Positions 1 to 64,000 of a stretch of DNA of 64,000 bases are shown piece by piece; positions within the stretch are counted from its first letter, which is position 1, and each line of letters starts with the position of its first letter. Source of the stretch: an uncultured Gemmatimonadota bacterium (lineage in GTDB: Bacteria; Gemmatimonadota; Gemmatimonadetes; Palauibacterales; Palauibacteraceae); assembly GCA_964627425.1 (NCBI GenBank), contig CAZVIY010000011.1, forward strand, positions 7,763-71,762, in the 5' to 3' direction. The translations under genes were made by a program, and so were the position numbers. The notes under the pieces were generated by a model. That model was not told the origin of the DNA and did no database searches. It was given only the letters and a program-made list of their open reading frames with translations.

Positions 1-2
1 TG

Positions 3-233
3 GCCCGGGGGCATGATCCGGCCGTCCTCCGCGTGGAGGTCCACGATGGATCCCGTGTCCTCCTCCGCCACCGCCCGAACCCATCTGTCGTTGAGCTCGG
101 CGATCCGCTCCTCGGCCTGCGCCACCGCCGCGCCCTCGGCCGTCGCCTGATCCGATCCTCCCTCCTCCGGCGGCTGCTGACAGCCCGCGAGGACCAGCAC
201 GCTCAGAATCGTTGCACCGGCGATCTTCCTCAT
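3..233 (-). CDS. Lipoprotein, DUF4440/SnoaL-like (NTF2 fold); partial, runs off window start
   Basis: Not in ORF track. ATG at 233 with AGGAG RBS; reads MRKIAGATILSVLVLAGCQQ (lipobox LAGC) ...ERIAELNDRWVRAVAEEDTGSIVDLHAEDGRIMPPG, typical of DUF4440 proteins. Confidence 0.75.
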   Translation of the reverse strand, partial: MRKIAGATILSVLVLAGCQQPPEEGGSDQATAEGAAVAQAEERIAELNDRWVRAVAEEDTGSIVDLHAEDGRIMPPG

Positions 234-338
234 GGCTCCTCTCCTGGGTTGTGGTGAGTCGTCCGACGACCGACGCCCGGTCCCCCCCGGGACCGAAGTC
301 AGCGTATCCCGCTCCCGGCGAAAGATCCCCGAAAGGTC

Positions 339-2123
339 CTAAGTGTACGGCTCCTCGCCCCCCGGATCCACCCGTTCCCTCTCCTGCTCCCGGTGCCGCT
401 CGTACGTCTCCTTCATCCCTGTCCCTTCGGCGCGGTCCCACTCCTCCAGGATGTCCAGGACGGCGTAGTGGGGGCTCATGTGGAACTGGTCGTCGTCCAT
501 CTCCTCGGCCAGGACCGAATCCCTGACCACGTCCCGCACCGCACCCTTGAGCCCGGCGAAGTGGATCTCCACGCCCCGATCCCGGAGCGTGTTCACCACG
601 TCCACCAGGGCGTCCACGGCGGTGCTGTCGAGATAGTTGATAGGGCTGCCGTCGATGATGACCGCACGGATGGGGCGGCCCGCCTGGCTGCGGTGGAGGA
701 TGTACTCCTTGAAGAAGTCCGCGTTGAAGAAGGAGAAGCCGGCCTCCACCCGGAGGATCAACAGCCCGGGGATCTGGTGGGCGTCGTCGAACCGTTCCAG
801 GTTGTGGAATCGGTGCGTGGCCGGCACGTGGCCCAGCTCGGCCACGTGGGGCCGGCTGAGCCGGTAGAGGATCTTCAGGACCGCGGCAGCCACACCCAGC
901 AGGATGCCCTCCTGGATACCGATGGCCAGCGTGGCCACGAAGGTGAACAGGGCCACCCACCCGTCGCTGGGCTTGGTGCGGAAGAGCGCACGCATCTCTC
1001 CCACGTCGATGAGCTCCAGCGCCGCCACGGCGATGATGGCGCCCAGGATCGGCATGGGCAGGTGTTCGAACGCCGGCGTCAGGAAGAGGAGCGTGAGCGC
1101 CACCACCCCCGCGGCCACGACGTTGGAGAGCGGCGTCTGCGCGCCGGCCCGCTCGTTCACCGTGGTCCGGGAGAAGCTGCCCGTGCTGGGGATCGCCTGG
1201 AAGAAGCCGCCCACCAGGTTCCCCACGCCGATCCCCAGGAGCTCCCGGTTGGCGTCGATGGTGTAACCGTGACGTGCGGCGAACACCCGGCCCAGGGAGA
1301 CCGCGCTCATGAACTGGACCAGCGCCAGGGTGACGATGGTGGGCCACAGGTCCACCAGGGCCCCCGGACCGGCGTCCGGGAGCTCCGGCGCCGGGAGCCC
1401 CGTGGGAACCGTGCCGACCACCGCGACCCCCGCCTCTTCCAGTCCCATGAGCCCCACCACGGCGGCCCCCAGGATCAGGACCACCAGCTCTGCCGGGACC
1501 ACCGGCTTCCATCGCTGGAAGCCGACCAGGATCAGGATCCCCGCGGCCCCCAGGAGGAGGGACGGGAGGTGGACCTGATGGAGCTGCGACGCCGCCTCCA
1601 GCACCACGAGATGGACGTGGCTGGCCCGGGCCAGCTCCAGGCCCAGCAGGTTGTCGATCTGGCTCACCCCGATGATGATGGCCGCCGCCATGGTGAACCC
1701 GACGATGACCGGCCGTGCCAGGAGGTTGGCCAGGAAGCCCAGGCCCACCATGCCCATGACCAGCTCCAGGAGCCCCACGGCGACGGTGAGCAGGAGGGCG
1801 AGCCCTACGTACTCCGGTGAGCCGGGAGCGGCCAGGGCTCCGACCCCGGCGGCGACGATGATCATGGGCACGGCGTTCACGCCCACCGCCAGGTGCCGGC
1901 AGCTGCCGAAGAGCGGATAGAGGAGGAGCGGAAGCAGGGATCCGTACAGGCCGTAGATGGGGGGCATCCCGGCCAGCACGGCGTAGGCCATCCCCTGGGG
2001 AACCAGTACCACCCCCACCGTGAGACCCGCCTGGGCGTCCCCCCTGGCCTCCTCCAGGGAATAGTCGGGGAGCCAGCGGGTGATGGGCAGCAGCGCCGAG
2101 GGGCTCAGCCAGCTGGACTTCAT
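339..2123 (-). CDS. SulP/SLC26 anion permease with C-terminal STAS domain
   Basis: GDAQAGLTVGVVLVPQGMAYA signature, ANRELLGIG, GSFSRT, STAS motif IDGSPINYLDSTA. Confidence 0.95.
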   Translation of the reverse strand: MKSSWLSPSALLPITRWLPDYSLEEARGDAQAGLTVGVVLVPQGMAYAVLAGMPPIYGLYGSLLPLLLYPLFGSCRHLAVGVNAVPMIIVAAGVGALAAPGSPEYVGLALLLTVAVGLLELVMGMVGLGFLANLLARPVIVGFTMAAAIIIGVSQIDNLLGLELARASHVHLVVLEAASQLHQVHLPSLLLGAAGILILVGFQRWKPVVPAELVVLILGAAVVGLMGLEEAGVAVVGTVPTGLPAPELPDAGPGALVDLWPTIVTLALVQFMSAVSLGRVFAARHGYTIDANRELLGIGVGNLVGGFFQAIPSTGSFSRTTVNERAGAQTPLSNVVAAGVVALTLLFLTPAFEHLPMPILGAIIAVAALELIDVGEMRALFRTKPSDGWVALFTFVATLAIGIQEGILLGVAAAVLKILYRLSRPHVAELGHVPATHRFHNLERFDDAHQIPGLLILRVEAGFSFFNADFFKEYILHRSQAGRPIRAVIIDGSPINYLDSTAVDALVDVVNTLRDRGVEIHFAGLKGAVRDVVRDSVLAEEMDDDQFHMSPHYAVLDILEEWDRAEGTGMKETYERHREQERERVDPGGEEPYT

Positions 2124-2407
2124 CCGCTCCTCCCGGAACGGTCCGCCGACCGGCTCGAAACCACGCCGGAGGCGCGACGGGAGCAGTACCGTCCGTGCTG
2201 AGGGAACGCGGGAGAGGCCATCATGGCCATCCTACTCCGGGGAGACACGCTCGTTTCTCCGCTTCCATGTCGGCTCCTCTGCCCCTCGACGCAAGGGCGC
2301 GTCCGGTCCGAGCGGGTACCCCTGGGAACCGCACGGCTGGATTCCATGTCGATGGTCGCCGCAGTATAGAGGGGCGCCGTCTCGTCGACCCTCGAGCCTC
2401 CAGGCGG

Positions 2408-3166
2408 ATGACCGAAGCCGATCGATCCCATTCCGGGTCCGGGCCATCCGGATCCGATTCCACCGGGGAGGACCCGCGGACCGAGCCCCTACCCTCCTCG
2501 GTGGGATCCGAGCCGAGCCTGGAGGCCGTCCTGCGCCCCTTCCCCCACGCCCGGGCTCGCGGCGGCTGGCTCGATCGCCTCCTGCTCCACGGCCGACGGC
2601 TCATGGACGGGATCGGACGACCGTTCACCGGGCGGAACATGGACCGTCCCCATCCTCGCCTCCTGTCCGCCGCGGCCCAGGAGATCCTCCGCGCGTTCCG
2701 CGAGCCCGTCAGCGTGGAGACCGGCTCCATGGGAGCCGCCGGCGAGGGAACGGAGAGCACGGCGTCGCTGGCCTCCGTCCTTCGGGGCCAGGGCCGGTTC
2801 TATTCCCTCGAGTCCGACGAGGAGCGCATCGAGTCCTGTCGCCGGGCCTGCGGAGGCCTGAACCAGTGGGTCCGGTATCAGCAGGGCGACCCCGAGGTCA
2901 CACTCCGGCGGCTCCGGGACGAGGGAGAGCTGGAGCGCGTCCACCTCGCCTTCCTCCCGGCTCCGGATCACGACGGAGGATCCTCCGGGATCTACGACCT
3001 CCTGGAGGATCTCATGGTTCCCGGTTCCCTCCTCGTGGTGGACCAGGCCCTCCACCGCCAGGGTCGAGGCGAGGGGGTGCGGGAGCGTCTGCTCTCTCAA
3101 CCGGACTGGGACGTCCGGCTCCTGCTCGCCGGGCGCGGCGTCCTGGTGGCCCAGCGGCGGAGCTGA
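2408..3166 (+). CDS. Divergent class I SAM-dependent methyltransferase-like protein
   Basis: Likely start MTEADRS at 2408, in frame with ORF 2195-3166. VSVETGS resembles motif I; GRFYSLESDEERIESCRR and PGSLLVVD match Methyltransf_24-like elements. Confidence 0.5.
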   Translation: MTEADRSHSGSGPSGSDSTGEDPRTEPLPSSVGSEPSLEAVLRPFPHARARGGWLDRLLLHGRRLMDGIGRPFTGRNMDRPHPRLLSAAAQEILRAFREPVSVETGSMGAAGEGTESTASLASVLRGQGRFYSLESDEERIESCRRACGGLNQWVRYQQGDPEVTLRRLRDEGELERVHLAFLPAPDHDGGSSGIYDLLEDLMVPGSLLVVDQALHRQGRGEGVRERLLSQPDWDVRLLLAGRGVLVAQRRS

Positions 3167-3178
3167 GACCTCCGTAGC

Positions 3179-4201
3179 GTGCTCCGACTCGACGGCTCCC
3201 GCGGCGAGGGGGGCGGTCAGATCCTGCGGACGGCCCTCTCCGTCTCCGCGTCCACGGGGCGTCCGTTCTCCATGGACGGGATCCGGGCCGGGCGGGACCG
3301 GCCCGGCCTCCGGGCCCAGCACCTCACCGCGCTCCGGGCCACCGCGGAGGTATGCGGCGCGAGGGTGGCGGGCGACGAGATCGGGAGCCGGGAGGTCCGG
3401 TTCCGGCCGGGGCCGGTCCGTCCCGGACGGTACAGGTTCCGCGTCGGCGGAGCCGGGAGCGCGGTACTCGTGCTCCAGACCGTCCTCCCACCCCTCCTGG
3501 GCGCCGGGGACGAGAGCACGGTGGACGTGCACGGCGGGACCCACAATCCGTGGGCCCCGCCCTACGAGTTCCTCGAGCGGTGCCTGATCCCCCTCCTGAA
3601 CCGGGATACGGAACGGGTGCGGTCCATCCTCGTACGGCCGGGATTCCACCCGGCGGGAGGCGGACACCTCCGGGTCCGGGTGACCCCCGGGAGCCCCCCG
3701 TCCCCCCTGGAGCTCGTCTCTCGCGGTCCGGTCCGGGCCTGTCGCGCGCGAGCGGTGGTCTCGGATCTCCCCGTCCACATCGCCGAGCGGGAGGTCTCCA
3801 CCGCCCACGCCTTCTTGGACCTCCGTCCCGACGCCATGGAGATCGTGGAGATCGAGGATCCGCGGGGGCCCGGGAACGTGATCATGATCGAGGTGGTCCT
3901 GTCCACTCACTCCGAGGTGTTCACCGGGTTCGGCCGCAGAGGAGTGCCCGCCGAGGAGGTGGCGCTGGAAGCGTGTCGCGAAGCCCGGAGCTTTCTCGAC
4001 GCCGACGCTCCCGTCGGCCCCTATCTGGCGGACCAGCTCCTGACCCCGCTGGCACTGAAGGGTGGCGGGACCTACCGGGCCACCGGGATCACGTCCCACG
4101 CACGCAGCACGGCAGCCCTCGTCGAGGAGATGACCTGCTGCCGGATCGAGATCGAAGGGTCACCCTCCGGAGAGACGGTGCATCTCATTGGTGACCACTG
4201 A
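3179..4201 (+). CDS. rtcA: RNA 3'-terminal phosphate cyclase
   Basis: LDGSRGEGGGQILRTAL, RPGLRAQHL, GGTHNPWAPP, YLADQLL, ITSH (adenylated His region). Confidence 0.95.
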   Translation: MLRLDGSRGEGGGQILRTALSVSASTGRPFSMDGIRAGRDRPGLRAQHLTALRATAEVCGARVAGDEIGSREVRFRPGPVRPGRYRFRVGGAGSAVLVLQTVLPPLLGAGDESTVDVHGGTHNPWAPPYEFLERCLIPLLNRDTERVRSILVRPGFHPAGGGHLRVRVTPGSPPSPLELVSRGPVRACRARAVVSDLPVHIAEREVSTAHAFLDLRPDAMEIVEIEDPRGPGNVIMIEVVLSTHSEVFTGFGRRGVPAEEVALEACREARSFLDADAPVGPYLADQLLTPLALKGGGTYRATGITSHARSTAALVEEMTCCRIEIEGSPSGETVHLIGDH

Positions 4202-4240
4202 TATGTATCGCTTCACCTCACCTATGGGATAACGAACCCA

Positions 4241-5461
4241 TCAGCCGGTCTCGCCCGGCCGGAGCACCGTGGCCAGCGACGGCTCTTCCTCGTGTCCCGG
4301 CGGCGGCTCCAGGCCCAGCGCCGAGACGAGGGCCACGGCCACCAGCCCGGCACCCACCAGAAACGGGCTCCCGATGGCCAACCGCTCGAAGAGGACGCCG
4401 GCCCAGATGGGCCCCATGACCCGCCCCAGCCCCCCCACGATCTGGCTCCCCCCGAGGATCGAACCCTGGGAATGCCGGTCGGTGGTCCGGGAGACCATGC
4501 TGGCCAGCGACGGGAACAGGATGCCCGTGGCCAGGGCCCAGAGGGGGACCACGGCGCCGAGCCACCAGCGGTTCGGGATCACCGCCAGCGACGCGAGGGT
4601 GAGACAGAGGAGCAGGGCACCGGCCCGGACCAGGCGGTGCTCGCCCAGCTTCCGCGCCAGCCAGCCCACCATCCCCCCGCGGACCAGAACGGTGCATCCC
4701 CCGGCCAGCGTGAAGACCACCCCCATGTCGCTGGCGTCCATGCCGAACACCCGCTCCACGTAGAGGGCCAGGACGGCCGTCATGGCGGTGAACGAGGTGA
4801 TGGACAGGAAGTAGATCCCCAGCAGCTTCCGGAGCCGGGGCGCCAGCAGGCTCTCCAGCCACGAGCGCAGCGTGGCCGCCTCGCTGGCTTTCGTCGCTTC
4901 CCGCCGGCTCTCCTCGGAGAACGACTCCGGCAGGAAAAACAGAGCGGCGATTCCGTTCAGCCCACAGAGACCGGCCGCCACCCACCCCGGAACGCCCAGC
5001 CCCCACTGGCTGAAGAACCCGCCGATGGCCGGCCCCACCATCACGCCGATGCCCGACGCGGCCCCCAGGAGCCCCAGTCCGTGTGCGCGGTCTTTCTCCT
5101 CGGTGGAATCGGCCACGTAGGCCTGGGCCACGGAGATGGTCCCACCGGCGGCCCCCGCCGCGACCCGGCTCAGCAGGAGCACCAGGAGCGTCTCGGCCAC
5201 GGCGAACAGCACGTAGGAGGCGGCCGAGGCGAACAGTCCGGCGATGATCAGCGGACGGCGCCCACGTCGGTCCGAGACCCTCCCCCAGACCGGCGCCGCG
5301 GCGAGCTGCGCGGCGGAGAAGGAGGCGATGACCACCGTGACCATGAAGGGGCTCGCCCCCATGTCCTCCGCGTAGAACGGCAGGAGGGGCAGCACGATGC
5401 CGAACCCCACCATGTCCACCAGGACCGTGGCGAAGAGGATCGCCATCCGGCCTTTCTTCAT
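4241..5461 (-). CDS. MFS transporter, TetA/DHA1-like
   Basis: LVDMVGFGIVLPLLP, GRVSDRRGRRP (motif A), VAQAYVADST, about 12 hydrophobic segments. Confidence 0.93.
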   Translation of the reverse strand: MKKGRMAILFATVLVDMVGFGIVLPLLPFYAEDMGASPFMVTVVIASFSAAQLAAAPVWGRVSDRRGRRPLIIAGLFASAASYVLFAVAETLLVLLLSRVAAGAAGGTISVAQAYVADSTEEKDRAHGLGLLGAASGIGVMVGPAIGGFFSQWGLGVPGWVAAGLCGLNGIAALFFLPESFSEESRREATKASEAATLRSWLESLLAPRLRKLLGIYFLSITSFTAMTAVLALYVERVFGMDASDMGVVFTLAGGCTVLVRGGMVGWLARKLGEHRLVRAGALLLCLTLASLAVIPNRWWLGAVVPLWALATGILFPSLASMVSRTTDRHSQGSILGGSQIVGGLGRVMGPIWAGVLFERLAIGSPFLVGAGLVAVALVSALGLEPPPGHEEEPSLATVLRPGETG

Positions 5462-5669
5462 GGCGCTCGTCCCGGGCCGACCTCTCTCTTCAGGTGCCTG
5501 GCGGAGGACTGGTCGGCCATTCGGACGTGAAGATTACCGGGTCCGGGTCAGGGTGAGGGTGAGAGGTCCCGGGGACCGGCCGAGAAAGAATCGGGCCGCG
5601 CCCGGAGGACGGAGATCCCGGGCCGGCCCGAGGAGGCGGCCCGAGGGGTGTGACGCGAAGGCTTCCGGC

Positions 5670-6317
5670 TCAGCCTACGATCTTGTCGTGGAGGCGGAAC
5701 CTGATGGGGATCGTGCTGCCGTTGTTGAACTTCGGAGGCTGTGCTCTGCCACCACCCTGACCGAGCTCGACGACCACGCCCCCGCTGGAGCTACCGTCGA
5801 GGCGGACATCGATGAGGTAGTACCCATCCTCCAGCCCATCGTCGGCCTTCCCTTTGGCCTTACCCGGACCGCCGTCGTCTTCACCCGTATGCCAGTTCGC
5901 ATGGTAGTGATCGGCGGTGACCTTCACGCAGTCGTTGGGGTTTCCGCATCCAGAGGGAAAGTACTCCACCTGCCCACCGGTCCCGGCGTCATCGCAGCTC
6001 GAGACGCTCTCGGGGCTCACGCCCTCGTCCAGCGGGCCGCAGATCTCGACCTCGGGCTGGTGGCCCGTATGGGCCGCGCCGTCGGAGTCGTTGCGGGCGA
6101 TCGGGGGAAGGAAGACGGCCCGGCACTCGGACTCGGTGGTCTCGGGACACGGATGGACGGTGGCCGGTGCCGCCTCCACGGGAGCCGGGGCGCCGGAAAC
6201 GGTCGTTCCGGCGGCGCTCGAGGCCGGCACCGGAGCCTGGAAGAGGCCCGGAGCCAGCGCCAGGGCGGCGGCGGTCAGGCCGGCCAGGGTCGTACCGACG
6301 ATGTCCCGGATCAGCAT
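5670..6317 (-). CDS. Secreted hypothetical protein with a PxKF-like C-terminal motif
   Basis: AGGAGG RBS, signal-like N-terminus, six Cys, YHANWHT and PPKFNNGSTIPIRFRL. Confidence 0.65.
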   Translation of the reverse strand: MLIRDIVGTTLAGLTAAALALAPGLFQAPVPASSAAGTTVSGAPAPVEAAPATVHPCPETTESECRAVFLPPIARNDSDGAAHTGHQPEVEICGPLDEGVSPESVSSCDDAGTGGQVEYFPSGCGNPNDCVKVTADHYHANWHTGEDDGGPGKAKGKADDGLEDGYYLIDVRLDGSSSGGVVVELGQGGGRAQPPKFNNGSTIPIRFRLHDKIVG

Positions 6318-6441
6318 GGCGTGTCCTCCTCGGGGGCGTCAGCCGTCGTGACCGGGGCGCGGTCCGATGCGGCCGACCCCGGACTCGGATACCGGGCAAT
6401 ATACCCCGGCGGGGCCGAATGTTGCGAGCGTGGGAGCCGCG

Positions 6442-7065
6442 CTATCCGGCGTCTTCGGCCGCCAGCTGCTCGATCCGGTCCACGAGCATGTCCAGCGCCA
6501 CACGGTTGAAGCCCCCTTCGGGAACGATGACGTCGGCGTGTCGCTTGCTGGGCTCCACGAATTCCAGGTGCATGGGCCGTACCTCCTCGAGGTACTGGGA
6601 GACCACCGATTCCAGCGACCGCCCGCGGTCCTCCAGATCGCGCCGGAGACGTCGGATGAAGCGGATGTCGGCGGCGGTGTCCACGTAGATCTTCACGTCC
6701 ATGGCCTGGCGGAGGGCGTCCTCCGCCAGGACCAGGATCCCCTCCACCAGCAGGACGGGACGCGGCTCCACCGTCACCGTCTCCTCCCCCCGCACGTGGC
6801 GGGTGAAGTCGTAGGTGGGGATCTCCACGGACTCGCCCTCCTGCAGGCGACCCAGGTGCTCCACCAGGAGCTCCGTCTCCAGGGCGTCGGGATGGTCGAA
6901 GTTGATCCGGTCCCGCTCCGGCGGCGGGAGGTGGCTCCGGTCCCGGTAGTAGGCGTCGTGCTGGAGGTAGGCGATCTTCTCCCGGCCCACCCTGTCCACC
7001 AGGGCACGGGACACCGTGGTCTTGCCGGAGCCCGTACCGCCCGCCACTCCGATGATCACCGACAT
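6442..7065 (-). CDS. udk: Uridine kinase
   Basis: Start corrected to MSVIIGVAGGTGSGKTT (Walker A); HDAYY, NFDHPDA, LLVEGIL, RFIRRLRRD, FVEPSKRHAD. Confidence 0.95.
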   Translation of the reverse strand: MSVIIGVAGGTGSGKTTVSRALVDRVGREKIAYLQHDAYYRDRSHLPPPERDRINFDHPDALETELLVEHLGRLQEGESVEIPTYDFTRHVRGEETVTVEPRPVLLVEGILVLAEDALRQAMDVKIYVDTAADIRFIRRLRRDLEDRGRSLESVVSQYLEEVRPMHLEFVEPSKRHADVIVPEGGFNRVALDMLVDRIEQLAAEDAG

Positions 7066-7303
7066 GAGCCGAGCCCGCTCCTCTCGCAGGATGGAAGATC
7101 CGCCACAGACCCCCTTCATCTGCCATGCCGCCGGAGAGTCCCCACCGCATCCCGGAGCCAGCGACGGGAGCTCCGGCGTCGCACGCCGCTTGCACCGTTT
7201 CGGGACGCCCCCGTCTCCGGCGTACCCTCGACCCGGACGAGCCCGGCCGGAGGGGGGCCTGGCCCGTGACCTCCAGCGAGCACCGACGGACGGTGGCGAC
7301 GGG

Positions 7304-8269
7304 ATGTCCGCACTCACCGGCGACCCATCGAGCGGAGACCGGCCCCGCGGGGGGAGCGCCTCCCTCCCGGTGGTCTGGTCGCCCCACTACGAGATGGACC
7401 TGGGCCGGCACGTCTTCCCCACCGAGAAGTACCGCCTCGTCCACGCCCGCCTCGTGGAGGAAGGGGTGATCCTGGAACGGCACGTCCACCGCCCCGAGCC
7501 CGTCGCGTGGGAGCACCTCCGGCTGGTCCACACCGAGGCCTACCTGGAGAAGCTCCGTGGCGGGTCGTTCGCCCCGGCGGAGGTGTGGCGGATGGAGCTC
7601 CCCTTCTCCCCGGAGGTGCGGGAGGCCTTCCGGATCTGCTGCGGCGGGTCGATCCTCGCCGGGGAGCTGGCACTGGACCGGGGCCTGTCGATCCACCTGG
7701 GAGGCGGGTTCCACCACGCGTTCCCCGACCACGGAGAAGGCTTCTGCCTGCTGAACGACGTCGCCGTCGCCGTCCGGACGCTTCGGTCGACGGGACGCCT
7801 CCGGCGGGCGGCGGTGGTGGACTGTGACGTGCACCACGGCAACGGCACGGCGGCCATCTTCCGGTCGGATCCCGACACCTACACCCTCTCGCTCCATCAG
7901 TCCGACCTCTACCCGGCCCGGAAGCCGCGGGGCGACCTGGACGTGGGGTTGCCGTCGGGGACCGGGGACCGGCGGTACCTCCGCGCCCTGGAGGACGCAC
8001 TGGAGGAGATGTCCGGCGCCTTCGACCCGGAGCTGATCCTCTATCTGGCCGGAGCGGACCCGTACCGTCGGGATCAGCTCGGCGGAGTGGGGCTCACCCG
8101 GGAAGGCCTGGCTCGCCGGGACCGGACGGTGCTGGGTCGGGCCCGGGAGGCCGGCATCCCGGTGGTGATCCTGCTCGCCGGCGGCTACGCTCACCGCCTG
8201 GAAGACACGGTGGAAATCCACGCCCGGACGGCCCGGGTCGCGCGTCGCCTCCTCGACGAGCTCTCCTGA
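7304..8269 (+). CDS. Zn-dependent histone deacetylase family protein (AcuC-like)
   Basis: Start corrected to about 7304. HVFPTEKY, GGGFHHA, GFCLLND, DCDVHHGNGT, AGADPY, LAGGY. Confidence 0.93.
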   Translation: MSALTGDPSSGDRPRGGSASLPVVWSPHYEMDLGRHVFPTEKYRLVHARLVEEGVILERHVHRPEPVAWEHLRLVHTEAYLEKLRGGSFAPAEVWRMELPFSPEVREAFRICCGGSILAGELALDRGLSIHLGGGFHHAFPDHGEGFCLLNDVAVAVRTLRSTGRLRRAAVVDCDVHHGNGTAAIFRSDPDTYTLSLHQSDLYPARKPRGDLDVGLPSGTGDRRYLRALEDALEEMSGAFDPELILYLAGADPYRRDQLGGVGLTREGLARRDRTVLGRAREAGIPVVILLAGGYAHRLEDTVEIHARTARVARRLLDELS

Positions 8270-8288
8270 ACGCAACCAGGAGGACCGG

Positions 8289-8876
8289 ATGGTCCGACTC
8301 CACGACATCATGACCGTCGACCCCCTCACCATCGACCCGCAGGCCACGCTCCGGGAGGCGGCCGAGCTCCTCGCCGCGGAGCACGTCTCGGGGCTCCCGG
8401 TGGTCTCCGGTTCCGAGCTGGTCGGGGTGATCTCGGCCACCGACCTCATGCACTTCGACGCCGATCGGCAGGCGCCCGTCCGTGGTCCGGAGGAAGCGGG
8501 GACGTCGGAGTGGACGCTGGCCGAGGACATGGGCCTTGAGACCCGGGGACTCGAGCCGGCGGCCGACGAGGACGAGCCGGCCGCCGCCTACTTCACGGAG
8601 ATCGGTGGCGGCGGCACCGCGGACCTGTACGAGCGGTTCGGCCTCTCTCCCGAAGGGGACGGGGGTCGACATGACCTGGAGGAGGTCCGGGTGGGAGAGA
8701 TCATGACCCCCGAGGTGCTGACCCTTCCCCCCGACACGGAGGCCAGCGAGGCCGCCCGGCGGATGCTCCGGGCCGACGTGCACCGGGTCCTGGTGGTGGA
8801 GGACGGGAAGCTCCTGGGCGTGGTGAGCACGACCGACATGATGAAGGCGGTGGCCCAGTACGGACTGGGCGGCTGA
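8289..8876 (+). CDS. Tandem CBS-domain protein
   Basis: AGGAGG RBS; two CBS repeats (DIMTVDPLTI..GLPVV..GVISATD and EIMTPEVLT..HRVLVV..GVVSTTD). Confidence 0.9.
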   Translation: MVRLHDIMTVDPLTIDPQATLREAAELLAAEHVSGLPVVSGSELVGVISATDLMHFDADRQAPVRGPEEAGTSEWTLAEDMGLETRGLEPAADEDEPAAAYFTEIGGGGTADLYERFGLSPEGDGGRHDLEEVRVGEIMTPEVLTLPPDTEASEAARRMLRADVHRVLVVEDGKLLGVVSTTDMMKAVAQYGLGG

Positions 8877-8912
8877 GGCCGGGGGCGCGGGACTCCGTTC
8901 CGGGAGCCCCCC

Positions 8913-9371
8913 TCAGTAGATCTCCCAGCAGCCCGGCGTCACCAGCTCCACCACGTGCCCGTCGGGGTCACGGAAGTAGAGGCTCTCCCCTCCCCTCGGC
9001 CACCGTACGCGGCTCTCCACGTCCACGCCCCGCCGATCCAGGCGCCCCGACCAGGCCGGGAGCGTGTCCTCCGGGACGGCGAAGGCAAGGTGGATCTCCC
9101 CGCGGGCGTCGCTCCCGGGAATCGTCCCCCCGGGGATCTCCACGTCCGCCGCCGACGCACCGCGTGCCAGCAGCAGGAGGACGTTCCGATCCCGGACGCT
9201 GAGCGCCCGGAGCCGCTCGTCCCTCACCAGCGGCTCGAAGCCGAACATCTCCCGGTAGAACCGCTCCGACCGGTCCAGGTCCTCCACGTACAGGGCCGTC
9301 TCGAGGATCCCCTCGACCTCGGGCTCCACGGGTCCTCCCCTGTTCAGGATGGCATTCCCGCCGTCCTTCAC
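8913..9371 (-). CDS. VOC/glyoxalase family protein
   Basis: LETALYVEDLDRSERFY, HLAFAV, ESLYFRDPDGHVVEL; true start may be GTG at 9329. Confidence 0.9.
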   Translation of the reverse strand: MKDGGNAILNRGGPVEPEVEGILETALYVEDLDRSERFYREMFGFEPLVRDERLRALSVRDRNVLLLLARGASAADVEIPGGTIPGSDARGEIHLAFAVPEDTLPAWSGRLDRRGVDVESRVRWPRGGESLYFRDPDGHVVELVTPGCWEIY

Positions 9372-9460
9372 CCATCATTGGCCCGAGCCTCCGCCGGGGC
9401 CAGCCCCCGGCCTCCGCGGGCGGTCGATGACGAAGCGTCAACCAGCCAGGAGCACCGGAC

Positions 9461-12400
9461 ATGAGCATCCCCCTTCCCCGACTTCTCCGCTTCCCCCTCC
9501 TCGCCGCCGTCGCCGCGGCGTTGTCCCACGGCGCCGTCACCGGCGTCACGACCTCCGCCGCCCAGGAGATCGGTGAGCCCTCGGCCGACGACCCCTTCAT
9601 CCGGTATCCGTCGGTGAGCCCGGACGGAGGGACCGTGGCCTTCTCCTTCCAGGGCGACCTCTTCACCGTCCCCGTGGACGGCGGCACGGCCACCCGGCTC
9701 ACCATCCACGAGGCCTACGAAGGAGCGTCCCGCTGGAGCCCCGACGGCGACCGCATCGCCTTCCAGAGCGACCGGTACGGGAACGAGGACCTCTTCGTGG
9801 TGCCTTCGGCGGGCGGGACGCCGGAGCGTCTGACCCATCACTCCGCCGACGACCAGCTCGGCGGCTGGACGCCCGGCGGACGGCTGCTCTTCTCCACGGT
9901 GCGGACCTACGTGCAGGCGGAGTGGGAGCGGGAGTTCCACACGATGCCGGCGGACGGGGGCACCCCCTCGCGTCTCCTGGACGCCACCGGCTACCGTCCG
10001 GCCATGTCCCCGGACGGCCGCTTCGTGGCGTTCACCTTCGGCGCCAACGACCCGGACCGGAAGCGGTACCGGGGACCGGCGGACCGGGACGTGTGGCTCC
10101 ACGACACGGAGGCCGGCTCCTTCAGGAAGCTCACCGAGTTCGAGGGCAACGACGTACGGCCCGCCTGGGCCGGGCCCCGGGACCTGATGTACCTGAGCGA
10201 GCGCGACGGGACGTACGACCTCTACCGGCTGCGCCTGACCGACGACGGCCGCCCCGCCGGCGAGCCCGAGCAGCTCACCCGCTTCGAGGACGACGGCCCG
10301 CGCCGATTCGACGTGAGCGCCGACGGCGGTCTGGTGGCGCTGGAGCGCGCCACCGGGATCCACCTGCTCCGCCCGGACGACGGGGGCGAGGTCACGCCCC
10401 TGGAGGTCAGGATCCCCCGGGACGAGCGATATGCCAGCGTGGAGCGGGAGACGTTCACCGACGGCGCCGACGAGTACGCCGTCTCGCCCGACGGCCGGTA
10501 CGCCGCCTTCGTCGTCCGGGGCGAGATCTTCCTCACCGTGGCCGACACGGCCGCCGACGCCCGGACGCGCACGCTACGTCTCACGCGCCATCCCTGGCGA
10601 GACCGGGACGTGGCCTGGGCCGACGACACCACGCTGGTGTTCTCCTCGGACCGGGACGGCGACTACGACCTCTATGCCCTGACCTCGGCCGACTCCGCCG
10701 AGTCGGACCTCTTCTTCGCCCTGTCCCACGGGGTCACGCCCCTCACCGGGACGGACGGCGCGGAGCGCGCTCCCGTGGTGGCGCCGTCGGGCGACCGGAT
10801 CGCCTTCCGGCGAGGACGCGGCACCCTGGTGGTGGCCGACCTCGAGGGCGGGGAGCTGGGACGCCAGGACACCCTCCTCACGGGCTGGGCCGAGCCGGAG
10901 GACGTGGCCTGGAGCCCGGACGGCCGGTGGCTCGCCTACGCCCGGGACGACCTGAACTTCAACACCGAGGTCTACATCCTGTCGGCCGACGGCTCCCGTG
11001 GCCCGGTGAACGTAACCCAGCACCCCCGGGACGACGGCTCACCCGTCTGGAGCCCGGACGGATCGAAGCTCGGGTTCGTCTCCAACCGCAACAACGGCGA
11101 CGACGACCTGTGGTACGCCTGGCTCCGGGAGGAGGACTGGGAGCGGACCCGGGAGGACTGGGAGCTGGAGCAGCTCCGGCCGACCGCCGAGCCCGGGGAC
11201 GACGAGGAGGAGGAGACGCCCGGCCGAGACGGGGAGGGCGGCGACGTCGGGGCGGCCGGCGACACCGTGGCCATCGACCTGGAGGGCATCTGGCAGCGCC
11301 TCACCCAGGTCACCGCCCTGCCGGGCAACGAGTCCGACCCGGTGATCTCCTCCGACGGGGAGACGCTCTACTTCGTCACCAACCGGAACAGCCGGCAGAG
11401 CTGGGAGGCCGACCAGGATCTCTGGAAGGTCCGGTGGGACGGCACGGGAGCCACCCGGCTCACCACCGGCGATCGCTCGCCCCGGGCCCTGGCCCTGGCG
11501 CCCGGGGGCGAGGAGCTCTGGATGCTGCTGCCCGGAGGGCGACTGGCCCGGGCGGCCGCCGGATCGGACCGCGTCGAGCTCGATCCCGTCTCCTTCTCCG
11601 CCCGGATGGAGGTCCGGCATCCGGAGGAGCGCCGTCAGGTGTTCGACGAGGCCTGGCGGCTGCTGGACCGGAACTTCTACGACCCCGGCTTCCACGGCCA
11701 GGACTGGCGGGCCCTCCGGTCCAAGTACGAGCCGTGGGCGATGAAGGCGTCCACGAAGCGGGACTTCGCCCACGTGTTCAACCTGATGCTCGGGGAGCTC
11801 AACGCGAGCCACCTGGGCCTCTACACCGGCGACCGGGCGGACCGGGAGCCCGAGAGCACGGGCCGGCTGGGCGTCGAGATCGAGCCCGTGGAGGACGGGG
11901 TCCGGGTGGTCCGCGTGGTGCCCCGGACGCCGGCGGACCGCGAGGGGAGCCGCCTCCGTCCCGGCGACGTGATCACCGCCGTCGACGGGACGCCGGTCCG
12001 GCCCGCCGAGGAGAGCTTCTATTCTCTCCTGAACGGGACCGTCGACGAGCGGGTCGCCCTGGACGTCCGCGGAGAGGACGGCACCTCCCGGCGCGTGGTC
12101 GTCCGCCCCGCGGGCTCCATCTCCGACGAGCTCTACCGGGAGTGGGTGGATCGCCGCCGGGAGCTCACCGAGGAGTACTCGGACGGACGGCTGGGCTACA
12201 TCCACGTGGAGGGCATGAACTGGCCCAGCTTCGAGCGCTTCGAGCGGGAGCTCGAGGCCGCGGGATCCGGAAAGGAGGGATTGCTGATCGACGTGCGCTT
12301 CAACGGCGGCGGATGGACCACCGACATGCTCATGACGGTGCTCACCTACCGGCAGCACGCCTACACGGTGCCCCGTGGCGCCACCCCCGACCTGGAGGCG

Positions 12401-12820
12401 AACCACCCCCGGTTCCGCGAGCACTATCCCTTCGGCGAGCGGTTGCCGCTGTCGGCCTGGACGAAACCGGCGGCGGCGCTGGCCAACCAGAACTCCTACT
12501 CCAACGCGGAGATCTTCTCCCACGCGTTCAAGACCCTGGGGCTCGGGCCCCTGGTGGGCGAGCCCACCTTCGGGGCGGTGATCTCCACCGGAGGCGCGGG
12601 ACTCCTGGACGGCTCCTTCGTGCGCCTCCCCTTCCGGGCCTGGTACGTGAAGGCCACCGGGGAGAACATGGAGCTCGGCCCCGCGGTGCCCGACGTGGTC
12701 ATCCGGCGGAGCCCGAGCGACCGGGCCGACGGCGAGGACGAGCAGCTCCGGGCCGCCGTGGAGCGACTCCTCGACGGGATCGACGCCGGGGGCGAGCCGG
12801 AGGGCGGGGGCGGCGGCTGA
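9461..12820 (+). CDS. Tricorn-like S41 peptidase with PD40/TolB-type propellers and PDZ domain; secreted
   Basis: Signal peptide, many SPDG repeats, MLGELNASH, GYIHV, LIDVRFNGGG, NSYSNAEIF (catalytic Ser), GEPTFGAVI. Confidence 0.95.
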   Translation: MSIPLPRLLRFPLLAAVAAALSHGAVTGVTTSAAQEIGEPSADDPFIRYPSVSPDGGTVAFSFQGDLFTVPVDGGTATRLTIHEAYEGASRWSPDGDRIAFQSDRYGNEDLFVVPSAGGTPERLTHHSADDQLGGWTPGGRLLFSTVRTYVQAEWEREFHTMPADGGTPSRLLDATGYRPAMSPDGRFVAFTFGANDPDRKRYRGPADRDVWLHDTEAGSFRKLTEFEGNDVRPAWAGPRDLMYLSERDGTYDLYRLRLTDDGRPAGEPEQLTRFEDDGPRRFDVSADGGLVALERATGIHLLRPDDGGEVTPLEVRIPRDERYASVERETFTDGADEYAVSPDGRYAAFVVRGEIFLTVADTAADARTRTLRLTRHPWRDRDVAWADDTTLVFSSDRDGDYDLYALTSADSAESDLFFALSHGVTPLTGTDGAERAPVVAPSGDRIAFRRGRGTLVVADLEGGELGRQDTLLTGWAEPEDVAWSPDGRWLAYARDDLNFNTEVYILSADGSRGPVNVTQHPRDDGSPVWSPDGSKLGFVSNRNNGDDDLWYAWLREEDWERTREDWELEQLRPTAEPGDDEEEETPGRDGEGGDVGAAGDTVAIDLEGIWQRLTQVTALPGNESDPVISSDGETLYFVTNRNSRQSWEADQDLWKVRWDGTGATRLTTGDRSPRALALAPGGEELWMLLPGGRLARAAAGSDRVELDPVSFSARMEVRHPEERRQVFDEAWRLLDRNFYDPGFHGQDWRALRSKYEPWAMKASTKRDFAHVFNLMLGELNASHLGLYTGDRADREPESTGRLGVEIEPVEDGVRVVRVVPRTPADREGSRLRPGDVITAVDGTPVRPAEESFYSLLNGTVDERVALDVRGEDGTSRRVVVRPAGSISDELYREWVDRRRELTEEYSDGRLGYIHVEGMNWPSFERFERELEAAGSGKEGLLIDVRFNGGGWTTDMLMTVLTYRQHAYTVPRGATPDLEANHPRFREHYPFGERLPLSAWTKPAAALANQNSYSNAEIFSHAFKTLGLGPLVGEPTFGAVISTGGAGLLDGSFVRLPFRAWYVKATGENMELGPAVPDVVIRRSPSDRADGEDEQLRAAVERLLDGIDAGGEPEGGGGG

Positions 12821-12844
12821 GGGCGCCCCCGGAGCCGGCCCTCC

Positions 12845-14302
12845 TCAGCTCCCGCGTCGCCTCCAGAGCTCGGGATGGAAGAGGAGGAGCACGGTGAAGA
12901 TCTCCAGGCGCCCCGCCAGCATGAGGAAGCAGAGCAGCAGGTGGGACGCCGGGTCCATCCACCCGTAGTGGTCCACGGCGCCCACCTCCCCCAGGCCGGG
13001 GCCGATGTTCCCGATGCTGGCCGCGCTGGCGCCCACCGCCGTGACCAGGTCGTGGCCCAGGAGCGCCAGGGCCAGGACGCCCCCGGCGAACAGCAGCAGG
13101 AACAGGAGCAGGAAGCTCAGGATCCTGAGGACCGTCGACTCCTCCAGGGCCGTCTTCCCCACCCGGGTGAGGATCACGGCCCGGGGATGGACGCTCTTCC
13201 GGAACTCGGCGAACGCCTGCCGGACCAGGACCATGATCCGGACGGACTTCACGCCTCCCCCCGTCGACCCCGCGGACCCTCCGGCGAACATGAGCAGCAG
13301 GAGCACCACCTGGGCCCCCAGCGCCCACTCCTCGTAGTCCGCCGACACGAATCCCGTGGTGGTCCCGATGGAGACCACCTGGAACAGCGTGTCGCGGACC
13401 GTGCTCTCCAGTCCTCCGCCCGACCCGCCGCCGGCCCAGACCACCAGGAAGACGACGGCGAAGGCGCCCAGGACCATCCGGGTGAAGAACCCCCACTCCG
13501 GGTCGTCCGCGTACGCCCCGGGACCCCGCTGGAGGGCCCGGAAGTGGAGCGTGAAGTTCACCCCCGCCAGGTACATGAAGAGGATCGTCACGTAATGGAT
13601 GTACGGCGAGTCGAAATACCGCATGGAGGCGGTATGGGGGGTGAAGCCCCCCGTGGACAGGGTGGTGAAGGAGTGGGTCACCGCGTCGAAGACGGACATC
13701 CCCCCGGCCAGGAACAGCACGGCCTCGGCGGCGGTGAGTCCGGCGTACACCAGCCAGAGGAGCTTCGCCGTCTGGGCGATCCGGGGACGAAGCCGCTCGT
13801 ACGTCGGACCGGGGACCTCCGCCCTGAAGAGCTGCATCCCCCCGACCCCGAGGAACGGCAGGATGGCCACGCCCAGGACGATGATCCCCATCCCGCCCAG
13901 CCACTGGGTGAGGTTTCGCCAGAAGAGGACCCCGTGGGGCAGGCCGTCGATCTCGGCGAAGACCGTCGCCCCCGTGGTGGTGAACCCGGAGATCGACTCG
14001 AAGAACGCCATCGTCGGCGAGTCCAGGACCCCGGTGAGCACGTAGGGCACGGCCCCCACCGTCGCCACCGAGATCCAGGCCACGGCCACCACGGCGTAGC
14101 CCTCCCGCACGCTCAGCTCCCGCTCCAGCCCCGTGGCCCGGGCCATCAGGTAGCCGGACCCGGCGGATCCCACGGCCGTGGTCAGGAAGGCCCAGGCGTC
14201 CCCGTCGCCGTAGATCCCCGCCACCCCCGCCGTGACCAGCAGGGCCGACGAGAGGGCCACCAGGAGGAGGCCCACCACGTGGACCAGATGGCGTATCCTC
14301 AC
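12845..14302 (-). CDS. trkH: Trk potassium uptake membrane subunit
   Basis: Start corrected to GTG 14302. FESISGFTTTGAT, QWLGGMGII, TLSTGGF, GTTTGF, GGSAGSTGGGVK, GNIGPGLG. Confidence 0.95.
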   Translation of the reverse strand: MRIRHLVHVVGLLLVALSSALLVTAGVAGIYGDGDAWAFLTTAVGSAGSGYLMARATGLERELSVREGYAVVAVAWISVATVGAVPYVLTGVLDSPTMAFFESISGFTTTGATVFAEIDGLPHGVLFWRNLTQWLGGMGIIVLGVAILPFLGVGGMQLFRAEVPGPTYERLRPRIAQTAKLLWLVYAGLTAAEAVLFLAGGMSVFDAVTHSFTTLSTGGFTPHTASMRYFDSPYIHYVTILFMYLAGVNFTLHFRALQRGPGAYADDPEWGFFTRMVLGAFAVVFLVVWAGGGSGGGLESTVRDTLFQVVSIGTTTGFVSADYEEWALGAQVVLLLLMFAGGSAGSTGGGVKSVRIMVLVRQAFAEFRKSVHPRAVILTRVGKTALEESTVLRILSFLLLFLLLFAGGVLALALLGHDLVTAVGASAASIGNIGPGLGEVGAVDHYGWMDPASHLLLCFLMLAGRLEIFTVLLLFHPELWRRRGS

Positions 14303-14309
14303 GGTCCCC

Positions 14310-15653
14310 TCAGGCGAAGATCCGCTGGTACTCGGCCACCGCCTCCGGGAGGACGAACACCACCACCCGATCCCCGGCCTCGATCGCGTCGTCCCCTCTC
14401 GGGAGGATGACGTCGCCGTCCCGCAGGATCGCACCCACGAGCCCCGCCTCCGGCAAGTCCGCCTCCCGGAGGGGCACCCCGGCGGCCTCGGCCCCGTCGC
14501 CCACCTCCAGCTCCAGGACCTCGGCGTCGGTGTCCTTGAGCATGGCAACCCGGCGGACGTTGCCCCGGCGGACGTAGCGGAGGACCCCGCTCACCGTGGA
14601 CATCCGCGGGGAGACCACCGCGTCGACCCCCACCCGGCTCACCAGGGGCATGTAGTTCACCTTGTCGATGAGGGCGATGACCCTCCGGGCCCCCTGGGAC
14701 TTGGCCAGGAGGCAGGTGAGGAGGTTCGTCTCGTCCTGGCCCGTGAACGCCACGAAGCCGTCGATCCCACCGACGCCCTCCATCTCCAGGAGCTCCATCT
14801 CCGTGGCGTCGGCGTGGAGGACCAGGGCTTCGGGCAGCTCCTCGGCCAGCTCCACGCACCGGCGTCGGTCCTCCTCGATGATGGTGCACGCCACGCCGTG
14901 CTCGTGGAGGTGACGGGCCAGGTAGAGCGCCTCCTGGCTCCCCCCGGCGATCATGACGCGTCGCAGCCGGAAGTCCTCGTAGCCGGCCAGCGGGGGGACG
15001 TCGGGCATCTCCCCGGCCGGCGCCAGGAGATAGATCTGGTCCCCGGCCTCGATACGGCTCGCGCCCCCCGGGATCTCCGTCACGCCGTCCCGGACGATGG
15101 CAGCCGTGACGTAGCGGCGGCCCGCCAGCTCCCGGTCCAGCTCCATCAGGCTCTTTCCCGCCACACGGGCCCCTTCCCTCACCCGCAGCCCCACGAGCTG
15201 CAGCCGGCCCCCGGCGAACTGGACCAGGTCGGTGGCGGCCTCGCTGTTCAGGAGCTGGAAGGTCTCCCAGGCACATTCCCGCTCGGGGTTGATCATCACG
15301 TCGATGCCCATCCGTTCCCGGGAGAGGACGCTGTCCTCCTCGTAATAGTCCGGGTTCTGGATCCGGGCCACCCGGAAGTCCACGTCCAGCCGGGAGGCTG
15401 CGAGGCAGGCCACGAGGTTCACCTCGTCCTTGCTGGTCACCGCCAGAAGGAGCTCGGCGTCCTCCAGGCCCGCGTCCCGGAGCACCGAGCCCGACGCGCC
15501 GTTTCCCTCCACGGTGAGCACGTCCAGGCTGGCGGAGACCTCCGCCGCCCGGTCCGGATCCTGCTCCACCACCACCACGTCGTGCTCCTCACGGGAGAGG
15601 TGCTCGGCCAGATGATATCCCACCGCGCCCGCTCCCACGATGAGTACTCGCAT
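14310..15653 (-). CDS. trkA: Trk potassium uptake RCK subunit
   Basis: Start corrected to MRVLIVGAGAVG at 15653; two RCK_N/RCK_C repeats; directly upstream of trkH. Confidence 0.95.
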   Translation of the reverse strand: MRVLIVGAGAVGYHLAEHLSREEHDVVVVEQDPDRAAEVSASLDVLTVEGNGASGSVLRDAGLEDAELLLAVTSKDEVNLVACLAASRLDVDFRVARIQNPDYYEEDSVLSRERMGIDVMINPERECAWETFQLLNSEAATDLVQFAGGRLQLVGLRVREGARVAGKSLMELDRELAGRRYVTAAIVRDGVTEIPGGASRIEAGDQIYLLAPAGEMPDVPPLAGYEDFRLRRVMIAGGSQEALYLARHLHEHGVACTIIEEDRRRCVELAEELPEALVLHADATEMELLEMEGVGGIDGFVAFTGQDETNLLTCLLAKSQGARRVIALIDKVNYMPLVSRVGVDAVVSPRMSTVSGVLRYVRRGNVRRVAMLKDTDAEVLELEVGDGAEAAGVPLREADLPEAGLVGAILRDGDVILPRGDDAIEAGDRVVVFVLPEAVAEYQRIFA

Positions 15654-15868
15654 TCGGTGCGGACCTCCCCTGTGCTCCGTCCATGCTTCCCGAGCTCGCC
15701 CGCGAGAGAAGGGGGGCGTCGGTCGAACCCATCGGGAGAGAGCCGCCTCTCTCCCACCTCCCACCATCGCGACGGTGTGCCTGACGTCGCAAGGAGCAGT
15801 CCGGGCGTACGAAGCTTGCGCCGGGATCCGGATCCACCGACGGACCCCACTCCGCAGGGAGGTATCCG

Positions 15869-16729
15869 ATGATCGACTTCCTCACGCGCGTCCTGACACG
15901 CCTCGGCACGCGGTTCGACCCCGACCTGCTCGGTGCAGCGCTGGCCCGGATCTCGGTGAGCCTACTCACGTCGGCCCTCACCCTGGCCGCCTTCGTCCTC
16001 GCCTGGATCCTGCTCCGCCGACCCCTGGACGGGATGCTCCGGCGGGCCAGCGTGGACGGGACGACGGCGTCGTTCGTCCGGGCGTTCGCCAAGTACGGCC
16101 TGGTGGCCACGGGGCTCGTGGCCGCCGCGGGCGAGCTGGGCGTCCACACCGCCTCGCTCGTGGCCAGCCTGGGCGTGGCGGGCCTCACCGTGGGATTCGC
16201 GGCCCGCGACGCCCTGTCGAACATCATCAGCGGCCTGCTGATCTACTGGGACCGTCCCTTCGTCATCGACGACCTGGTGGAAGTGGAGGAGCACTACGGC
16301 CGGGTGGACCGCATCACCCTTCGCTCCACCCGGGTCGTCACCCCGGACGGTCGGATGCTGGCCATCCCGAACTCCGACATGGTGAACAAGACCGTGGCCT
16401 CGTACACGAACTATCCCCACCTGCGCATCGCCGTGACGGTGGGCGTCGGGGTGGAGGAGGACCTGGACCGGGTGCGGCGCCTGCTCCGGGGGCTCGTCAC
16501 GGGCGACCCGGACTTCATGGACGATCCGTCGCCCCAGGTGGTGGTCGCCGAGCTGGGAGACTACACCAACACGATCCAGCTCCAGGCCTGGCTCGACGAC
16601 GAGCGCCTCCACGGCTCCAAGCGGGCCGAGCTCCGGGAGCGTGTCTACACGACGTTGCGGGAAGCCGGCGTGGACATGCCGTTCCAGACGATCCAGATCC
16701 GGCCCGTGGAGGTCCGGACGGCCGCCTGA
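15869..16729 (+). CDS. mscS: Small-conductance mechanosensitive channel
   Basis: GGAGG RBS; LGVAGLTVGFAARDALSNIISG, DRPFVIDDLVEV, ITLRSTRVVTPDG..IPNS. Confidence 0.92.
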   Translation: MIDFLTRVLTRLGTRFDPDLLGAALARISVSLLTSALTLAAFVLAWILLRRPLDGMLRRASVDGTTASFVRAFAKYGLVATGLVAAAGELGVHTASLVASLGVAGLTVGFAARDALSNIISGLLIYWDRPFVIDDLVEVEEHYGRVDRITLRSTRVVTPDGRMLAIPNSDMVNKTVASYTNYPHLRIAVTVGVGVEEDLDRVRRLLRGLVTGDPDFMDDPSPQVVVAELGDYTNTIQLQAWLDDERLHGSKRAELRERVYTTLREAGVDMPFQTIQIRPVEVRTAA

Positions 16730-16828
16730 CGGCCGGACGGCTTCCCGATGGCCGCACGTCTGCCCGGTAGAGGGCCGGGGGGCGCCGACGAGTCGCGCAG
16801 ATCAACCCGTCACGACGAGGAGGGAACC

Positions 16829-17287
16829 ATGTGGAGCGACTTCAGGAAGTTCGTGGCCCGCGGCAGCGTGGTGGACCTGGCCGTGGGGATCATCATCGGG
16901 GCCGCCTTCGGCACGGTGGTGAGCTCCTTCGTCCAGGACGTGCTCATGCCCCCCATCGGCCTGCTCACCGGGGGCACCGACTTCTCCGAGCTGTACCTGA
17001 ACCTCTCGGGCGGGGAGTACGCCTCCCTGGCCGCCGCCACCGAGGCGGGCGCCGCCACCATCAACTACGGCGTCTTCCTCAACAACGTGATCAGCTTCTT
17101 CATCGTGGCGCTGGCCGTCTTCTTCTTCGTGAAGGGCTACCAGCGGATCGAGCGGGAGGAGGCGGAGGCCCCGCCCCCGCCCACCGAGAAGGCGTGCCCG
17201 CACTGCGCCACGAACATCCCCGTGGCCGCCCGCCGGTGCCCGAACTGCACCTCGGAGCTGGAGGGAGCCCCGGCGGCGGACACCTGA
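16829..17287 (+). CDS. mscL: Large-conductance mechanosensitive channel with C-terminal Zn-ribbon-like motif
   Basis: Start corrected to MWSDFRKFVARGSVVDLAVGIIIGAAFG; INYGVFLNNVISF; CPHC..CPNC tail. Confidence 0.95.
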   Translation: MWSDFRKFVARGSVVDLAVGIIIGAAFGTVVSSFVQDVLMPPIGLLTGGTDFSELYLNLSGGEYASLAAATEAGAATINYGVFLNNVISFFIVALAVFFFVKGYQRIEREEAEAPPPPTEKACPHCATNIPVAARRCPNCTSELEGAPAADT

Positions 17288-17365
17288 CGACCCGTCCGTC
17301 GAGGTCGCCGACGGACACCGGGACCCGGCCGCCCCGGCGGACCCGGCGGCCAGGCGGGCGGACGG

Positions 17366-20300
17366 TCAGCCCCCGTCCACCGACAGCGGCGAGGGCCGGG
17401 GTTCCACCACCCGGGTCTGGTACTCCTCCAGGTAGGCGCGGTCGGCAGAGTCCCGGGGAAAGCGCTCCCCCGGCGGCGGCGGATACGCCGACAGGCCGTG
17501 ATGGGGCATGGGCTCCACGGTATGCCCGGTGCGGGTGTTCAGGTCGGCGTCCTTGATCCAGCCGTTGCTGTAGAGCAGGAAGGTCCGGCTCCACCCCGCC
17601 GGGAGCTCGGGGAAGGCGTCGGACGGGAAGGAGAGCTCGATCTCGTCGCCCGGCGCCATGACCACCGACCGGCTGTCGGCCGCCGTCAGGAGCTCCCGGA
17701 CGTCACCGTACCGGGTGTACCGTCCGGTGATGGCCCGACCCCACCGGGGCTCCTGGCTCACGGAGTCGTAGTCGAACCAGTGGGGCCCGTGCCGGCCGCC
17801 CTTCCGGTACTCCCGGGAGAAGCCGCGGTAGGCCAGCTCCGCGCGGTGGGGATGGGCGGCCGTCCGGCGGAGCTCCACGTCGGGACGGGCCACGGCGAAG
17901 GAGGCCTCGTCCCAGTAGACCTCCATGCTCGTGCGGATCCGCACCCGCGGATCCTCCGCCGGGAGAAGCCCGGTGAGGTCGGCGATCACGGTCTTCTCCT
18001 TCCCCGAGGGGAATCCCAGGTCGGGCATGACCGTCCTCCAGCCGCCCTCCCCGTCCGGCACCTGCAGGTACGGCGGGACCACCGACATCCGGGGGTTCTG
18101 GCCGATGGCCACGTTGATGCTCGCGTCGGTGGGGAAGACCCATCCCCGGAGGAAGAGCCGGATCCGCTCCCCCACCTCCGTCTCCGGCGCCCGGAGCACG
18201 ATCTCGTGCGGTTCGGTCACGCCCTGGTACCGGGTGGGCGTGAGATCCGCCACGTGGACGTCGTCGGAGGCCCTCAGCTCGGGCAGGACGTCCTCGCCCT
18301 CGCCGTCCCACGCCGCGGCCGGGGGCCGACGGGCCGACACCGGGTGGAGCTCGTCGTTGGGCGGGCCCGGCGGTCGGAAGGCCTCGTTCACGAAGAGCTC
18401 CGCCGTGTCCGGGTGGTCCACCGCCACCAGTCGGAGCTCGTCCACGTAGGCCACCTCCCAGAGCTCCTCGGTGAGCCGGAGGGAGTAGGCCCCGTCCCGC
18501 TCCCGGAGGGCTCCCGGCGGGATCCGGACGTACTCCAGCGACGCCCCGGGCGGCGCGTAGCGGGCCGGCGAGGCGGGCGCGCCGGCGCCGCCCGACCCCG
18601 GCCCCGACCGCGCGTCCTCCGGCGCCCCGGGCCCGCTCATGATGCCCAGGGGCATGCCCAGGGCCGAGCGCCACATGACGTCGGTGACCATCTCGTAGCC
18701 CTCGCCGTCCCAGGCGTAGAGGAACGCGCAGGAACCCTTCAGCTCCTGGTCCTCGGCGGCAGCTGTGCCGGCGCTCGCCTCGTAGCGGACCTGGGGCACC
18801 CCGTTGGGCCACACGATCCGGACCACGTCCGCCCGGGAGCGGTCGGCCAGGCCGATGTGGGTCACCGGCTCCTGGACGGTCCGCGTCTGGTACAGGTCCC
18901 CGGCGCGGACCTCCACCCGGGCGCCGATGCCGAAGTGGTTGTTCTTGCCGCTGCCGTCGCGGAGGCCCACCAGCCGGAGGCGGAGGAAGTGGTTGGCGTT
19001 GCCCCCGTCGTTCCGCAGGTACGCCAGCCCCCCGGATCCGGCCACCACCAGGTCCAGGTCGCCGTCGTCGTCGAAGTCCGCCACCGCGAGACGGTCGGTC
19101 CCGGCCGGAACGGACCCGTCCACCACCTCCGGCGCCCGTCGGAAGCCTCCGTCCGCCCGGCCGAAGAAGACCTCCAGCTGACGACGGTCGGCCCCGGCCC
19201 CCGTGGCCGCCGCCGGGCCCACCCGGATCAGGTCCAGCCGTCCGTCGTTGTCCAGGTCCGCCAGGCGGAGCGCCGCCGGGGCCCGGGCCGGGTCCGACAC
19301 CGGCCCCCCGGCCCCTCCCCCGGCCGAACTGTCGCCCTCCCCGGGGGCCACGGAGCCCGACCGCCGGAACGACCCGGTCCCGTCGTTCTCCAGGAGGACC
19401 GGCGTCCGTCCGTCCCGGGCCACCACCAGCTCGGGCGCCCCGTCGTGGTCCACGTCCCCGGCGGCCAGGGAGACCCCCGCGCGCCCGTCGGACGCCGCCG
19501 CCTCGATCTCCCGGGCGTCGAAGCGCCCGTGGCCCCGGTTCCGGTACAGGTGGATCGAGCCCCCGGGGCCGGTGGCCACCAGGTCCAGGTAACCGTCGCC
19601 GTCGACGTCCAGGAAGAGGGCGTCGGGACGGGAGCCCGCGCCGTCGGCGGCCAGGCCCATCTCCCCGGCCAGCTCCGTGTAGGTGCCGTCCCCGTCGTTC
19701 CGGTACGCCAGGTTCCGTCCCCCGGCCGCCACGAAGACGTCCAGGTCCCCGTCCTGGTCCAGGTCCAGCACCTGCACGTCCCCGGGAGCGGTCCCGTCGG
19801 GCACGGGGAGCCCGGTCACCCGGCCCGCCGAGCCGTCACCGGCCGCCTCACCCGCCGGCCCGCCCTCGGCGGAGCGGATCAGGCTCACCCTCTCCCGGCC
19901 CGCCAGGACCAGGTCGAGCCTGCCGTCGTTGTCCAGGTCGGCCACGGCCGCGGACCGGACCTCCCCGGGGACCGCGTCGGACGGGAGGCCGCTCGCCTCG
20001 ACGAACCGGCCGCCCCCGTTCCGGTAGATCCGACCCCCCACGACCAGGTCGGGGCTTCCGTCGCCCGTCACGTCCCCCGCGGCCAGGACCCCCGGCGCCG
20101 CCTCGGAGAGGCCCACCGTCCCGGTGGCCGGACGAAGATGCAGCGCCTCGCCGGCGGCCCGGCCCGCCACGCCCCGGGCGAAGGAGAGTTCCATGGTGCC
20201 GGGCCGGACGCCCCTGGGACCCCGGAGGTCGTTCAGCGCCGCCTGGTAGGCGGTGGTCAGCTCGTATCGCCGGCGAAAGGCCCCGAGCTCCTCCAGGGCG

Positions 20301-21073
20301 GCCTCCCCCCGGCCCTCCCGGGCCGCCTCCAGGGCTCCCTCGAAGCCGGCGACGGCGTCGGACGGGAACGCCGGCGCCACCTGACGGAGCTCCTCCAGCT
20401 CCGCCGCCGCCTCTCCGGCCCGACCCTCCTCCAGCTCAGCCTGGGCCAGCTCCAGGCGCGCCGCCACGTTCTCCGGCGACGACTCCACCAGCTCCCGGAG
20501 CAGAGCCGTCCGATCCCCGGGAGAGAGCCGGCTCAGCTCCCACAGGGCCCGCCGGCCCACGTCCCCGTCCACCAGCTCCTGCAGGGACGATCGGGCCTCG
20601 GCCGTATCGCCCGCCGCGGCCCGGGCCGTGGCCATGAGGAGCCGGAGCTCCCCTCCCGCCTCGGCCGGGCTCCGGTCCAGGGCCTGTCGGCCCCAGTCCA
20701 GGGCCGCCGCCGGGTCGCCCCTCTGCAGGGCCACCCGGGCCAGGCTGGCGTAGCCCGCCGGGCTCTCGGGGGCCAGCTCCACCAGGCGGCGGAACTGCTC
20801 CTCGGCCGCCTCCAGCCGGCCGTCCTCCAGGTAGGCGGTGCCCAGGGTCCGGGCGGTGAGGGCCTCGGTGCCCCCCGCCGTCCCGGAACCCGGATCGGCG
20901 GCCTGCTCCCCGTCGCTCCCGCACGCGCCAGCGGCGAGCGCCGCCGTCATGAAGAGCACCACCGGCCACGCCGCCCGGGACCACGGAGCTCGACACCGAC
21001 CGCCGGTTCGGCCGTCGGCCCGGTCGTCGGCGCGGCCGCCGCCCCGGCCGACGGTCCGTCCCCGCCCGATCAC
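17366..21073 (-). CDS. Large lipoprotein: TPR region, FG-GAP/VCBS repeats, ASPIC/UnbV domain and uncharacterised C-terminal domain
   Basis: Start corrected to GTG 21073 (GTGA overlap with upstream stop). Lipobox-like LAAGAC, TPR helices, many DxDxDGxxD repeats, NNHFGIGARVEV..HIGL (ASPIC), KGSCAFLYAWDG. Confidence 0.88.
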   Translation of the reverse strand: MIGRGRTVGRGGGRADDRADGRTGGRCRAPWSRAAWPVVLFMTAALAAGACGSDGEQAADPGSGTAGGTEALTARTLGTAYLEDGRLEAAEEQFRRLVELAPESPAGYASLARVALQRGDPAAALDWGRQALDRSPAEAGGELRLLMATARAAAGDTAEARSSLQELVDGDVGRRALWELSRLSPGDRTALLRELVESSPENVAARLELAQAELEEGRAGEAAAELEELRQVAPAFPSDAVAGFEGALEAAREGRGEAALEELGAFRRRYELTTAYQAALNDLRGPRGVRPGTMELSFARGVAGRAAGEALHLRPATGTVGLSEAAPGVLAAGDVTGDGSPDLVVGGRIYRNGGGRFVEASGLPSDAVPGEVRSAAVADLDNDGRLDLVLAGRERVSLIRSAEGGPAGEAAGDGSAGRVTGLPVPDGTAPGDVQVLDLDQDGDLDVFVAAGGRNLAYRNDGDGTYTELAGEMGLAADGAGSRPDALFLDVDGDGYLDLVATGPGGSIHLYRNRGHGRFDAREIEAAASDGRAGVSLAAGDVDHDGAPELVVARDGRTPVLLENDGTGSFRRSGSVAPGEGDSSAGGGAGGPVSDPARAPAALRLADLDNDGRLDLIRVGPAAATGAGADRRQLEVFFGRADGGFRRAPEVVDGSVPAGTDRLAVADFDDDGDLDLVVAGSGGLAYLRNDGGNANHFLRLRLVGLRDGSGKNNHFGIGARVEVRAGDLYQTRTVQEPVTHIGLADRSRADVVRIVWPNGVPQVRYEASAGTAAAEDQELKGSCAFLYAWDGEGYEMVTDVMWRSALGMPLGIMSGPGAPEDARSGPGSGGAGAPASPARYAPPGASLEYVRIPPGALRERDGAYSLRLTEELWEVAYVDELRLVAVDHPDTAELFVNEAFRPPGPPNDELHPVSARRPPAAAWDGEGEDVLPELRASDDVHVADLTPTRYQGVTEPHEIVLRAPETEVGERIRLFLRGWVFPTDASINVAIGQNPRMSVVPPYLQVPDGEGGWRTVMPDLGFPSGKEKTVIADLTGLLPAEDPRVRIRTSMEVYWDEASFAVARPDVELRRTAAHPHRAELAYRGFSREYRKGGRHGPHWFDYDSVSQEPRWGRAITGRYTRYGDVRELLTAADSRSVVMAPGDEIELSFPSDAFPELPAGWSRTFLLYSNGWIKDADLNTRTGHTVEPMPHHGLSAYPPPPGERFPRDSADRAYLEEYQTRVVEPRPSPLSVDGG

Positions 21074-21978
21074 GCTCCCGCCTCCGCCTTCCGGTGCCGG
21101 TCGATCCACATGGCCGCCGGGCCGACCAGCCACAGCGCCAGGATGGGCGGCGAGTAGTAGAGCGGCCCGAGGAAGCCGACACCGTGGTCGGCCGCCGTAC
21201 GGATGAGAGACTCCACCAGAGCGATGATCAGCACCACGGCGATCCTTCCCTTCTTGCTGGAGACGGTGGTCCGGGGATCGGTGACCATGAAGAAGACGAA
21301 GAGCTGGTACATGGGACCGGTGACCGGCGCCACTTCCGCGAGGAAGGGGCCCCCGCCCCCGACGAGGGTGCGGAGACCGGCCAGCGCCACGAAGGCGATC
21401 ACGTAGGTCCCGGTCACGTGAAGCATCCCCACCCGTGCCACGATCATCAAGCCGAAGAACCAGATGACGGCGTTCACCGCCAGGCTGTTTCCCATCTGCT
21501 GGCTGAGGATGGCCACGCTCTCCGGCGCCAGGAGCACCAGGGCGCCGATGCCGAAGTTGCTGGGGTTGAACAGGTGGCGACCCCGGTGGCGGATCACGTA
21601 CTTGGAGGCGATGGACAGGAAGCCGCCCAGGAGGAACGGCCACAGGATGTTGGCCTGCGGCTTCGTGAGGATGGCGAGGCTCACGCCCGTGATGTAGGCG
21701 CTCACCGGGCTCGCCAGCTCGCCCCGTACCAGCCAGGACAGCGCGAGCTCCGTGACGATGCAGGCCACCAGGGCCCCGACCAGGCGCTCGTAGCCCCCCA
21801 GGACCCCGTAGCTGGCCTCGCCCAACACCAGGACCGTGGTGATGAGGGCGACGATGAGGGTCTTGGGCTGGAGCCCCGCCAGCCAGTCCACCGCTCCGTC
21901 CGGGAGGAGGCTCCGGAGGAGCGACCCGGCCCGGGACGCGGCCCCGGCGCCGGCCCCGGCGGACGCGCTCTCGCTCAC
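21070..21978 (-). CDS. UnbU-like / RnfD-NqrB-related integral membrane protein
   Basis: Multi-TM; SAYITGVSL, SKYVIR..RHLFNPSNFG, FFMVTDPRT. Confidence 0.8.
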   Translation of the reverse strand: MSESASAGAGAGAASRAGSLLRSLLPDGAVDWLAGLQPKTLIVALITTVLVLGEASYGVLGGYERLVGALVACIVTELALSWLVRGELASPVSAYITGVSLAILTKPQANILWPFLLGGFLSIASKYVIRHRGRHLFNPSNFGIGALVLLAPESVAILSQQMGNSLAVNAVIWFFGLMIVARVGMLHVTGTYVIAFVALAGLRTLVGGGGPFLAEVAPVTGPMYQLFVFFMVTDPRTTVSSKKGRIAVVLIIALVESLIRTAADHGVGFLGPLYYSPPILALWLVGPAAMWIDRHRKAEAGA

Positions 21979-21982
21979 CCCC

Positions 21983-23773
21983 TCACCCGCCGTCCGCGGT
22001 GGAATCGGGCTCCTGGATCAGGTGGACGGTCTCCCCCGCCGGGCCGTCGATGCGCTGCCGGAGGCCCGAAGGCCACTCGATGACCGTGCTGTCGGGTCGC
22101 GCCTCGCCGTCCAGGCCGAAGAGGAGCCTCGGGCCGTTCTGCGACGCGAAGCCCGTGGCCGCCGTCTTCACCTGGGTTCGGGCGCCAGTCTCGCCGTACA
22201 CGGTGACCCGGGCCCCCACCGCCCCCCGGTTGCTGACGGTCCCCTCCAGGTCGAAGGCGATCCAGCCCGGCGAGCCGTCCACGTCGTTCCGGTAGATCAG
22301 CGCCCGGTCCGCCTGGTTCGCCACGGCGGCGTCCAGGTCGCCGTCGTTGTCCAGGTCCGCCAGAGCCAGCCCCCGACCGTCGAGCCGGTCCTGGATCCCC
22401 ACGCTTCCCGCCACGTCGGCGAAGCCTTCGCTCCCCCGGTTCACGAGGACCCGGGACCGCTGGTATCCGGAGAGGCTCCGGTCCCCGATGGCCGGCCAGT
22501 TCTCGGCGTTCTGGAAGATCGCCTTGTTGGCGCCGGTGATCTTCGCCATGTCGTACCAATACTGGTCGTTCCGGTCGGCGGAGATCATCCCGTTGACCAC
22601 CATGAGATCCGCCCGGCCGTCCAGGTTCAGGTCCCCGAACTGGGCGCCCCAGGCCCAGCCCGCGTCGGCCACGGGACCGGTGGCCACCTCCTCGAAGCGC
22701 CCCAGCTCGTCCAGGAAGTTGATCCGGAGGTTGTTCCCCTGGAACAGGTAACCCCGCTCGGAGATGTTGGTCACGTAGACGTCGAGTCTCCCCCTGCTCT
22801 GGACGTCACCCAGGGCCACGGTCATGCCGCTCCCGGATTCGCCCAGCCCCGCCTCGACCCGCTCGAACCGCTCCCCCTCCCGATTCAGCCAGAGCTCCTC
22901 GGGCCCGTAGTCGTTGGCCAGGTAGAGGTCCGGCCAGCCGTCGTCGTTCAGGTCCGCCGAGGCCACCGCCAGCGTCCACCGCGTCGTCCCCGCGCCGACC
23001 TCGTCGGTCACCTCGCGGAAGCGCCCGTCGCCCAGATTGCGGAAGAGCCGGTTTTCCCCGCCGTTCATGGCGTATTCCCAGCTCTCCGGAAGGACGCTGG
23101 TGGTCTCCAGGTCCCAGAGGGTGAGATCCTCCCGGTAGTAGCCGCAGACGTAGAGGTCCAGCCGCCCGTCCCGGTCGTAGTCGAACCACACGGCGCAGTT
23201 GGAGTTCATCCAGCGATCGAGGCCGGCCTCCCCGGTCACGTCCTCGAAGGCGAGGGTCCCCGTCTCGGACAGCCGGTTCTCCATCAGTGCGAGCCGCCCC
23301 CACCGGTAGACCAGGGCGTCGGTGTCGCCGTCGTTGTCGTAGTCGGCCCACACGGAGCCCATGGAGACCCCCTCGCCCCGGCGGTTCAGCTCCGCCAGGC
23401 CCACCTCACCGGCAATCTCCCGGAAGGTCCCGTCCCCCTGGTTCAGGTAGAACGCGTTGGGATGGCCGAAGCGGCTGTTGGTGAAGTAGAGGTCCACCCA
23501 TCCGTCGTCGTTCGCGTCCACCGCGGCCACCGAGGCCCCCATCATGGCGATGTAGGGCTCGATGTGGGAGAGCTTGGGATCCAGCTCGGGCGGATGGTGG
23601 ACGAACTCCACGCCGGCCCTCGCGGAGATCTCCTGGAAGCGGAATCCGGCGTCCACCGCGTCTCCGCTGGCCAGGGCGGACCGGTTCAGGTGGACGACCA
23701 GGCCGAGGCCGGCCACGAAGAGCACCGTCACCGCGAGGCGTGCGATCTTCTCGGGGATCATGGGAGGGCTCAT
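21983..23773 (-). CDS. CRTAC1/ASPIC-UnbV family protein with FG-GAP repeats
   Basis: N-terminal anchor, DANDDGWVDLY, DYDNDGDTD, DYDRDGRLDLY, GWAWGA, SNRGAVGARVTV..GFASQN..LLFGL. Confidence 0.9.
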   Translation of the reverse strand: MSPPMIPEKIARLAVTVLFVAGLGLVVHLNRSALASGDAVDAGFRFQEISARAGVEFVHHPPELDPKLSHIEPYIAMMGASVAAVDANDDGWVDLYFTNSRFGHPNAFYLNQGDGTFREIAGEVGLAELNRRGEGVSMGSVWADYDNDGDTDALVYRWGRLALMENRLSETGTLAFEDVTGEAGLDRWMNSNCAVWFDYDRDGRLDLYVCGYYREDLTLWDLETTSVLPESWEYAMNGGENRLFRNLGDGRFREVTDEVGAGTTRWTLAVASADLNDDGWPDLYLANDYGPEELWLNREGERFERVEAGLGESGSGMTVALGDVQSRGRLDVYVTNISERGYLFQGNNLRINFLDELGRFEEVATGPVADAGWAWGAQFGDLNLDGRADLMVVNGMISADRNDQYWYDMAKITGANKAIFQNAENWPAIGDRSLSGYQRSRVLVNRGSEGFADVAGSVGIQDRLDGRGLALADLDNDGDLDAAVANQADRALIYRNDVDGSPGWIAFDLEGTVSNRGAVGARVTVYGETGARTQVKTAATGFASQNGPRLLFGLDGEARPDSTVIEWPSGLRQRIDGPAGETVHLIQEPDSTADGG

Positions 23774-23825
23774 ACCCTGCCGGCGTCCGTCGCGTGCCGG
23801 CTCCGGCGGGGGCGGTTGGCGGCCC

Positions 23826-24902
23826 TCAACGGAATCGCCAGAGCCGGACCTCGAGCTCCCGCTCCCCCTCCTCCGGGGCCCGGTGCTGGATCAGGATCGG
23901 GCTCTGGTAGGTGCCCTGCACGATGCGGTGGTCTCCCTCGCCCTCGCCCTCGTCGGGCCGGACCAGGAAGCTCACGCTCCGCTTGAGCCGGAAGAGTCGG
24001 AAGGCCGGGCCGGAGAGCCGGGACAGGATACGGTCGGTCACGTCCCGGCCCGCTCCCAGGAGGTCCATGGCCTCGTTGTAGAGGTGGAGGAGATCGTAGA
24101 CGGCGTACTCCCTGGTCCGGCCGGCGATGGAGCCGGGATTGCGGAGGAAGCGACGGCCGTGCTGCATCATGTAGCGGAGGGGGTTCCGGATCGCCTCCGG
24201 GAGGTCGTTGCGCATGAGCAGCGTCTCGTACTCGTTGACCGTGAGCCCGGCGTCCCGCTCCGCCGGCGGGAGACGGATCTCCACCCGGCCGTAGCGGACG
24301 TCCCGATCCAGGAGGAGACCGTGGAGGCGACCGAAGAGGCCGAACCGGTCCTCCTTCAGGTTGAACGAGTCCACCTGGTGCTCCGAGGGGACCGGGATCG
24401 AGACCGTTCCCCGAAAGGCCAGCTCCTCGTCGTCGAAGCCCACCACCGTGGTCCGCCGGGTACGGGTGAGATCCTCGTTCATCCCGTCCAGGTCGATGAA
24501 GTAGATGGGCCGGCCGGGTCGATTCTCGTAGGTCACGCAGTTCTTCAGCCCGGCGCTGATGTAGGTCAGGTGCGAGTCCGCGTTCACCGGCTCGCACTTC
24601 TTCTCCTCCTCGGTGAGCTCGTCCCTGAGCTCCATCCGATCGTGATGGTAGCCGGCGTCGGGAGGGAACACGCGCTGGAAGAGGCCGATGAAGCGGTCGA
24701 GCTCCTCGTTGCTGTTGCCCAGGCGCTCGCAGATCCACTCCTCCAGGTAGCCCGCGGTGGTATGGAACGAGCAGAGGAGTGTACGACGGTGCCTGCGGAA
24801 GAACTCCTCGTCCCTCTCCCGCACCTTCTCGGCCACGTCGATGAAGTCGGACCGGGAGCGGGGCTGGAGGTCGAGGCTGATTTCCGACGGGATGGACGCC
24901 AT
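23826..24902 (-). CDS. Protein with two tandem YjbQ/UPF0047-like repeats
   Basis: First half: HTTAG, PPDAGYHHD, NADSHL, IYFIDLDG..R. Second half: AGLTVNEYE..NDL, SVSFLV..IVQGTYQ. Matched by eye to YjbQ consensus. Confidence 0.65.
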   Translation of the reverse strand: MASIPSEISLDLQPRSRSDFIDVAEKVRERDEEFFRRHRRTLLCSFHTTAGYLEEWICERLGNSNEELDRFIGLFQRVFPPDAGYHHDRMELRDELTEEEKKCEPVNADSHLTYISAGLKNCVTYENRPGRPIYFIDLDGMNEDLTRTRRTTVVGFDDEELAFRGTVSIPVPSEHQVDSFNLKEDRFGLFGRLHGLLLDRDVRYGRVEIRLPPAERDAGLTVNEYETLLMRNDLPEAIRNPLRYMMQHGRRFLRNPGSIAGRTREYAVYDLLHLYNEAMDLLGAGRDVTDRILSRLSGPAFRLFRLKRSVSFLVRPDEGEGEGDHRIVQGTYQSPILIQHRAPEEGERELEVRLWRFR

Positions 24903-25014
24903 CCGCGATGGGAGTTGAGCTGGGTGGATTCCGGGCGCGCGCGAGCCCTCCCGGGAGAGCGGTGAAGCCAGGATATCCTACCCGAGAGAGGAACGCACTG
25001 CAATCGCCGACCCC

Positions 25015-25977
25015 GTGCCGACGGACGATACCAGACCGCCTCCCCGGAGGTCCCCGGACGGTTCGGCGGACCCGGAATCCCGGGGCTGGCGTCGCCGAGT
25101 GGCGGAGCGGCTGGCCCCCTGGGCCGTGGGCCTGACCCTGGTCCTGGGCCTGCCGGCGCTCTTTCCGGACCTGGTGCGTCGGGCCGCCCCGCTCCTCCTC
25201 TACCATCCCGCCTCCCTGGCCGCCGACCGGTCGAGCCCCTCCGCCTGGGACCTCGGGGAGGGAGAGGAGGTCTGGCTGGAGACCGAGGACGGCGTCCGGG
25301 TCCACGGCTGGTGGGTCCCGTCCGCGTCGGCCCGACGCCGGGGCGCCCTGCTCTTCCTCCACGGGAACGCGGGGAACATCGCCGGTCGGGCCCCGCTGGC
25401 CCGGGACCTGGCCGACGCCGGCCTGGACGTGTTCCTCCTGGACTACAGGGGCTACGGCCGGAGCGAGGGACGTCCGTCCGAGGAGGGCCTCTATCTCGAC
25501 GCCCGGGCGGCCTACCGGCACCTGCGGGAGGAACGGGCCGTGACGCCCGGGGAGCTGGTGGTGGCCGGCCATTCCCTGGGGGGCGCGGTGGCCGCGCACC
25601 TGGCCTCGTCCCGGCCCGTGGGGGCGGTCGTGGTGACGGCCTCCTTCACCGACCTGGCCGCCGCGGCCCGGGCCGTCTATCCATGGCTCCCCGACGCCTG
25701 GTTCCGCTGGTCATCCTCGCCCTTCCCCACCCTCCGGCGTATGGCCCGGCTGGACGGGCCGGTCCTCGTGGGACGCGGCTCGGCGGACCGCCTGATTCCC
25801 GGGGAGCAGGTCCGGGCCCTCTACGAGGCGGCGCCCGAGCCCCGGCGGTGGGTGGAGGTCCCCGGTGCCGGCCACGGGGACCTCTGGCTCGACGGCTCGT
25901 TCATTCGGGTGCTCGTCGACTTCACCGATCGATACCTGGAGGGCCCGGACCCGGAGGAACGGCCCCCGGGCCCGTGA
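25015..25977 (+). CDS. Alpha/beta hydrolase (BEM46/ABHD-like) with N-terminal membrane anchor
   Basis: LFLHGNAGN, DYRGYGRSEG, GHSLGGA nucleophile elbow, GAGHGD. Confidence 0.9.
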   Translation: MPTDDTRPPPRRSPDGSADPESRGWRRRVAERLAPWAVGLTLVLGLPALFPDLVRRAAPLLLYHPASLAADRSSPSAWDLGEGEEVWLETEDGVRVHGWWVPSASARRRGALLFLHGNAGNIAGRAPLARDLADAGLDVFLLDYRGYGRSEGRPSEEGLYLDARAAYRHLREERAVTPGELVVAGHSLGGAVAAHLASSRPVGAVVVTASFTDLAAAARAVYPWLPDAWFRWSSSPFPTLRRMARLDGPVLVGRGSADRLIPGEQVRALYEAAPEPRRWVEVPGAGHGDLWLDGSFIRVLVDFTDRYLEGPDPEERPPGP

Positions 25978-26004
25978 ACCGGCCCGGCCGGCGCAGCGGA
26001 GGGC

Positions 26005-26433
26005 TCACACGATATCCACGAGCTCCAGGTCGAAGGTGAGGGGACGTCCCGCCAGGGGATGGTTCGCGTCCAGCACCACGCGATCCTCGTTCAGGTCCGC
26101 CACGTGGACCTCGAAGGCATCCCCCTCCGGGGGGCGCACTTCCAGCGGATCGCCCACCTCGGGCTCCAGCTCCCCGGGGAGCTGATCCCGGCTCACCGTG
26201 AAGACGAGGTCCTCGTCGCGAGCCCCGTACGCCTCGTCCGGATCCAGCGTCACGGTCTTCGTGTCGCCCGGCTCCATCCCGGCCACGGACTGCTCGAATC
26301 CGTTGATGACCTCGTCCGCGCCCAGCGTGAACTCCAGGGGCTCCCCCTCGGGCGACTCGTCGAAGACCGTCCCGTCGTCCAGACGGCCCTCGTAAGCGAC
26401 CCGGACCGTATCACCGACGCTCGCTTCTGCCAT
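26005..26433 (-). CDS. FKBP-type peptidyl-prolyl isomerase (SlyD/FkpB-like, no His-rich tail)
   Basis: GDTVRVAYEGRLDDGTVFD, AYG, VLDANHPLAGRPLTFDLELV. Confidence 0.93.
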   Translation of the reverse strand: MAEASVGDTVRVAYEGRLDDGTVFDESPEGEPLEFTLGADEVINGFEQSVAGMEPGDTKTVTLDPDEAYGARDEDLVFTVSRDQLPGELEPEVGDPLEVRPPEGDAFEVHVADLNEDRVVLDANHPLAGRPLTFDLELVDIV

Positions 26434-26544
26434 GCTCCGCTCCCCTGCTCGGGTGTTCTGCTCTCAGCTTGCCGGGATTCTCTACTGCAAATACCGGGAA
26501 AGCAGATCGCGGGCGGAGGCGACGGATCGCGAAGCGGGAGTCCC

Positions 26545-26573
26545 TTGAACGGCTATGTGTGGGGACGTAGAGT
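26545..26573 (+). promoter_or_regulatory. Putative sigma70-type promoter
   Basis: TTGAAC-17 nt-TAGAGT upstream of the 26690 ORF. Confidence 0.5.
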
Positions 26574-26689
26574 GGGAGTCCGCGGGGGCGGCGCCCCCGA
26601 CACGAAGGGGGAATCGAAGGGAGGGCCGATGGAACGCCCGGCGGACACGGGCCGCCGGGCGGGGACGCGTCCCCGGACCGGGAGATGTC

Positions 26690-27373
26690 ATGCCGTACCG
26701 TACGCTGGTGGCGAAGCTGGACTCGCTCTTCGTCCACGACAACGGCGCCCTCGACGAGACGGCCGCCGTCAACCTCCTCACCGCGCGGCTCGTCTACCCG
26801 CGTCCGGGCATCCAGGCCGTGACGGCCGTGAAGACCCTGGACCTCGGGGACGGAATCGAGCGGGCCTTCGACGAGTCCCCGTTCTCCGAACGGATCCTGT
26901 TCAAGGAGCGGATCCAGGGCCGGACCGAGATCGGCGTCGAGGTGTCAGTCCGGCTCCCCGTCGCCTCGATCCCCGACCTGGTCCGCACCCTGGTCTCCGG
27001 TGCAGCGGGCGGCGGGCTCGCCGTCCTGGGCGACCTGACGGCTCCGCTCCTGGCGGCCGGCGGATCCCGGGCGGCCCGGGAGGTGACCCGGTCCGGCATC
27101 GCCGGGGAGCCCGACCGTGAGGCCTTCGCGGTCATCGGGACCGGCCGTACCGAGATCGACGCCGAGGAGCTGGTCCGGGACGGCGACGTGGTGCGGAACC
27201 TGGAGCTCGCCGTGCCCGAGACCCTGGTCCTCCGCCGGACGCGGCGGGAGATGGAGCGGGACCCCGCCCTGTCGGGACCCTATCACGACCACTACCGGGC
27301 CACCCGGGAGGAGCTCCGGCTGGAGGCCGGCGAGGCGGTGGGCTGGGTCAACCTCCACCTCGCCGCGGAGTGA
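26690..27373 (+). CDS. Hypothetical protein
   Basis: GGAG then ATG at 26690 (MPYRTLVAKLDSLFVHDNG); protein-like composition, promoter upstream; no family recognised. Confidence 0.7.
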   Translation: MPYRTLVAKLDSLFVHDNGALDETAAVNLLTARLVYPRPGIQAVTAVKTLDLGDGIERAFDESPFSERILFKERIQGRTEIGVEVSVRLPVASIPDLVRTLVSGAAGGGLAVLGDLTAPLLAAGGSRAAREVTRSGIAGEPDREAFAVIGTGRTEIDAEELVRDGDVVRNLELAVPETLVLRRTRREMERDPALSGPYHDHYRATREELRLEAGEAVGWVNLHLAAE

Positions 27374-27415
27374 GGACCCGCCCGGGGGGCCCGGCGGCGG
27401 CCCCGGAGGGCGCCG

Positions 27416-29413
27416 TCAGGGTCCGGACGCTCCGGGGCGCTCCTCCCCCACCACCCGGAGCCCCTCCGGGCCGAGCCGTACCGCCGGCAGGTAGACCCCC
27501 AGCCGACGCCGCACCCACCAGTCGCCGGTGGCCGCCCGCTCCTCGGGCGTGGAGAAGCGGTACTCGTAGAGGATCGCCCGCACCGCCTCCGGCGGCCCGT
27601 CGGCCAGCCGGCCCTCCCCGTCCCCGAGGAAGCCGGCCACCGGCCGGGACCCGGACAGGAGGGCCTCCGCCAGGCCGGTGAACCAGCGGTCGTAGGAGGG
27701 CCGTCCCGTCGGACTCCGGTGGGCCCGGAGGGCGGCGAACCACATCTGCCAGTCCAGCCGGGGCTGGTGGGGAGCCACCTGAGCCGGGCGCTCCCCCGGA
27801 TCGTCGGGCTTGTAGGCGAACTCCACCTCCCTCCACGGGCCGTCCCGGCCCCGCACTTCCAGCACCAGCTCCGGACGCTCCGTGGTCATGTCCGCGAAGA
27901 GGCCGTAGCCGTTCACCGCACGGAACGGGGCCACCGCCGCTTCCACCGACCGGACCACCGGGATCCCCTCGTCCATCCCTCCGGCCCGGAGGGCCTGTGC
28001 CAGGCCCACCGGGACCGCCACCGCCAGCAGGAGCGCCGTGGCCGCCCGGCGTCCCCGTCTCCGCCAGGAACCCCCTGCCCGTCGGCCGGCCTCTCCGGGG
28101 GCCCCGTCGTCCCGTCCCGCGAGCGCACCGAGGACCCGGGCGGCCCCCGGCACCCGCGACGCCGCCCGACGCCACGCCGCATCGTCGAACGCCGACAGCG
28201 CCAGGGCCGCCACGAGGACGTTGAAGAAGCCGTAGTTGCCCGTGAGGGCGATGAGGCCCTGGAGCCCGAGTACGGCCCCGGCACCGGCGAAGCGGAGCCG
28301 CCGGGGCAGGAGCAGGAGAGCCGGGGCACAGAGCTCCACCGCCAGCGTGAGAGCGGTCCCGGCGCGGTGGATCCATCCCGGGGCGTGATGGACGAACCAG
28401 GCCACCGTGTTCGGGAGGGGCTGGGTCTCGAAGTGATGGGCCAGAGCCGTGAGATCCAGCCACACGGGATCGCCGCCCGACAGCTTCACCAGGCCGGACT
28501 CGAGCGTCACCCGGATCAGGATCCACCAGAAGATCCAGAGGACGGGGAGCGAGACCTCCCGGAGGCGCAGGATCCGCCGCCAGCCCCCGGGAGCGGATCC
28601 GCGGACGGGCGGCACCGCGGCCAGGACGACGCCGGCCAGGCCCACCTCCAGCAGGAGGGCGTCCCACTGGAAGGCCATGAACTCCTGGCCGGCTACCGTG
28701 AGGGACAGGTAGAGGAGCCACGCCACCGCCGCGGTCGCCGCCGGCGCCACGCCCAGCAGGAGGAGCGCCGACGCCCCGGCTCCGCCCCAGGCCATGGCGG
28801 CCAGGGCCGTCCCGCCGTCGGCCAGCCAGGCCAGCGTCGGGGCCGCGTGCCAGGCCGCCGGTCCCTCCCCCGCCGTCTCCCGGAGCCAGGCCAGGTACTC
28901 GCCGACCGGGAGGAGGCCCTCCGGCCCCGCCAGTCCCCGCACCTGGAGGGCCAGGGAGACGAAGGCCACGAGGTACACCAGGGCCAGGGCCCGCAGCAGC
29001 AGCCAGGTCCCCGTCCGGAACGACGACGGCCGGGGATCGGATCCCCAGACGAACCGGGTGATCCGTCCGAAGCCTGACCGGTGGTCCGCCACCACCCGGT
29101 AGCCCGCCTCGGTGATCCAGCGGACCGGCGGGAGGCTCCGGTAGAGCCACCACGGAAACCGCCAGGCCGGGTCGTAGGCCATGAGGCGCCACGCCGCCGC
29201 CGCGCCCTCGTGGACCTCCCCCTCGCGCGTCACCAGCTTGGAGGAACGGCGGAAGTCCTCCGGCTCGAGATCCGGGAACTCCCCCTCCACCTCCTGATAG
29301 GGGGCGAAGTCCACCAGCTCCCCCACCCGGGCCCGCCAGCGGATCATCCAGTACCGGCAGAAGCCGCAGTCGCCGTCCCAGATGAACAGGGGGCGGTCTC
29401 TCGGTTCAGCCAT
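27416..29413 (-). CDS. Lipase maturation factor (LMF1) family protein fused to N-terminal DCC1-like (DUF393) thiol-disulfide domain
   Basis: Start corrected to MAEPRDRP at 29413. WDGDCGFC; then FQWDALLLE, SGLVKL, HFETQPLP, TGNYGFFN, NGYGLF, HQPRLDWQMWFAAL. Confidence 0.9.
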   Translation of the reverse strand: MAEPRDRPLFIWDGDCGFCRYWMIRWRARVGELVDFAPYQEVEGEFPDLEPEDFRRSSKLVTREGEVHEGAAAAWRLMAYDPAWRFPWWLYRSLPPVRWITEAGYRVVADHRSGFGRITRFVWGSDPRPSSFRTGTWLLLRALALVYLVAFVSLALQVRGLAGPEGLLPVGEYLAWLRETAGEGPAAWHAAPTLAWLADGGTALAAMAWGGAGASALLLLGVAPAATAAVAWLLYLSLTVAGQEFMAFQWDALLLEVGLAGVVLAAVPPVRGSAPGGWRRILRLREVSLPVLWIFWWILIRVTLESGLVKLSGGDPVWLDLTALAHHFETQPLPNTVAWFVHHAPGWIHRAGTALTLAVELCAPALLLLPRRLRFAGAGAVLGLQGLIALTGNYGFFNVLVAALALSAFDDAAWRRAASRVPGAARVLGALAGRDDGAPGEAGRRAGGSWRRRGRRAATALLLAVAVPVGLAQALRAGGMDEGIPVVRSVEAAVAPFRAVNGYGLFADMTTERPELVLEVRGRDGPWREVEFAYKPDDPGERPAQVAPHQPRLDWQMWFAALRAHRSPTGRPSYDRWFTGLAEALLSGSRPVAGFLGDGEGRLADGPPEAVRAILYEYRFSTPEERAATGDWWVRRRLGVYLPAVRLGPEGLRVVGEERPGASGP

Positions 29414-30218
29414 CGGCGCTCCACGCCCGGGCGAGCTCCCGGACCCGGGCCGCCACCACCGGACCGCCCGGCCGGCCGTCGGCACGGAGATCCGACCCGA
29501 CGATCACCCCGTGCCGCCCGGTGCGGAGCTCGGCCGCACCGGCGGCGGTGACCCCGCTCCCGATCCACATGGGGACCTCCCCGACGACCGCCGTCACCCG
29601 GTCGAGCACGTCACGCGAGACCGGCTCCCCGGTGGCCGGGCCCGTGACGATCACGGCGTCCGCACCGGCCCGCTCCACCAGCTCCCGGGCCTCCTCCTCC
29701 GGCGGGCGAGGGGCCAGGGGAGCGGAGTGCTTCACGTCGACGTCCGCCAGGAGCCGGATCCCGCCGCCGAGGGCGCCCCTGTGGCGGAGGAGCCGATGGG
29801 CCCTCCCCTCCACGATGCCCTGATCGGTGACCCGGGCGCCGACCAGGACGTTCACCCGGATGAACGAGCCCCCGGCGGCCGCGGCCACCGCCAGTGCCGC
29901 CCGCCCGTCGTTCCGGAGCACGTTGATCCCCAGGGGGAGCTCCGGAGCCTCCTCCCGGACCTCCCGGGCGAGCACCGTCATGTGGGAGACCGTCTCCGGG
30001 GGCACGGCGCCGGGATGGAACGGCGCGTCGCCGAAGTTCTCCAGGAGGACGCCGTCCGCCCCACCCTCCGACAGGGCCCGGGCGTCGGCGCGGACGCGCT
30101 CCCGGACCGCCGGGAACGGGCCCTCCCACCCGGGAGAGCCCGGGAGCGGGGGCACGTGGATCACACCCACGAAGGGATCCGGCCGCCCGAAGGCTTCGGC
30201 CACCCACTCCCCGCTCAT
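29406..30218 (-). CDS. BtpA/SgcQ family TIM-barrel protein
   Basis: Start corrected to 30218. GVIHVPPLPG, ENFGDAPF, GINVLRND, ADVDVKH, IVTGPATG, IVGS. Confidence 0.9.
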   Translation of the reverse strand: MSGEWVAEAFGRPDPFVGVIHVPPLPGSPGWEGPFPAVRERVRADARALSEGGADGVLLENFGDAPFHPGAVPPETVSHMTVLAREVREEAPELPLGINVLRNDGRAALAVAAAAGGSFIRVNVLVGARVTDQGIVEGRAHRLLRHRGALGGGIRLLADVDVKHSAPLAPRPPEEEARELVERAGADAVIVTGPATGEPVSRDVLDRVTAVVGEVPMWIGSGVTAAGAAELRTGRHGVIVGSDLRADGRPGGPVVAARVRELARAWSADG

Positions 30219-30460
30219 CGGATCGCCGCGCCCCGGTCGTCCCGGTCGCGTCGCGCACACCCACTCCCCGGCATCTCGTGCACGGTCCCTCCCCGTGGTG
30301 GTAGTCGGAACTCCGCGGTGACGCGGCCGGCCGGTCCGGAGAGCTCATGCCTACCGGACCCGCCCCCGGCGGGCAACCGCCGGGGCTCCGGCCACAGTGC
30401 CGCCCTACGGCGCTCGAGGCCGGCTCGGTGGCGTCAGCATTGCAGGGGCTTGGCGTCATA

Positions 30461-30492
30461 CTGACGACATAATAGCGTTAGGGCGTCGTCAG
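30461..30492. promoter_or_regulatory. Inverted repeat, candidate operator of the BlaI-type gene
   Basis: CTGACGAC-16 nt-GTCGTCAG flanking a CATAAT -10-like element; overlapping CGTCA-tac-TGACG palindrome just upstream. Confidence 0.35.
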
Positions 30493-30605
30493 GCGGCCCG
30501 GAGCGGCCGTCGGACGGCCGGCGAATGCGACGGGGTCGCCGCCCCACGGGGCGCGCGGAGCCCCGATTCACGATCAACGGACGTTTCATCCAGAGGAGGA
30601 AGGAC

Positions 30606-30965
30606 GTGGGAATCACGTTCACGGACCGAGAGCTGGACATCATGAACATCCTGTGGGACGAGGGATCGGCGACGGTCACCGAGGCCCGGGAGATCCTGGA
30701 CGAGGACCTCGCCTACACGAGCGTTCTCACCGTCTTCCAGACGCTCGAGCGGAAGGGCCACGTCCACCACGAGCAGGAGGGGAAGGCCTACCGGTATCTC
30801 CCGAACGTCTCCCGCGAGGAAGCGGGACGGGACGCCGTGAGGTACGTCCTGGAGAACGTCTTCAAGGACTCGGCGGAGGCCCTCGTCACCAGCCTGGTGA
30901 ACACGAAGGACCTGGACGAGGCAGAGATCCGACGCCTGAACCGGATGCTCGAGAAGCAGGCCTGA
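30606..30965 (+). CDS. BlaI/MecI/CopY family transcriptional repressor
   Basis: GAGGAGG RBS with GTG 30606; TDRELDIMNILW, AYTSVLTVFQTLERKGHV, FKDSAEALV. Confidence 0.92.
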   Translation: MGITFTDRELDIMNILWDEGSATVTEAREILDEDLAYTSVLTVFQTLERKGHVHHEQEGKAYRYLPNVSREEAGRDAVRYVLENVFKDSAEALVTSLVNTKDLDEAEIRRLNRMLEKQA

Positions 30966-30981
30966 GCCGCGGCCGGCGGCC

Positions 30982-31596
30982 TCAACCCCGGAGGTCCGGG
31001 AGCTCCTCCCCGGCGGGCACGAAGGAGAGGGCCAGGCCGTTGTTGCACCACCGCTCGCCGGTGGGCGGTGGCCCGTCGTCGAAGAGGTGCCCCTGATGGC
31101 CGCCGCACCGGGCGCAGTGATACTCCGTCCGGGGGAGGATCATCTTGAAGTCCCGCCTGGTCCCGATGTGATCGTGGGACAGGGGACGGACGAAGCTGGG
31201 CCATCCCGTACCGCTGTCGTACTTGTCCGCGGAATCGAAGAGGGGGAGCCGGCACGCGGCACACACGAAGGTGCCCGATCGGTCCTCCTCCAGGAGCGGG
31301 CTGGATCCCCGGGGCTCGGTCTCCTCCTCCCGCAGGATCCGGTACGCTTCCGGAGAGAGGAGCTCCCTCCACCGCCGGTCCGGCCACTCCAGGCTGGAGA
31401 AGTCCAGCCGGGCCGCCTCCGGATGGGCGAGCTCCCGGCTCTGCCCGTCGCTCCTCCCGTTCCGGTCGTCCATCGGCTCCCCTCCCCCCTGCCCTCGTGC
31501 GCGGCGGGCGGCCGGTGACCGGCCGGACCCCTCTCCCGGGAGGAGGAGCGGCAGCGTCCCCGCGGCGATCAGTCCCAGGAAACGTCGTCGATCCAT
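30982..31596 (-). CDS. msrB: Methionine-R-sulfoxide reductase with Tat signal
   Basis: MDRRRFLGLIAAG; ILREEETE, CAAC, GTGWPSF, RTEYHCARCGGHQGHLFDDGP..RWCNNG. Confidence 0.95.
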   Translation of the reverse strand: MDRRRFLGLIAAGTLPLLLPGEGSGRSPAARRARGQGGGEPMDDRNGRSDGQSRELAHPEAARLDFSSLEWPDRRWRELLSPEAYRILREEETEPRGSSPLLEEDRSGTFVCAACRLPLFDSADKYDSGTGWPSFVRPLSHDHIGTRRDFKMILPRTEYHCARCGGHQGHLFDDGPPPTGERWCNNGLALSFVPAGEELPDLRG

Positions 31597-31698
31597 CGTT
31601 CTCTCCCCCTTCGGCCGCCGGCTTCCGACCTGCGCGTCGTGGATCCCGCGTCGACCTCCCGTCGAGTCATACCCCCGAGATCCCGTCGGGTCCGGCCG

Positions 31699-33426
31699 TC
31701 AGGATCCCGCCAGGTCCACCGTGGGAAGGAACTCCGGATCCCGCCGGACCCCGGTGGCCTGCTCGAACGCGAACGCGTACCCCAGGAGCCGGGCCTCGTC
31801 CCAGGCCCGCCCGTAGAAGCTGACCCCCACCGGCAGGCCGAAGACGTAGCCCGCCGGCACGGTGACGCCCGGATAGCCGGCGATGGCCCAGGGCGAATAG
31901 CTGGAACCGTGCCCGGAGTCGCCGTTCACCAGGTCGATGGGCCACGGCGGGCTCGACGTGACGGCGACCATGGCGTCCACGTCGTGCTCCCGGAAGGCGG
32001 CGTCGATCCCCTCCTCGCGGGACAACCGGAGGATCCTCTCCCGGGCCTCCCGGTACTCCGGGCTCTCCAGAGAATCCGTCTCCAGCGCCCGCTCCAGGAG
32101 GTCCTGCCCGAAGAACGGCATCTCCCGCTCGCGGTTCCGGCGGTTGAACTCCACCACCTCCTCCAGCGACGAGACGCCGGCGTCGCCGCCCCTCCCGGCC
32201 AGGTACCGGTCGATCCCGTCCCGGAACTCGTGGAGGAGGACGGTGAACTCTGCCGCGCCGTACTCCCCCAGGTGGGGCACGTCCGCCGCATCCACCAGGA
32301 CGGCCCCCGCCTCCTCCAGGGCTTCGAGGACCCCTTCGAAGAGCTCGTCGGTCTCCCCGGTGAAGCCGGACATCCTCGCCCGGGGCACACCGATGCGGGC
32401 TCCCTGCAGGGCGTCCGGCGCCAGGTGCCGGGTGAGGTCCGTCCGGGCCCCCTCCGGCGCCTCCCCGGTGACGGGATCGTCCGGATCGAAGCCGGCCATG
32501 GCCTCCAGCAGGAGGGCGGCGTCCCGGACCGTGGTGGCGAAGGGTCCGGCCGTGTCCTGGGTCTCCGCGATGGGCACGATGCCCGACCGGCTCACCGCAC
32601 CCACCGTGGGCTTCACGGCCACGCAGGAGTTGGCCGACGCCGGGCACATGATGGAACCGTTCGTCTCGGTCCCCACGGCCAGCGGCGCGTAGCTCGCCGC
32701 CACCGCGGCGGCCGAACCGGAGCTCGACCCGCAGGGGCTGCGGTCCAGGACGTACGGGTTCCGTCCCTGCCCTCCCCGGGCACTCCAGCCGGAGCTCGAC
32801 TCCCGGGACCGGAAGTTGGCCCACTCGCTCAGGTTGGCCTTGCCCAGGATCACGGCCCCGGCCGCCCGGAGCCGGGCCACCAGGTGGGCGTCCTCCGAGG
32901 CCCTCGTCCCCTCCAGGGCCAGGGATCCTGCGGCGGTGCTCATCCGGTCGCCGGTGTCGATGTTGTCCTTGAGCAGCACCGGGATGCCGTGGAGCGGCCC
33001 GCGGAGGCGGCCGGCCGACCGCTCCCGGTCCCGCCGGCGCGCGATGGCGAGGGCGTCGGGGTTCAGCTCCAGCACCTGCCGCAGCTCGGGACCGGACCGG
33101 TCCAGGTCCCGGATCCGCCCCAGGTAGGCCGTCACCAGCCCCACCGCGTCCAGCGCCCCGTCGGCCATCCGCTCCTGGAGCACGTCCACCGGGAGTCCCT
33201 CCAGTTCGAACGGCGGGACGGGGGCCCGCGAGGCCGCCCGGGGATCCGTCCCCCGGGCCGCACGCTCCTCCCCCGAGGATCGGGCCGCCGCGGACCCGGA
33301 CCCGGGCACCGCCGACAGGGCGAGTCCCGCGCCGCCCGCCACGGCCCGCCGGACGAAGGAGCGGCGGTCCAGCCCCCCGGGGCCGGGAGCCGGCGACGGG
33401 TCGGGCGACTCCGACCGCTCCGTCAC
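31699..33426 (-). CDS. Amidase-signature family amidase with Tat signal
   Basis: Start corrected to GTG 33426 (GTGA overlap with gdh stop). RRSFVRR signal, LHGIPVLLKDNI, GKANLSEWAN, GSSSGSA, GTETNGSIMCPA. Confidence 0.93.
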   Translation of the reverse strand: MTERSESPDPSPAPGPGGLDRRSFVRRAVAGGAGLALSAVPGSGSAAARSSGEERAARGTDPRAASRAPVPPFELEGLPVDVLQERMADGALDAVGLVTAYLGRIRDLDRSGPELRQVLELNPDALAIARRRDRERSAGRLRGPLHGIPVLLKDNIDTGDRMSTAAGSLALEGTRASEDAHLVARLRAAGAVILGKANLSEWANFRSRESSSGWSARGGQGRNPYVLDRSPCGSSSGSAAAVAASYAPLAVGTETNGSIMCPASANSCVAVKPTVGAVSRSGIVPIAETQDTAGPFATTVRDAALLLEAMAGFDPDDPVTGEAPEGARTDLTRHLAPDALQGARIGVPRARMSGFTGETDELFEGVLEALEEAGAVLVDAADVPHLGEYGAAEFTVLLHEFRDGIDRYLAGRGGDAGVSSLEEVVEFNRRNREREMPFFGQDLLERALETDSLESPEYREARERILRLSREEGIDAAFREHDVDAMVAVTSSPPWPIDLVNGDSGHGSSYSPWAIAGYPGVTVPAGYVFGLPVGVSFYGRAWDEARLLGYAFAFEQATGVRRDPEFLPTVDLAGS

Positions 33427-34856
33427 GGGAAGATCCTCCGCTGCCGGTACACGCGGGCGATCTTGTCGATGGCCACCACCAGCGAGGCAGTCCGAAGGTC
33501 GGTGTCGTGGGTCCTCGCGCATTCGCGGATCTCCCGGTAGGCGGTCACCATGGTCTCCTCCAGGCCGGAGTTCACCAGGTCCTCCTCTCCGGGGCCGTAG
33601 GCGACCTCCCGGACGGTGTCCTCGGGAAAGGTCCGGCCCGTGAGCTCCTCCACGGCCCGCAGGATCCCCTCGTTGGTGGCCTCCTCGAACCGCTTTCCCA
33701 TGCGTCCGTACCGGACGTGGGAGAGGTTCTTGAGCCACTCGAAGTAGGAGACGGTGACGCCGCCGGCGTTCACGAAAATGTCCGGCAGGATCATGATCCC
33801 GCGATCCAGGAGGATCCCGGCCGCCTCCATGGTGGTGGGCCCGTTGGCGGCCTCGGCCACGATCTTCGCCTGGATCCGCTCGGCGTTGTCCGTGGTGATC
33901 TGATTCTCCAGGGCCGCCGGGATGAGGATGTCGCAGTCCAGCTCCAGCGCCCGGTCGCGGCGGTCCAGGGTCTCGGCACCGGGGAACTCCGCCACCGAGC
34001 CGGTCTCCTCCCGATGGGCCACCACGTCGTCGACGTCCAGCCCCCCGGGATCCCGGATCGAGCCTCCGACCTCGGCCACCCCCACCATCCGGGCGCCCGC
34101 CTCCTCCAGGAACCTGGCCGCGTGATAGCCCACGTTGCCGAGCCCCTGCACCACGAACGTCTTTCCCTCGATGCCGGGGTCCAGGCCGAGCGCCTCCATG
34201 TCCTCCTCGGAGCGGCACGCCTCGGCCAGGCCGTAGTAGACCCCTCGACCGGTGGCCTCCGTCCTGCCCCGGACCCCGCCCAGCGAGATCGGTTTGCCCG
34301 TCACGCATCCCTTGGCGTTCAGCTTCCGGTCGGCCAGGGCGGTGTAGGTGTCCACGATCCAGCCCATCTCCCGCCCACCCGTGCCGTAGTCCGGCGCGGG
34401 GACGTCGCTCCCCGGGCCGATGAACCCCTTTCCGTACAGCTCGTAGGTGAGGCGGCGGGTGATGCGTTCGAGCTCCGCCTCGCTGTAGTCCGAGGAATCG
34501 ATGGCCACCGCGCCCTTCGCCCCGCCGAAGGGGACGTCGACGACGGCGCACTTGTAGGACATGAGCGTCGCGAGGGCGACCACCTCGTCCTCGTTCGCCC
34601 CCGGAGCGTAGCGGATCCCGCCCTTCACCGGGAGCATGTGGTGGCTGTGCTGGGCGCGCCATGCCTCGACCACCTCGATGCTCCCGTCGTCCCTCTTCAC
34701 CGGAAAGCGGAAATGCACCACGTTGTTGCACGCCCGGATCTGTTCCAGGAGGCCCGGCCGATGGTCGGTGTATGCGGAGGCCTCCCGGAACGCTCGATCG
34801 ACCTGTGCCGAGAACTCGAACCCGCTCATCGTCGACTCATCCTCCCTTCCCGTCAT
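33423..34856 (-). CDS. gdhA: Glu/Leu/Phe/Val dehydrogenase (glutamate dehydrogenase type)
   Basis: KGGIRY, KCAVVDVPFGGAKG, DVPAPDYGT, GRTEATGRG, QGLGNVG, EAANGPTT, NAGGVTVSYFEW; start may be 34829. Confidence 0.93.
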   Translation of the reverse strand: MTGREDESTMSGFEFSAQVDRAFREASAYTDHRPGLLEQIRACNNVVHFRFPVKRDDGSIEVVEAWRAQHSHHMLPVKGGIRYAPGANEDEVVALATLMSYKCAVVDVPFGGAKGAVAIDSSDYSEAELERITRRLTYELYGKGFIGPGSDVPAPDYGTGGREMGWIVDTYTALADRKLNAKGCVTGKPISLGGVRGRTEATGRGVYYGLAEACRSEEDMEALGLDPGIEGKTFVVQGLGNVGYHAARFLEEAGARMVGVAEVGGSIRDPGGLDVDDVVAHREETGSVAEFPGAETLDRRDRALELDCDILIPAALENQITTDNAERIQAKIVAEAANGPTTMEAAGILLDRGIMILPDIFVNAGGVTVSYFEWLKNLSHVRYGRMGKRFEEATNEGILRAVEELTGRTFPEDTVREVAYGPGEEDLVNSGLEETMVTAYREIRECARTHDTDLRTASLVVAIDKIARVYRQRRIFP

Positions 34857-35241
34857 CTCCCAGCTCGGCCACCACCGTCACCCGCCACCGGTGGTCGATC
34901 CACACCCCCAGGGTACGCGGGCACAGGGCCCAGTCGTGGACGACGCCGGCGGCCCGCTCGATCTGACGCCGGTGCTCGGCATCGTCCACGGGATTGCCCA
35001 GGCAATCGTGATGCCCCGCCACGATCACACACTCGTGGTGACGGCGCTCGGCCAGGAAGGCAGCGTGATGCCGGGCCCGGTCCCTCTCCTCCCCTCCGTC
35101 CAGGAGGGTGCCGTCCGGCCCCGGCAGCGTGATGGTGTCCACGCGATCCAGCGCCAGCGCGTCGTCGATCCATCGCAGGAGGGGCCACTGGACACGGCCG
35201 TCCACGCAGTTCAGGGCGAGGGCGAAGGGCTCGTCGTTCAT
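34837..35241 (-). CDS. Small beta-carbonic-anhydrase-like protein
   Basis: Start corrected to MNDEPF at 35241; Zn-ligand pattern NCVDGR ... DTITLPGPD ... GHHDCLGN. Confidence 0.75.
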   Translation of the reverse strand: MNDEPFALALNCVDGRVQWPLLRWIDDALALDRVDTITLPGPDGTLLDGGEERDRARHHAAFLAERRHHECVIVAGHHDCLGNPVDDAEHRRQIERAAGVVHDWALCPRTLGVWIDHRWRVTVVAELGDDGKGG

Positions 35242-35398
35242 GGGACCTCGTCCGCTCGGAGGATCACCGCCTGACTCCTCCCGGATGATCCGGAGCCGTG
35301 GACGTCGGCGCAACGGCCGGCTCCGGGGAGGCGGCAGCGGGCACACCGATGCACCCGTGACGGACCGTCGCGGGGAGGGGAACGATGGAGGGGACAGG

Positions 35399-35655
35399 CG
35401 AAACCCCCGGGTCGCGGCACGTCGCGCCCGGGGGCTTCACTGCGCTGGCGAGCTCGGATCCTCGGTCTGGCGTCGCCCTCGTGCGGCGACCGGATCCTCC
35501 CTCTTGGGTCAGGCGTCCCTGGACTCCTCGGGACTGCGGCTGCCTCCAGCGACCTGGCAGCCGGCTCGACGGGGCCAAACTCCCGACGAGCGCCTGCCGG
35601 CCCTCGCGGACCGGCCGAGCCCGCCCTGGAGTGGTCGGCCCTCTCCCGAGCGGGA
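35399..35655 (-). ncRNA. Putative structured ncRNA, copy A (about 255 nt; family not recognised)
   Basis: Near-identical core to copy B, own promoter at 35660-35687, 5' hairpin, GCGA-capped hairpin, 3' GC hairpin with UUU; covarying substitutions versus copy B. 5' end is estimated. Confidence 0.7.
35404..35434 (-). terminator. 3' hairpin of copy A (weak intrinsic terminator candidate)
   Basis: On minus strand CCCCCGGGCGCG-acgtgc-CGCGaCCCGGGGG followed by only UUU. Confidence 0.5.
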
Positions 35656-35659
35656 CCGC

Positions 35660-35687
35660 AAGGTAGGCCGTCCGACGGAGGTGTCAA
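35660..35687 (-). promoter_or_regulatory. Sigma70-type promoter of copy A
   Basis: TTGACA (35682-35687), 16 nt, TACCTT (35660-35665). Confidence 0.65.
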
Positions 35688-35740
35688 CCCGCTGGGCCGC
35701 ACCCTGGGCCGCACCTCCGCCGGGCGCCCGGATACATACA

Positions 35741-36132
35741 CGAAACCCCCGGGTCGCGGCACGTCGCGCCCGGGGGCATCGCTGCGCTGGTGAGCTCGGA
35801 TCCTCGGTTTGGCGTCGCCCTCGTGCGGCGACCGGATCCTCCCTCTTTCCCTTCTCTCGGCTCGGCGTGCGAACTCCACGCGGTGCCCGGGCCGAAACCC
35901 GAACGGTCCTCGCTTCATCGCTCGACCGCGCAAGCGTCGAGTCAGGCGTCCCTGGATTCCTCGGGACTACGGCTGCCTCCAGCGACCTCGCAGCCGGCTC
36001 GACGGGGCCAAACTCCCGACGAGCACCTCCGGCCCTCGCGGGCCGGTCGACCGACCCTCGCGGATCGATCTAACCGGAGCTCTCGCACCGGCTGAGCCCG
36101 TTTCGGTTCAGTCGACCTTCCTCGAAACGGGC
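35741..36132 (-). ncRNA. Putative structured ncRNA, copy B (about 390 nt, with a 93-nt internal insertion)
   Basis: 35741-35847 matches 35399-35505 and 35941-36024 matches 35508-35591; perfect 10-bp inverted repeat 36096-36105/36123-36132 at the 5' end; own promoter. Confidence 0.72.
35746..35776 (-). terminator. 3' hairpin of copy B
   Basis: Same hairpin as 35404-35434, followed by UUUCGUGUAU. Confidence 0.5.
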
Positions 36133-36136
36133 CGTC

Positions 36137-36164
36137 AATATACCGTCCCGAGCCGAGCTGTCAA
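36137..36164 (-). promoter_or_regulatory. Sigma70-type promoter of copy B
   Basis: TTGACA (36159-36164), 16 nt, TATATT (36137-36142). Confidence 0.75.
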
Positions 36165-36234
36165 CGGGGCGGCCTCGCCCAGTTGGGACGGGTTCGGACG
36201 GACTCCGAAACCGATCTCTTTGTGCGGCAATCGG

Positions 36235-37140
36235 TTACGCTTCTCGCCCCTCTCCGGAGCCCCGTTCGGATCCGCCTCCGTTCCTCGCCGATGGCACCGC
36301 CGACGGACCGTCGGCCGGCGTCCCGGCGGCCGGATCACCCGTCCCGGACGAGGCGGATCCGCCCCCCGTCCCCCCCTCCTCGACGAGCGGCACGAAGCGG
36401 ACCGGGTCCAGGGGGACGCGGGTGACGGCGCCGTCGTCGGCCTTCTCCACCAGCAGGAGCCGCTGGGTTCCGCCCTGTGGTCCCACCGGGATCACCATGC
36501 GTCCGCCCGGCGCGAGCTGCTCCACCAGGGGGTCGGGCACCTCCTCCGGAGCCGCCGTCACCACGATGGCGTCGAAGGGAGCCCGCTCCTCCCAGCCGAA
36601 CCAGCCGTTGCCGATCCGGACCTCCACCGAGCCGTAGCCCAGCTCCGCGAGGCGCCCCCGCGCCGCCCGGGCCAGCTCGGGCAGGATCTCCACCGAATAG
36701 ACCTCCCGGGTGATCTCGGCGAGGACCGCGGCCTGGTAGCCGGACCCGGTGCCCACCTCCAGCACCCGGTCCCCGGGCTCGAGCTCCAGGAGCTCGGTCA
36801 TCCGGGCCACGATGTACGGCTGGGAGATGGTCTGGTCCTGGCCGATGGGCAGGGGGCGATCGGCGTAGGCCAGCCCGCGGAACCGCTCGGGCACGAACCG
36901 GTGTCGCGGCACCCGACCCATGGCCGCCAGGACCAGGGAATCCTCAACGGGCGGCCGCCGGGCCCTCTCGTCGGAGAGGCTCTCCACCAGCGCCCGCCGC
37001 TGCTCCTCGAAGTCCTGGTTCGCCGGGTCGGCGTCCTGAGCCCGGGCGCAGCTCACCGATCCCGCCCACAGGACGGCCAGCAGGCAGAGGAGGCCCGTCC
37101 CCTTCCTCACGCAGGGCCCACCGATCCCCCGGAGGGTCAT
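36235..37140 (-). CDS. pcm: Protein-L-isoaspartate O-methyltransferase with signal-peptide-like N-terminus
   Basis: Start corrected to ATG 37140 (ATGA overlap). VPRHRFVP, AYADRPLPIGQDQTISQPYIVARM, VLEVGTGSGYQAAVLA, PFDAIVVTAA. Confidence 0.93.
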   Translation of the reverse strand: MTLRGIGGPCVRKGTGLLCLLAVLWAGSVSCARAQDADPANQDFEEQRRALVESLSDERARRPPVEDSLVLAAMGRVPRHRFVPERFRGLAYADRPLPIGQDQTISQPYIVARMTELLELEPGDRVLEVGTGSGYQAAVLAEITREVYSVEILPELARAARGRLAELGYGSVEVRIGNGWFGWEERAPFDAIVVTAAPEEVPDPLVEQLAPGGRMVIPVGPQGGTQRLLLVEKADDGAVTRVPLDPVRFVPLVEEGGTGGGSASSGTGDPAAGTPADGPSAVPSARNGGGSERGSGEGREA

Positions 37141-38792
37141 CGCCCGCCGCCGTCTCCGGTCCGGAAGGGCTCGTTCACCACGTTCACCGGGTCCACCCCG
37201 TCCTTCGATTCGGCCACCATGCGAGCCACCTCCTCCATGAGGCGGTCGTTCTCGATGACGATCCCGTCCTTGATGGTGTGGACGATCCCCCGGGTCCGGC
37301 GCGTCTCCCCGTCGGGCCCGGTGGTGAGGGCGCCGAAGGAGTAGAGGAAGCGGAGGTTGCGGGCGGGGTTCCCGTCCACGATGAGCAGGTCCGCGGCGTG
37401 GCCCGGGCGGAGGAGCCCCAGCTCGGGTCGACGCAGGACCAGCGCGCTGCTGCGGGTGGCCGACTTCAGCACCTCCAGGGGATGGAGGCCCGACTCCCGG
37501 ACCAGCTGGAGCTCCCGGACGTTGGAGAAGCCCGGCGTGGCCCAGATGTAGGCGTCGTCGGCGCCGTAGGCCACCGTCCCGCCCCGGGCGTTGAACTCGT
37601 GGATCAGGTCTCCCCAGAGGTCGAAGGCCTCCACCCACGCCTGCTCGTCCTCGGAGGTCCAGTCGTAGAAATAGGTGCCGTGGCGGGTCCGGCTGGGCAG
37701 GTAGAGCTCCAGGAGCGACTGGTGGGTGTACTTCTCGTGCCAGGGGAGGCTCCGGGCCCGGAGCACGTCCCGGTTCGCCTCGTAGACCACGCGGGTGGGC
37801 ATCATGGCCACCCCGTAGGCCGCCAGCGAATCGGCCACCTGCTCCAGGAGCACCTCCTCCCGGGCCTCGCCCCACACGTAGCCGGCCTGCCGGAAGCGCT
37901 CCAGCTCGTCGTTGAAGTCGTAGTCCGGCGGGAAGCCCTGCACCGACCGCTCCAGCGACGACTCGGCGTACCCGTAGTGATGGAGGATCATGGTGGCGCC
38001 CAGCCGGGCGGCGTCCACCGCGTCCACCACCGCCGTCTCCGAGGGCGGGATGTGGACCCCCGTGATCCCGCCGGCCTCCTCCATGGCCGAGGCGATGGCC
38101 CCGAAGACCTCACGGTCCCAGGCCCAGGCGTTCAGGTAGACCACGTGGGCGCCCTGCTCCACCATGGCCCGGGCGATCTCGGGCGCCATGGCCGGGTCCT
38201 CCAGCTCCCGGCGCGAATAGTCGGTCCGGGCGCCCCAGCTCCAGATCGGGACCATCCGGGGCGCCAGGATCTCGTTCCGTTCGCTCCTCTCGGCCTCGCG
38301 GATCGCCTCCTCCAGCCCCCGGTCCGTGGCGGGCGAGGTGGTGGTCACCCCGTGGGCCAGCTTCAGGTAGTAGACGTACTCCAGGGGAAATCCCCGCCGC
38401 AGGTGATGGTGGAGGTCGATCATGCCCGGCATGGCGTACATGCCGTCGGCGTGGATCACCCGATCGCCGGTGGGGCGGAGGGAGTCGGGCGGCGGGCTCG
38501 CCGCGTTGAAGCCCCGCATGTCGGCGATCTCGTCGCCCTCGATGACGATGTCGTAGGGCCCCCGGGGCGGCCCTCCGTGGCCCGGAATCACGTTCACGCC
38601 CCGAATCACCAGCCGGTCGTAGGGACCGTCGGCCAGCTCACCGAAGTCCCCGGCGTCCTGGGCCGGCGCCTCGGGGGGACCGCCCCACGGCAGCAGCCCC
38701 GCCGCCAGCAGTCCCGCCGTCAGCAGCCCCGTCGTCCGGAACCCCGCCCTCCGTGGCCACCGCCCACGTCTCCCGTCGTCCATCCTCTCCAC
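37137..38792 (-). CDS. Secreted amidohydrolase-family protein
   Basis: Signal peptide; MPGMIDLHHH (HxH), GTVAYGADD, LEVLKSAT, PGHAADLLIVDGNP; start may be 38780. Confidence 0.88.
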   Translation of the reverse strand: MERMDDGRRGRWPRRAGFRTTGLLTAGLLAAGLLPWGGPPEAPAQDAGDFGELADGPYDRLVIRGVNVIPGHGGPPRGPYDIVIEGDEIADMRGFNAASPPPDSLRPTGDRVIHADGMYAMPGMIDLHHHLRRGFPLEYVYYLKLAHGVTTTSPATDRGLEEAIREAERSERNEILAPRMVPIWSWGARTDYSRRELEDPAMAPEIARAMVEQGAHVVYLNAWAWDREVFGAIASAMEEAGGITGVHIPPSETAVVDAVDAARLGATMILHHYGYAESSLERSVQGFPPDYDFNDELERFRQAGYVWGEAREEVLLEQVADSLAAYGVAMMPTRVVYEANRDVLRARSLPWHEKYTHQSLLELYLPSRTRHGTYFYDWTSEDEQAWVEAFDLWGDLIHEFNARGGTVAYGADDAYIWATPGFSNVRELQLVRESGLHPLEVLKSATRSSALVLRRPELGLLRPGHAADLLIVDGNPARNLRFLYSFGALTTGPDGETRRTRGIVHTIKDGIVIENDRLMEEVARMVAESKDGVDPVNVVNEPFRTGDGGGR

Positions 38793-38972
38793 TCCTCTGG
38801 CCTCTCCTCCCGTTCAGCGTCACCTTGCACGGTACGGCTCCGGCGACGGCGCTGACAATGCATGGCTACGGCCGCCCGGGCGTACGGCTCGTCCCGACCG
38901 CCGCCGCCGGAGCCGCGAGGGAGTGCCCCGTCCGGAGGCGAACGAGGATCCAGGAACAGGAGGGAGGCCGGG

Positions 38973-39218
38973 ATGCGCGGCCCCGTTCGAGAGCACTGCA
39001 ACTGCGACTGGCGGAAGGCGCCGGACGTGGACCCGCTGGACGAGAGCCGGCGCTGCGACGGAATCCTCGTGCAGGAGGAGGCCGATCCGCTGGACCCGGT
39101 GGACGTGACGGCCGCCCACTGCCCCGACTGCGGGAGCCGGTTCGATTTCGAGGAGGACCGGTCGGCGGGCGACCGCTGCGACACCCGGGTCTGCAGGCAC
39201 TGCGGAGGGCTTCTCTGA
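38973..39218 (+). CDS. Small Cys-rich hypothetical protein (81 aa, possible Zn ribbon)
   Basis: AGGAGGG RBS then ATG 38973; CNC, C, CPDC, C, CRHC. Confidence 0.55.
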   Translation: MRGPVREHCNCDWRKAPDVDPLDESRRCDGILVQEEADPLDPVDVTAAHCPDCGSRFDFEEDRSAGDRCDTRVCRHCGGLL

Positions 39219-39228
39219 CCTGCGGGCC

Positions 39229-40014
39229 TCAGGCGTGGTCGTCCAGGAATTCCCGGAGGGCCGGGTTCACCACCTCGGGGTGGGTGAGGTTGGGCGCGTG
39301 GGCGGCGCCGGCGACGGCCAGGAGGCCACGGGACGCCGGGAGTCGCTCGTGCATGTCGGCGGCGCGGGAGAGAGGGATCGCCGGATCCTCCTCGCCGTGG
39401 ATCACCAGGGCCGGGGCCCGGATTTCCGGGACCCGATCGGTGACGTCGTCCCGCTCCAGCAGGCAGGCCACGGGATGGCGCAGGGCGTCCGGATCCAGCG
39501 CCCTCCACCGGTCCTTCCAGCGCTCCGCGAGCTCCGGGTCACCGCCCAGGATCATCCCGGCGAGCTGATCCAGGAGCTCGTCCGAGGGACCGCTCTCCAT
39601 CCAGCCCCGGAACATCTCCCGATAACCCTCGCGGGTCTCCTCGTCGTCCACCCCCGGCTCCGTGTCGATGAGGACCAGGGCCTTCACACGATCCGGATGG
39701 GCCAGGGCCGCCCGGAGGGACAGGTAGCCGCCCTGGGACATGCCCACCAGCACGGCCCGCTCCACGCCCAGACGGTCCAGGAGGCCCACCGCCAGATCGG
39801 CCAGATCCCAGTAGTCGAAGGCCCCCGGCACCGGCGTCCCTCCGAAGCCCGGCTCGTCCCAGGAGATGCACCGGTAGTCCTCTTCCAGCACGTCCACCTG
39901 GGGACGGAACATGGTCCGATCCATGAGGAATCCGTGGCTGAACAGCACGGCCGGGCCGGGTCCCCCGCTATCGTCGTAGCGGACCGCCAGGCCGTTCACG
40001 TCTGCAGTGGGCAT
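39229..40014 (-). CDS. Alpha/beta hydrolase (enol-lactonase-like)
   Basis: LFSHGFLMD, GMSQGG, VIHGEED, AAHAPNLTHP. Confidence 0.92.
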   Translation of the reverse strand: MPTADVNGLAVRYDDSGGPGPAVLFSHGFLMDRTMFRPQVDVLEEDYRCISWDEPGFGGTPVPGAFDYWDLADLAVGLLDRLGVERAVLVGMSQGGYLSLRAALAHPDRVKALVLIDTEPGVDDEETREGYREMFRGWMESGPSDELLDQLAGMILGGDPELAERWKDRWRALDPDALRHPVACLLERDDVTDRVPEIRAPALVIHGEEDPAIPLSRAADMHERLPASRGLLAVAGAAHAPNLTHPEVVNPALREFLDDHA

Positions 40015-40209
40015 CCCATCCTCCCGTGGATCCAGGATCGTCCTCGTCTAGCACGACTCGGAGGACCCGGCCCGGGTCCAGCGCACCCTCCTTGCGACGG
40101 GATCCTCCGGCACCGGAGTATAGCGGCCGTCGGGGGAGGTGGACACGGCCTCCTCCCGGCCGGAGCCACCCGTTCGCCCCTTCGTCCCCAACCTTTCCGT
40201 GGAGGAGAG

Positions 40210-41241
40210 ATGTCGCCGGAGAGCCTCGCGCTGGACCGCTCCGTGGTGCCCGCCCGCCCCCTGCGGGTGGGCCTGGTGGGACTCGGACCCGTGGGCCTGG
40301 AGATCGCCCGGGCCCTGGCACGAAAGCCATGGGCCCGGATCGTCGCCGCCGCGGACGTGGATCCGTCCCTGCAGGGCGAGGACCTGGCCGCACTCGCCGG
40401 GGGGCCCGATGCCGACGAGGGCCCGGAGGTGCGGGTGCGTCCGCGACTGGACGCCGAGTGCGACGTGGTGACCCACGCCACCGTCTCGGACCTGGAGCGG
40501 GCGACCCCCCAGATCACGGACCTCCTGGCGTCGGGCGCCTCGGTGGTCTCCACCTGCGAGGAGCTGGCCTTCCCCCTGCAGGAGGACCTCGCCCGCCGGC
40601 TGGACGAAGCGGCGCGGGAGGCCGATGCCGCCGTCCTTGGAACCGGCATCAACCCCGGCTTCCTGCTCGACGTGCTGCCGGCGACGCTCACCGTGGCGTG
40701 CCAGGAAGTGGAGCGGATCCGGGCCCGCCGGGTGGTGGACGCCGGCGAGCGCCGGGGTCCACTGCAGGAGAAGATCGGCGCCGGCCTCGATCTCGACGAG
40801 TGGACCCGGCGGCGCGACGAGGGAGAGATCCGTCACGTCGGACTCCCCGAGTCGGCCCGCATGCTGGCCGCCGCCGTCGGCTGGACCGGGGTGGAGTTCA
40901 GCGACGAGACCATCGAGCCCGTGGTGGCCGAGGAGGCCGTGACGACGGAGTTCGTGGAGGTGGCGCCCGGCCAGGCGGCCGGGGTCCGCCAGCGCCTCCA
41001 CGGGCGACGGGACGGCCACCGGATCCTCGAGCTGGAGCTCGCCATGCACGTGGGTGCCGAACGCCCCGGGGACGCCGTCTCGGTGGACGGGATCCCTCCC
41101 GTGGAGATGGTCGTCGAGGGGGGAGTCCACGGCGACCGGGCCACCGCGGGCGTGGTGGCCAACATGGTCCCCCGGATCGCCACGTGGGAGTCCGGGCTCC
41201 ACACCATGGCCGACCTCCCGGCGGCCGGCACCTTCGGTTAG
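40210..41241 (+). CDS. NAD(P)-dependent amine dehydrogenase (2,4-diaminopentanoate dehydrogenase / DapB-like)
   Basis: Start corrected to MSPESL at 40210 (GGAGGAG RBS). GLGPVG, VVSTCEELAFP, GTGINPGF, HVGLPES, HGDRATA. Confidence 0.8.
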   Translation: MSPESLALDRSVVPARPLRVGLVGLGPVGLEIARALARKPWARIVAAADVDPSLQGEDLAALAGGPDADEGPEVRVRPRLDAECDVVTHATVSDLERATPQITDLLASGASVVSTCEELAFPLQEDLARRLDEAAREADAAVLGTGINPGFLLDVLPATLTVACQEVERIRARRVVDAGERRGPLQEKIGAGLDLDEWTRRRDEGEIRHVGLPESARMLAAAVGWTGVEFSDETIEPVVAEEAVTTEFVEVAPGQAAGVRQRLHGRRDGHRILELELAMHVGAERPGDAVSVDGIPPVEMVVEGGVHGDRATAGVVANMVPRIATWESGLHTMADLPAAGTFG

Positions 41242-41264
41242 CGGCCGGGAGGGGCCCGACCGGC

Positions 41265-42110
41265 TCAGCCCGTGATCCGCTCCCGGTAGCCCTCGAACAG
41301 GTCCCGGGTCACCGGACCGGGGCGGCCGGGGCCCACGGGGTCGCCGTCCACCGAGACCACCGGCCGGACCTCCGTGGTGGTCCCCGTGAGGAAGAGCTCG
41401 TCGAGTCGGGGCAGCTCCTCCACCATGATGGGCTCCTCCCGGATCGGATGGCCCCGCTCCCGTGCCAGCTCCAGGACCGCCTCCCGGGTGATCCCCGGCA
41501 GGACCACGTTGGTCTGGGGGTGGGTGATCACGGCCCCGTCGCGCACGGCACACAGGTTCGCGTGGGCCCCCTCCACCGCCACGCCGTCCCTCACCAGGAT
41601 GGCCTCGTCGGCGCCGGCCTCCACCGCCGCCTGCTGGGCCAGCACGTTGGGAAGGAGCGCGATGCTCTTGATGTCCACCCGGCTCCACCGGCGATCGGGC
41701 ACCGTCACGGCGCTGAAGCCTTCCTCCCACCGCTGCCTCGCCGGGGGCGTCCAGGCGGTGGCCCGGGCGTAGACCGTGGGCTCCACCCCCGAGGACGGGA
41801 ACGCGTGGCTCCGGTCCGCGACCCCCCGGGTCACCTGCAGGTAGACCTTGGCGTAGGGCGCGTCGTCGAGGCCGTTCTCGGCCAGCAGGCGGTAATGGAT
41901 CCCCGGGAAGCGCTCCATGTCCACGTCGATCCGGATCGCCCGGAGGCCCCCGGCCAGCCGGTCCATGTGCTCCTCCAGGCGGACGAACCGTCCCCCGTAG
42001 GCGGCCGTCACCTCGTAGACGCCGTCGGCCAGGAGGAAGCCCCGGTCGTCGACGGAGACACAGGCCTCCTCCCGGGGGAGGTATTCTCCGTTCAGGTAGA
42101 CCGTGGTCAT
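41265..42110 (-). CDS. dat: PLP fold-type IV aminotransferase, D-amino-acid aminotransferase-like
   Basis: Start corrected to MTTVYLNGEY; DRGFLLADGVYE, YLQVTRG, DIKSIALLPNV, EGAHAN, LPGITR. Confidence 0.85.
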   Translation of the reverse strand: MTTVYLNGEYLPREEACVSVDDRGFLLADGVYEVTAAYGGRFVRLEEHMDRLAGGLRAIRIDVDMERFPGIHYRLLAENGLDDAPYAKVYLQVTRGVADRSHAFPSSGVEPTVYARATAWTPPARQRWEEGFSAVTVPDRRWSRVDIKSIALLPNVLAQQAAVEAGADEAILVRDGVAVEGAHANLCAVRDGAVITHPQTNVVLPGITREAVLELARERGHPIREEPIMVEELPRLDELFLTGTTTEVRPVVSVDGDPVGPGRPGPVTRDLFEGYRERITG

Positions 42111-42166
42111 GGAGTGACTCCCTCGTTTCCGTCGGGGTTCGGTCGTCGTGACGTCCGGGACAAGTA

Positions 42167-43030
42167 CTACAGGTCGCGGCGACGGAAGACCAGGTAGCTC
42201 CCTCCCAGCAGCACCAGGATCCAGGCGGTCGCCACCAGGAGGAGCCGGGGCGTGCTCCACAGCTCCGGCATCCCGGCCCCGGTCCCCGCCGCCCGGGCCG
42301 CCGCCTCCCGAAGCCCCTCCCCGTCCCACCGGGCCGGTCGCATGAGGGCGTCGAAGACGTTCAGCGGGACGTGTTCGGCCACCGGCGCCAGGGACCCGGA
42401 GATGCGGGCCAGGCCGGAGGCCAGGAGCTCCTCGACCAGGAGGATCCACAGGAAGAGCACGCCCACCGACGCGCCGGCGCTCCGCACGGCCAGGGCGATG
42501 GCCAGTGCGAGGCTCGCATAACCCGCGAACCCCATCGCCACGCCTCCCAGCGCCCTCCAGTGGCCCGGCGACGGCAGGAGGCCCGGGCCCGGGCCGCCGG
42601 AACCGACCACGGCGAAGCTGAGACCGAGGAGGACCTGCGTGCCGAGGAAGACGACCAGGAGGATCGGCACCAGGATCAGCTTCCCCAGGAACCACTCCTC
42701 CCGGGAGAGGCCGTCGATGACGTTCTGCCTCGCGGTCCTCCACGCGAACTCGTTCGCCACCAGGAGGATCAGCAGGATCGCCCCCAGGAAGGCGGCCACC
42801 TGGGGCGCCCCGGCCAGGATCTCCGTCCATGCCCCCGGGAGGGCGAACCCCTCCTCCGAGCGCAGGGCGCTGCTGAAGGCGAAGACGTGGACGGCGGCGA
42901 AGAGCCCGAGACAGATCACGGCCGCCGGCCGCTTTTTCGTCTTGAGCCACTCGTTCCGGGCCAGAGCCGAGATCAGCTCCACCCGGCCGCCGTCCCGCCC
43001 CACTCCACCGCCCCTGAGACCGCCCCTCAC
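42167..43030 (-). CDS. ABC-2-type transporter permease
   Basis: NEWLK, ANEFAWRTARQNVIDGLSR, FLGK, about 6 TM, FRRRDL C-terminus; GTGA overlap with ATPase. Confidence 0.9.
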   Translation of the reverse strand: MRGGLRGGGVGRDGGRVELISALARNEWLKTKKRPAAVICLGLFAAVHVFAFSSALRSEEGFALPGAWTEILAGAPQVAAFLGAILLILLVANEFAWRTARQNVIDGLSREEWFLGKLILVPILLVVFLGTQVLLGLSFAVVGSGGPGPGLLPSPGHWRALGGVAMGFAGYASLALAIALAVRSAGASVGVLFLWILLVEELLASGLARISGSLAPVAEHVPLNVFDALMRPARWDGEGLREAAARAAGTGAGMPELWSTPRLLLVATAWILVLLGGSYLVFRRRDL

Positions 43031-43944
43031 GCCACGTCCTCCACGGTCTCGGCGGAGGGCGCCCCGGTGAGCTCCATGAACACGTCCTCCAGGCTCTTCC
43101 TTCCCCTGCTGAGATGGGACAGGTGGATCCCCTCCCCGACCAGAAAGCGGTTCAGCGCGGCCAGGTCCTCGTCCTCGAGCTCGACCAGGACGCGGCCGCC
43201 CTCACGCCGGACCTCCGCCGCCGCGGGGTAGCCGAGCGCCGCGGCCCGCAGCCGTTCCGGATCGGCCGCCTCCAGGACCGCCACCACCCGATCCCCCGTG
43301 ATCTCCTCCACCGAGCCCTCCCGGACGAGACGACCCTCCTCGACGATCGCCACGTGGGTGCACGTCCGCTCCACCTCCCGGAGGAGATGGCTGGACAGGA
43401 AGATGGTCGTGCCATGGCCGGCCATTCGACCGATGATCTCCCGGATCTCCCGCATGCCTTCGGGATCCAGCCCGTTCGCCGGCTCGTCCAGTATGACCAG
43501 CTCCGGTTCGCCCAGGACCGTGGCCGCCAGCGCCAGCCGCTGCTTCATTCCCAGGGAGTACGCGTCGAAGCGGCCGTCGGCCCGGCGGGTCATCCCCACC
43601 AGTTCCAGGGCGCGTTCCAGGGAGACGGACGACGCCCCCTTCACGCTGGCCACGATCCGGAGGTTCTCCCGGCCGGTGAGGTACGGGTAGAAGTTCGGCT
43701 GCTCCAGCATGGCACCGATCCGACGCCGGGCCCGATGGAGTCCGGTCCCCGGGCCGCGGCCCAGGAGCCGATAGCTCCCGGCCGTCGGGGTGAGGATCCC
43801 CAGGAGCATTCCGATGGTCGTCGTCTTGCCGCTCCCGTTGGGCCCGAGAAATCCGTAGACCTGGCCGCCGCACACCCTGAGGGAGATGCCGTCCACGGCG
43901 AGGGTCGGGCCGAAGCGCTTGGTGAGGCCCGAGGTCTCGATCAC
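43027..43944 (-). CDS. ABC transporter ATP-binding protein
   Basis: GPNGSGKTT, YSLGMKQRL, ILDEPANGLD, SSHLL. Confidence 0.96.
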   Translation of the reverse strand: MIETSGLTKRFGPTLAVDGISLRVCGGQVYGFLGPNGSGKTTTIGMLLGILTPTAGSYRLLGRGPGTGLHRARRRIGAMLEQPNFYPYLTGRENLRIVASVKGASSVSLERALELVGMTRRADGRFDAYSLGMKQRLALAATVLGEPELVILDEPANGLDPEGMREIREIIGRMAGHGTTIFLSSHLLREVERTCTHVAIVEEGRLVREGSVEEITGDRVVAVLEAADPERLRAAALGYPAAAEVRREGGRVLVELEDEDLAALNRFLVGEGIHLSHLSRGRKSLEDVFMELTGAPSAETVEDVA

Positions 43945-44240
43945 GGGATCGGTCGGTCCGGACGACCCGGGGACATCGTTCCAGTGGGGGATGGCTCCCT
44001 CCTCGTCGACGCGACCTTCGTTCGGCCGGAGCGGGCGTCGGGGCCCGCCTCCTCCGCGCCTGGGAGACGGGGGTGGACAGCCTGGACCCCACTCTCAACG
44101 AGGCATCATCTTCCGGTCCGGCCACCCCGGGAACGGTCCCGGGCTCCCACCGGGCGGCTCCGGCACGCCGCCCGATCCCGGACGGCGGACGAAGGCGATC
44201 CGCCGGCCGTACGGGGACCAGCGGCACGAGAAATCACTCG

Positions 44241-44281
44241 AGATAGACGGTGCTATATAGTTTACCACACTATCTTTGACG
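44241..44281. promoter_or_regulatory. AT-rich divergent promoter/operator island
   Basis: AGATAG..CTATCT inverted repeat around gtgctatatagtttaccac; extended -10 TGgTAAACT on minus strand. Confidence 0.35.
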
Positions 44282-44511
44282 GAGACCACCCCTACGAAAC
44301 CATAGCCGCCCCGGTCGAAGAAGTGCTCCTCCGACTCCCCGGATCCGTCCAGCGGGACCACGCGATGGAGCCGACGAGGACCGCGAGGGCGGTCGCCGCG
44401 GGAGCCACGACTGCCACCGGCTGGCGCATCCTTTGCCCGTAGAATGAAGCCGAAGCGCCAGCGGCCGCTCCGAGCACCGTCACCTCCATCCCACGCAATC
44501 CAGGAGAACCC

Positions 44512-45054
44512 ATGCGCTCCAGGGAGCAACTCCTTCGCTACATCGACTCTCGCGTCGTGGACCGCGAGCCCGGCGGATACGCCGACGTGGACCTCCAGGC
44601 CGCCGAGGTGACCTCCCATACCCTGGAGATCGACGAGCTTCCCTGGTGGGTCTCGGTCAGGATCGGTGGAGAGGACGAGGGACCCGACCTGCCGGCGACC
44701 TTCGTTCCCGACCGCGACGAGAGCGAGTGGTCGGTGGAGGTGGAGCACGTGATCGACGAGGAGGCATGGCCCGCGGCCCGTCCCGGAGAGGACTACCTGG
44801 ACGCGCTGGCGGCCGAGCTGGTGGATCGGGCCCCCGCCGACGAAGGCGTCCACTTCGACGGCGTGGAGGGGCCCCAGGCGGCCCCGCACGGTACGGCCAT
44901 GTGGTATCGACTCGGCGTGAGCACGCCGGACCTGGGGAGCGCCTACCGCCAGGTCCGGGACCTGGACCGGGAGGTCCGGTCGGTCCTCTCCGAGGAGGCG
45001 GCGGGCGGCGCGTCGCTCTACCCGCTGGGAGCAGCCGCCGAGGCGGAGGGCTGA
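44512..45054 (+). CDS. Acidic hypothetical protein
   Basis: AGGAG RBS, protein-like composition; no family recognised. Confidence 0.65.
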   Translation: MRSREQLLRYIDSRVVDREPGGYADVDLQAAEVTSHTLEIDELPWWVSVRIGGEDEGPDLPATFVPDRDESEWSVEVEHVIDEEAWPAARPGEDYLDALAAELVDRAPADEGVHFDGVEGPQAAPHGTAMWYRLGVSTPDLGSAYRQVRDLDREVRSVLSEEAAGGASLYPLGAAAEAEG

Positions 45055-45070
45055 ACGCCGGCGGCCGTCC

Positions 45071-45565
45071 TCACGCGATCAGGAGCGCGGCCACCCCCAC
45101 GCCCAGGGTCACCAGACCCGCCAGCGTCTTCAGCGCCGCGGCGGCGGCGCGTCCCAACAGCGCACCGCGCCCCACCCGGAGGGAGGCGTCCAGGTCCCGG
45201 CGCCTGTAGAGGGTGACGGCCACGGCGCCACCGAAGGTCCCCAGCACGAGGCCCACCAGCGTCCCGACCACGGGAACGGGCGTGCCCACGAGCGCGCCGG
45301 CGATCCCGCCGGCGATGGCGCCGGCGAAGGTCCAGTTGTCACCGCCGTACCGGAGGGAGAACCGCTGCACGGCCACGTATTCGGCCAGCTCGGCCAGGAG
45401 GCCCAGGGCCACCAGGGCCGCGAGCGTGGGCCAGCTCACCGCTCCGGTCAGGGCGGCCGCGGCCAGGACCGCCACCATGAGCCAGAGGCCCGGGAGCCCC
45501 AGGGGAATGAGGAGGAGGCCGAGGACCATCACCGCCACGGCGAGACCGCCGAGGAGGAGGTTCAT
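45071..45565 (-). CDS. DUF456 family membrane protein
   Basis: GLLLIPLGLPGLWLM, AIAGGIAG, PVVGTLVGLVLGTFGGA, GALLG. Confidence 0.82.
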   Translation of the reverse strand: MNLLLGGLAVAVMVLGLLLIPLGLPGLWLMVAVLAAAALTGAVSWPTLAALVALGLLAELAEYVAVQRFSLRYGGDNWTFAGAIAGGIAGALVGTPVPVVGTLVGLVLGTFGGAVAVTLYRRRDLDASLRVGRGALLGRAAAAALKTLAGLVTLGVGVAALLIA

Positions 45566-45584
45566 GCGGTCCCGCCCGGAGGGA

Positions 45585-46217
45585 TCACAGGCCCTCCAGG
45601 GCCTCCCGGATGGGGGTGCCGTCGTTCAGGATGGCGAAGGTCTCGCCCCGGGTCGCCTCCACGTCGAGGCACGACACCAGGACACGGGCCACGTCGGCCC
45701 GACTGATGGCGCCGGACCGACGGAGCTCCGGAGCGAGCTCGATGCGGCCGGTCCCCTCCTCCCGGGTCAGACGTCCGGGACGCACGATGGTGTGGACCAG
45801 GTCGCTCCGCCGGAGCCAGGTGTCGGCCCATCCCTTCGCCCTGAGGTAGGGCCCCAGGGGCTCCCGGTCGCTCTCCGGATCGGCGCCCCTGGAGCTGAGC
45901 ATGACGTACCTGGCCACCCCCCCGGCCTCCGCCGCCACCATGGACCGCACCGCCCCGTCGCGGTCCACGGCCACCGTCTTGTCCAGGCCCGTCCCGGACC
46001 CGGACCCCGCGGCGAAGATCACGGCGTCCGCACCCTCCATGGCGTGGTCCACCGGCTCCTCGAGATCCGCCACCACGTGCTCCACGCCCCGCGCGTCGAA
46101 GGGCTCGGCCTGGTCCGGATCCCGGATCATGGCCACGGGTTCGTGAGACCCGTCCTCCAGGAGCCGAACGACCCGTCGGCCCGTCAGGCCGCTGGCGCCG
46201 ATCACCAGGACTCTCAT
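45585..46217 (-). CDS. NAD(P)-binding atypical SDR (YhfK-like)
   Basis: VLVIGASGLTG, FAAGSG, VDRDGA, YLRAKGWAD, IVRPGRLT, ISRADVA. Confidence 0.9.
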   Translation of the reverse strand: MRVLVIGASGLTGRRVVRLLEDGSHEPVAMIRDPDQAEPFDARGVEHVVADLEEPVDHAMEGADAVIFAAGSGSGTGLDKTVAVDRDGAVRSMVAAEAGGVARYVMLSSRGADPESDREPLGPYLRAKGWADTWLRRSDLVHTIVRPGRLTREEGTGRIELAPELRRSGAISRADVARVLVSCLDVEATRGETFAILNDGTPIREALEGL

Positions 46218-46270
46218 GATCTCCTCCCTCCGTCGCGGACGTGGGGCGGGAGCGAAGGGCCCGGATACAC

Positions 46271-46298
46271 GAAGAGCCCCGGGGTCGCCGGGGCTCTC
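46271..46298 (-). terminator. Hairpin downstream of cold-shock gene
   Basis: GAGCCCGG-cgacc-CCGGGGCTC followed by TTCGTGTAT on minus strand. Confidence 0.5.
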
Positions 46299-46361
46299 GG
46301 TGGGTCCGCGCTCCGGCTGGAGCGCGTTTCTGTGCGGTGCGAAGGGTTCGTCAGGCCTTCG

Positions 46362-46571
46362 TCAGGCGTCCACCTTACGGACGTTCTCCGCGGCAGGCCC
46401 CCGCTCGTTCTGCACCATGTCGAACTCCACCTGATCACCCTCGTCCAGGCTCTTGAAGCCCTGCATCTGGATGGCCGAGTGATGGACGAAACAGTCCTCG
46501 TCCTGGCCCTCCACGGTGATGAAGCCGAAGCCCTTCTGATCGTCGAACCACTTCACGGTTCCCTTGGTCAT
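46362..46571 (-). CDS. cspA: Cold-shock protein
   Basis: [16 protein letters not shown] (RNP1), CFVHHSAI (RNP2), GFKSL. Confidence 0.95.
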
Positions 46572-46678
46572 GCAGATATCCTCTTGTGCTTATGCATTCA
46601 GGCACCTAATGGAGGGCCTCCCGCCGAATGCACCGAAAGACCCACTACTCGTAGTAACCGAGCTTTATCTCGTCCACG

Positions 46679-46707
46679 ATCATAGGCTTTCCGGCCGTTC
46701 GGGGCAA
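46679..46707 (-). promoter_or_regulatory. Sigma70-type promoter of the csp gene, giving a leader of about 100 nt
   Basis: TTGCCC-17 nt-TATGAT; long 5' UTRs are typical of csp genes. Confidence 0.65.
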
Positions 46708-46846
46708 CCCCGCCCCCCGGATCCGCGTGAGTCCCCCCTCCGGACCGACGAACCAGCGGACACCGGTGTCGCCTGGACGCGAGCTCGTGAGCATACGGTG
46801 CCGCGGCCGCCGGCCGCAGGCAGGGACCCCGGACACCCGGGGAGGA

Positions 46847-47263
46847 TCAGCGCAGGAGCGTCCCGGGAGCGGAGGACCCGGAAGCGGTGAGGATCAGCTC
46901 CCCGGAACACTGCCCCGACGACCCCACGAGGGTCAGCTCCCACGTCCCCGGATCGGCCGCCGAGAGGTCCAGGGCGATCACCCAGGAGGTGGGCTCCGGC
47001 GTCGGGGTGTCCGGCCGGGTCTCGGTCACGACGATCCCGCTGGCCTCCGGAGCCCGGACCTCCACGAGCTCCCCCACCGGGCCGGGGACCTCGGCCAGCA
47101 CCCGGGTCGTGCGCCGGGTGATGGTCACCCGGTGGGGCGTGAACTCCACACCGCAGGTCTCCACCCGGACGGTCCCGCCCTCTTCGTCCGGAGCGGAGGC
47201 CCCGGCCGGGGGGATCGAGAGCGTGAGAAGGGCCCCGATCGCCAGTGATGTCACTGCCGTCAT
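46847..47263 (-). CDS. Secreted hypothetical protein
   Basis: GAGG RBS, signal-like N-terminus, beta-rich body, two Cys. Confidence 0.55.
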   Translation of the reverse strand: MTAVTSLAIGALLTLSIPPAGASAPDEEGGTVRVETCGVEFTPHRVTITRRTTRVLAEVPGPVGELVEVRAPEASGIVVTETRPDTPTPEPTSWVIALDLSAADPGTWELTLVGSSGQCSGELILTASGSSAPGTLLR

Positions 47264-47569
47264 GATCGCCTCCTCGCACGGGGGATCTCCGACGACGTCG
47301 GCGGTAGGGCCGGACGCCGCGTTCTGCCCGAAGGAGGTTCACGCCCCGTGCCGGGGCCACGCGCTCCCGGGACCCGGGGGGGGCGGAGGCCCCGTGGGAC
47401 CGGGCTGCTGCGGCGAGCCGGAGGGTCCCGGCGTCCGATCGGCAGCGATCCGGGGCCGGTGGGGACCCGGAAATAATTCCCGGAACGGGGGGCGGGCTCG
47501 AAAAGATCTTCCGGGCGGTACCGGCCCCCCCCGGGACGAGCGGCCGGGTCTCCCCGGATCCGGGCCGTC

Positions 47570-49066
47570 CTACCGCATGGCCGGGGGCAGGCTCCCCACC
47601 ACCCACTTGATGGGCCGACCCGCGGGGAGGGATTCGTCCACCTCCACGCCGTTGAGCAGCGCCAGGTCCTCGGCCCCCACCGGGCTGCCCCGCCGGGCCA
47701 GGAGCTCCTCGATGGTCGTCGACGCCCGCGGCGTCACCAGGTCCAGGCGGAGTGGGGTGGCCGCCCTGGCCTCCCGGTCGGTGAGTCGGGCCACCGATTC
47801 CACGAAGCCCCGGAGCACTGCCTCGTTCTCCCGGAAGGCCTGCTCCACCGCCAGGGCCAGGAGCCCGATGCTCCCGTCCCCCCGCTCGACGAACGCCACG
47901 AACCCGCGGAGCGGCTGTCCGGAGGAGGAGGCCCGGAACTGCCCCACCACGGCCTGGAGCCCGCCGAGGCTCGTCTCCCGAGCCCGGATCCGCTCCACGT
48001 CGTTCCGGGAGAAGAAGCGGTCCGCCGCCGCCCGCCAGGACAACGTGTCGGCCAGGGAGGCACGGAGGCCCGCCGTCTCCTCCGGGCTCGCCGCGGACAG
48101 GGCCAGGGGGAGCCGGTTCCGTTCCCAACCCCGGGGGAAGACGAGGCGGATCCCGGCCCGCGGATGGAGGAGGGTGTCGCCCCGGAAGTACCCGTTGCGA
48201 GGATCCGGGCCGTAGGGAAGCCCTTCGATGCGCGACAGATAGCGGTCCCGGCCCACCCTGGAGGCTTCCCCGGCGGCGGGCAGGGTGTCGAGGATCGCCC
48301 GGATGTTCTCGATGCGGTCCTCCGGGCTCGGATGGGTGGAGAGCCAGGTGGGAGGACCGCCCCCCGTCCCCTCGCTCTGGCGCTCCAGCATCCGGAACAC
48401 GTCCACCGCCTCGGTGGGCTCGTAGCCTTCGGCGATCAGGTACTGCAGCCCGAGGCGATCGGCCTGGCGCTCGTCGTCGCGGCTGTACTTGAGGAAGAGG
48501 ATGCCGAGTCCCAGCCCCAGCACCTCGCTGAACCGGGCCACGTCGTCGCTCAGGACCGACCCCAGGCCCAGCCCGAGCTGGGCGAGCTGCGCCCTGCTCA
48601 TCCGCTCCGCCGAGTGGCGGGCCGTCACGTGGGCGATCTCGTGTCCGAGGACCGCCGCCATCTCCGCCTCGGAGTCGAAGTGGGCCAGGATGCCCCGGGT
48701 CATGAAGAGGAAGCCTCCGGGCGCCGCGAAGGCGTTGACCTCGGGCACGTCGGCCACCCGGAACGACCAGGGGAGCCCGGGCCGCTCCGTCCCCTCGGCC
48801 ATGGGCCCACCGATCCCCTCCAGGTACTCCTCCAGTCCGCCCTCGCCGTAGATGCCCATGGTGCGGGCGACCTCGTCGTTCACCTGCCGCCCCATGGAGA
48901 TCTCCTGGGCCTCGCTCACCAGGATGAGCTGACGCTCCCCGGTGGACGGATTCCTGGGGCAGGCGGTGAGGAGCGGCAGCAGCAGCAGGACGACGAACAG
49001 CGGTGCGAGACGTCGCCCGACGATCACGGCCCACGAGCGTCCGAGCGAGCTCTCCCCACGAGACAT
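47570..49066 (-). CDS. M48 family Zn metalloprotease lipoprotein (BepA/YfgC-like) with LysM-like tail
   Basis: Start corrected to about 49066. LLTAC lipobox, NAFAAPGG, LGHEIAHV, YSRDDERQAD, STHP. Confidence 0.92.
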   Translation of the reverse strand: MSRGESSLGRSWAVIVGRRLAPLFVVLLLLPLLTACPRNPSTGERQLILVSEAQEISMGRQVNDEVARTMGIYGEGGLEEYLEGIGGPMAEGTERPGLPWSFRVADVPEVNAFAAPGGFLFMTRGILAHFDSEAEMAAVLGHEIAHVTARHSAERMSRAQLAQLGLGLGSVLSDDVARFSEVLGLGLGILFLKYSRDDERQADRLGLQYLIAEGYEPTEAVDVFRMLERQSEGTGGGPPTWLSTHPSPEDRIENIRAILDTLPAAGEASRVGRDRYLSRIEGLPYGPDPRNGYFRGDTLLHPRAGIRLVFPRGWERNRLPLALSAASPEETAGLRASLADTLSWRAAADRFFSRNDVERIRARETSLGGLQAVVGQFRASSSGQPLRGFVAFVERGDGSIGLLALAVEQAFRENEAVLRGFVESVARLTDREARAATPLRLDLVTPRASTTIEELLARRGSPVGAEDLALLNGVEVDESLPAGRPIKWVVGSLPPAMR

Positions 49067-49215
49067 GGCGCCCCCCTTTGATCCGGATGTCCGAGACGAC
49101 CCGGTGGCCTGCGCCTCCCGGCGCCCTCGTCCGGGCGCCCGTCGCCGCCCTTCCGGTCCTCGTCTCGTGTACATGCACGCTCCGAGCCGCAGGACCCTCG
49201 CACCGGCGACACTCC

Positions 49216-50319
49216 TCACGTCGGAGCCACCAGGAGCCTGCCGTCCGGCCGGGCCTCGACCGCCGTGCCCAGCTTCCGGCATTCCCCCGCCATGCGCTCC
49301 AGGAGCCAGGACCGGTCCGCCTCCGGCGGGTTCTCGAGTCGGAACCTGCGGATCCTCGCGGGAACCATTTCGAGCCGCCGGAGCCCCTCGTTCCCCGACG
49401 CCAGGTCCACGAAGTACAGGAACGTCAGGTCTCCCCGGTACTCCTCCCGGCCGGGAATGCCCTCGTAGTCGTTCAGGAGGTCGCCGCAGCCGTAGAGGAC
49501 GGGGCGGTTCCCGTGGAGCTCCACGCCCCTGGGGTGGTGCGAGGAGTGGCCGTGGACCACGTCCACCCCTGCCTCCTCCACGAGGACCCGGGCGAAGTCC
49601 CGCTGGCGTCGCGGAACGCGGTACCCCCAGTTGGGACCCCAGTGGACCGATGCCACGATCACGTCCTCCGGCCGGGCCGGCTCCCGGATCGGCCCGGACA
49701 GCTCCCGCGCGGTGGCCGGGGACAGGTCCGGGAGGAGACAGACCCCGGGTCGGTCCTCCCGGGCCGCCCAGTCCGCCGGGACTCCGGCGCCGCGGGTTCC
49801 GAAGGAGTAGACGAGTACCCGTCCGGCCGGGGCAGGAACCACCGCCGGGGCGAAGGCCTCCCCGCGGTCCCTCCCCGCCCCGACGGTCCGGATGCCCGCC
49901 TCCCGGAGCGTCCGCAGGGTCTCCCGGAGGCCCGGGTAGCCCCAGTCCAGGACGTGGTTGTTCGCGAGGGCGCAGCAGTCGATCCCGGCGGCCTCCAGGA
50001 CCCCCACGTTCCCGGGATGCATCCGGTAGTGGATCCCCTTGCCCCGCCACGGGTCGTCGCTCGTGGTGACGGCGGTCTCCAGGTTCACGATCCGGACGTC
50101 CGGGGAGCGGTCGGACAGGATGTCCAGCGCCATCCCCCAGGGATGAGCCCGGTCCAGCGGCGCCGGGATCGAGCCGTGGGCCTCCTCGGCGAACTCGACG
50201 TACCGGCGGGCGTCCCGGACGTGGGTCTCGTGGAGTCGGGGATCGCAGGACCGCGGCAGGGCCTGGTCGACCCCCCGGCCCGTCATGACGTCGCCGCACA
50301 GGAAGAGTCTGGTGGTCAC
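49216..50319 (-). CDS. CapA family metallophosphoesterase
   Basis: CGDVMTGRG, VNLETAVT, LANNHVLDWG, SVHWGPNWG, HGHSSHH. Confidence 0.92.
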   Translation of the reverse strand: MTTRLFLCGDVMTGRGVDQALPRSCDPRLHETHVRDARRYVEFAEEAHGSIPAPLDRAHPWGMALDILSDRSPDVRIVNLETAVTTSDDPWRGKGIHYRMHPGNVGVLEAAGIDCCALANNHVLDWGYPGLRETLRTLREAGIRTVGAGRDRGEAFAPAVVPAPAGRVLVYSFGTRGAGVPADWAAREDRPGVCLLPDLSPATARELSGPIREPARPEDVIVASVHWGPNWGYRVPRRQRDFARVLVEEAGVDVVHGHSSHHPRGVELHGNRPVLYGCGDLLNDYEGIPGREEYRGDLTFLYFVDLASGNEGLRRLEMVPARIRRFRLENPPEADRSWLLERMAGECRKLGTAVEARPDGRLLVAPT

Positions 50320-50529
50320 GGGGCCCGCCGAACCCTCCTCTTCGGGACCTCCTCCGTCCTCCCGGGTTCGTCGTCCGTCCTCCGGCGCCCGCCCGGTCCG
50401 CTCCGTCCCCGGCCGGCACCTCCGAATATACGTACGTTTCGGTGACGCGTCCGGCGGTCTTTTCCCATCGCCGACGCCGGCCCACGTTTTCCGGAGCCGA
50501 CGCTTCTGACATCTGACGGGAGTCGCCCC

Positions 50530-51855
50530 ATGGTCACCCGCCGCCGTTTCCTCGGAGCCCTGGGTCTCGGGGCCGGCGCCGCCGCCGGCCAGGCCTTCCT
50601 ACCCGCGAGGCTGGAGGGCGTCGCCCCCGGGACGGAGACCCGCGACCGGCTGGAGGAGCTCTCCGCCACGCCCGGGAGCCCGGAGGAGATCGCCCGGGAC
50701 GAGGACTACTGGGCCCGGATCCAGGAGGCGTTCACCACCGACCGGTCGCTGGTGAACCTGAACAACGGGGGCGTGAGCCCGACGCCGGCCCACGTCCTGG
50801 AGGCCATGAAGCGGGACCTGGACTACGCCAACCAGCTGCCGGTCTACAACGGATGGCAGATCCTGGAGCCCCAGCGGGAGGGGGTCCGGGACCGCATGGC
50901 CCGCCAGTGGGACGTGAGCCCGGAGGAGGTGGCCATCACCCGGAACGCGTCGGAGAGCCTCCAGATCCTCCAGTTCGGCCACGACCTCCGGGAGGGAGAC
51001 GAGGTCCTGACCACCAACCAGGACTACCCCCGGATGATCAACACCTTCAGGCAGCGCGAGCGGCGGGAGGGGATCGTCCTCAAGCAGATCTCCCTCCCCG
51101 TCCCGGCGGAGGACGACGCCGAGGTGGTCCGCCGGTTCGAGGAGGCCATCACCCCCCGGACCCGGCTGATCCTCATGTGCCACATGATCAACATCACCGG
51201 CCAGATCCTCCCGGTCCGGGAGGTGGTGGAGATGGCCCGGGGCCACGGGGTCCCGGTGATCGTCGACGGCGCCCACGCCCTGGCCCACTTCGACTTCACC
51301 ATCTCCGAGCTCGGGTGCGACAACTACTCCTCGAGCCTCCACAAGTGGCTCTTCGCCCCCATCGGCAACGGATTCCTCTACGTGGATCGGGAGAAGATCC
51401 CGGAGATCTGGCCCCTGATGGCGGCGCCGCCCGGGAAGGAGGACGACATCCGGAAGTTCGAGGAGATCGGCACCCACCCGGAGGCCAACTTCCTGGCCGT
51501 GGGCGAGGCGCTCACGTTCCACCAGCTCATGGGCCCGAAACGGAAGGAGGAGCGCCTGGTCTACCTGCGTGACCGGTGGGCGAAGCGGCTCCGGGAGCTG
51601 GACCGGGTGCGCCTCCACACCAGCCTGGAGCCGGGCTACGCGTGCGGGATCGCCACGGTGGAGATCCGGGGCATGGACCCGGGCGACCTGTTCGGCTGGC
51701 TGTGGCGGGAGCACCGGATCCGGACCACGCCCATCGTCCACGAGGAGTTCCGCGGGATCCGGGTCTCGCCCAGCGTCTACACGACCCTGGAGGAGCTGGA
51801 CCGGTTCGCCGACGCCATGGAACGGGCGGCCGTGAGCGGCATCCCGGCGGCCTAG
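50530..51855 (+). CDS. Class V PLP enzyme (isopenicillin N epimerase-like) with Tat signal
   Basis: TRRRFLGALG, NLNNGGVSP, TRNASE, VDGAHA, SLHKW (PLP Lys). Confidence 0.9.
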   Translation: MVTRRRFLGALGLGAGAAAGQAFLPARLEGVAPGTETRDRLEELSATPGSPEEIARDEDYWARIQEAFTTDRSLVNLNNGGVSPTPAHVLEAMKRDLDYANQLPVYNGWQILEPQREGVRDRMARQWDVSPEEVAITRNASESLQILQFGHDLREGDEVLTTNQDYPRMINTFRQRERREGIVLKQISLPVPAEDDAEVVRRFEEAITPRTRLILMCHMINITGQILPVREVVEMARGHGVPVIVDGAHALAHFDFTISELGCDNYSSSLHKWLFAPIGNGFLYVDREKIPEIWPLMAAPPGKEDDIRKFEEIGTHPEANFLAVGEALTFHQLMGPKRKEERLVYLRDRWAKRLRELDRVRLHTSLEPGYACGIATVEIRGMDPGDLFGWLWREHRIRTTPIVHEEFRGIRVSPSVYTTLEELDRFADAMERAAVSGIPAA

Positions 51856-51924
51856 CAGGAACTCGATCGGAGGAGGCCCGGGCACACCACCGGCCAGAGA
51901 TCGCCCCTCAACCGGTAGGAGCGC

Positions 51925-52758
51925 ATGAGCGAGAAGGAGGAGGTCAGCCAGCCGGTCGACATCAAGCTGCTGAGCATGTTCCGGCAATCGGTCGACGAGG
52001 GGCGGGCGCGTCTCGACCGCTCGTGGGCGGACCTGCTGGCGACGGGTCTGGTGGGAGGAATCGACGTCAGCCTCGGTGTCCTGGCGCTGCTGGTCGTGGA
52101 GGAGGCGACGGGGTCGCCGATGCTCGGCTCGCTGGCGTTCGTGATCGGCTTCATCGCCCTGACCCTCGGCAAGAGCGAGCTCTTCACCGAGAACTTCCTG
52201 GTCCCGGTCGCCGCCGTGGTGGCGCGCAAATCGTCGGTGGGGTCGCTGCTCCGCCTGTGGGTCGGGACGGCGGTGATGAACCTGGTGGCCGGCTGGCTGT
52301 TCGCCTGGATCCTCGTGCTGGGACTCCCACGGATCCACGAGACGGCGATCGAGGTGGGAGGGTTCTATCCCGCCATGAGCGACCCCGCCCTGTTCGGGCT
52401 CGGGATCCTCGCGGGAGTGGCGATCACGCTGATGACGTGGATGGAGCGCGGCGCGACCTCCGAGTTCGGAAAGCTCGCGGCCGTGTCGGCGACCGCCTTC
52501 CTGCTCGCGGCAGGGCCCCTGAACCACATCATCGTGGTGTCCATCGAGATGTTCGTGGCCATCGAGGCGGGAGCGGCCGCGTACGGATACGCCGATTGGG
52601 CGCGTGTGGCCGGCTGGGCGGTCCTCGGCAACATGATCGGGGGGCTCGGGCTCGTGACCACGCTCCGCCTGGTGCAGGTGGGAGGGACGGAGATCCAGCG
52701 AGAGCGTGAGCGCGTTCTGGCGAACCACGAGCACGAAGGGGAGAGGAGAGAACCATGA
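51925..52758 (+). CDS. Formate/nitrite transporter family protein (YfdC-like)
   Basis: SELFTENF, NLVAG, LMTW, LNHII, GNMIGG. Confidence 0.85.
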   Translation: MSEKEEVSQPVDIKLLSMFRQSVDEGRARLDRSWADLLATGLVGGIDVSLGVLALLVVEEATGSPMLGSLAFVIGFIALTLGKSELFTENFLVPVAAVVARKSSVGSLLRLWVGTAVMNLVAGWLFAWILVLGLPRIHETAIEVGGFYPAMSDPALFGLGILAGVAITLMTWMERGATSEFGKLAAVSATAFLLAAGPLNHIIVVSIEMFVAIEAGAAAYGYADWARVAGWAVLGNMIGGLGLVTTLRLVQVGGTEIQRERERVLANHEHEGERREP

Positions 52759-52886
52759 GAGTGATCGTCATCGGCGGCACGGGCACCATCGGGAGCGCCG
52801 TGGCCGACGAAGTGGCCAGGGCGGATCTCACTCCCCGGAGGCGATCTCCTCCAGGTGTCCGGCACTCCCGGGATCGGGACGGGTGA
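52755..52886 (+). pseudogene. Truncated short-chain dehydrogenase remnant
   Basis: ATGA-coupled to the FNT gene. Reads MRVIVIGGTGTIGSAVADEVA (Rossmann beta1-alpha1), then runs into the antisense end of the symporter and stops after 43 aa. Confidence 0.7.
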
Positions 52887-54294
52887 GGAGGCTCACCACC
52901 ACCAGGGCGCCGAAGGAGGCGACGAAGGGCCACAGGTTCCACGCGATGAACCCCTCCCATTGCGCCCGGGTCATCCACTGGTGAGCGACCACGGACACCA
53001 GCCCCCCGGCCACCATGCTGGCCAGCACACCCTCCTTCGTGGCCCGCTCCCACCACAGGCTGGCCAGCAGCGCCGGCCCGAAGCTGGCGCCGAGCGCCGT
53101 CCATCCGAAGGCGATGAGCCACAGGACGAGCTCCACCTCCAGGGCGGCCACCCAGATCCCGAAGAGGCCGACCACGCCCACCGCCGCCCGGGCCACCCGC
53201 TCCGACCCCCGGTCGGTGAGCTCCACCCCCAGGGTCCGCTCGATGAAGTCCCGGGAGACCGCCGTGCCGCTGATAAGCAGCTGCGAGTCGGCCGTGCTCA
53301 TGATGAGCCCCAGGGCCGACACCAGCACCAGCCCCCCGAAGGCGGCCGGGAACTCGCTGGTCGCCAGCATGGGGAACGCCAGCTCCGCGTTCCCGATCTC
53401 CGGCAGGAGGAGGCGGGCGCTGAGGCCGATGAAGATGGACGTGGTGGTCACCACGAGCTGGGCGCCCCCGCTCCAGAACATGGCCTTCCGGACGCTCTCG
53501 GAGGAATCGATGGCCAGGAAGCGCGACAGGACGTGGGGGTTGCCGAAGTAGCCCAGCCCGATGAGGAACCAGAGGGCGATCCCGCCGAGCAGGGCCAGCC
53601 CCCCGGCTCCGTTCGTCATGGACACCAGCACGGGATCGATGGAGGCGAGCTCGGTGAACAGCGCGCCGACCCCGCCGACCTTGATCACCGCCCAGATCGC
53701 CATGGCGGTGCTCCCGGCCGCCACGAGGAGGCCCTGGAGGAAATCCGACCACGCCACCGCCAGGAACCCGCCCGTCATCGTGTACAGCACGATGATCAGG
53801 CCCATGGCGACGGCCGCCCACACGTAGTCGATCCCGAAGAACGGGACCAGCGCCCTGGCGCCCGCCGAGGTCTGGGCCCCCACGTACACGGCGTAGAACA
53901 CGGTGACCAGGATCGCCCCGAGGCCGGTGATGGCCCGGCTGTCCCAGCGAGTGCCCAGGAAGGCGGGGATGGTCTCCTCGCCCAGGAGGGACGAGGACCG
54001 CTTCAGCCGCTCGGCCTGGCCGTAGTACGCCAGGATCCACCCGAAGGCCTGGGACGGGAGGGCGATCCACGCCCAGGAGCCCGCCGTGTAGGCGAACCCC
54101 GTCACGCCGATGAGCCAGAATCCGCTGTAGGCGGAGAAGATCTCGCTCACCCCGCTCACGGCGGAGCCCAGCTTGCCCCCCGCGATGATGAAGTCCGACG
54201 CGTCCCCGATCCGCCGCGACTCCACCCAGGCGAGGGCGGCCAGCCCCAGCACGTAGAGGGCGACCACCACCCCGTAGACGGCCCGGTCCGTCAC
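52828..54294 (-). CDS. Sodium:solute symporter (SSS, PutP-like)
   Basis: DFIIAGGKLG, YSGFWLIGVTG, GGFLAVAWSDFLQG, GYFGNPHVLSRF, LIMSTADSQLL, ASFGPALL. Confidence 0.93.
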   Translation of the reverse strand: MTDRAVYGVVVALYVLGLAALAWVESRRIGDASDFIIAGGKLGSAVSGVSEIFSAYSGFWLIGVTGFAYTAGSWAWIALPSQAFGWILAYYGQAERLKRSSSLLGEETIPAFLGTRWDSRAITGLGAILVTVFYAVYVGAQTSAGARALVPFFGIDYVWAAVAMGLIIVLYTMTGGFLAVAWSDFLQGLLVAAGSTAMAIWAVIKVGGVGALFTELASIDPVLVSMTNGAGGLALLGGIALWFLIGLGYFGNPHVLSRFLAIDSSESVRKAMFWSGGAQLVVTTTSIFIGLSARLLLPEIGNAELAFPMLATSEFPAAFGGLVLVSALGLIMSTADSQLLISGTAVSRDFIERTLGVELTDRGSERVARAAVGVVGLFGIWVAALEVELVLWLIAFGWTALGASFGPALLASLWWERATKEGVLASMVAGGLVSVVAHQWMTRAQWEGFIAWNLWPFVASFGALVVVSLLTRPDPGSAGHLEEIASGE

Positions 54295-54539
54295 CGCCTC
54301 GGAAAGGTGCGGTAGAAGACCACGGCGGCGACCACGATCAGCCCCCCACCGGTGAGGACCAGCACGGGAACGCCGGGCGCCACCGCGTCTCCCTCCCCGG
54401 GCCGACCCAGGAGGAACGCCGAGGCCAGGGTGGACGCCAGGAGGAGCGCCATGAAGAGGAGCCCCAGCAGGAGGCGTCCGAGGTGACGGGACGGACCACG
54501 TCCCCTCCGCCTTCCGCCGGGATCGCCGGTCTCCGCCAC
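54291..54539 (-). CDS. Small two-TM membrane protein coupled to the symporter
   Basis: GAGGAGG RBS, GTG 54539, two hydrophobic stretches, stop overlaps symporter start (GTGA). Confidence 0.65.
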   Translation of the reverse strand: MAETGDPGGRRRGRGPSRHLGRLLLGLLFMALLLASTLASAFLLGRPGEGDAVAPGVPVLVLTGGGLIVVAAVVFYRTFPRR

Positions 54540-54662
54540 GGCCGCCTCCTCTTCGCTCCGAACCCTGCGCCCTCTAGACTGAGGCGCACCGAAGCTATCC
54601 GGCCCGGCTCCGATGTTCCAACGTCCGGCCGGGCGTCGACCCGCACGGGAAGAGGAGGTCCG

Positions 54663-55859
54663 GTGACCGGACGAGACCCACACCCCCGCGATCCGCCGTT
54701 CGGATCCGAGGAGTACGACCGGCGGCTGGCCGCCACCCGTCGCCGCATGGAGGAGCGGGGGCTCGACGCCCTGGTCGTGACCGACCCGGCCAACATGAAC
54801 TACCTCACGGGCTACGACGCCTGGTCCTTCTACGTGCCCCAGGCGGTCCTGGTCACCGGGAGCGGCTCCCCCACGTGGGTGGGCCGCGAGATGGACGGGG
54901 GAGCCGCCCGGGCCACCACCCGGCTGGATCCGGACCACGTCCTGACGTATCCGGACGAGTACGTGCAGTCCTCCCGCGACATCCATCCCATGGACTTCGT
55001 GGCGTCGACCCTGGCGGACCTGGGGCACGCCGGCGGCCGGGTCGGGGTGGAGATGGACGCCTACTACTACACGGCCCGGTCGGACCGGCGCCTGCGCGGG
55101 GGACTTCCGGACGCGAGCTTCCGGGACGCGACCCTGCTGGTGAACCGCGTCCGCCTCCGGAAGAGCCCGCGCGAGATCGAACTCATGGAGGACGCGGCAC
55201 GGGTGGCCGCCGAGGGCATGCGCCGCGGGATGGAGGCCCTGGCCCCGGGCGTCCCGGAATCGGCCGTGGCCGCGGCCATCTACCAGGGGCTCATCGGCGG
55301 CGTCGGAGGGATCGGGGGGGACTATCCGGCCATCGTCCCCCTCATGCCGGCGGGGAGGCACACCACGACCCCCCATCTCACCTGGTCGGACCGGCCCGTC
55401 CGTCGGGGGGAGCCGATCATCGTGGAGCTGGCCGGGGCCCGGCACCGGTACCACGCGCCCCTGGCCCGCACCGCCTTCGTCGGGGATCCGCCGGCCGAGC
55501 TGGCCCGGACGGCCGAGGCCGTGGTCGAGGGGCTGGAGGCGGCCCTCGCGGCTGTCCGCCCCGGGGCCCTGGCCGAGGACGTGGAGCGGGCCTGGCGCGA
55601 GAGCATCGCGGCCCACGGCCTGGAGAAGAGCTCGCGGCTGGGCTACTCGTGCGGGCTCGGGTATCCCCCGGACTGGGGCGAGCACACGGTGAGCCTGCGG
55701 CCCGGCGACGAGACGGTCCTGGAAGCGGGCATGACGTTCCACGTGATCCCGGGGCTCTGGCTGGACGACTTCGGGGTGGAGATCAGCGAGACCGTGGTCG
55801 TGACCGACGGGGGCGTGAGGACGCTCACCGATTTCCCCCGGGAGCTCCTCCTCCGCTGA
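54663..55859 (+). CDS. doeA: M24 family ectoine hydrolase DoeA/EutD-like
   Basis: Start corrected to GTG 54663. EEYDRRL, TDPANMNYLTGYDAWSFYVPQ, PHLTW, RYHAPLART, GYPPDWGEHTVSLR. Confidence 0.8.
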   Translation: MTGRDPHPRDPPFGSEEYDRRLAATRRRMEERGLDALVVTDPANMNYLTGYDAWSFYVPQAVLVTGSGSPTWVGREMDGGAARATTRLDPDHVLTYPDEYVQSSRDIHPMDFVASTLADLGHAGGRVGVEMDAYYYTARSDRRLRGGLPDASFRDATLLVNRVRLRKSPREIELMEDAARVAAEGMRRGMEALAPGVPESAVAAAIYQGLIGGVGGIGGDYPAIVPLMPAGRHTTTPHLTWSDRPVRRGEPIIVELAGARHRYHAPLARTAFVGDPPAELARTAEAVVEGLEAALAAVRPGALAEDVERAWRESIAAHGLEKSSRLGYSCGLGYPPDWGEHTVSLRPGDETVLEAGMTFHVIPGLWLDDFGVEISETVVVTDGGVRTLTDFPRELLLR

Positions 55860-56034
55860 GTCGCCGGCGGGGACGGCCGCCCCGCCGGAGGCCCCGCGAC
55901 CCCGCCACCGGCGACCGCCGTAGTCTCCCCGGCGCTTGCCCGACGGACCTCCTCCGGGAAGCTTTCCGGCGTCCCTCGACGCGACGACGGCTCCGCCCCC
56001 GGCGGCGGGCCCGACACCGGATCAGGAGCCTCAG

Positions 56035-58701
56035 ATGATGCGCCGTACCGCCCACCACGCGATCCCCAGCCCCTCCATCGCCGGCCGGCTCCTGGCGCTG
56101 CTGGCCCTCGGCGCCGGCCTCGCCCTGGGCCCGCCGGCGGCGCGGGCCCAGGAGTCCGGCCAGGCCCCCTCCTTCGCCGAGGTCACGGGCCACGAGTTCG
56201 GCCAGGAGATCACCCGGCATCACCAGATGGTCCGCTACCTGGAGGCGCTGGCCTCCTCCACGGACCGGGTGAGCCTGCTGGAGCAGGGGGAGAGCTGGGA
56301 GGGCAAGCGGCTCGTGGCAGCGGCCGTCACCAGTCCCGAGAACCAGGAGCGGCTGGAGGAGATCCGGGAGGTCAACGCCCGGCTGGCCGATCCCCGCGGC
56401 CTCTCCCCCGACGAGGCCGCCGAGCTCATGGACGGCCACCCCGTGGTCCTCTGGTACGGGGGTTCCATCCACGGGAACGAGCTCTCCGGGAGCGAGGGCG
56501 TCCTCAAGCTGTTGAGCCGGCTGGCCACGGCCGAGGACGACGCCACCCTCGCGGTGCTGGAGGGGGCGGTGACGATCATCGATCCCATGCTCAACCCCGA
56601 CGGCCGGGACGCCTTCGCCCGGGTGAACGCCGAGAACCGTGGCCGGGACCAGGCCACCAGTCCCGACGACTGGAGCAACGACTTCAGCATCTGGCAGGGC
56701 GTGAAGTACCGGACGGGCCACTACTACTTCGACACGAACCGTGACTGGTTCGCCCACACCCAGCGGGAGACGCGGGCCCGGGTGGGGACCATCCAGCGGT
56801 GGAGCCCCCAGGTCTCGGTGGACGCCCACGAGATGGGCGCCGCCGCCGAGTTCTACTTCGATCCCGCCGCCGAGCCCTACCCCGAGACCTTCCCCGAGTA
56901 CGCGCGGCAGGGGTTCGAGCGGTTCAACGAGGCCTACGCGGCGGCCTTCGACTCGGCCGGATTCGAGTACATGACCCGGGAGCGGTACAACTACTTCTAT
57001 CCGGGCTACACCACCTCCTACTCCAGCTACCAGAACTCGGTGGGGATGCTGTACGAGCAGGGCACGAGCGCCGGGCTGGCCCTGGAGCGGCCCGACGGTT
57101 CGGTGCGGACCCTGGCCGAGGCCCTGGAGCACCAGTACCTGGCGGCGTGGACCGCCGCCCGCACCGCCGTGGATGAGCGGCGCGAGGTGCTGGAGGACTG
57201 GCACGGCGCGATCCGGGCCGCCGTGAACGACGGCCGGGAGGGCGTCCGCCGGTACCTCGTCGAGCCGGGGGGCGACCCGGGCCTCGCCGCCGAGGCCGTC
57301 CGGCTGCTCCGGCGCAACGGGATCGAGGTCCGGGTGCTGGAGGAAGCCTCGTCGCTGGAGGGCGTCCGGGACCGGAGCGGCCGTGACGTGGGGAGCCGCT
57401 CCTTCCCCGCCGGGACCTGGGTCGTGGAGGCCGACCAGCCACGGAACCGCCTGGTCCGTGCGCTGCTCGAGCCCACGGTCCCCGTGCCCGAGGACTTCCT
57501 GGCCGAGGCCCGGGAGCGGGTGGAGAAGGACCTGAGCGCCCGCTTCTACGACATCACCTCCTGGTCCATCCCCCTCCTGTTCGACCTCCCGGGCTTCAGC
57601 TCCCGGGACGGCCGGTCCCTCCCGGCCCGCCCGCTGGAGGACGGAGCGCCGGTACGGGAGGCCACGGTCCCGTCCGCCGACGCGTCGTACGCCTACCTCC
57701 TGGACGGCCGGAGCGCGGCCAGCGCGGCGATGCTCTATCACCTGGCGGACCGGGGTCACCGGACCTTCATGCTCACCGACGGGATCCGGATCGGCGAACG
57801 GGAGCACTCCGCCGGGACGGGCGTGGCGCTGGTGGGACAGAGCGACGCCTCCCTCCACGAGGACGTCCGGGAGCTGGTCGCCCGCTTCCGGGTCGACGTG
57901 CGGGCCGTGAGCTCCGGCCTGGGCTCCGGCGACGGCCTCGCCCTGGGCACCGGCGACGCCGTCCCGCTCCGCGTCGGCGGGCCCTCGGTGGCCCTCCTGG
58001 CGGAGATGCCCGTCCACGGCTACTCCTTCGGCTGGACGTGGCACGCCCTCGATCGCCAGTACGAGATCCCCCACACGGTGCTCCGGGCCGGCTCGGTCTC
58101 CGGCGACGTCCTCTCCGAGCACGACGTCCTGGTGGTGCCCCACGTCTTCTCGGGCGCGGCCCTGGCCGACCGGCTGGGCGAGTCGGGGATGGAGCGGCTG
58201 GCGACCTGGATCCGCGAGGGCGGGACCCTGGTGGCCGTCGGGGGCGCGGTGGACTTCGCCCGGGAGGAGCTCGGCCTCCTCTCCCTGCGGGACTGGTACG
58301 AGGTCCGGGAGGAAGAGGACGGGCAGGAGCCCCAGCGCTTCGGGGTCCCGGGGGCCCTCTTCGGAGGGACCGTGGACGGGACCTGGTGGCTCGCCTCCGG
58401 CCTGGACGAGGACCTCCCCGTCCTGGTGAACTCCGACCGGATCTATCTCCCTCCCGCGGGGCCTCCCGACGCCTCCTCACGGGTGGTGGTGCGCTACGCC
58501 GAGGACGCCCCGACGCCCCGTTCCGGTCACGCCTGGGCGGAGAGCGTCGAGCGCCTGCCGGGCGCCGTCTTCGCCTACGAGGAACGCGTCGGCTCGGGGC
58601 GGATCGTCGCCTTCGCCGAGGATCCCAGCTTCCGGGGCTACTGGCGGGGTCCGGACCGCCTGCTCCTGAACGCCGTGGTCTTCGGCCCCACGGCGCCGTA
58701 A
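56035..58701 (+). CDS. Secreted M14 Zn carboxypeptidase family protein with C-terminal class I GATase-like domain
   Basis: Signal peptide, SIHGNE (HxxE), NPDGRD, DTNRDW, DAHEMG, WIREGGTLVAVG. Confidence 0.88.
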   Translation: MMRRTAHHAIPSPSIAGRLLALLALGAGLALGPPAARAQESGQAPSFAEVTGHEFGQEITRHHQMVRYLEALASSTDRVSLLEQGESWEGKRLVAAAVTSPENQERLEEIREVNARLADPRGLSPDEAAELMDGHPVVLWYGGSIHGNELSGSEGVLKLLSRLATAEDDATLAVLEGAVTIIDPMLNPDGRDAFARVNAENRGRDQATSPDDWSNDFSIWQGVKYRTGHYYFDTNRDWFAHTQRETRARVGTIQRWSPQVSVDAHEMGAAAEFYFDPAAEPYPETFPEYARQGFERFNEAYAAAFDSAGFEYMTRERYNYFYPGYTTSYSSYQNSVGMLYEQGTSAGLALERPDGSVRTLAEALEHQYLAAWTAARTAVDERREVLEDWHGAIRAAVNDGREGVRRYLVEPGGDPGLAAEAVRLLRRNGIEVRVLEEASSLEGVRDRSGRDVGSRSFPAGTWVVEADQPRNRLVRALLEPTVPVPEDFLAEARERVEKDLSARFYDITSWSIPLLFDLPGFSSRDGRSLPARPLEDGAPVREATVPSADASYAYLLDGRSAASAAMLYHLADRGHRTFMLTDGIRIGEREHSAGTGVALVGQSDASLHEDVRELVARFRVDVRAVSSGLGSGDGLALGTGDAVPLRVGGPSVALLAEMPVHGYSFGWTWHALDRQYEIPHTVLRAGSVSGDVLSEHDVLVVPHVFSGAALADRLGESGMERLATWIREGGTLVAVGGAVDFAREELGLLSLRDWYEVREEEDGQEPQRFGVPGALFGGTVDGTWWLASGLDEDLPVLVNSDRIYLPPAGPPDASSRVVVRYAEDAPTPRSGHAWAESVERLPGAVFAYEERVGSGRIVAFAEDPSFRGYWRGPDRLLLNAVVFGPTAP

Positions 58702-58714
58702 CGGAGGGGATCCC

Positions 58715-60343
58715 GTGGAGACACCCACCGTCCGGAGAGCGCTGACGCTGGCCCTGTGCGCGGCGCTGGTCCCGGCCTGCGAGCCGGCGTCGCCGGGCGC
58801 CGGATCCGGATCGGACCCGGCGGCCACCGGAGCCGGCCCGGGGGTCACCGTCGAGGGCCTGGGGACCACCTATTTCGCCACCTCCGGCGCCGAGGAGGCC
58901 CGGGCCCCGTTCCACCGGGGGGTGCTGCTCCTGCACAGCTTCGAGTACGCCGACGCGCGGGCGGCCTTCGACAGCGCCCGGGCGCTGGACCCGGACTTCG
59001 CCATGGCCTACTGGGGGGAGGCCATGACCCACAACCACCCCCTCTGGCGCCAGCAGGACCGCGAGGCGGCCCGGGCGGCGCTCCGGGAGCTGGCCCCCAC
59101 GCCGGAGGAGCGGCTGGCCAAGGCGGGCACCGAGCGGGAGCGGGCCTACCTGCAGGCCGTGGAGACCCTCTTCGGCGACGGTCCGAAGGCGCGACGGGAC
59201 ACCCTCTACGCCCGGGCCATGGGCCGGCTCGTGGAGCGCTTCCCCCGGGACCCCGAGGCGAAGGCGCTGCACGCCCTGTCGCTGCTGGGCCTGAGCGGCG
59301 GGGACCGCCACGTGCCCACCTACATGGACGCGGGGGCGCGGGCGCTGGGGCTCTTCCACGAGCACCCCGGCCATCCCGGCGCGGTCCACTACGCCATCCA
59401 CTCCTTCGACGATCCGGCCCACGCCCCCCTGGGCCTGGGCGCCGCGAGGGCCTACGCCGAGATCGCCCCCGGCGCCGACCACGCCCAGCACATGACCAGC
59501 CACATCTTCCTGGCCCTGGGCCACTGGTCGCGGGTGGTGGAGGCGAACGAGGCGGCCGCCCGGACGGTGGCGCGGGAGCGTGGGTACCGGGGCGAGCTCC
59601 ATCCGTGCGGCCACTACGCCGAGTGGCTCGCCTACGGCTACCTGCAGCAGGGGCGGTCCGGGGCCGCCCGGGACCTGATCCTGGCGTGCCACGAGACCGG
59701 CGGAGGTTCCGGCGACGGCGCCCCGGGATCGGTGGCCCGGATCCGCGCCCATTACCTGGTGGACGCCGATCCCCCCGCACCGGAGGTGGCCGGGCTGGCG
59801 CCGGAGGGCGGCTCCATGGCGATGGAGTGGAGGCTGGCGCGAGACTTCGGCGACGGCCTGTCCGCACTCGGCCAGGGGGACGTCGGGGCGGCACGGAGGG
59901 TGGCCGAGAGGCTCCAGGGGCGCGTCGCCGGAGAGCGGGAGGGCCTGGTGGCCGACGCCCGGGTCCTGGCCCTGGGGCTCCGGGCCCTGGCGGCCCGGGA
60001 GACGGGCGACCTGGAGGCCGCCCTCGAGCGGGCCCGGGAGGCGGCCGAGGTCGACGAGGCCCAGCCCGTGCCCTTCGGACCCCCCGCCAGCTACAAGCCG
60101 CCGCGGGAGCTCGAGGGTGAGATCCTGCTGGCCCTGGACCGGCCCGACGAGGCCGTGGCCGCCTTCCACCGGGCCCTGGAGCGAACCCCGCGACGCCCCG
60201 CCAGCCTGGAGGGGCTGGCCCGGGCGGCGGAGGCGGCGGGCCACGAGGAGGTGGCCCGGCGGGCACGGGCGCAGCTCCGGGAGATCCGGGGGAGCGAACC
60301 CCCCGGAGACGAGGGCGCCCCGTCGAGAGACGGGGAAACCTGA
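58715..60343 (+). CDS. TPR-repeat lipoprotein
   Basis: LVPAC lipobox; FHRGVLLLHSFEY, FAMAYWGEAM, HPGAVHYAIHSFD, HAQHMTSHIF; TPR helices. Confidence 0.85.
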   Translation: METPTVRRALTLALCAALVPACEPASPGAGSGSDPAATGAGPGVTVEGLGTTYFATSGAEEARAPFHRGVLLLHSFEYADARAAFDSARALDPDFAMAYWGEAMTHNHPLWRQQDREAARAALRELAPTPEERLAKAGTERERAYLQAVETLFGDGPKARRDTLYARAMGRLVERFPRDPEAKALHALSLLGLSGGDRHVPTYMDAGARALGLFHEHPGHPGAVHYAIHSFDDPAHAPLGLGAARAYAEIAPGADHAQHMTSHIFLALGHWSRVVEANEAAARTVARERGYRGELHPCGHYAEWLAYGYLQQGRSGAARDLILACHETGGGSGDGAPGSVARIRAHYLVDADPPAPEVAGLAPEGGSMAMEWRLARDFGDGLSALGQGDVGAARRVAERLQGRVAGEREGLVADARVLALGLRALAARETGDLEAALERAREAAEVDEAQPVPFGPPASYKPPRELEGEILLALDRPDEAVAAFHRALERTPRRPASLEGLARAAEAAGHEEVARRARAQLREIRGSEPPGDEGAPSRDGET

Positions 60344-60402
60344 CGAGTCGGCACGGGCCCGACGACGGGCCGTCCAGAGACACCATCGGGAGGGACGATA
60401 CC

Positions 60403-61263
60403 ATGCGATACCTGGTCCTGGGAGGAACGGGCACCGTGGGGAGCGCCGTCGCCGAGCGGCTCCTGGAACGGGGCCTGGAGGTGCGGATCCCCAGTCGGTC
60501 CGAGGAGAAGCTGTCGGAGCTCCCCGAGGGGGCGGAGGGCGTGGTGGGCGACATGGAGGACCCGTCCACCTACGGACGGATCTTCCGCGGCGTGGACCGG
60601 ATGTTCCTCCTGAATCCGGTCTCCCTCTCCGAGCTGCACCAGGGGCTCGCCGCCGTGAACGAGGCCCGGAGGGCCGGCGTGGAGCGGGCCGTCCACCTGT
60701 CGGTCCACCACGTGGAGGTGGGCGCCGACATCCCCCACTTCGCCTCGAAGATCGGGGTCGAGCGGGCGCTGGAGGAATCGGGGATGGAGTACACCGTCCT
60801 CCGGCCGAACAACTTCTTCCAGAACGACCTGTGGTTCCGGGAGGCCATCGTGGAGCACGGCGTCTATCCCCAGCCCATCGGACGGGTGGGGCTCAACCGG
60901 GTGGACACCCGGGACGTGGCCGACGCCGCCGTGAACGCCCTCACCGGATCGGGCCACGGGAACGAGAAGTACGCCCTGGTGGGACCGGAGGTGCTCACGG
61001 GGCCGGACTGCGCCCGGCTGTGGGGCGAGGCCCTGGGAAGCGACGTGGCCTACGGCGGCGACGACCTGGACGCGTGGGAGGAGCAGGCGCTCGGGATGCT
61101 GCCGGCGTGGATGGTCTACGACTTCCGGCTCATGTACGCCCGCTTCCAGGAGGAGGGGCTGGCCGCCAGCCGGACGGAGCTCCAGGAGACCCGGGAGATC
61201 CTGGGCCGTGAGCCGCGGAGCTTCCAGGACTTCGCCCGGGAGACCGCCTCCGCCTGGACGTAG
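60403..61263 (+). CDS. NmrA-like NAD(P)H-binding protein
   Basis: LVLGGTGTVG, VLRPNNFFQN, VDTRDVADAA. Confidence 0.9.
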   Translation: MRYLVLGGTGTVGSAVAERLLERGLEVRIPSRSEEKLSELPEGAEGVVGDMEDPSTYGRIFRGVDRMFLLNPVSLSELHQGLAAVNEARRAGVERAVHLSVHHVEVGADIPHFASKIGVERALEESGMEYTVLRPNNFFQNDLWFREAIVEHGVYPQPIGRVGLNRVDTRDVADAAVNALTGSGHGNEKYALVGPEVLTGPDCARLWGEALGSDVAYGGDDLDAWEEQALGMLPAWMVYDFRLMYARFQEEGLAASRTELQETREILGREPRSFQDFARETASAWT

Positions 61264-61332
61264 CGGGGACCCGGCCGCGAGGTACCCCGGAGGCGGCCGG
61301 GGGGGACGGCGCAGCACGGCACCCGGGGGCGG

Positions 61333-62076
61333 TCAGGACGGCGGCCAGCGGTATCCCTCGTCCCTGAGACGCCGGATGATGCGCCTGGTGTCCTCGGGGA
61401 AATCGGCCCCCAGCATCCAGTCCAGGTAGTCCTCGTGCTCGGAGATGGGCTCGCCCTCGTGGCGGCCGAAGGCGAAGACCACCCGGCCCTCCTCCAACCG
61501 GAGCTTGCCCGCACGGTCCACCTCGTGGGCCGGGGCCGTGAGCTCCACCATGCGCTCCCGGGAGAGTCCGTGGATCTCCTCCATGGCCTCCACGAGCTCC
61601 GCCAGCACCCGGGCGTCGCCCGCCGCGGCGTGGGCGTCCAGGTGAAACCGGCCCAGATGCCGCTCCACCGCCGCCCCGAGTGTGCGGTCGCCGGGCCTCT
61701 CCCCCGGCTCCACGGCGGTCCACACCCGGTACAGGTCGATCTCCTCCACCGTCTCCAGGTCCAGGCCCGGCTGGCCCGCCCGCCGGAGGGCCGCGTCCAG
61801 GAACGGCGTGTCGAAGGACCGGCTGTTGTAGCCGCACAGGCGGCGTCCCCGGAACATCGCCTGGATCTCCGCCGCCCGCTCGCTGAACCGGGGCTCGCCA
61901 CGCACGTCCTCGTCGTGGATCCCGTGGACGGCGCTGGCCCCCGGCGGGATGGGCACGCCCGGATCGAAGAGCAGGGTGAGCTCGCCCGGCTCGGTGGTGG
62001 GATCCAGGACCGCCATCTCCACGATCCGGTCGGTGTCGGGGTCGGTGCCCGTGGTCTCCAGGTCGAAGAAGAGCAT
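61333..62076 (-). CDS. DEDDh 3'-5' exonuclease (DNA polymerase III epsilon-like)
   Basis: Start likely MLFFDLETTG at 62076; GYNSRSFD, HAAAGD; C-terminal FGRHEG..YLDWML. Confidence 0.92.
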   Translation of the reverse strand: MLFFDLETTGTDPDTDRIVEMAVLDPTTEPGELTLLFDPGVPIPPGASAVHGIHDEDVRGEPRFSERAAEIQAMFRGRRLCGYNSRSFDTPFLDAALRRAGQPGLDLETVEEIDLYRVWTAVEPGERPGDRTLGAAVERHLGRFHLDAHAAAGDARVLAELVEAMEEIHGLSRERMVELTAPAHEVDRAGKLRLEEGRVVFAFGRHEGEPISEHEDYLDWMLGADFPEDTRRIIRRLRDEGYRWPPS

Positions 62077-62246
62077 GGTCCTCCGTCGTGGGGGAGCGAT
62101 TGTGAGGCGCCGTCGCGGGACGCCGACGCGGGACGCCATCGGGGGCCGACCACGCGGGACGCCGCGGGCCGTACGATGGCACGGCCGGTCACAACATAAT
62201 CATCCGGCGGCTGTCGCTGTCAGCACCTCGCCGTATGTTGCCCGCC

Positions 62247-63998
62247 ATGATCACGCGAGAATTCCTCCCCTGGCACGAGCACGCCCTCCCCGCCGCGGCC
62301 CGGCACCTGGCCGAGGAGGGCGCCGTCCGCGGCGCCGCGGGCCCCGGGCACGGCACGCTGGAGCTGGGCGACGCCGTGGTGGCCCTCCCCGCCGCCCGGG
62401 CCGGCCGCCGCCTCACGGAGCTCCTCATCCGGGAGGCGGAGGACCGGGACCTGGTGCTGGTCCCGCCCCGGACGGTCACGGTGGGGGCGCTCCCGGAGAT
62501 GCTGTACGCGCCGGACCGTCCCGTCGCCGAGGCCCATCTGGCCCGGCGGGTCTGGGCCGAGGCCCTCCGGGACCTCCCGGCCGCCGGGAGGGAGGCCGTC
62601 TTCCCCCATCCGCCGGACCCGGACGACCTGCCGGGCTGGGGCCGGCTGGGACGGCTGATCCACGAGCACCACGCGCTCCTCTCGGGCGAGGACGTCACGT
62701 TCGCCGACGCCGCCCGGGCCTGCCGCCGGGCGGGCCTCGACGGCGAAGCCCTGCGGTGGGAGGCGCTGGGCGCCGCCCGGGACGACTACCTCCGGCGGCT
62801 CCGGGAGATGGGACGGTCCGACCCCCACCGGGCCCGCGCCCGGGCCCTGGAGCGTGGGGAGCTCGCGGCGGAGGGCCCCGTCTACCTGGTGGGCGTGGTG
62901 GAGCTCCCCGGGATCACGCGGCGGATGCTCCGGTCCCTGGCCACCGACGGCGACGGACGCCTGGTCGCCCTGGTCCACGCGCCCGAGGACCGGGCCGGGG
63001 AGTTCGACGCCCTGGGCTGCGTGCGGACCGGAACCTGGGCGGAGGCGGACGTGGAGATCGACGACGAGGTCATCCTCCCGTGCGGCCGGCCGGGGGCCCA
63101 GGCCGAGGAGGTGATCCGCTGCCTCTCGGGCCCGGGGAGCGTGAGGGGGGCGGACCAGGTCACCGTGGGCGTGCCCGAAGGATCGGAGTCACTGGTGCCG
63201 CACCTGGAGGAGCGCTTCGCGTCGCGGGGAGTGCCGCACCGGCACGCGGTGGGGACCCCGCTCGAGGAGACCGGACCGCTCCGGCTCCTGGACGCCGTGG
63301 CGGGGGTGCTGGAGGAGGACCGCTTCCGGGAGCTGGCCGCCCTCCTCCGACACCCGGACGTGGAGGACCGCCTCTCCGGCGGCGGGGAGACGTCCGGCCC
63401 CCTGGCCGTGGCCGACCGCTACTTCCGGCGGCACTACCCCGATCGGCTCCCCGGGGACCAGACGCGGCCCGGCGGAGGCTCGGAGGACTGGGAGGCGTTC
63501 CGGGGGCTCCTGGCCGAGGTCGAGGAGATCCTGGAGCTGGACCCCCTCCGGGGACCCGAGCAGCGCCTGTCGGCATGGATGCCCGAGGTCCTGGGCCTCC
63601 TGGAGCGGATTTACGGCGGCCGGCGGCTGGACCGCTCCACGGGCCGGGGCCGCGAGCTGGCCACGGTGCTGACCGAGGTGAAGGACGCCGCCGCCGGCCT
63701 CCACGATCTCCCCCGTCCGGCCGACCCGGAGTGCAGCGGCCCCGCGGCCATCCGTCTGCTGCTGGCCGAGCTCCGGGACGAATCGGTGCCACCGCTCCCG
63801 GGCCGGGCGGCCGTGGAGATCCTGGGCTGGCTGGAACTCCACCTGGACGACGCGCCGGAGCTGGTGATCACCGGCATGAACGAGGGCCTGGTCCCGGCCA
63901 GCGTGAACGCCGATCTCTTCCTGCCCGACGGCCTCCGCCGGAGGCTGGGGCTCCCGGACAACGACGACCGCCTCGCCCGGGACGCGTACCGCCTGACG
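62247..63998 (+). CDS. AddB/RexB-like PD-(D/E)XK recombination protein; partial, runs off window end
   Basis: Not in ORF track (no stop in window). MITREFLPW.., VALPAARAGRRL, TVGALPE, AVEILGWLEL, VITGMNEGLVP, FLPDGLRRRLGLPDN; alternative ATG at 62235. Confidence 0.8.
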   Translation, partial: MITREFLPWHEHALPAAARHLAEEGAVRGAAGPGHGTLELGDAVVALPAARAGRRLTELLIREAEDRDLVLVPPRTVTVGALPEMLYAPDRPVAEAHLARRVWAEALRDLPAAGREAVFPHPPDPDDLPGWGRLGRLIHEHHALLSGEDVTFADAARACRRAGLDGEALRWEALGAARDDYLRRLREMGRSDPHRARARALERGELAAEGPVYLVGVVELPGITRRMLRSLATDGDGRLVALVHAPEDRAGEFDALGCVRTGTWAEADVEIDDEVILPCGRPGAQAEEVIRCLSGPGSVRGADQVTVGVPEGSESLVPHLEERFASRGVPHRHAVGTPLEETGPLRLLDAVAGVLEEDRFRELAALLRHPDVEDRLSGGGETSGPLAVADRYFRRHYPDRLPGDQTRPGGGSEDWEAFRGLLAEVEEILELDPLRGPEQRLSAWMPEVLGLLERIYGGRRLDRSTGRGRELATVLTEVKDAAAGLHDLPRPADPECSGPAAIRLLLAELRDESVPPLPGRAAVEILGWLELHLDDAPELVITGMNEGLVPASVNADLFLPDGLRRRLGLPDNDDRLARDAYRLT

Positions 63999-64000
63999 GC

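Follow-up and report, generated by a model that had tools for sequence, protein, structure and literature searches.

UnbV- and UnbU-like genes in a putative three-gene envelope module free of polyketide synthase genes

In the described enediyne clusters, the five genes of the warhead cassette (E3, E4, E5, E and E10) are found together (PMC5181780). The role of E3, E4 and E5 has been unknown since 2003 and was still called so in 2023 (PMC9992847); for one gene of the warhead cassette a membrane di-iron desaturase/acetylenase has been proposed, as yet unproven (PMC8341276). Searches of the literature under UnbU/UnbV, SgcE4/E5, CalU15 and prokaryotic CRTAC1 returned cassette definitions and one acetylenase proposal only, and no paper on a UnbV/UnbU module free of PKS genes. 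As an authentic reference we used the cassette of S. clavuligerus pSCL4, whose genes are arranged as DUF1702-VCBS-UnbU-PKSE-TE. Where relatives occur in biosynthetic clusters, a polyene-type synthase accompanies them (PKSE in the Streptomyces case, KS/CLF/ACP in that of a Serratia plasmid).

We studied four neighbouring genes in a 64-kb stretch of Gemmatimonadota DNA, referred to here as the window. All four were called as ORFs in the minus strand: A (positions 23826-24902, 358 aa), B (21983-23773, 596 aa), C (21070-21978, 302 aa) and D (17366-21073, 1235 aa), the last being the sole ORF of at least 1000 aa near the locus. A and B are separated by 52 nt and B and C by 4 nt, while C and D have a spacing of -4 nt, the stop codon of C and the start codon of D overlapping in the 4-nt sequence GTGA; the ORF coordinates thus agree with the layout given in the first-pass annotation. 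The genes around C are FG-GAP/ASPIC genes, the YjbQ-like gene, MscL, MscS and TrkAH, and Pfam scans of the remainder of the 64 kb showed housekeeping genes. Sequencing runs matching the window were soil-metagenome DNA runs only, with no RNA run among them.

Over their full length, the products of B and C are homologous to UnbV (E4) and UnbU (E5), respectively, and their genes nearly overlap in the same V-to-U order as in the enediyne cassette. The locus differs from the cassette in that PKSE, thioesterase and UnbL/DUF1702 are missing, identity is only ~30%, D comes in addition as a TPR-propeller lipoprotein, and the hosts are Gram-negative soil lineages, not actinomycetes. We give about an even chance to the reading that B-C-D is one copy of a widespread three-gene, PKS-independent envelope module, paralogous to the UnbV/UnbU pair, whose products would form one complex handling a lipid-like molecule, and that A is an unrelated neighbour.

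Judged by its sequence, B is a membrane-anchored protein of the CRTAC1 family and a homologue of UnbV/E4. Hydropathy analysis predicted a single N-terminal transmembrane anchor (residues ~13-32, nt 23678-23737, minus strand), after which Pfam detected a seven-bladed FG-GAP propeller (FG-GAP_3 in seven stretches, 9e-41) with six calcium-type Dx[DN]xDG motifs, and a C-terminal ASPIC/UnbV domain (UnbV_ASPIC, 3e-13; residues 518-580, nt 22034-22222, minus strand). BLASTP alignment with UnbV of the pSCL4 cassette showed 30% identity over 556 aa (E 4e-45) and took in the N-terminal hydrophobic helix, an anchor that enediyne UnbV has as well. Both the Pfam domains and this homology support the earlier naming of B as an ASPIC/UnbV protein.

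The sequence of C likewise points to a full-length UnbU homologue, and to a distant relative of RnfD/NqrB. The protein matched PF03116 at 30.7 bits, barely past the cut-off of 27.7, and was 31% identical to the annotated UnbU of the pSCL4 cassette (E 2e-15), with which the C-family profile aligned over 257 columns (hhalign, 99.8%, E 3.9e-29). No curated NCBIfam model is applicable to the UnbU family, since authentic UnbU itself has no match. The family alignment revealed the motifs SKYxxRxxGRHxFNPSNFG and FFMxTDPxTT and the invariant residues S93, K126, H135, P139, D234 and P235. K126, H135 and the NPSNFG and TDP motifs are common to C and enediyne UnbU, the shared segments reading RHxxNPSNFG and MxTDPxTT; the module clade also has an invariant S93, which UnbU of the enediyne cassette lacks. 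In the HMM check suggested for the UnbU and UnbV assignments, B thus scored above cut-off for UnbV_ASPIC and C narrowly so for the broad PF03116, and the description of C as a UnbU/RnfD-like membrane protein stands. The three His boxes of a di-iron acetylenase are absent from the C family, in which H135 is the sole invariant histidine and no His box is conserved, which argues against this assignment.

Against the PDB, the C-family profile found RnfD (8ahx_D, E 7e-15) and NqrB (7xk3_B, E 1.6e-5), and C resembles both in its polytopic membrane fold and in segments of the NPxNPxxxG and FFMATDP types. Residues ~143-225 of RnfD, a loop of ~80 residues that we take to be the site of covalently bound FMN, have no counterpart in the profile. 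The flavinylation motif [ST]G[AS][TS] was not found in 33 of 35 members of the family, and in the other two it lay at a non-homologous place. C scored 26 bits against the TIGR01946 rnfD model, whose cut-off is 207, and no gene for RnfA/B/C/E/G, NqrA/C-F or ApbE was found near C or in the ORFs scanned elsewhere in the window. On these grounds (a score far under the rnfD cut-off, no flavin loop, no partner subunits nearby) C was rejected as a canonical RnfD/NqrB, an identity that the first-pass annotation had named as one of two findings that would undo its reading. In a broader sense, the module might still be an extracytoplasmic redox system, with C moving electrons or ions through the membrane in the manner of RnfD/NqrB, towards protein partners in the periplasm. 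Besides the homology itself, this is consistent with related stand-alone RnfD-like genes that have a redoxin as partner on a Metabacillus plasmid, with a NapH/MauN-like ferredoxin-type membrane protein encoded upstream of D in ~19 Acidobacteriota loci, and with a QhpG/LodB-like flavoprotein near the module in 14 loci. These redox-type neighbours are absent from the window, however, and may reflect within-phylum conservation only; with neither a flavinylated loop nor Rnf/Nqr partners or ApbE adjacent, and with only one His invariant and cofactor motifs undetected in the C family, we consider a redox function quite unlikely.

Gene D encodes, as stated earlier, a 1235-aa TPR-FG-GAP-ASPIC lipoprotein. 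A signal peptide with lipobox (…VVLFMTAALAAGAC51) runs to Cys51 (nt ~20921-20995, minus strand); it was recognized by a check against the general lipobox pattern only, and the n-region may be longer or shorter, as the start codon is uncertain. Pfam placed a TPR region at residues ~71-254 (nt ~20312-20863, minus strand), an ASPIC/UnbV domain at residues 715-766 (nt 18776-18931, minus strand) and an FG-GAP propeller between the two. The C-terminal region of 465 aa (nt 17369-18763, minus strand) is conserved among orthologues and all beta in the AlphaFold model (pLDDT 76, pTM 0.81). Foldseek returned no significant structure for it (best E 5e-3, TM <0.2), a PDB sequence profile search gave noise only, and it has no relative in Pfam. 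We also considered a Cys-Trp quinone cofactor in D, made by a QhpG-like neighbour, and rejected it because the Trp six residues after the invariant Cys12 is Tyr or Phe in several orthologues and because the window has no QhpG-like gene.

The FG-GAP repeats followed by UnbV_ASPIC, which scored above the Pfam cut-offs in both proteins, and the calcium-type Dx[DN]xDG motifs relate B and D to the CRTAC1/ASPIC family, and relatives of D carry the NCBI name 'CRTAC1 family protein'. These features would also fit proteins that bind matrix, glycans or surfaces, like CRTAC1 or integrin propellers, with C serving merely to anchor, export or assemble them, without any small-molecule chemistry. Many paralogous 1100-aa FG-GAP/ASPIC genes near related loci, and a SusC/SusD pair ~5 kb off in one Chitinophagaceae locus, point the same way. 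We hold this explanation to be unlikely, since B and D are each anchored already, B by a transmembrane segment and D by a lipid, and since the charged and polar intramembrane residues of C, common to enediyne UnbU, are invariant across clades at ~25% identity, which is beyond the needs of an anchor. B and D also depart from the CRTAC1/ASPIC family: B has a membrane anchor and a strict pairing with a UnbU-like gene, and D adds the lipobox, the TPRs and the C-terminal region described above.

Results of the synteny comparison showed that C is immediately preceded, in the same strand, by a B orthologue in 121 of 124 testable loci (70/72 from genomes and 51/52 from metagenomes). An orthologue of D, its C-terminal region included, was found near B-C in 77 of 93 (43/58 and 34/35, respectively); FG-GAP/ASPIC paralogues are very abundant in these phyla, so that chance proximity is inflated for D-like genes, although not the strict pairing of B with C. 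D is missing in ~17% of testable loci, and Planctomycetota mostly have B-C alone. The metagenome scan was seeded with distant UnbU members and returned the module clade (~45% identity to C), which is the clade that the sampled contexts cover. Module loci belong to Gemmatimonadota, Acidobacteriota, Planctomycetota and Bacteroidota, one of them lying in the complete genome of Engelhardtia mirabilis Pla133 (NZ_CP036287.1). UnbU-like proteins occur in at least 591 species representatives, the best 80 of which are all from non-actinobacterial phyla, and make up at least 1462 clusters at 50% identity. Natural fusions were also found, of UnbU with FG-GAP and ASPIC (P0252, P0351 and P0338) and of UnbU with TPR (P0368). 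The adjacency of B and C, the proximity of D, the tight gene spacing, these fusions and the lack of PKSE, TE and UnbL together argue for B-C-D as a conserved, PKS-independent envelope module.

The lack of enediyne partners was established with the authentic cassette as query. In tblastn searches, PKSE of pSCL4 had no match in the 64-kb window or in 165 loci, and no KS motif was present; thioesterase (E10) and UnbL/E3 (DUF1702) had no match at E<=1e-3 in the window and 160 related loci, the span searched around module loci being 6-10 kb. The absence of PKS, thioesterase and UnbL from the window, reported earlier, was thus upheld, and comparison across phyla, also proposed then, showed the B-C pair kept in several Gram-negative phyla without these three genes. 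Conceivably, B and C belong to a cryptic pathway of the enediyne or polyyne type, with the genes for its PKS, thioesterase and UnbL at another place in the genome, of which only 64 kb are visible; B and C are, after all, homologous to E4 and E5, and close homologues are labelled 'enediyne biosynthesis protein E5' in JGI/KEGG-style names. We regard such a pathway as very improbable: described clusters keep the five cassette genes together (PMC5181780), PKSE, E3 or E10 lay within 6-10 kb in 0/160 related loci, of at least 591 species representatives with a relative the best 80 are all non-actinobacterial, and the module recruits a dedicated lipoprotein, D, instead. Neither in the window nor in the 160 related loci did we find a pksE cluster that would account for B and C.

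Gene A encodes a conserved cytoplasmic protein and is a chance neighbour, outside the B-C-D module. Its sequence had no match in Pfam (PF01894 included), NCBIfam or PDB, even at E<=10. Its AlphaFold model, with a mean pLDDT of only 68, matched crystal structures of YjbQ/UPF0047 proteins in Foldseek (1vmf, 1ve0, 2p6c, 1vph and 1vmj; prob 1.0, E 9e-5 to 1e-3, target TM ~0.6), with E 9e-5 and TM 0.6 for 1vmf_A. Close homologues are named YjbQ by JGI, and A shares with YjbQ/UPF0047 the predicted fold and HTTAG- and GTxQ-like sequence motifs. It differs from them in being ~2.6 times longer, with a long helical insertion, in having no Pfam model match, and in forming a family of its own, highly conserved and length-invariant (3362 homologues, 54-65% identity, across phyla). 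The first-pass annotation had called A tandem YjbQ-like: the YjbQ-like fold was recovered by Foldseek; the profiles of the N- and C-terminal halves gave a probability of 0.15 in hhalign, with no detectable sequence similarity. Strands and helices follow a similar order in both halves of the predicted model, so that a duplication would be argued for by secondary structure and motif resemblance only.

The same annotation placed all four genes in one operon and tied the envelope proteins to the YjbQ-fold enzyme, and neither claim survived the comparison of contexts. Homologues of A elsewhere have unrelated neighbours, such as PLP decarboxylase and phosphoglucomutase genes, without B and C nearby, and 0/160 module loci contained one; since other genomes never have A beside the module, neither the four-gene operon nor the tie to YjbQ is supported. 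In favour of a functional four-gene operon, with A working alongside the envelope proteins, are the common strand, the 52-nt gap and the lack of a predicted terminator between A and B, the promoter/terminator scan being uninformative in DNA of 72% GC. Synteny largely refutes it, and its probability appears minimal.

Returning to B-C-D as an envelope module, C would be the membrane core, with a polytopic fold of the RnfD/NqrB type that has lost the flavin-bearing loop and keeps invariant polar residues within the membrane (K126; H135-x2-N-P-x-N; T-D234-P-x-T). One N-terminal helix would tether B beside C, its seven-bladed calcium-type propeller and ASPIC domain facing the periplasm, and D, the lipoprotein, would contribute a scaffold of TPRs, another propeller with ASPIC domain and a beta-rich domain of a novel kind. 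From gene context we infer this topology and a physical association of the three, most likely in one complex of inner membrane and periplasm. In such a complex, C may hand a lipid-like molecule, soluble in the membrane, to the propellers in the periplasm, or present it to them, to be bound or modified, presumably in parallel with E5 and E4 acting on the hydrophobic PKSE polyene; the substrate class is suggested only by analogy to enediyne clusters.

These results suggest that UnbV and UnbU are part of a far larger envelope module without PKS genes, present in at least several hundred species, which offers new and simpler systems for the study of the pair. The evidence argues against UnbU as an Rnf-type subunit with flavin or an acetylenase of the di-iron type, and corrects the routine labels 'RnfD', 'NqrB' and 'enediyne biosynthesis protein E5' for genomes without such a pathway. 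A bolder reading, which we offer tentatively and think rather doubtful as a whole, is that UnbU-type and UnbV-type proteins, often with a TPR-propeller lipoprotein, make up an undescribed envelope machine, common in Gram-negative soil phyla, from which E4/E5 were recruited and which carries out a defined step of chemistry or transport with a substrate soluble in the membrane, with a radical-SAM/QhpG-like pair perhaps as partner in some lineages. If this were so, solving that step would reveal the job of E4/E5 in the formation of the enediyne core.

The accessory genes near the module, none of which was found in the 64-kb window, vary by phylum and include a QhpG-like flavoprotein paired with a radical-SAM protein, a protein resembling NapH/MauN and a homologue of TauE. 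Some carriers of the module are in culture, for instance Engelhardtia mirabilis.

The four minus-strand open reading frames proposed in the first-pass annotation were all present exactly where it had placed them: gene A (23826-24902, 358 aa), gene B (21983-23773, 596 aa), gene C (21070-21978, 302 aa) and gene D (17366-21073, 1235 aa). Their third-position G+C was high, as in real genes, in a window of 70-76% G+C. Gaps of 52 nt and 4 nt separate A from B and B from C, respectively, and C overlaps D by GTGA, with a GGAGG-like stretch ahead of the overlap. The locus is flanked on one side by TrkH, TrkA, MscS and MscL and on the other by a divergent alpha/beta hydrolase, an FKBP and an LMF1-like protein; the remaining scanned ORFs of the window correspond to ordinary housekeeping functions, and close protein homologues came from soil metagenomes and Gemmatimonadota MAGs. 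In these flanks, the MscL homologue (16748-17287, plus strand) has a short C-terminal extension and a weak match to UPF0547 (zinc-ribbon-like), and a 689-aa protein (27416-29485, minus strand) joins a DCC1-like thiol-disulfide oxidoreductase domain to lipase maturation factor (LMF1) domains, being a bacterial homologue of the eukaryotic ER maturation factor.

Annotated UnbU genes were located on plasmids by a tblastn search. The gene order in S. clavuligerus pSCL4, i.e., DUF1702 (E3/UnbL), a VCBS protein (E4/UnbV), UnbU (E5), type I PKS (PKSE) and thioesterase, agrees with the published E3/E4/E5/E/E10 definition of the enediyne cassette (PMC5181780). Gene B presented seven FG-GAP_3 stretches followed by a C-terminal UnbV_ASPIC domain (Pfam), six Dx[DN]xDG motifs and a single hydrophobic helix at the N-terminus; it was 30% identical to the pSCL4 UnbV over 556 residues (E 4e-45), anchor helix included, and its identity as an ASPIC/UnbV protein was corroborated. 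Gene C was 31% identical to the pSCL4 UnbU (E 2e-15), and its family profile matched UnbU over 257 columns (99.8% probability, E 3.9e-29). The V-then-U order is common to B-C and the pSCL4 cassette. All features claimed for D were found: a lipobox (Cys51), TPRs, FG-GAP repeats and an ASPIC domain. Its 465-aa C-terminal region had no relative in Pfam or PDB; modelled as entirely beta (pLDDT 76), this region had no significant structural neighbour.

The description of C as UnbU/RnfD-like held for UnbU and for the broad Pfam family NQR2_RnfD_RnfE, whose cut-off it barely exceeded (30.7 versus 27.7 bits), but not for the specific rnfD model, which it failed widely (26 versus 207 bits). An alignment of 35 diverse members of the C family (21-65% identity) showed six invariant residues, S93, K126, H135, P139, D234 and P235, and the motifs SKYxxRxxGRHxFNPSNFG and FFMITDPxTTP. 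Its profile matched the structures of RnfD (8ahx_D, E 7e-15) and NqrB (E 1.6e-5), the former in two blocks that skipped RnfD residues ~143-225, the loop bearing covalently bound FMN. Since the family has no [ST]G[AS][TS] motif at the homologous place and only one invariant histidine, C is not a flavinylated Rnf/Nqr subunit, nor is it a di-iron desaturase of the histidine-box type. An extracytoplasmic redox system, to which the RnfD resemblance would lend itself, is accordingly a decidedly unlikely role. An orphan RnfD-fold gene without Rnf partners also occurs on a Metabacillus plasmid (NZ_CP088246.1, 7312-8699), where a stand-alone RnfD-like gene (265 aa, matching C at E 9e-15) overlaps with a gene for a redoxin (AhpC/TSA).

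Homologues of C were abundant: 1430 were scored in a protein set clustered at 90%, and there were 1462 clusters when the identity threshold was 50%. Scanning a single genome for each species gave at least 591 carriers. The best 80 of these loci belonged to Gemmatimonadota, Acidobacteriota, Planctomycetota, Bacteroidota (Chitinophagaceae) and Balneolales. In 70 of the 72 testable genome loci, a B orthologue encoded on the same strand ended within a few bases of the C start, and 43 of 58 loci also had a D orthologue that included the novel C-terminal region; as a rule the genes were ordered D-B-C, whereas in the window the order is B-C-D. A further 80 loci, drawn independently from metagenomes, had orthologues of B and D in 51/52 and 34/35 cases, and the B-C core was also present on two long Gemmatimonadota contigs. 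The conserved unit is B-C, usually with D. Natural fusions join UnbU to FG-GAP-ASPIC (cluster representatives P0252, P0351 and P0338) or to TPRs (P0368). In them the UnbU part comes first, the reverse of the B-to-C gene order, so that simple read-through from one gene into its neighbour is no explanation for them. A BNR-repeat domain is also fused to an UnbU-like domain among P0252, P0351, P0338, P0368 and P0388.

Gene A, in turn, had no HMM match and no PDB sequence match. Its structure model resembled YjbQ/UPF0047 crystal structures, supporting the proposed YjbQ-like fold, while the proposed tandem duplication was not detectable by sequence. The family (3362 scored homologues) is remarkably conserved and length-invariant (~356 aa) in many phyla, with 54-65% identity across Gemmatimonadota, Latescibacterota, Ignavibacteria, Thermodesulfobacteriota and Entotheonellaceae and many invariant residues (CSxHTTAGY, HD, NxDSH, QGTYQSPI). 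It has no Pfam model, the YjbQ-like fold being its sole match, and appears to be an enzyme under strong constraint, with no assigned function. The four genes had been proposed to form one operon tying UnbU/UnbV to this enzyme, a reading that their spacing invites and that is now very improbable: in each of three contexts inspected, the neighbours of A homologues were unrelated genes, and no A homologue occurred in the 80 genome and 80 metagenome loci. A is an accidental neighbour of the module, although it may be co-transcribed with it in the host organism.

As first proposed, the window lacks PKS, thioesterase and UnbL: tblastn with PKSE, E3 and E10 found no match. The same three were absent from the best 80 genome-scan loci, as was any KS motif, and from the 80 metagenome loci, so that the pairing of B and C across phyla stands apart from the cassette. 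A cryptic enediyne pathway with its PKS elsewhere in the genome would account for the homology to UnbU and UnbV, and is scarcely tenable beside these absences. The role of E3/E4/E5 in enediyne biosynthesis is stated to be unknown (PMC9992847), and an acetylenase function put forward for one of the cassette genes is unproven (PMC8341276). In biosynthetic clusters, UnbU/UnbV relatives are accompanied by a synthase that makes hydrophobic polyenes: PKSE in Streptomyces and, on a Serratia plasmid, a KS/CLF/ACP set together with DUF1702. This Serratia proteamaculans cluster (NZ_MT039191.1, 17169-34025) comprises DUF1702, a VCBS protein and an UnbU-like gene annotated RnfD, with ACP, KS and KS-like (CLF-type) genes in place of PKSE; it also contains TauE/SafE and UbiB genes, and a UbiB gene lies close to the S. 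clavuligerus cassette.

The strict pairing, the close gene spacing and the fusions speak for physical cooperation between B and C. From the predicted locations (C polytopic, B with one anchor helix, D a lipoprotein), the module would be sited at the inner membrane and periplasm. In the best reading, which we hold with middling confidence, a membrane-soluble molecule would be handled by C and delivered to the propellers on the periplasmic side. It is rather unlikely that the module serves to bind matrix or glycans, C then being an assembly factor. The individual domains are already known, and database entries for close homologues, of which there are many, bear misleading or empty names; the searchable literature yielded no account of an UnbV/UnbU/TPR-lipoprotein module independent of a PKS. 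The module provides simpler systems in which to address a question on the enediyne cassette that has stood for twenty years; the chemistry is not revealed by these findings.

Other loci carry accessory genes, none of them present in the window, which are leads rather than evidence on it. A radical-SAM-like gene adjoins a QhpG/LodB/GoxB-like flavoprotein gene near the module in 12-14 loci of three phyla (L017:5263-7829, L043:1226-3768, L069:12748-15212 and ~10 others near D-B-C); QhpG, LodB and GoxB are maturases of protein quinone cofactors. In ~19 Acidobacteriota loci (L037:1292-4005 and ~18 others), a NapH/MauN-like membrane protein (490 aa; the NapH/MauN-type ferredoxin similarity is weak) and an unknown 249-aa protein lie immediately upstream of D, and the order is D-B-C-B', with a further UnbV paralogue (B') after the UnbU-like gene. 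In Chitinophagaceae, a TauE/SafE homologue directly downstream of C (L043:10786-11817) is 44% identical to the TauE of the Serratia cluster.

Follow-up and report, generated by a model that had tools for sequence, protein, structure and literature searches.

Tandem sibling small RNAs (sRNAs) are known from Pseudomonas (PrrF1/PrrF2) and Escherichia coli (OmrA/OmrB). CsrB, RsmY, and RsmZ are protein-titrating multi-hairpin RNAs of 100–370 nt, often encoded as paralogues, with repeated GGA motifs in their loops, and the 6S and Ms1-type RNAs, which bind RNA polymerase, are abundant, structured, and transcribed from strong promoters, with two paralogues in some bacteria. Published accounts of sibling sRNAs cover the NmsRs of Neisseria (PMC5362039) and OmrA/OmrB (PMC13473878). 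The locus described here lies in a 64-kb stretch of DNA, referred to below as the window, and holds two paralogous RNA units, which we designate u1 and u2: By analogy, their arrangement resembles that of the tandem sibling sRNAs, and their size and architecture resemble those of CsrB/RsmZ or 6S RNA. We regard them as a new family of RNA, although RNAs of this general kind are familiar; those defining features of the protein-binding RNA families that could be tested were absent.

As in the tandem sibling sRNAs, the two units are adjacent paralogues near metabolic genes, with near-identical blocks beside a divergent part: Repeats of 93–96% identity lie next to each other in a noncoding region, and each unit has promoter and terminal hairpin motifs of its own that are present and conserved, with a weak −10 element in u2 and a U tract of 3 nt. 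They differ from these sRNAs in being two to four times longer, in a predicted fold that includes GNRA loops and a multi-way junction and leaves hardly any of the RNA unstructured, and in showing neither an obvious seed nor a long U tail for Hfq. With the 6S and Ms1-type RNAs they would share a structured RNA, a strong promoter, and the occurrence of two paralogues, but they lack the rod with a central bubble that distinguishes 6S RNA.

Both units are located on the minus strand within positions 35399–36164 (table 1), in a gap of about 1 kb between the stop codon of the PCMT gene (36237–36235) and the start of a putative carbonic anhydrase (CA) gene at 35241, both of these genes also being on the minus strand. 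A first-pass annotation of this DNA had described the gap as noncoding and as containing predicted RNAs of about 255 and 390 nt with unit-specific 5′ ends, and our analysis arrived at the same gap, the same predicted lengths, and 5′ parts that differ between the units. The repeat blocks it had reported, 35399–35505 with 35741–35847 and 35508–35591 with 35941–36024, were recovered in place at 96% and 93% identity. The repeat finder returned 107 nt for the first and 95 nt for the second (35508–35602 with 35941–36035), and BLAST carried the second on to 35618/36050 with one indel, covering the CCGG(U/C)CC-GCGA-GGGCCGG hairpin of both units through which the similarity had been said to continue. 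With E-values of 1e-43 to 1e-46 (BLAST within the window), these repeats are beyond chance. The parts in common are the core, predicted to form a four-way junction and 93% identical between the units, and, at 96% identity, a 3′ domain consisting of a long hairpin and a GC hairpin followed by UUU; u1, and not u2, carries a 93-nt insert between the core and the 3′ domain. Covariance-model and BLAST searches found no third copy of the RNA in the 64-kb window.

Table 1. Coordinates of the two RNA units and neighboring features in the window.
Feature	Position	Strand	Basis or remarks
u1 RNA, ~390 nt	35741–36131	minus	fold, alignments
u1 promoter (candidate)	36137–36164	minus	TTGACA 36164–36159, 16-nt spacer, TATATT 36142–36137
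u1 5′ hairpin	36131–36097	minus	predicted fold
u1 GAGA-loop hairpin	36091–36074	minus	predicted fold
u1 two GCGA-loop hairpins	36070–36049, 36046–36029	minus	predicted fold
u1 core junction	36028–35941	minus	H1 36024–35997, H2 35996–35970, H3 35967–35948
u1 insert domain	35940–35848	minus	alignment
u1 long hairpin H4	35845–35792	minus	predicted fold
u1 terminal GC hairpin + UUU	35777–35741	minus	predicted fold
u2 RNA, ~255 nt	35399–35655	minus	fold; 93% identical to u2 copy of L004
u2 promoter (candidate)	35660–35687	minus	TTGACA 35687–35682, 16-nt spacer, TACCTT 35665–35660; read from sequence
u2 5′ hairpin	35657–35633	minus	predicted fold
u2 GCGA-loop hairpin	35614–35597	minus	predicted fold
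u2 core junction	~35595–35508	minus	H1 35591–35564, H2 35563–35537, H3 35534–35515
u2 long hairpin H4	35503–35450	minus	predicted fold
u2 terminal GC hairpin + UUU	35435–35399	minus	predicted fold
12-nt perfect direct repeat, two copies of GGUGCGGCCCAG	35692–35715	minus	repeat finder; abuts u2 −35 upstream
Hairpin at end of PCMT gene	36208–36236	minus	overlaps PCMT stop codon; lies between PCMT and u1 promoter
C-rich, G-poor spacer after u2 hairpin	35314–35398	minus	C 0.49, G 0.27; resembles Rho-utilization (rut) site
Promoter-like block of CA-gdh operon	35285–35313	minus	TTGCGC 35313–35308, 17-nt spacer, GATCAT 35290–35285
Putative CA gene (Pro_CA_2, PF20393)	34837–35241	minus	Pfam E = 3e-32
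Glutamate dehydrogenase (GDH) gene	33423–34856	minus	second gene of operon
Amidase gene	31699 to ~33310		after GDH

Open reading frames (ORFs) crossing the region have a GC content of 0.70–0.75 at all three codon positions, as opposed to 0.45–0.53 at the second and 0.86–0.92 at the third position in the flanking CA, GDH, and PCMT genes, and because GC is flat across the codon positions we take the region to be noncoding. Long ORFs on both strands are usual at 72% GC. A protein-coding reading was rejected on the flat codon-position GC and on the loss of the AUG of the longest sense ORF in L004, a contig of a relative with a CA-like protein 87% identical to that of the window.

The first-pass annotation had been unable to assign the RNAs to a known family, and this held in database searches: No family of Rfam 15 reached its gathering score in the 64-kb window, ARAGORN found no tmRNA, and 6S RNA gave no Rfam match even at E-values up to 10, the predicted fold being multi-domain. 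A permissive Rfam scan (E up to 10) of the 1.4-kb region and the homologous loci returned sub-threshold matches only, the best of them to Twister-sister (RF02681) on the minus strand at 36010–36081, with 23.1 bits against a cut-off of 34.

The TTGACA-16 nt-TAnnTT motif annotated upstream of each unit is present on the minus strand in both cases. The u1 promoter matches at 11 of 12 positions and is the sole promoter-like site returned by the promoter scan in 2 kb, where shuffled sequences led us to expect 0.1; its hexamers are identical in L005, a contig with a CA protein 99% identical to that of the window. The u2 promoter was not called by the scan because its −10 hexamer, TACCTT, matches at three of six positions only, and L004 has TTGACA-16-TATCTT at the corresponding position, so that we count the u2 hexamers as kept. 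At their 3′ ends the units share the annotated GC hairpin and UUU within an identical 37-nt sequence, GCCCCCGGGCGCGACGUGCCGCGACCCGGGGGUUUCG, with a predicted 13-bp GC stem that reaches into the UUUCG tail; the terminator scan made no call here because only three U follow the stem. The 12-nt direct repeat upstream of u2 might be an operator, a local duplication, or a second terminator for u1. It has no counterpart in L004, where its position is taken by another GC hairpin, CCGGGCCUC...GAGGCCCGG.

Loci of relatives were reached through the CA-like protein, with five close clusters in a collection of 5.8 billion proteins, and for one further contig through GDH. The contigs L001–L010 come from SRR26668040, SRR26668056, SRR26668003, SRR9010616, SRR21412983, SRR28149503, SRR28149500, SRR26081727, ERZ28654005, and JGI 3300040785. 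Every contig from a relative whose CA identity is at least 59% has the RNA directly upstream of this gene, an adjacency that is biased because the homologues were found through the CA gene. L004 contains a partial u1 and an entire u2 in tandem, and L008 (CA 59%) contains a u1-like 3′ half including the insert domain. L005 carries one unit only (L005:600–1164), in which the promoter and 5′ part of u1 are joined to a core of mosaic makeup and to a u2-type junction and downstream flank; the repeats may have recombined and so caused a real deletion, or the assembly may have taken this path across them. Short-read assemblies break at repeated sequence: Four contigs (L006, L007, L009, and L010; CA ~60%; GDH 77%) start inside the terminal hairpin, and three with a CA protein identical to that of the window (L001–L003) break inside it. 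These breaks fall in the same 37-nt hairpin in independent short-read assemblies (Logan, ENA), which indicates at least two RNA copies in the genomes of the relatives. Metagenome-assembled genomes (MAGs) of this lineage may tend to lose the RNA locus at contig ends, a possible cause of its absence from genome collections.

Between the window and L008, nucleotide identity reaches 90% in the RNA (3′ 165 nt) but falls to 70% in the CA gene and to 66% in the spacer that separates the two; between the window and L004 it is 93% in u2 and 73% in the spacer. The RNA sequence is thus under stronger constraint than the neighboring coding DNA.

Both units fold better on the minus than on the plus strand, by 11–19 kcal/mol: For u2 the predicted energies are −159.8 kcal/mol (z-score −3.40) versus −148.8 kcal/mol (z-score −1.89), and for u1 −208.2 kcal/mol (z-score −3.49) versus −189.1 kcal/mol (z-score −3.16). 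This is in keeping with G-U pairs and GNRA loops (GCGA and GAGA) that are confined to the minus strand. In the parts shared by the units, RNAalifold predicts a hairpin capped by a GCGA loop, a four-way junction with the hairpins H1, H2, and H3 and AGG(U/C)/GCCU as its closing helix, and H4 as a long irregular hairpin with an inner GUCGCC/GGCGAC stem flanked by the pairing of GGAUCC with GGAUCC. For the 3′ domain, 33 pairs are predicted, and none is lost in any of six sequences (198 of 198 pair cells are standard), with one compensatory change (U-A to C-G, in L008) and five one-sided changes through G-U; this covariation is not significant, as 82 of 500 shuffles score at least as high, and the core has zero covariation among four near-identical sequences. 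In the covariance check proposed in the first-pass annotation, the models found only the two copies in the window, and covariation fell short of significance in the 3′ domain and was absent in the core. The fold therefore rests on thermodynamics, and that of the core is a thermodynamic prediction.

In the partial u1 of L004 (L004:1–100), the core is far more diverged from that of the window, and substitutions break the pairing of helix H3. As this core is about two-thirds identical to the core of the window, with the rest of the RNA at about 93%, the 93% similarity of the u1 and u2 cores within the window suggests gene conversion in the lineage of the window or else decay of the L004 u1 copy. 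Stems and loops are conserved alike over the whole length, and GNRA loops number three or four, features that suggest contacts with a protein or a tertiary structure.

Downstream of u2, the 3′ end of the CA gene overlaps the start of the GDH gene by 20 nt (34837–34856), an overlap that is the same in L004 and suggests translational coupling. The order CA, GDH, amidase is kept in L004, whereas for more distant relatives, with their short contigs, only the CA–GDH pair is seen. The one call made by ARAGORN was a tRNA-Ala (anticodon CGC) on the minus strand at 33191–33261, where the amidase frame encodes its N-terminal portion with the signal peptide; we consider this probably a false positive in GC-rich sequence, and the Rfam tRNA model stayed below its gathering score. 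The spacer between the RNA and the CA gene is C rich and G poor in seven loci (C 0.47–0.55, G 0.17–0.29) and variable in length (55–163 nt) and sequence. In all seven, TTGCG[CT]-17-[GA]ATCAT is found between the RNA and the CA start, about 45–50 nt before the start codon, with invariant spacing, conserved hexamers, and a spacer that varies in sequence. Conserved hexamers at a fixed spacing with free spacer sequence are the signature of a promoter, and on this ground the CA-GDH-amidase operon most likely has a promoter of its own, which would make the RNAs separate products rather than a leader; the RNAs themselves most likely end at their hairpin, with Rho as a backup.

Taken as a whole, the locus is best explained in our view by two sibling genes of one uncatalogued structured noncoding RNA, an explanation to which we give somewhat better than even credence; that u1 and u2 are independent noncoding RNA genes we consider, from their sequence features, rather likely. 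Each unit would have a minus-strand promoter of the sigma-70 type to itself, near consensus in u1 and weaker in u2, and each transcript would end at the 13-bp GC hairpin and UUU, with Rho acting on the C-rich spacer downstream of u2 probably backing up termination. The predicted layout comprises a 5′ module of hairpins, which varies and bears GNRA tetraloops, the four-way-junction core, H4, and the terminal hairpin; u1 would keep the extra 93-nt domain, seen also in a distant relative, and u2 would be the shorter paralogue. In silico, this supports the new family of independently transcribed multi-helix RNAs that the first-pass annotation had proposed, with RNA ends and transcription read from sequence motifs, and none of the refutations named there that could be tried in silico came about. 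That annotation had also offered a cis-regulatory role for the CA-gdh operon as its alternative. One or both units would then be a 5′ leader or attenuator, like a riboswitch or a Rho-dependent leader, that senses a metabolite such as a carbon or nitrogen signal and controls read-through beyond the hairpin and C-rich tract into CA-gdh-amidase. Like leaders with Rho attenuation or riboswitches (e.g., the mgtA leader), the RNA lies immediately upstream of the operon and is co-oriented with it in seven loci, its multi-helix junction core resembles an aptamer, and the hairpin, its few U, and the C-rich, G-poor tract after them have the look of a Rho site under regulation. A leader, however, should have no promoter between it and its gene, and here the promoter-like block, identified by motif, intervenes in all seven loci, which argues against a pure leader. 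The spacer is also unconserved, no pairing in competition with the terminal hairpin came to light, both units have a putative promoter to themselves, and no riboswitch family or known aptamer was matched, so that we hold such a leader to be unlikely. Repeated DNA of a selfish or neutral kind, such as an element of the REP or MITE type or an intergenic sequence duplicated recently and devoid of RNA function, would account for the contig breaks inside the terminal hairpin, which imply at least two copies per genome, but two copies are enough to explain these breaks, and two adjacent ones, rather than the many dispersed, promoterless copies expected of such elements, are what the 64-kb window contains. 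Terminal inverted repeats are absent, conservation exceeds that of the neighboring coding gene, and the promoters are conserved; we judge this very improbable.

Scarcely credible, in our estimation, is a self-cleaving ribozyme related to twister-sister within u1. Two adjacent GC hairpins and their flanks in u1 weakly resemble the ribozyme model, which is the top sub-threshold match (E = 0.036 for a search of 1.4 kb) and recurs in L005; the E-value, however, rises to 0.34 when 13 kb are searched, the score lies under the gathering cut-off, one helix of the model is replaced by non-pairs, one conserved block is matched at four of eight nucleotides only, and the match is confined to u1-specific hairpins and absent from u2. 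Two sibling RNA genes could also work as classical base-pairing sRNAs of the PrrF1/PrrF2, OmrA/OmrB, or NmsR type that control mRNAs through a shared single-stranded seed, and such a mode would fit the tandem arrangement of the paralogues, the promoter and terminal hairpin motifs in each, and the combination of shared modules with a 5′ part that diverges; sibling sRNAs that control central metabolism are documented (PMC5362039, PMC13473878). Against it stand the length of 255–390 nt, nearly all of it base-paired in the predictions, the U tail of only 3 nt, and the lack of any visible extended, conserved, single-stranded C/U-rich seed, and we think it a minor prospect. Pairing of the RNA sequence GGAGGAUC with GAUCCUCC in the CA 5′ UTR (8 nt) was rejected as a candidate, as it is not conserved in L004, L008, and L009. 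For the sibling RNA genes that we favor, a role in trans as regulatory RNAs linked to carbon and nitrogen metabolism may be envisaged, in which a folded scaffold with purine-rich, Shine-Dalgarno-like CGAGG(A/G) motifs would bind and titrate a protein or a small ligand. RNAs this large and conserved usually bind a protein or ligand, and the size of 255–390 nt, the conservation of stems and loops, the GNRA loops, the multi-way junction, and the near-consensus promoter point to such a partner-binding scaffold over short-seed antisense action; this trans-acting mode is the most likely one, but as a specific claim it remains tentative, well short of an even chance. That the RNAs form a new class of large, tertiary-structured RNA, in which a GNRA-decorated four-way junction senses a carbon or nitrogen metabolite or binds a global regulator and so controls glutamate and CO2 metabolism, seems to us quite doubtful.

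The CGAGG motif occurs eight times in u1, or about 20 times per kb, against 3.4–3.6 per kb elsewhere in the window, often at the borders of loops and stems. Dinucleotide shuffles of u1 have a mean of 2.7, and 7 of 2,000 reach eight, but the motif was picked after looking, and correction for all 5-mers gives p ~0.05; u2 shows no such enrichment. As multi-hairpin paralogues with a repeated purine-rich, Shine-Dalgarno-like motif, the units recall CsrB, RsmY, and RsmZ, from which they differ in that several CGAGG copies straddle the borders of stems and loops and that GGA is enriched in neither unit (u1 has 12, whereas its shuffles average 13.5). A reading as a CsrA sponge is unsupported because of this lack of GGA enrichment, and tblastn with E. 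coli CsrA found no CsrA gene in the 64-kb window. We treat the CGAGG repeats of u1 as a lead toward a repeated protein site, not as evidence for one.

The family has a very narrow distribution, having turned up in only a few metagenomic contigs. The conserved 23-mer GGTCGCCGCACGNGGGCGACGCC had no exact match in the GTDB species genomes or in the JGI contig set, and a terminal-hairpin pattern gave eight hits among metagenome contigs and two among viral contigs, all of which we reject as chance matches, since they lie inside coding sequence and none is recognized by the RNA profile. Nothing was returned by a six-frame composite query for spurious ORFs over the RNA copies, nor by a 231-aa ORF of the window searched against 1.84 billion representative proteins. 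In GTDB genomes, the CA-like alignment found relatives of at most 43% identity only (Altiarchaeales, a Gemmatimonadota MAG, and others), none of them with the RNA. GDH relatives at 67–68% identity (L027–L029) have another gene context and no RNA, and the best named GDH relatives, at 66–68% identity, are MAGs of Rhodothermaceae and Longimicrobiales. By the RNA 23-mer and by the linked gene alike, the lineage is absent from the 185,579 GTDB species genomes.

The significance of the RNAs is limited by this narrow distribution as found so far and by their being known here from sequence alone. If they are real transcripts, they would constitute a new family of mid-sized structured RNAs with a sequence kept more strictly than that of the neighboring enzyme genes, and their binding partner could reveal how glutamate dehydrogenase and the balance of carbon and nitrogen are controlled in these bacteria. 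Should the new class set out above be real, it would represent either a riboswitch-like sensor coupled to Rho or a new RNA–protein regulatory system in an uncultivated high-GC lineage.

It should be added that the PCMT protein encoded upstream of u1 has a long Gly/Ser/Pro-rich C-terminal tail (region 36235–36420), and that the DNA coding for this tail contains a perfect 12-nt inverted repeat, 36267–36278 with 36350–36361.

Follow-up and report, generated by a model that had tools for sequence, protein, structure and literature searches.

Tandem RNA genes and their predicted signals

Between pcm and the Pro_CA_2/GDH operon, the minus strand of the 64-kb window (the whole stretch of DNA analyzed here) carries two paralogous genes in tandem, which we read, with a probability of roughly 60%, as an undescribed family encoding one structured small noncoding RNA absent from Rfam. 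The RNA nature and the minus-strand orientation of the locus are well supported. Copy B, the long form (~390 nt), spans positions 35741 to 36132 of the minus strand, with its start placed from the predicted −10 element and its 3′ end from the predicted terminator, and copy A, the short form (~255 nt), spans positions 35399 to 35655 of the same strand, with both ends predicted by reading the sequence. A sequence-only reading of this DNA had already recognized two copies, and they are genuine, being linked by two direct repeats, one of 107 nt at 96% identity and one of 95 nt at 93% identity; all bases that it cited are present on the minus strand where it had placed them. Across 218 aligned positions the copies differ by 12 substitutions, in addition to indels of 1, 44, and 91 nt, and the RNA has a G+C content of 72%.

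The architecture of copy B consists of hairpin P0, three GNRA hairpins (GAGA, GCGA, and GCGA), hairpins P2, P3, and P4, a 91-nt variable domain, a 3′ module, and a terminator. Relative to copy A, it contains two additional 5′ hairpins and a 91-nt insertion, the variable domain (35848 to 35940, minus strand), which is missing from copy A in the alignment of both copies. Since this domain is shared with the upstream copy of a related contig (L082) and with the copy of another (L083), it is old and not a recent insertion. Covariation was sought among copy B, the L082 upstream copy, and L083, and no convincing helix emerged within the domain.

Each gene would be transcribed from its own sigma-70-type promoter, with the 5′-terminal hairpin first and a G+C-rich intrinsic terminator last. 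The predicted copy B promoter (36137 to 36164, minus strand) combines a −35 element TTGACA (36164 to 36159), a 16-nt spacer, and a −10 element TATATT (36142 to 36137). It matches the scan consensus at 11 of 12 positions, represents one scan site in the region versus 0.0 expected from shuffles, and is identical in the related contig L081. The putative copy A promoter (35660 to 35687, minus strand), read from the sequence, comprises TTGACA (35687 to 35682), a 16-nt spacer, and TACCTT (35665 to 35660); it falls under the scan threshold in the window and is kept in L082 as TTGACA-16-TATCTT. Sequence and folding point to an intrinsic terminator in copy A, CCCCCGGGCGCG-ACGUGC-CGCG(A)CCCGGGGG followed by UUU (35401 to 35434, minus strand), with its equivalent in copy B at 35776 to 35743 (minus strand), although the tract of three U residues is too short for the consensus scan. 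In L083, the terminator stem is preserved through an inserted base and compensating changes. The earlier reading had derived the minus strand from covariation between the copies; its call is right, and the best evidence for it is found elsewhere, namely, in the predicted promoters of both copies, the terminators, and the G·U pairs that occur within well-supported helices.

In every relative, the RNA lies directly upstream of the operon and on the same strand, with a terminator placed after a large structured domain. This layout could suit a cis-acting leader, or a tandem riboswitch, that governs read-through into the Pro_CA_2/GDH/amidase operon by means of its terminator. The downstream genes would then rely on the leader promoter and on read-through, whereas the operon appears to have a separate promoter-like element outside the RNA and downstream of the terminator (35285 to 35313, minus strand), composed of TTGCGC, a 17-nt spacer, and GATCAT. 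In seven of seven relatives these hexamers are near-identical (TTGCGC or TTGCGT; GATCAT or AATCAT) and located between the terminator and the Pro_CA_2 start, within surroundings that vary in length and sequence, including a terminator-to-element spacer of 60 to 190 nt. In addition, each copy has its own promoter, the copy B terminator precedes the copy A promoter in gene order, no antiterminator alternative is evident, and the only match to a riboswitch family (Guanidine-III, 12.8 bits, E = 9.2) is far under threshold and falls outside the RNA genes. We consider a leader improbable because of the separate promoter-like element.

The high G+C content keeps reading frames open, and long ORFs overlap the region (321 amino acids on the plus strand and 231 on the minus strand); in L082, a gene caller predicted one such ORF. 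A missed protein-coding sequence or a nonfunctional repeat nevertheless seems very improbable. The GC content is flat at 0.70 to 0.74 across all three codon positions in six frames, lacking the skew of the neighboring genes (GC3 of 0.91 to 0.92), and the copies differ by frame-breaking indels. The overlapping ORFs gave no Pfam match, a search of the spurious RNA-encoded peptide against a large protein collection returned nothing, and the RNA is conserved above the level of the flanking genes. A coding sequence was thus rejected on the flat codon-position GC and the Pfam result. ARAGORN detected no tRNA-like or transfer-messenger RNA (tmRNA) gene in the region.

Proposed local fold and conservation

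We propose that the RNA folds chiefly as a chain of local hairpins: P0, the GNRA-capped hairpins (one in copy A and three in copy B), P2, P3, and P4, the optional 91-nt domain, and a 3′ module that is highly conserved, with helix P6 predicted to enclose hairpin P7 and a 10-nt bulge. Folding-energy z-scores relative to dinucleotide shuffles are −3.3 for copy A and −2.9 for copy B. The comparison set comprises four full-length sequences (copies A and B, L081, and L082-A′, the full-length copy of L082) and two partial ones, all from one narrow lineage, across which most helices are invariant. Compensatory or wobble changes support P0, P6, the GCGA hairpin, and the terminator as predicted helices; P2 shows just one wobble change, and P3, P4, and P7 do not vary. 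In the GCGA hairpin, P0, and P2, U·G is exchanged for C-G or U-A, which would give A·C mismatches on the plus strand.

The 5′-terminal hairpin P0 pairs CCCGCUC with GGGCGGG in copy A (35620 to 35654, minus strand) and GCCCGUUUCG with CGAAACGGGC in copy B (36132 to 36096, minus strand). The copies differ there by two double changes that turn C-G into U-A and by one replacement of U·G with U-A, and L082-A′ adds one more change from C-G to U·G. The GCGA (GNRA) tetraloop hairpin lies at 35596 to 35615 in copy A and at 36047 to 36028 in copy B (both minus strand), and the pairs previously reported for it, U35610·G in copy A and C36042-G in copy B, are both present; in L082-A′ the pair is C-G, alongside one G·A mismatch.

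Hairpin P2 (35564 to 35591, minus strand) is formed by GCUCGUCGGG and CCCGUCGAGC around the invariant loop AGUUUGGC, with pair probabilities of 0.92 to 1.0 in three of four sequences and 0.004 in L082-A′, where one U-A pair has become U·G. P3 (CGGCUGC/GCAGCCG with a 13-nt loop; 35537 to 35563, minus strand) and P4 (GUCCC/GGGAC with loop GAGGARUCCA; 35515 to 35534, minus strand) are invariant in the four full-length sequences. In the diverged L082 upstream copy, P3 is not kept and two of the five P4 pairs are broken, so the core fold may not be essential. The 3′ module (35456 to 35497, minus strand) contains P6 (GGAUCC/GGAUCC), P7 (GUCGCC-GCACGAG-GGCGAC), and the 10-nt bulge GCCAGACCGA; in L083, P6 reads GGACCC/GGGUCC, a compensatory U-A to C-G change, and gains a seventh pair. 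Thermodynamic predictions differ between homologues. An RNAalifold consensus gave another core fold with almost no covariation and was not adopted.

Rfam 15 yielded no matches over the 64-kb window at gathering thresholds. The best hit of a permissive search of positions 35200 to 36400 was a weak cmscan match of copy B to twister-sister (RF02681; 36010 to 36081, minus strand; 23.1 bits, E = 0.031), under the gathering threshold of 34. Together with the GNRA tetraloops and a possible pseudoknot, which suggest tertiary structure, this match would be in line with a self-cleaving ribozyme or another catalytic RNA. The likeness is, however, that of a subthreshold covariance-model match in which one stem is mismatched and does not pair in the alignment, whereas a member of the class should have every stem of the three-way or four-way junction, conserved across homologues. 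It is not a family feature because its hairpins have no counterpart in copy A or L082-A′; we regard a catalytic RNA as highly unlikely. 6S RNA is rod-like, its 5′ and 3′ ends pairing to close a fold that contains a large central bubble. This class was rejected, as the 5′ end of our RNA forms its own covariation-supported hairpin P0, the predicted folds are multibranched, and there is no Rfam 6S match.

The homologues found were confined to a small number of short metagenome contigs from a single uncultured, high-GC lineage. Copy A and L082-A′ are 93% identical over 259 nt, and L082, like the window, has two tandem copies. Between copy B and L082, the 3′ module reaches 99% identity, compared to 91 to 93% for the CA and GDH genes and 83% for the spacer; for L083, the corresponding identities are 90% for the module, 71% for CA, and 80% for GDH. 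This module changes more slowly than the flanking genes, which points to purifying selection. Synteny with the Pro_CA_2/GDH operon is conserved, and in four further relatives the contigs break inside the terminator, as a repeat would cause.

Exact-pattern scans with conserved 25- to 28-mers produced no match in genome, metagenome, or viral contigs, and blastn gave no match against plasmids and just a 33-nt chance match against phages. Loci gathered through PCMT all belong to unrelated phyla (≤66% identity), and neither blastn nor nhmmer found the RNA there. Alignment scans for Pro_CA_2 in genome and metagenome contigs recovered only relatives of ≤44% identity. A GDH search added one clade member, a contig (L093) that begins inside the terminator, as well as relatives of ≤68% identity (L115 to L117) that have neither the CA gene nor the RNA.

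Proposed long-range contacts

The sequence-only reading had gone further and derived a long-range helix, GGYGCUC/GAGcuCRCC, from covariation between the two copies. In copy A, its 5′ strand is GGCGCUC (35588 to 35594, minus strand), which overlaps the 5′ arm of P2, and its 3′ strand is GAGCUCGCC (35447 to 35455, minus strand); the varying bases are C35592 and G35449 in copy A and U36025 and A35791 in copy B. This single double change between two copies is no better than chance. Of 20,000 random placements of the 12 A/B substitutions over the 218 aligned positions, 57% contained a double change from one Watson-Crick pair to another lying within a possible helix of four or more contiguous pairs, and 14.5% contained a helix as good as that observed (four or more contiguous pairs and at least 8 bp with one bulge). 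Since a single compensatory change lies so near chance, it provides no basis for asserting long-range helices.

Deeper alignment of the same columns, the check suggested at the time, did not strengthen the proposal. L082-A′ shows the U...A state of copy B and hence adds no independent event, and L081, which may be a chimeric assembly, shows a U...G wobble. At the distal column, copy A, L081, and L083 have G, and copy B and the two L082 copies have A. The distal strand of L083 reads GACUUCGCC, for which the long-range model predicts a matching 5′ change. On the four full-length sequences, the long-range model is 99.6% paired with one both-sides change, a count matched by 256 of 500 column shuffles, and a purely local model is 99.1% paired; the two models are indistinguishable in their fit.

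At least three different segments could pair with GGYG (GCCU after P4, GAG-CRCC, and GCGC in CCAGCGCAG), and pairing of GGCGCUC in the helix would come at the expense of P1 (AGGC/GCCU) and of full-length P2, four pairs of which the helix overlaps. Forcing the helix costs 4.8 to 8.5 kcal/mol, and its pair probability is ~0 in three sequences and ≤0.19 in copy B.

The second proposed contact joins the loop GUUUGGC, which lies within the P2 loop (35580 to 35574 in copy A, minus strand; identical in copy B), to a distal GCCAGAC in the 3′ module bulge of copy A (35471 to 35465, minus strand) or GCCAAAC in copy B. The 7-nt complementarity is indeed conserved, and a loop-bulge pseudoknot is plausible on these grounds. 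The covariation claimed for it did not hold up: the sole change is A/G opposite U, a 7-nt complement to GUUUGGC arises in 13 to 16% of dinucleotide shuffles, and L082-A′ has another GCCAGAC after P4 that would serve equally well as a target.

Taken together, the two contacts would describe a compact pseudoknotted RNA, in which GGYGCUC and the distal GAGcuCRCC close the core and the 3′ module while the GUUUGGC loop of P2 makes a kissing contact with the GCCARAC bulge. In favor of this model, the closing helix can pair in all four full-length sequences (C-G in copy A, U-A in copy B and L082-A′, and U·G in L081), its outer 3 bp (GGU/ACC) belong to the minimum-energy fold of copy B, and a rival upstream partner, GGCGGGCUC, has a C·A mismatch in L082-A′ and copy B that leaves the distal strand free there. 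In addition, the loop and bulge are invariant, single stranded in all other models, and able to form a duplex of −10 kcal/mol. Set against these points are the one evolutionary event at chance level (15 to 57% of permutations), the overlap with P2, the energetic cost of the helix, and the chance frequency and second target of the loop. Both contacts are possible, the available sequences demonstrate neither, and we regard the model as tentative, with the balance of evidence against it.

A further step would be a new class of compact, tertiary-structured RNA, serving as a ribonucleoprotein scaffold or in catalysis or ligand binding, in which the closing helix forms together with the kissing contact and the GNRA tetraloops and the short copy A and long copy B have distinct roles. 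It would be confined to an FCB-like lineage that has no close GTDB r232 representative. We view such a class as unlikely.

Possible roles of the RNA pair

Rather than acting as a leader of the neighboring operon, the RNA would most likely act in trans. Among trans-acting functions, we favor, with low confidence, a protein-binding sponge or scaffold over base pairing with mRNAs, because the RNA is large, its predicted promoter is strong, hairpins appear to have been added in a modular fashion, and CGAG(G) hairpins recur 4 to 8 times. Copy B contains 14 CGAG (3.1 expected) and 8 CGAGG (1.4 expected), and copy A contains 6 CGAG (2.1 expected) and 4 CGAGG (0.9 expected), an enrichment noted post hoc that is partly a by-product of the duplicated GNRA hairpins.

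CsrB/CsrC, RsmX/Y/Z, and CrcZ are modular RNAs in which hairpins carry a short recurring motif, and they occur as paralogous, sometimes tandem copies expressed from strong promoters. Our RNA is comparable in size range, in its modular hairpins (here with CGAG[G]), in its paralogous tandem copies, and in its presumably strong expression. The motif that defines the Csr/Rsm family is GGA/ANGGA, displayed in many copies in hairpin loops. In contrast, GGA is not enriched here relative to dinucleotide shuffles (8 versus 8.2 expected in copy A and 12 versus 13.4 in copy B), so the likeness is by analogy alone and a Csr/Rsm-type RNA that sequesters CsrA was rejected. Among the ORFs scanned in the 64-kb window, none showed a CsrA domain, and no candidate partner protein, including CsrA, RsmA, and Crc, was identified.

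The tandem arrangement itself invites comparison with sibling sRNAs such as PrrF1/PrrF2, OmrA/OmrB, and AbcR1/AbcR2, Hfq-dependent base-pairing RNAs of ~80 to 150 nt with defined seeds. As in those systems, the two genes are adjacent, head-to-tail homologues (93 to 96% identity in the repeats), each a presumed transcription unit with promoter-like hexamers and a terminator hairpin, separated by a short spacer and combining a shared module with divergent flanks, and L082 is arranged alike. The siblings have no sequence or Rfam relationship to our RNA pair, which differs in its length of 255 to 390 nt and in being multihairpin, GNRA capped, and devoid of a recognizable seed or Hfq-type tail. Regulation of mRNAs in trans, via an exposed segment such as the GCCARACCGA bulge, the P2 loop, or the GAGG-rich stretches, is suggested by the free-standing tandem genes with promoter and terminator, as in the reviewed tandem sibling sRNA genes (PMC4211561), by the short conserved single-stranded segments, and by the conserved synteny with the Pro_CA_2/GDH operon. 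Against it, such heavily structured RNAs exceed the typical size of base-pairing sRNAs, a C/U-rich anti-Shine-Dalgarno seed is absent (CCUCC occurs 0 times), and the 3-U terminator tract is poor for Hfq-type binding. Moreover, no conserved target complementarity was seen in the neighboring 5′ untranslated region, which is itself not conserved. Base-pairing siblings are thus a possibility that we would not favor.

The locus carries a general caution, in that for an RNA of 72% G+C one "compensatory" change between paralogues is expected by chance about half the time. The repeat also interrupts assembly at one particular place in this lineage. The selectively conserved RNA gene pair is matched by no RNA library and comes from a lineage whose proteins share at most 55 to 68% identity with any entry of the genome collection searched, so it would add an orphan structured-RNA family. 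Should the tertiary contacts or a protein partner prove true, the short and long isoforms would represent an attractive system in which to study how sRNAs grow by hairpin addition.

Two tandem RNA genes on the minus strand

The minus strand of the window (70-76% G+C) carries a noncoding element in two head-to-tail copies between the gene for protein-L-isoaspartate methyltransferase (PCMT; stop at 36235) and that for the “putative carbonic anhydrase” Pro_CA_2 (start at 35242), with genes for glutamate dehydrogenase (GDH), tRNA-Ala, and an amidase further downstream of Pro_CA_2. The inferred RNA of copy A, the short form, extends from about 35655 to 35400 (minus strand, ~255 nt), and that of copy B, the long form, from about 36132 to 35742 (minus strand, ~390 nt). 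A repeat finder aligns the two at 96% identity across 107 nt and 93% across 95 nt, and copy B additionally contains two 5' hairpins and a 91-nt insertion (35848-35940). In the flanking sequence, we also observe that PCMT ends in a low-complexity tail of ~45 residues rich in Gly, Ser, Ala, and Pro (36235-36380, minus strand), which is unmatched by related PCMTs and kept in the near-identical strain contig L081, and that a tRNA-Ala(CGC) gene between the amidase and GDH genes (33191-33261, minus strand) is hidden within a spurious 1010-aa ORF.

Copy B is preceded by TTGACA-16-TATATT, the sole promoter-like match of the region against 0.0 expected, and copy A by TTGACA-16-TACCTT. Both copies terminate with a UUU that follows the hairpin CCCCCGGGCGCG-ACGUGC-CGCG(A)CCCGGGGG. 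GC content per codon position is flat over the RNA (0.70-0.74 in all frames, versus a GC3 of about 0.91 in real genes), differences between the copies include frame-breaking indels, and ORFs overlapping the RNA genes have no Pfam matches. Folding energies fall below those of shuffled sequences (z = -3.3 for A and -2.9 for B). The 5'-terminal hairpin P0 pairs as CCCGCUC/GGGCGGG in A and as CCCGUUUCG/CGAAACGGG in B, the two forms differing by two double changes from C-G to U-A and a single change from U·G to U-A, and helix P6 has compensatory support, with GGAUCC/GGAUCC becoming GGACCC/GGGUCC in the relative L083. The L083 terminator likewise retains full pairing despite an inserted base and two substitutions. 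Changes from U·G to C-G or U-A in the GCGA hairpin, P0, and P2 would correspond to A·C mismatches in a plus-strand transcript.

Together, the promoters, terminators, and supported helices mark the element as a genuine minus-strand RNA gene. The sequence-only reading had assigned this strand from three wobble changes; the call was right, and rests more firmly on the features described here. At gathering thresholds, Rfam 15 yields zero matches across the whole window. A permissive search returns only a subthreshold twister-sister match (36010-36081, minus strand; 23.1 bits, E 0.031, threshold 34), within the additional GNRA hairpins that copy B has and copy A lacks.

Relatives and the conserved 3' module

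Exact patterns from the RNA are absent from the genome, metagenome, and viral contigs searched, collections in which the source lineage is scarcely represented. The nearest GTDB-representative relatives of the neighboring proteins are at most 55-68% identical and spread over Balneolaceae, Saprospiraceae, Rhodothermaceae, Longimicrobiales, and others; in the genome collection, the best match to PCMT reaches 66% identity, that to tricorn protease 55%, that to Pro_CA_2 43%, and that to named GDH 67-68%. These best matches are scattered across FCB-group and other phyla, and the collection contains no near relative of the source lineage, whose contig bearing the window is about 100 kb long.

Short contigs of relatives were reached via five Pro_CA_2 relatives and one GDH relative, giving a family set of four full and two partial sequences. 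L081 (Pro_CA_2 protein 99%, gene DNA 97%) has one copy at positions 700-1005, between pcm and Pro_CA_2, with a B-type 5' half, an A-type 3' half, and no 91-nt domain; either deletion by recombination between tandem copies or assembly collapse could account for it. L082 (Pro_CA_2 protein 87%) again carries a tandem pair, of which the long copy is partial and the short copy complete. L083 (59%) begins inside the long-form domain and covers the last 178 nt, at the 3' end, of a long form. The contigs L084 to L086 and L093 (Pro_CA_2 59-60%, GDH 77%) are four independent contigs that all begin inside or just after the terminator hairpin (L084:1-25, L085:1-26, L086:1-10, and L093:1-41). From these contig starts, the 3' module (P6 enclosing P7 and a 10-nt bulge) appears to act as an assembly-breaking repeat, which implies at least two RNA copies in each of the L083 to L086 and L093 genomes. 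Scans of the window and of about 1.08 Mb of fetched loci yielded no additional copies.

Between copy B and L082, the 107-nt 3' module shares 99% identity, against 91-93% for the Pro_CA_2 and GDH genes and 83% for the downstream spacer; the comparison with L083 gives 90% for the module, 71% for Pro_CA_2, and 80% for GDH. The upstream, long-form copy of L082 (L082:1-110) keeps this 99% identical module and the variable domain, while its strongly diverged core does not preserve hairpins P3 and P4. We take this as a sign that the family's function centers on the 3' module.

Long-range pairing and a candidate pseudoknot

The bases on which the sequence-only reading built its structural proposals are all present: C35592 and G35449 in A against U36025 and A35791 in B for a long-range helix GGYGCUC/GAGcuCRCC, U35610 opposite G in A against a C36042-G pair in B for the GCGA hairpin, and GCCAGAC in A against GCCAAAC in B as distal partner of the GUUUGGC loop. 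The description holds, and the proposed covariation support for long-range helices fails the test against chance. The helix contains a single double change. When the 12 A/B substitutions over 218 aligned positions were shuffled 20,000 times among same-base positions, in sequence of about 70% G+C, 57% of permutations produced one or more Watson-Crick to Watson-Crick double changes in a potential helix of at least four contiguous pairs, and 14.5% equaled the observed quality (four or more contiguous pairs; 8 or more bp with one bulge). In the deeper alignment of the same columns, the few new homologues add zero independent covariation events: the short copy of L082 matches copy B at both positions, L081 places U opposite G, and L083 shows G in the distal column, its 5' partner lying beyond the contig.

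On the four full-length sequences, the long-range model (99.6% paired, one both-sides change, equaled in 256/500 column shuffles) and a local model combining P1 (AGGC/GCCU) with full-length P2 (99.1% paired, zero both-sides changes) cannot be separated. GGYG has at least three candidate partners, namely, GCCU after P4 (from the minimum-energy fold of A), the CRCC of the long-range helix, and GCGC in CCAGCGCAG (from the RNAalifold consensus). Constraining the fold to the long-range helix costs 4.8-8.5 kcal/mol, and its base pairs have probabilities of about 0, apart from the outer three in copy B (0.17-0.19). Nevertheless, no available sequence breaks the helix, and the alternative upstream partner of its distal strand, GGCGGGCUC, is perfect in copy A only. 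We consider its formation unlikely, though still a serious candidate.

The complementarity behind the proposed pseudoknot is conserved. GUUUGGC is invariant within the 8-nt P2 loop, and GCCARAC lies in a conserved bulge of 10 nt that separates P7 from the 3' arm of P6 and is single-stranded in all nested models; the duplex of GUUUGGC with GCCARAC is predicted at about -10 kcal/mol. The pairing shows no covariation among available sequences, its sole variation being A/G opposite U, and 13-16% of shuffles yield a 7-nt complement to the loop with at most one G·U. In L082, the segment after P4, GCCUGAC in the window, reads GCCAGAC in the short copy and GCCAAAC in the upstream copy, offering the P2 loop a second target. 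A contact between the P2 loop and the bulge is a plausible candidate.

Candidate roles of the RNA pair

The Pro_CA_2/GDH operon has its own promoter-like element, TTGCGC-17-GATCAT (35313-35285, minus strand), near-identical in 7/7 relatives (TTGCGC/TTGCGT; GATCAT/AATCAT). Among relatives, the spacer 3' of the terminator ranges in length from about 60 to 190 nt, and the sequence around the element is not conserved. A leader or riboswitch of the downstream operon is therefore unlikely, and both RNAs would be independent transcription units. Their size and structure, strong predicted promoters, added hairpins, and recurring motif point to RNAs acting in trans.

Added hairpins account for most of the difference between the copies (A has a single GNRA hairpin, B has three), and the 91-nt domain is common to long forms of three species. 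Over 35399-36132 (minus strand), CGAG and CGAGG far exceed the genome background, mostly at the junction of hairpin loop and 3' stem: CGAG occurs 14 times in B (3.1 expected) and 6 times in A (2.1), and CGAGG 8 times in B (1.4) and 4 times in A (0.9), an enrichment recognized post hoc and stemming in part from the duplicated GCGA hairpins. GAGG is about 2.7-fold enriched in the RNA region, CCUCC is absent from the same interval, and the CsrA-type motif GGA shows no enrichment in the RNAs. Separately, an RtcA (RNA 3'-terminal phosphate cyclase) gene lies 31 kb away (3167-4201, plus strand); neither Ro/Rsr nor RtcB genes turned up nearby, and thus no link to Y-RNA-like systems is evident.

By analogy with modular sponge RNAs, we tentatively favor a protein-binding role, with a base-pairing role as sibling sRNAs (PMC4211561) about as likely. 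The sRNA gene pair is, as judged from its sequence, real and previously undescribed; the RNA family is new, and it belongs to a kind already known from bacteria, that of tandem paralogous sRNA genes.
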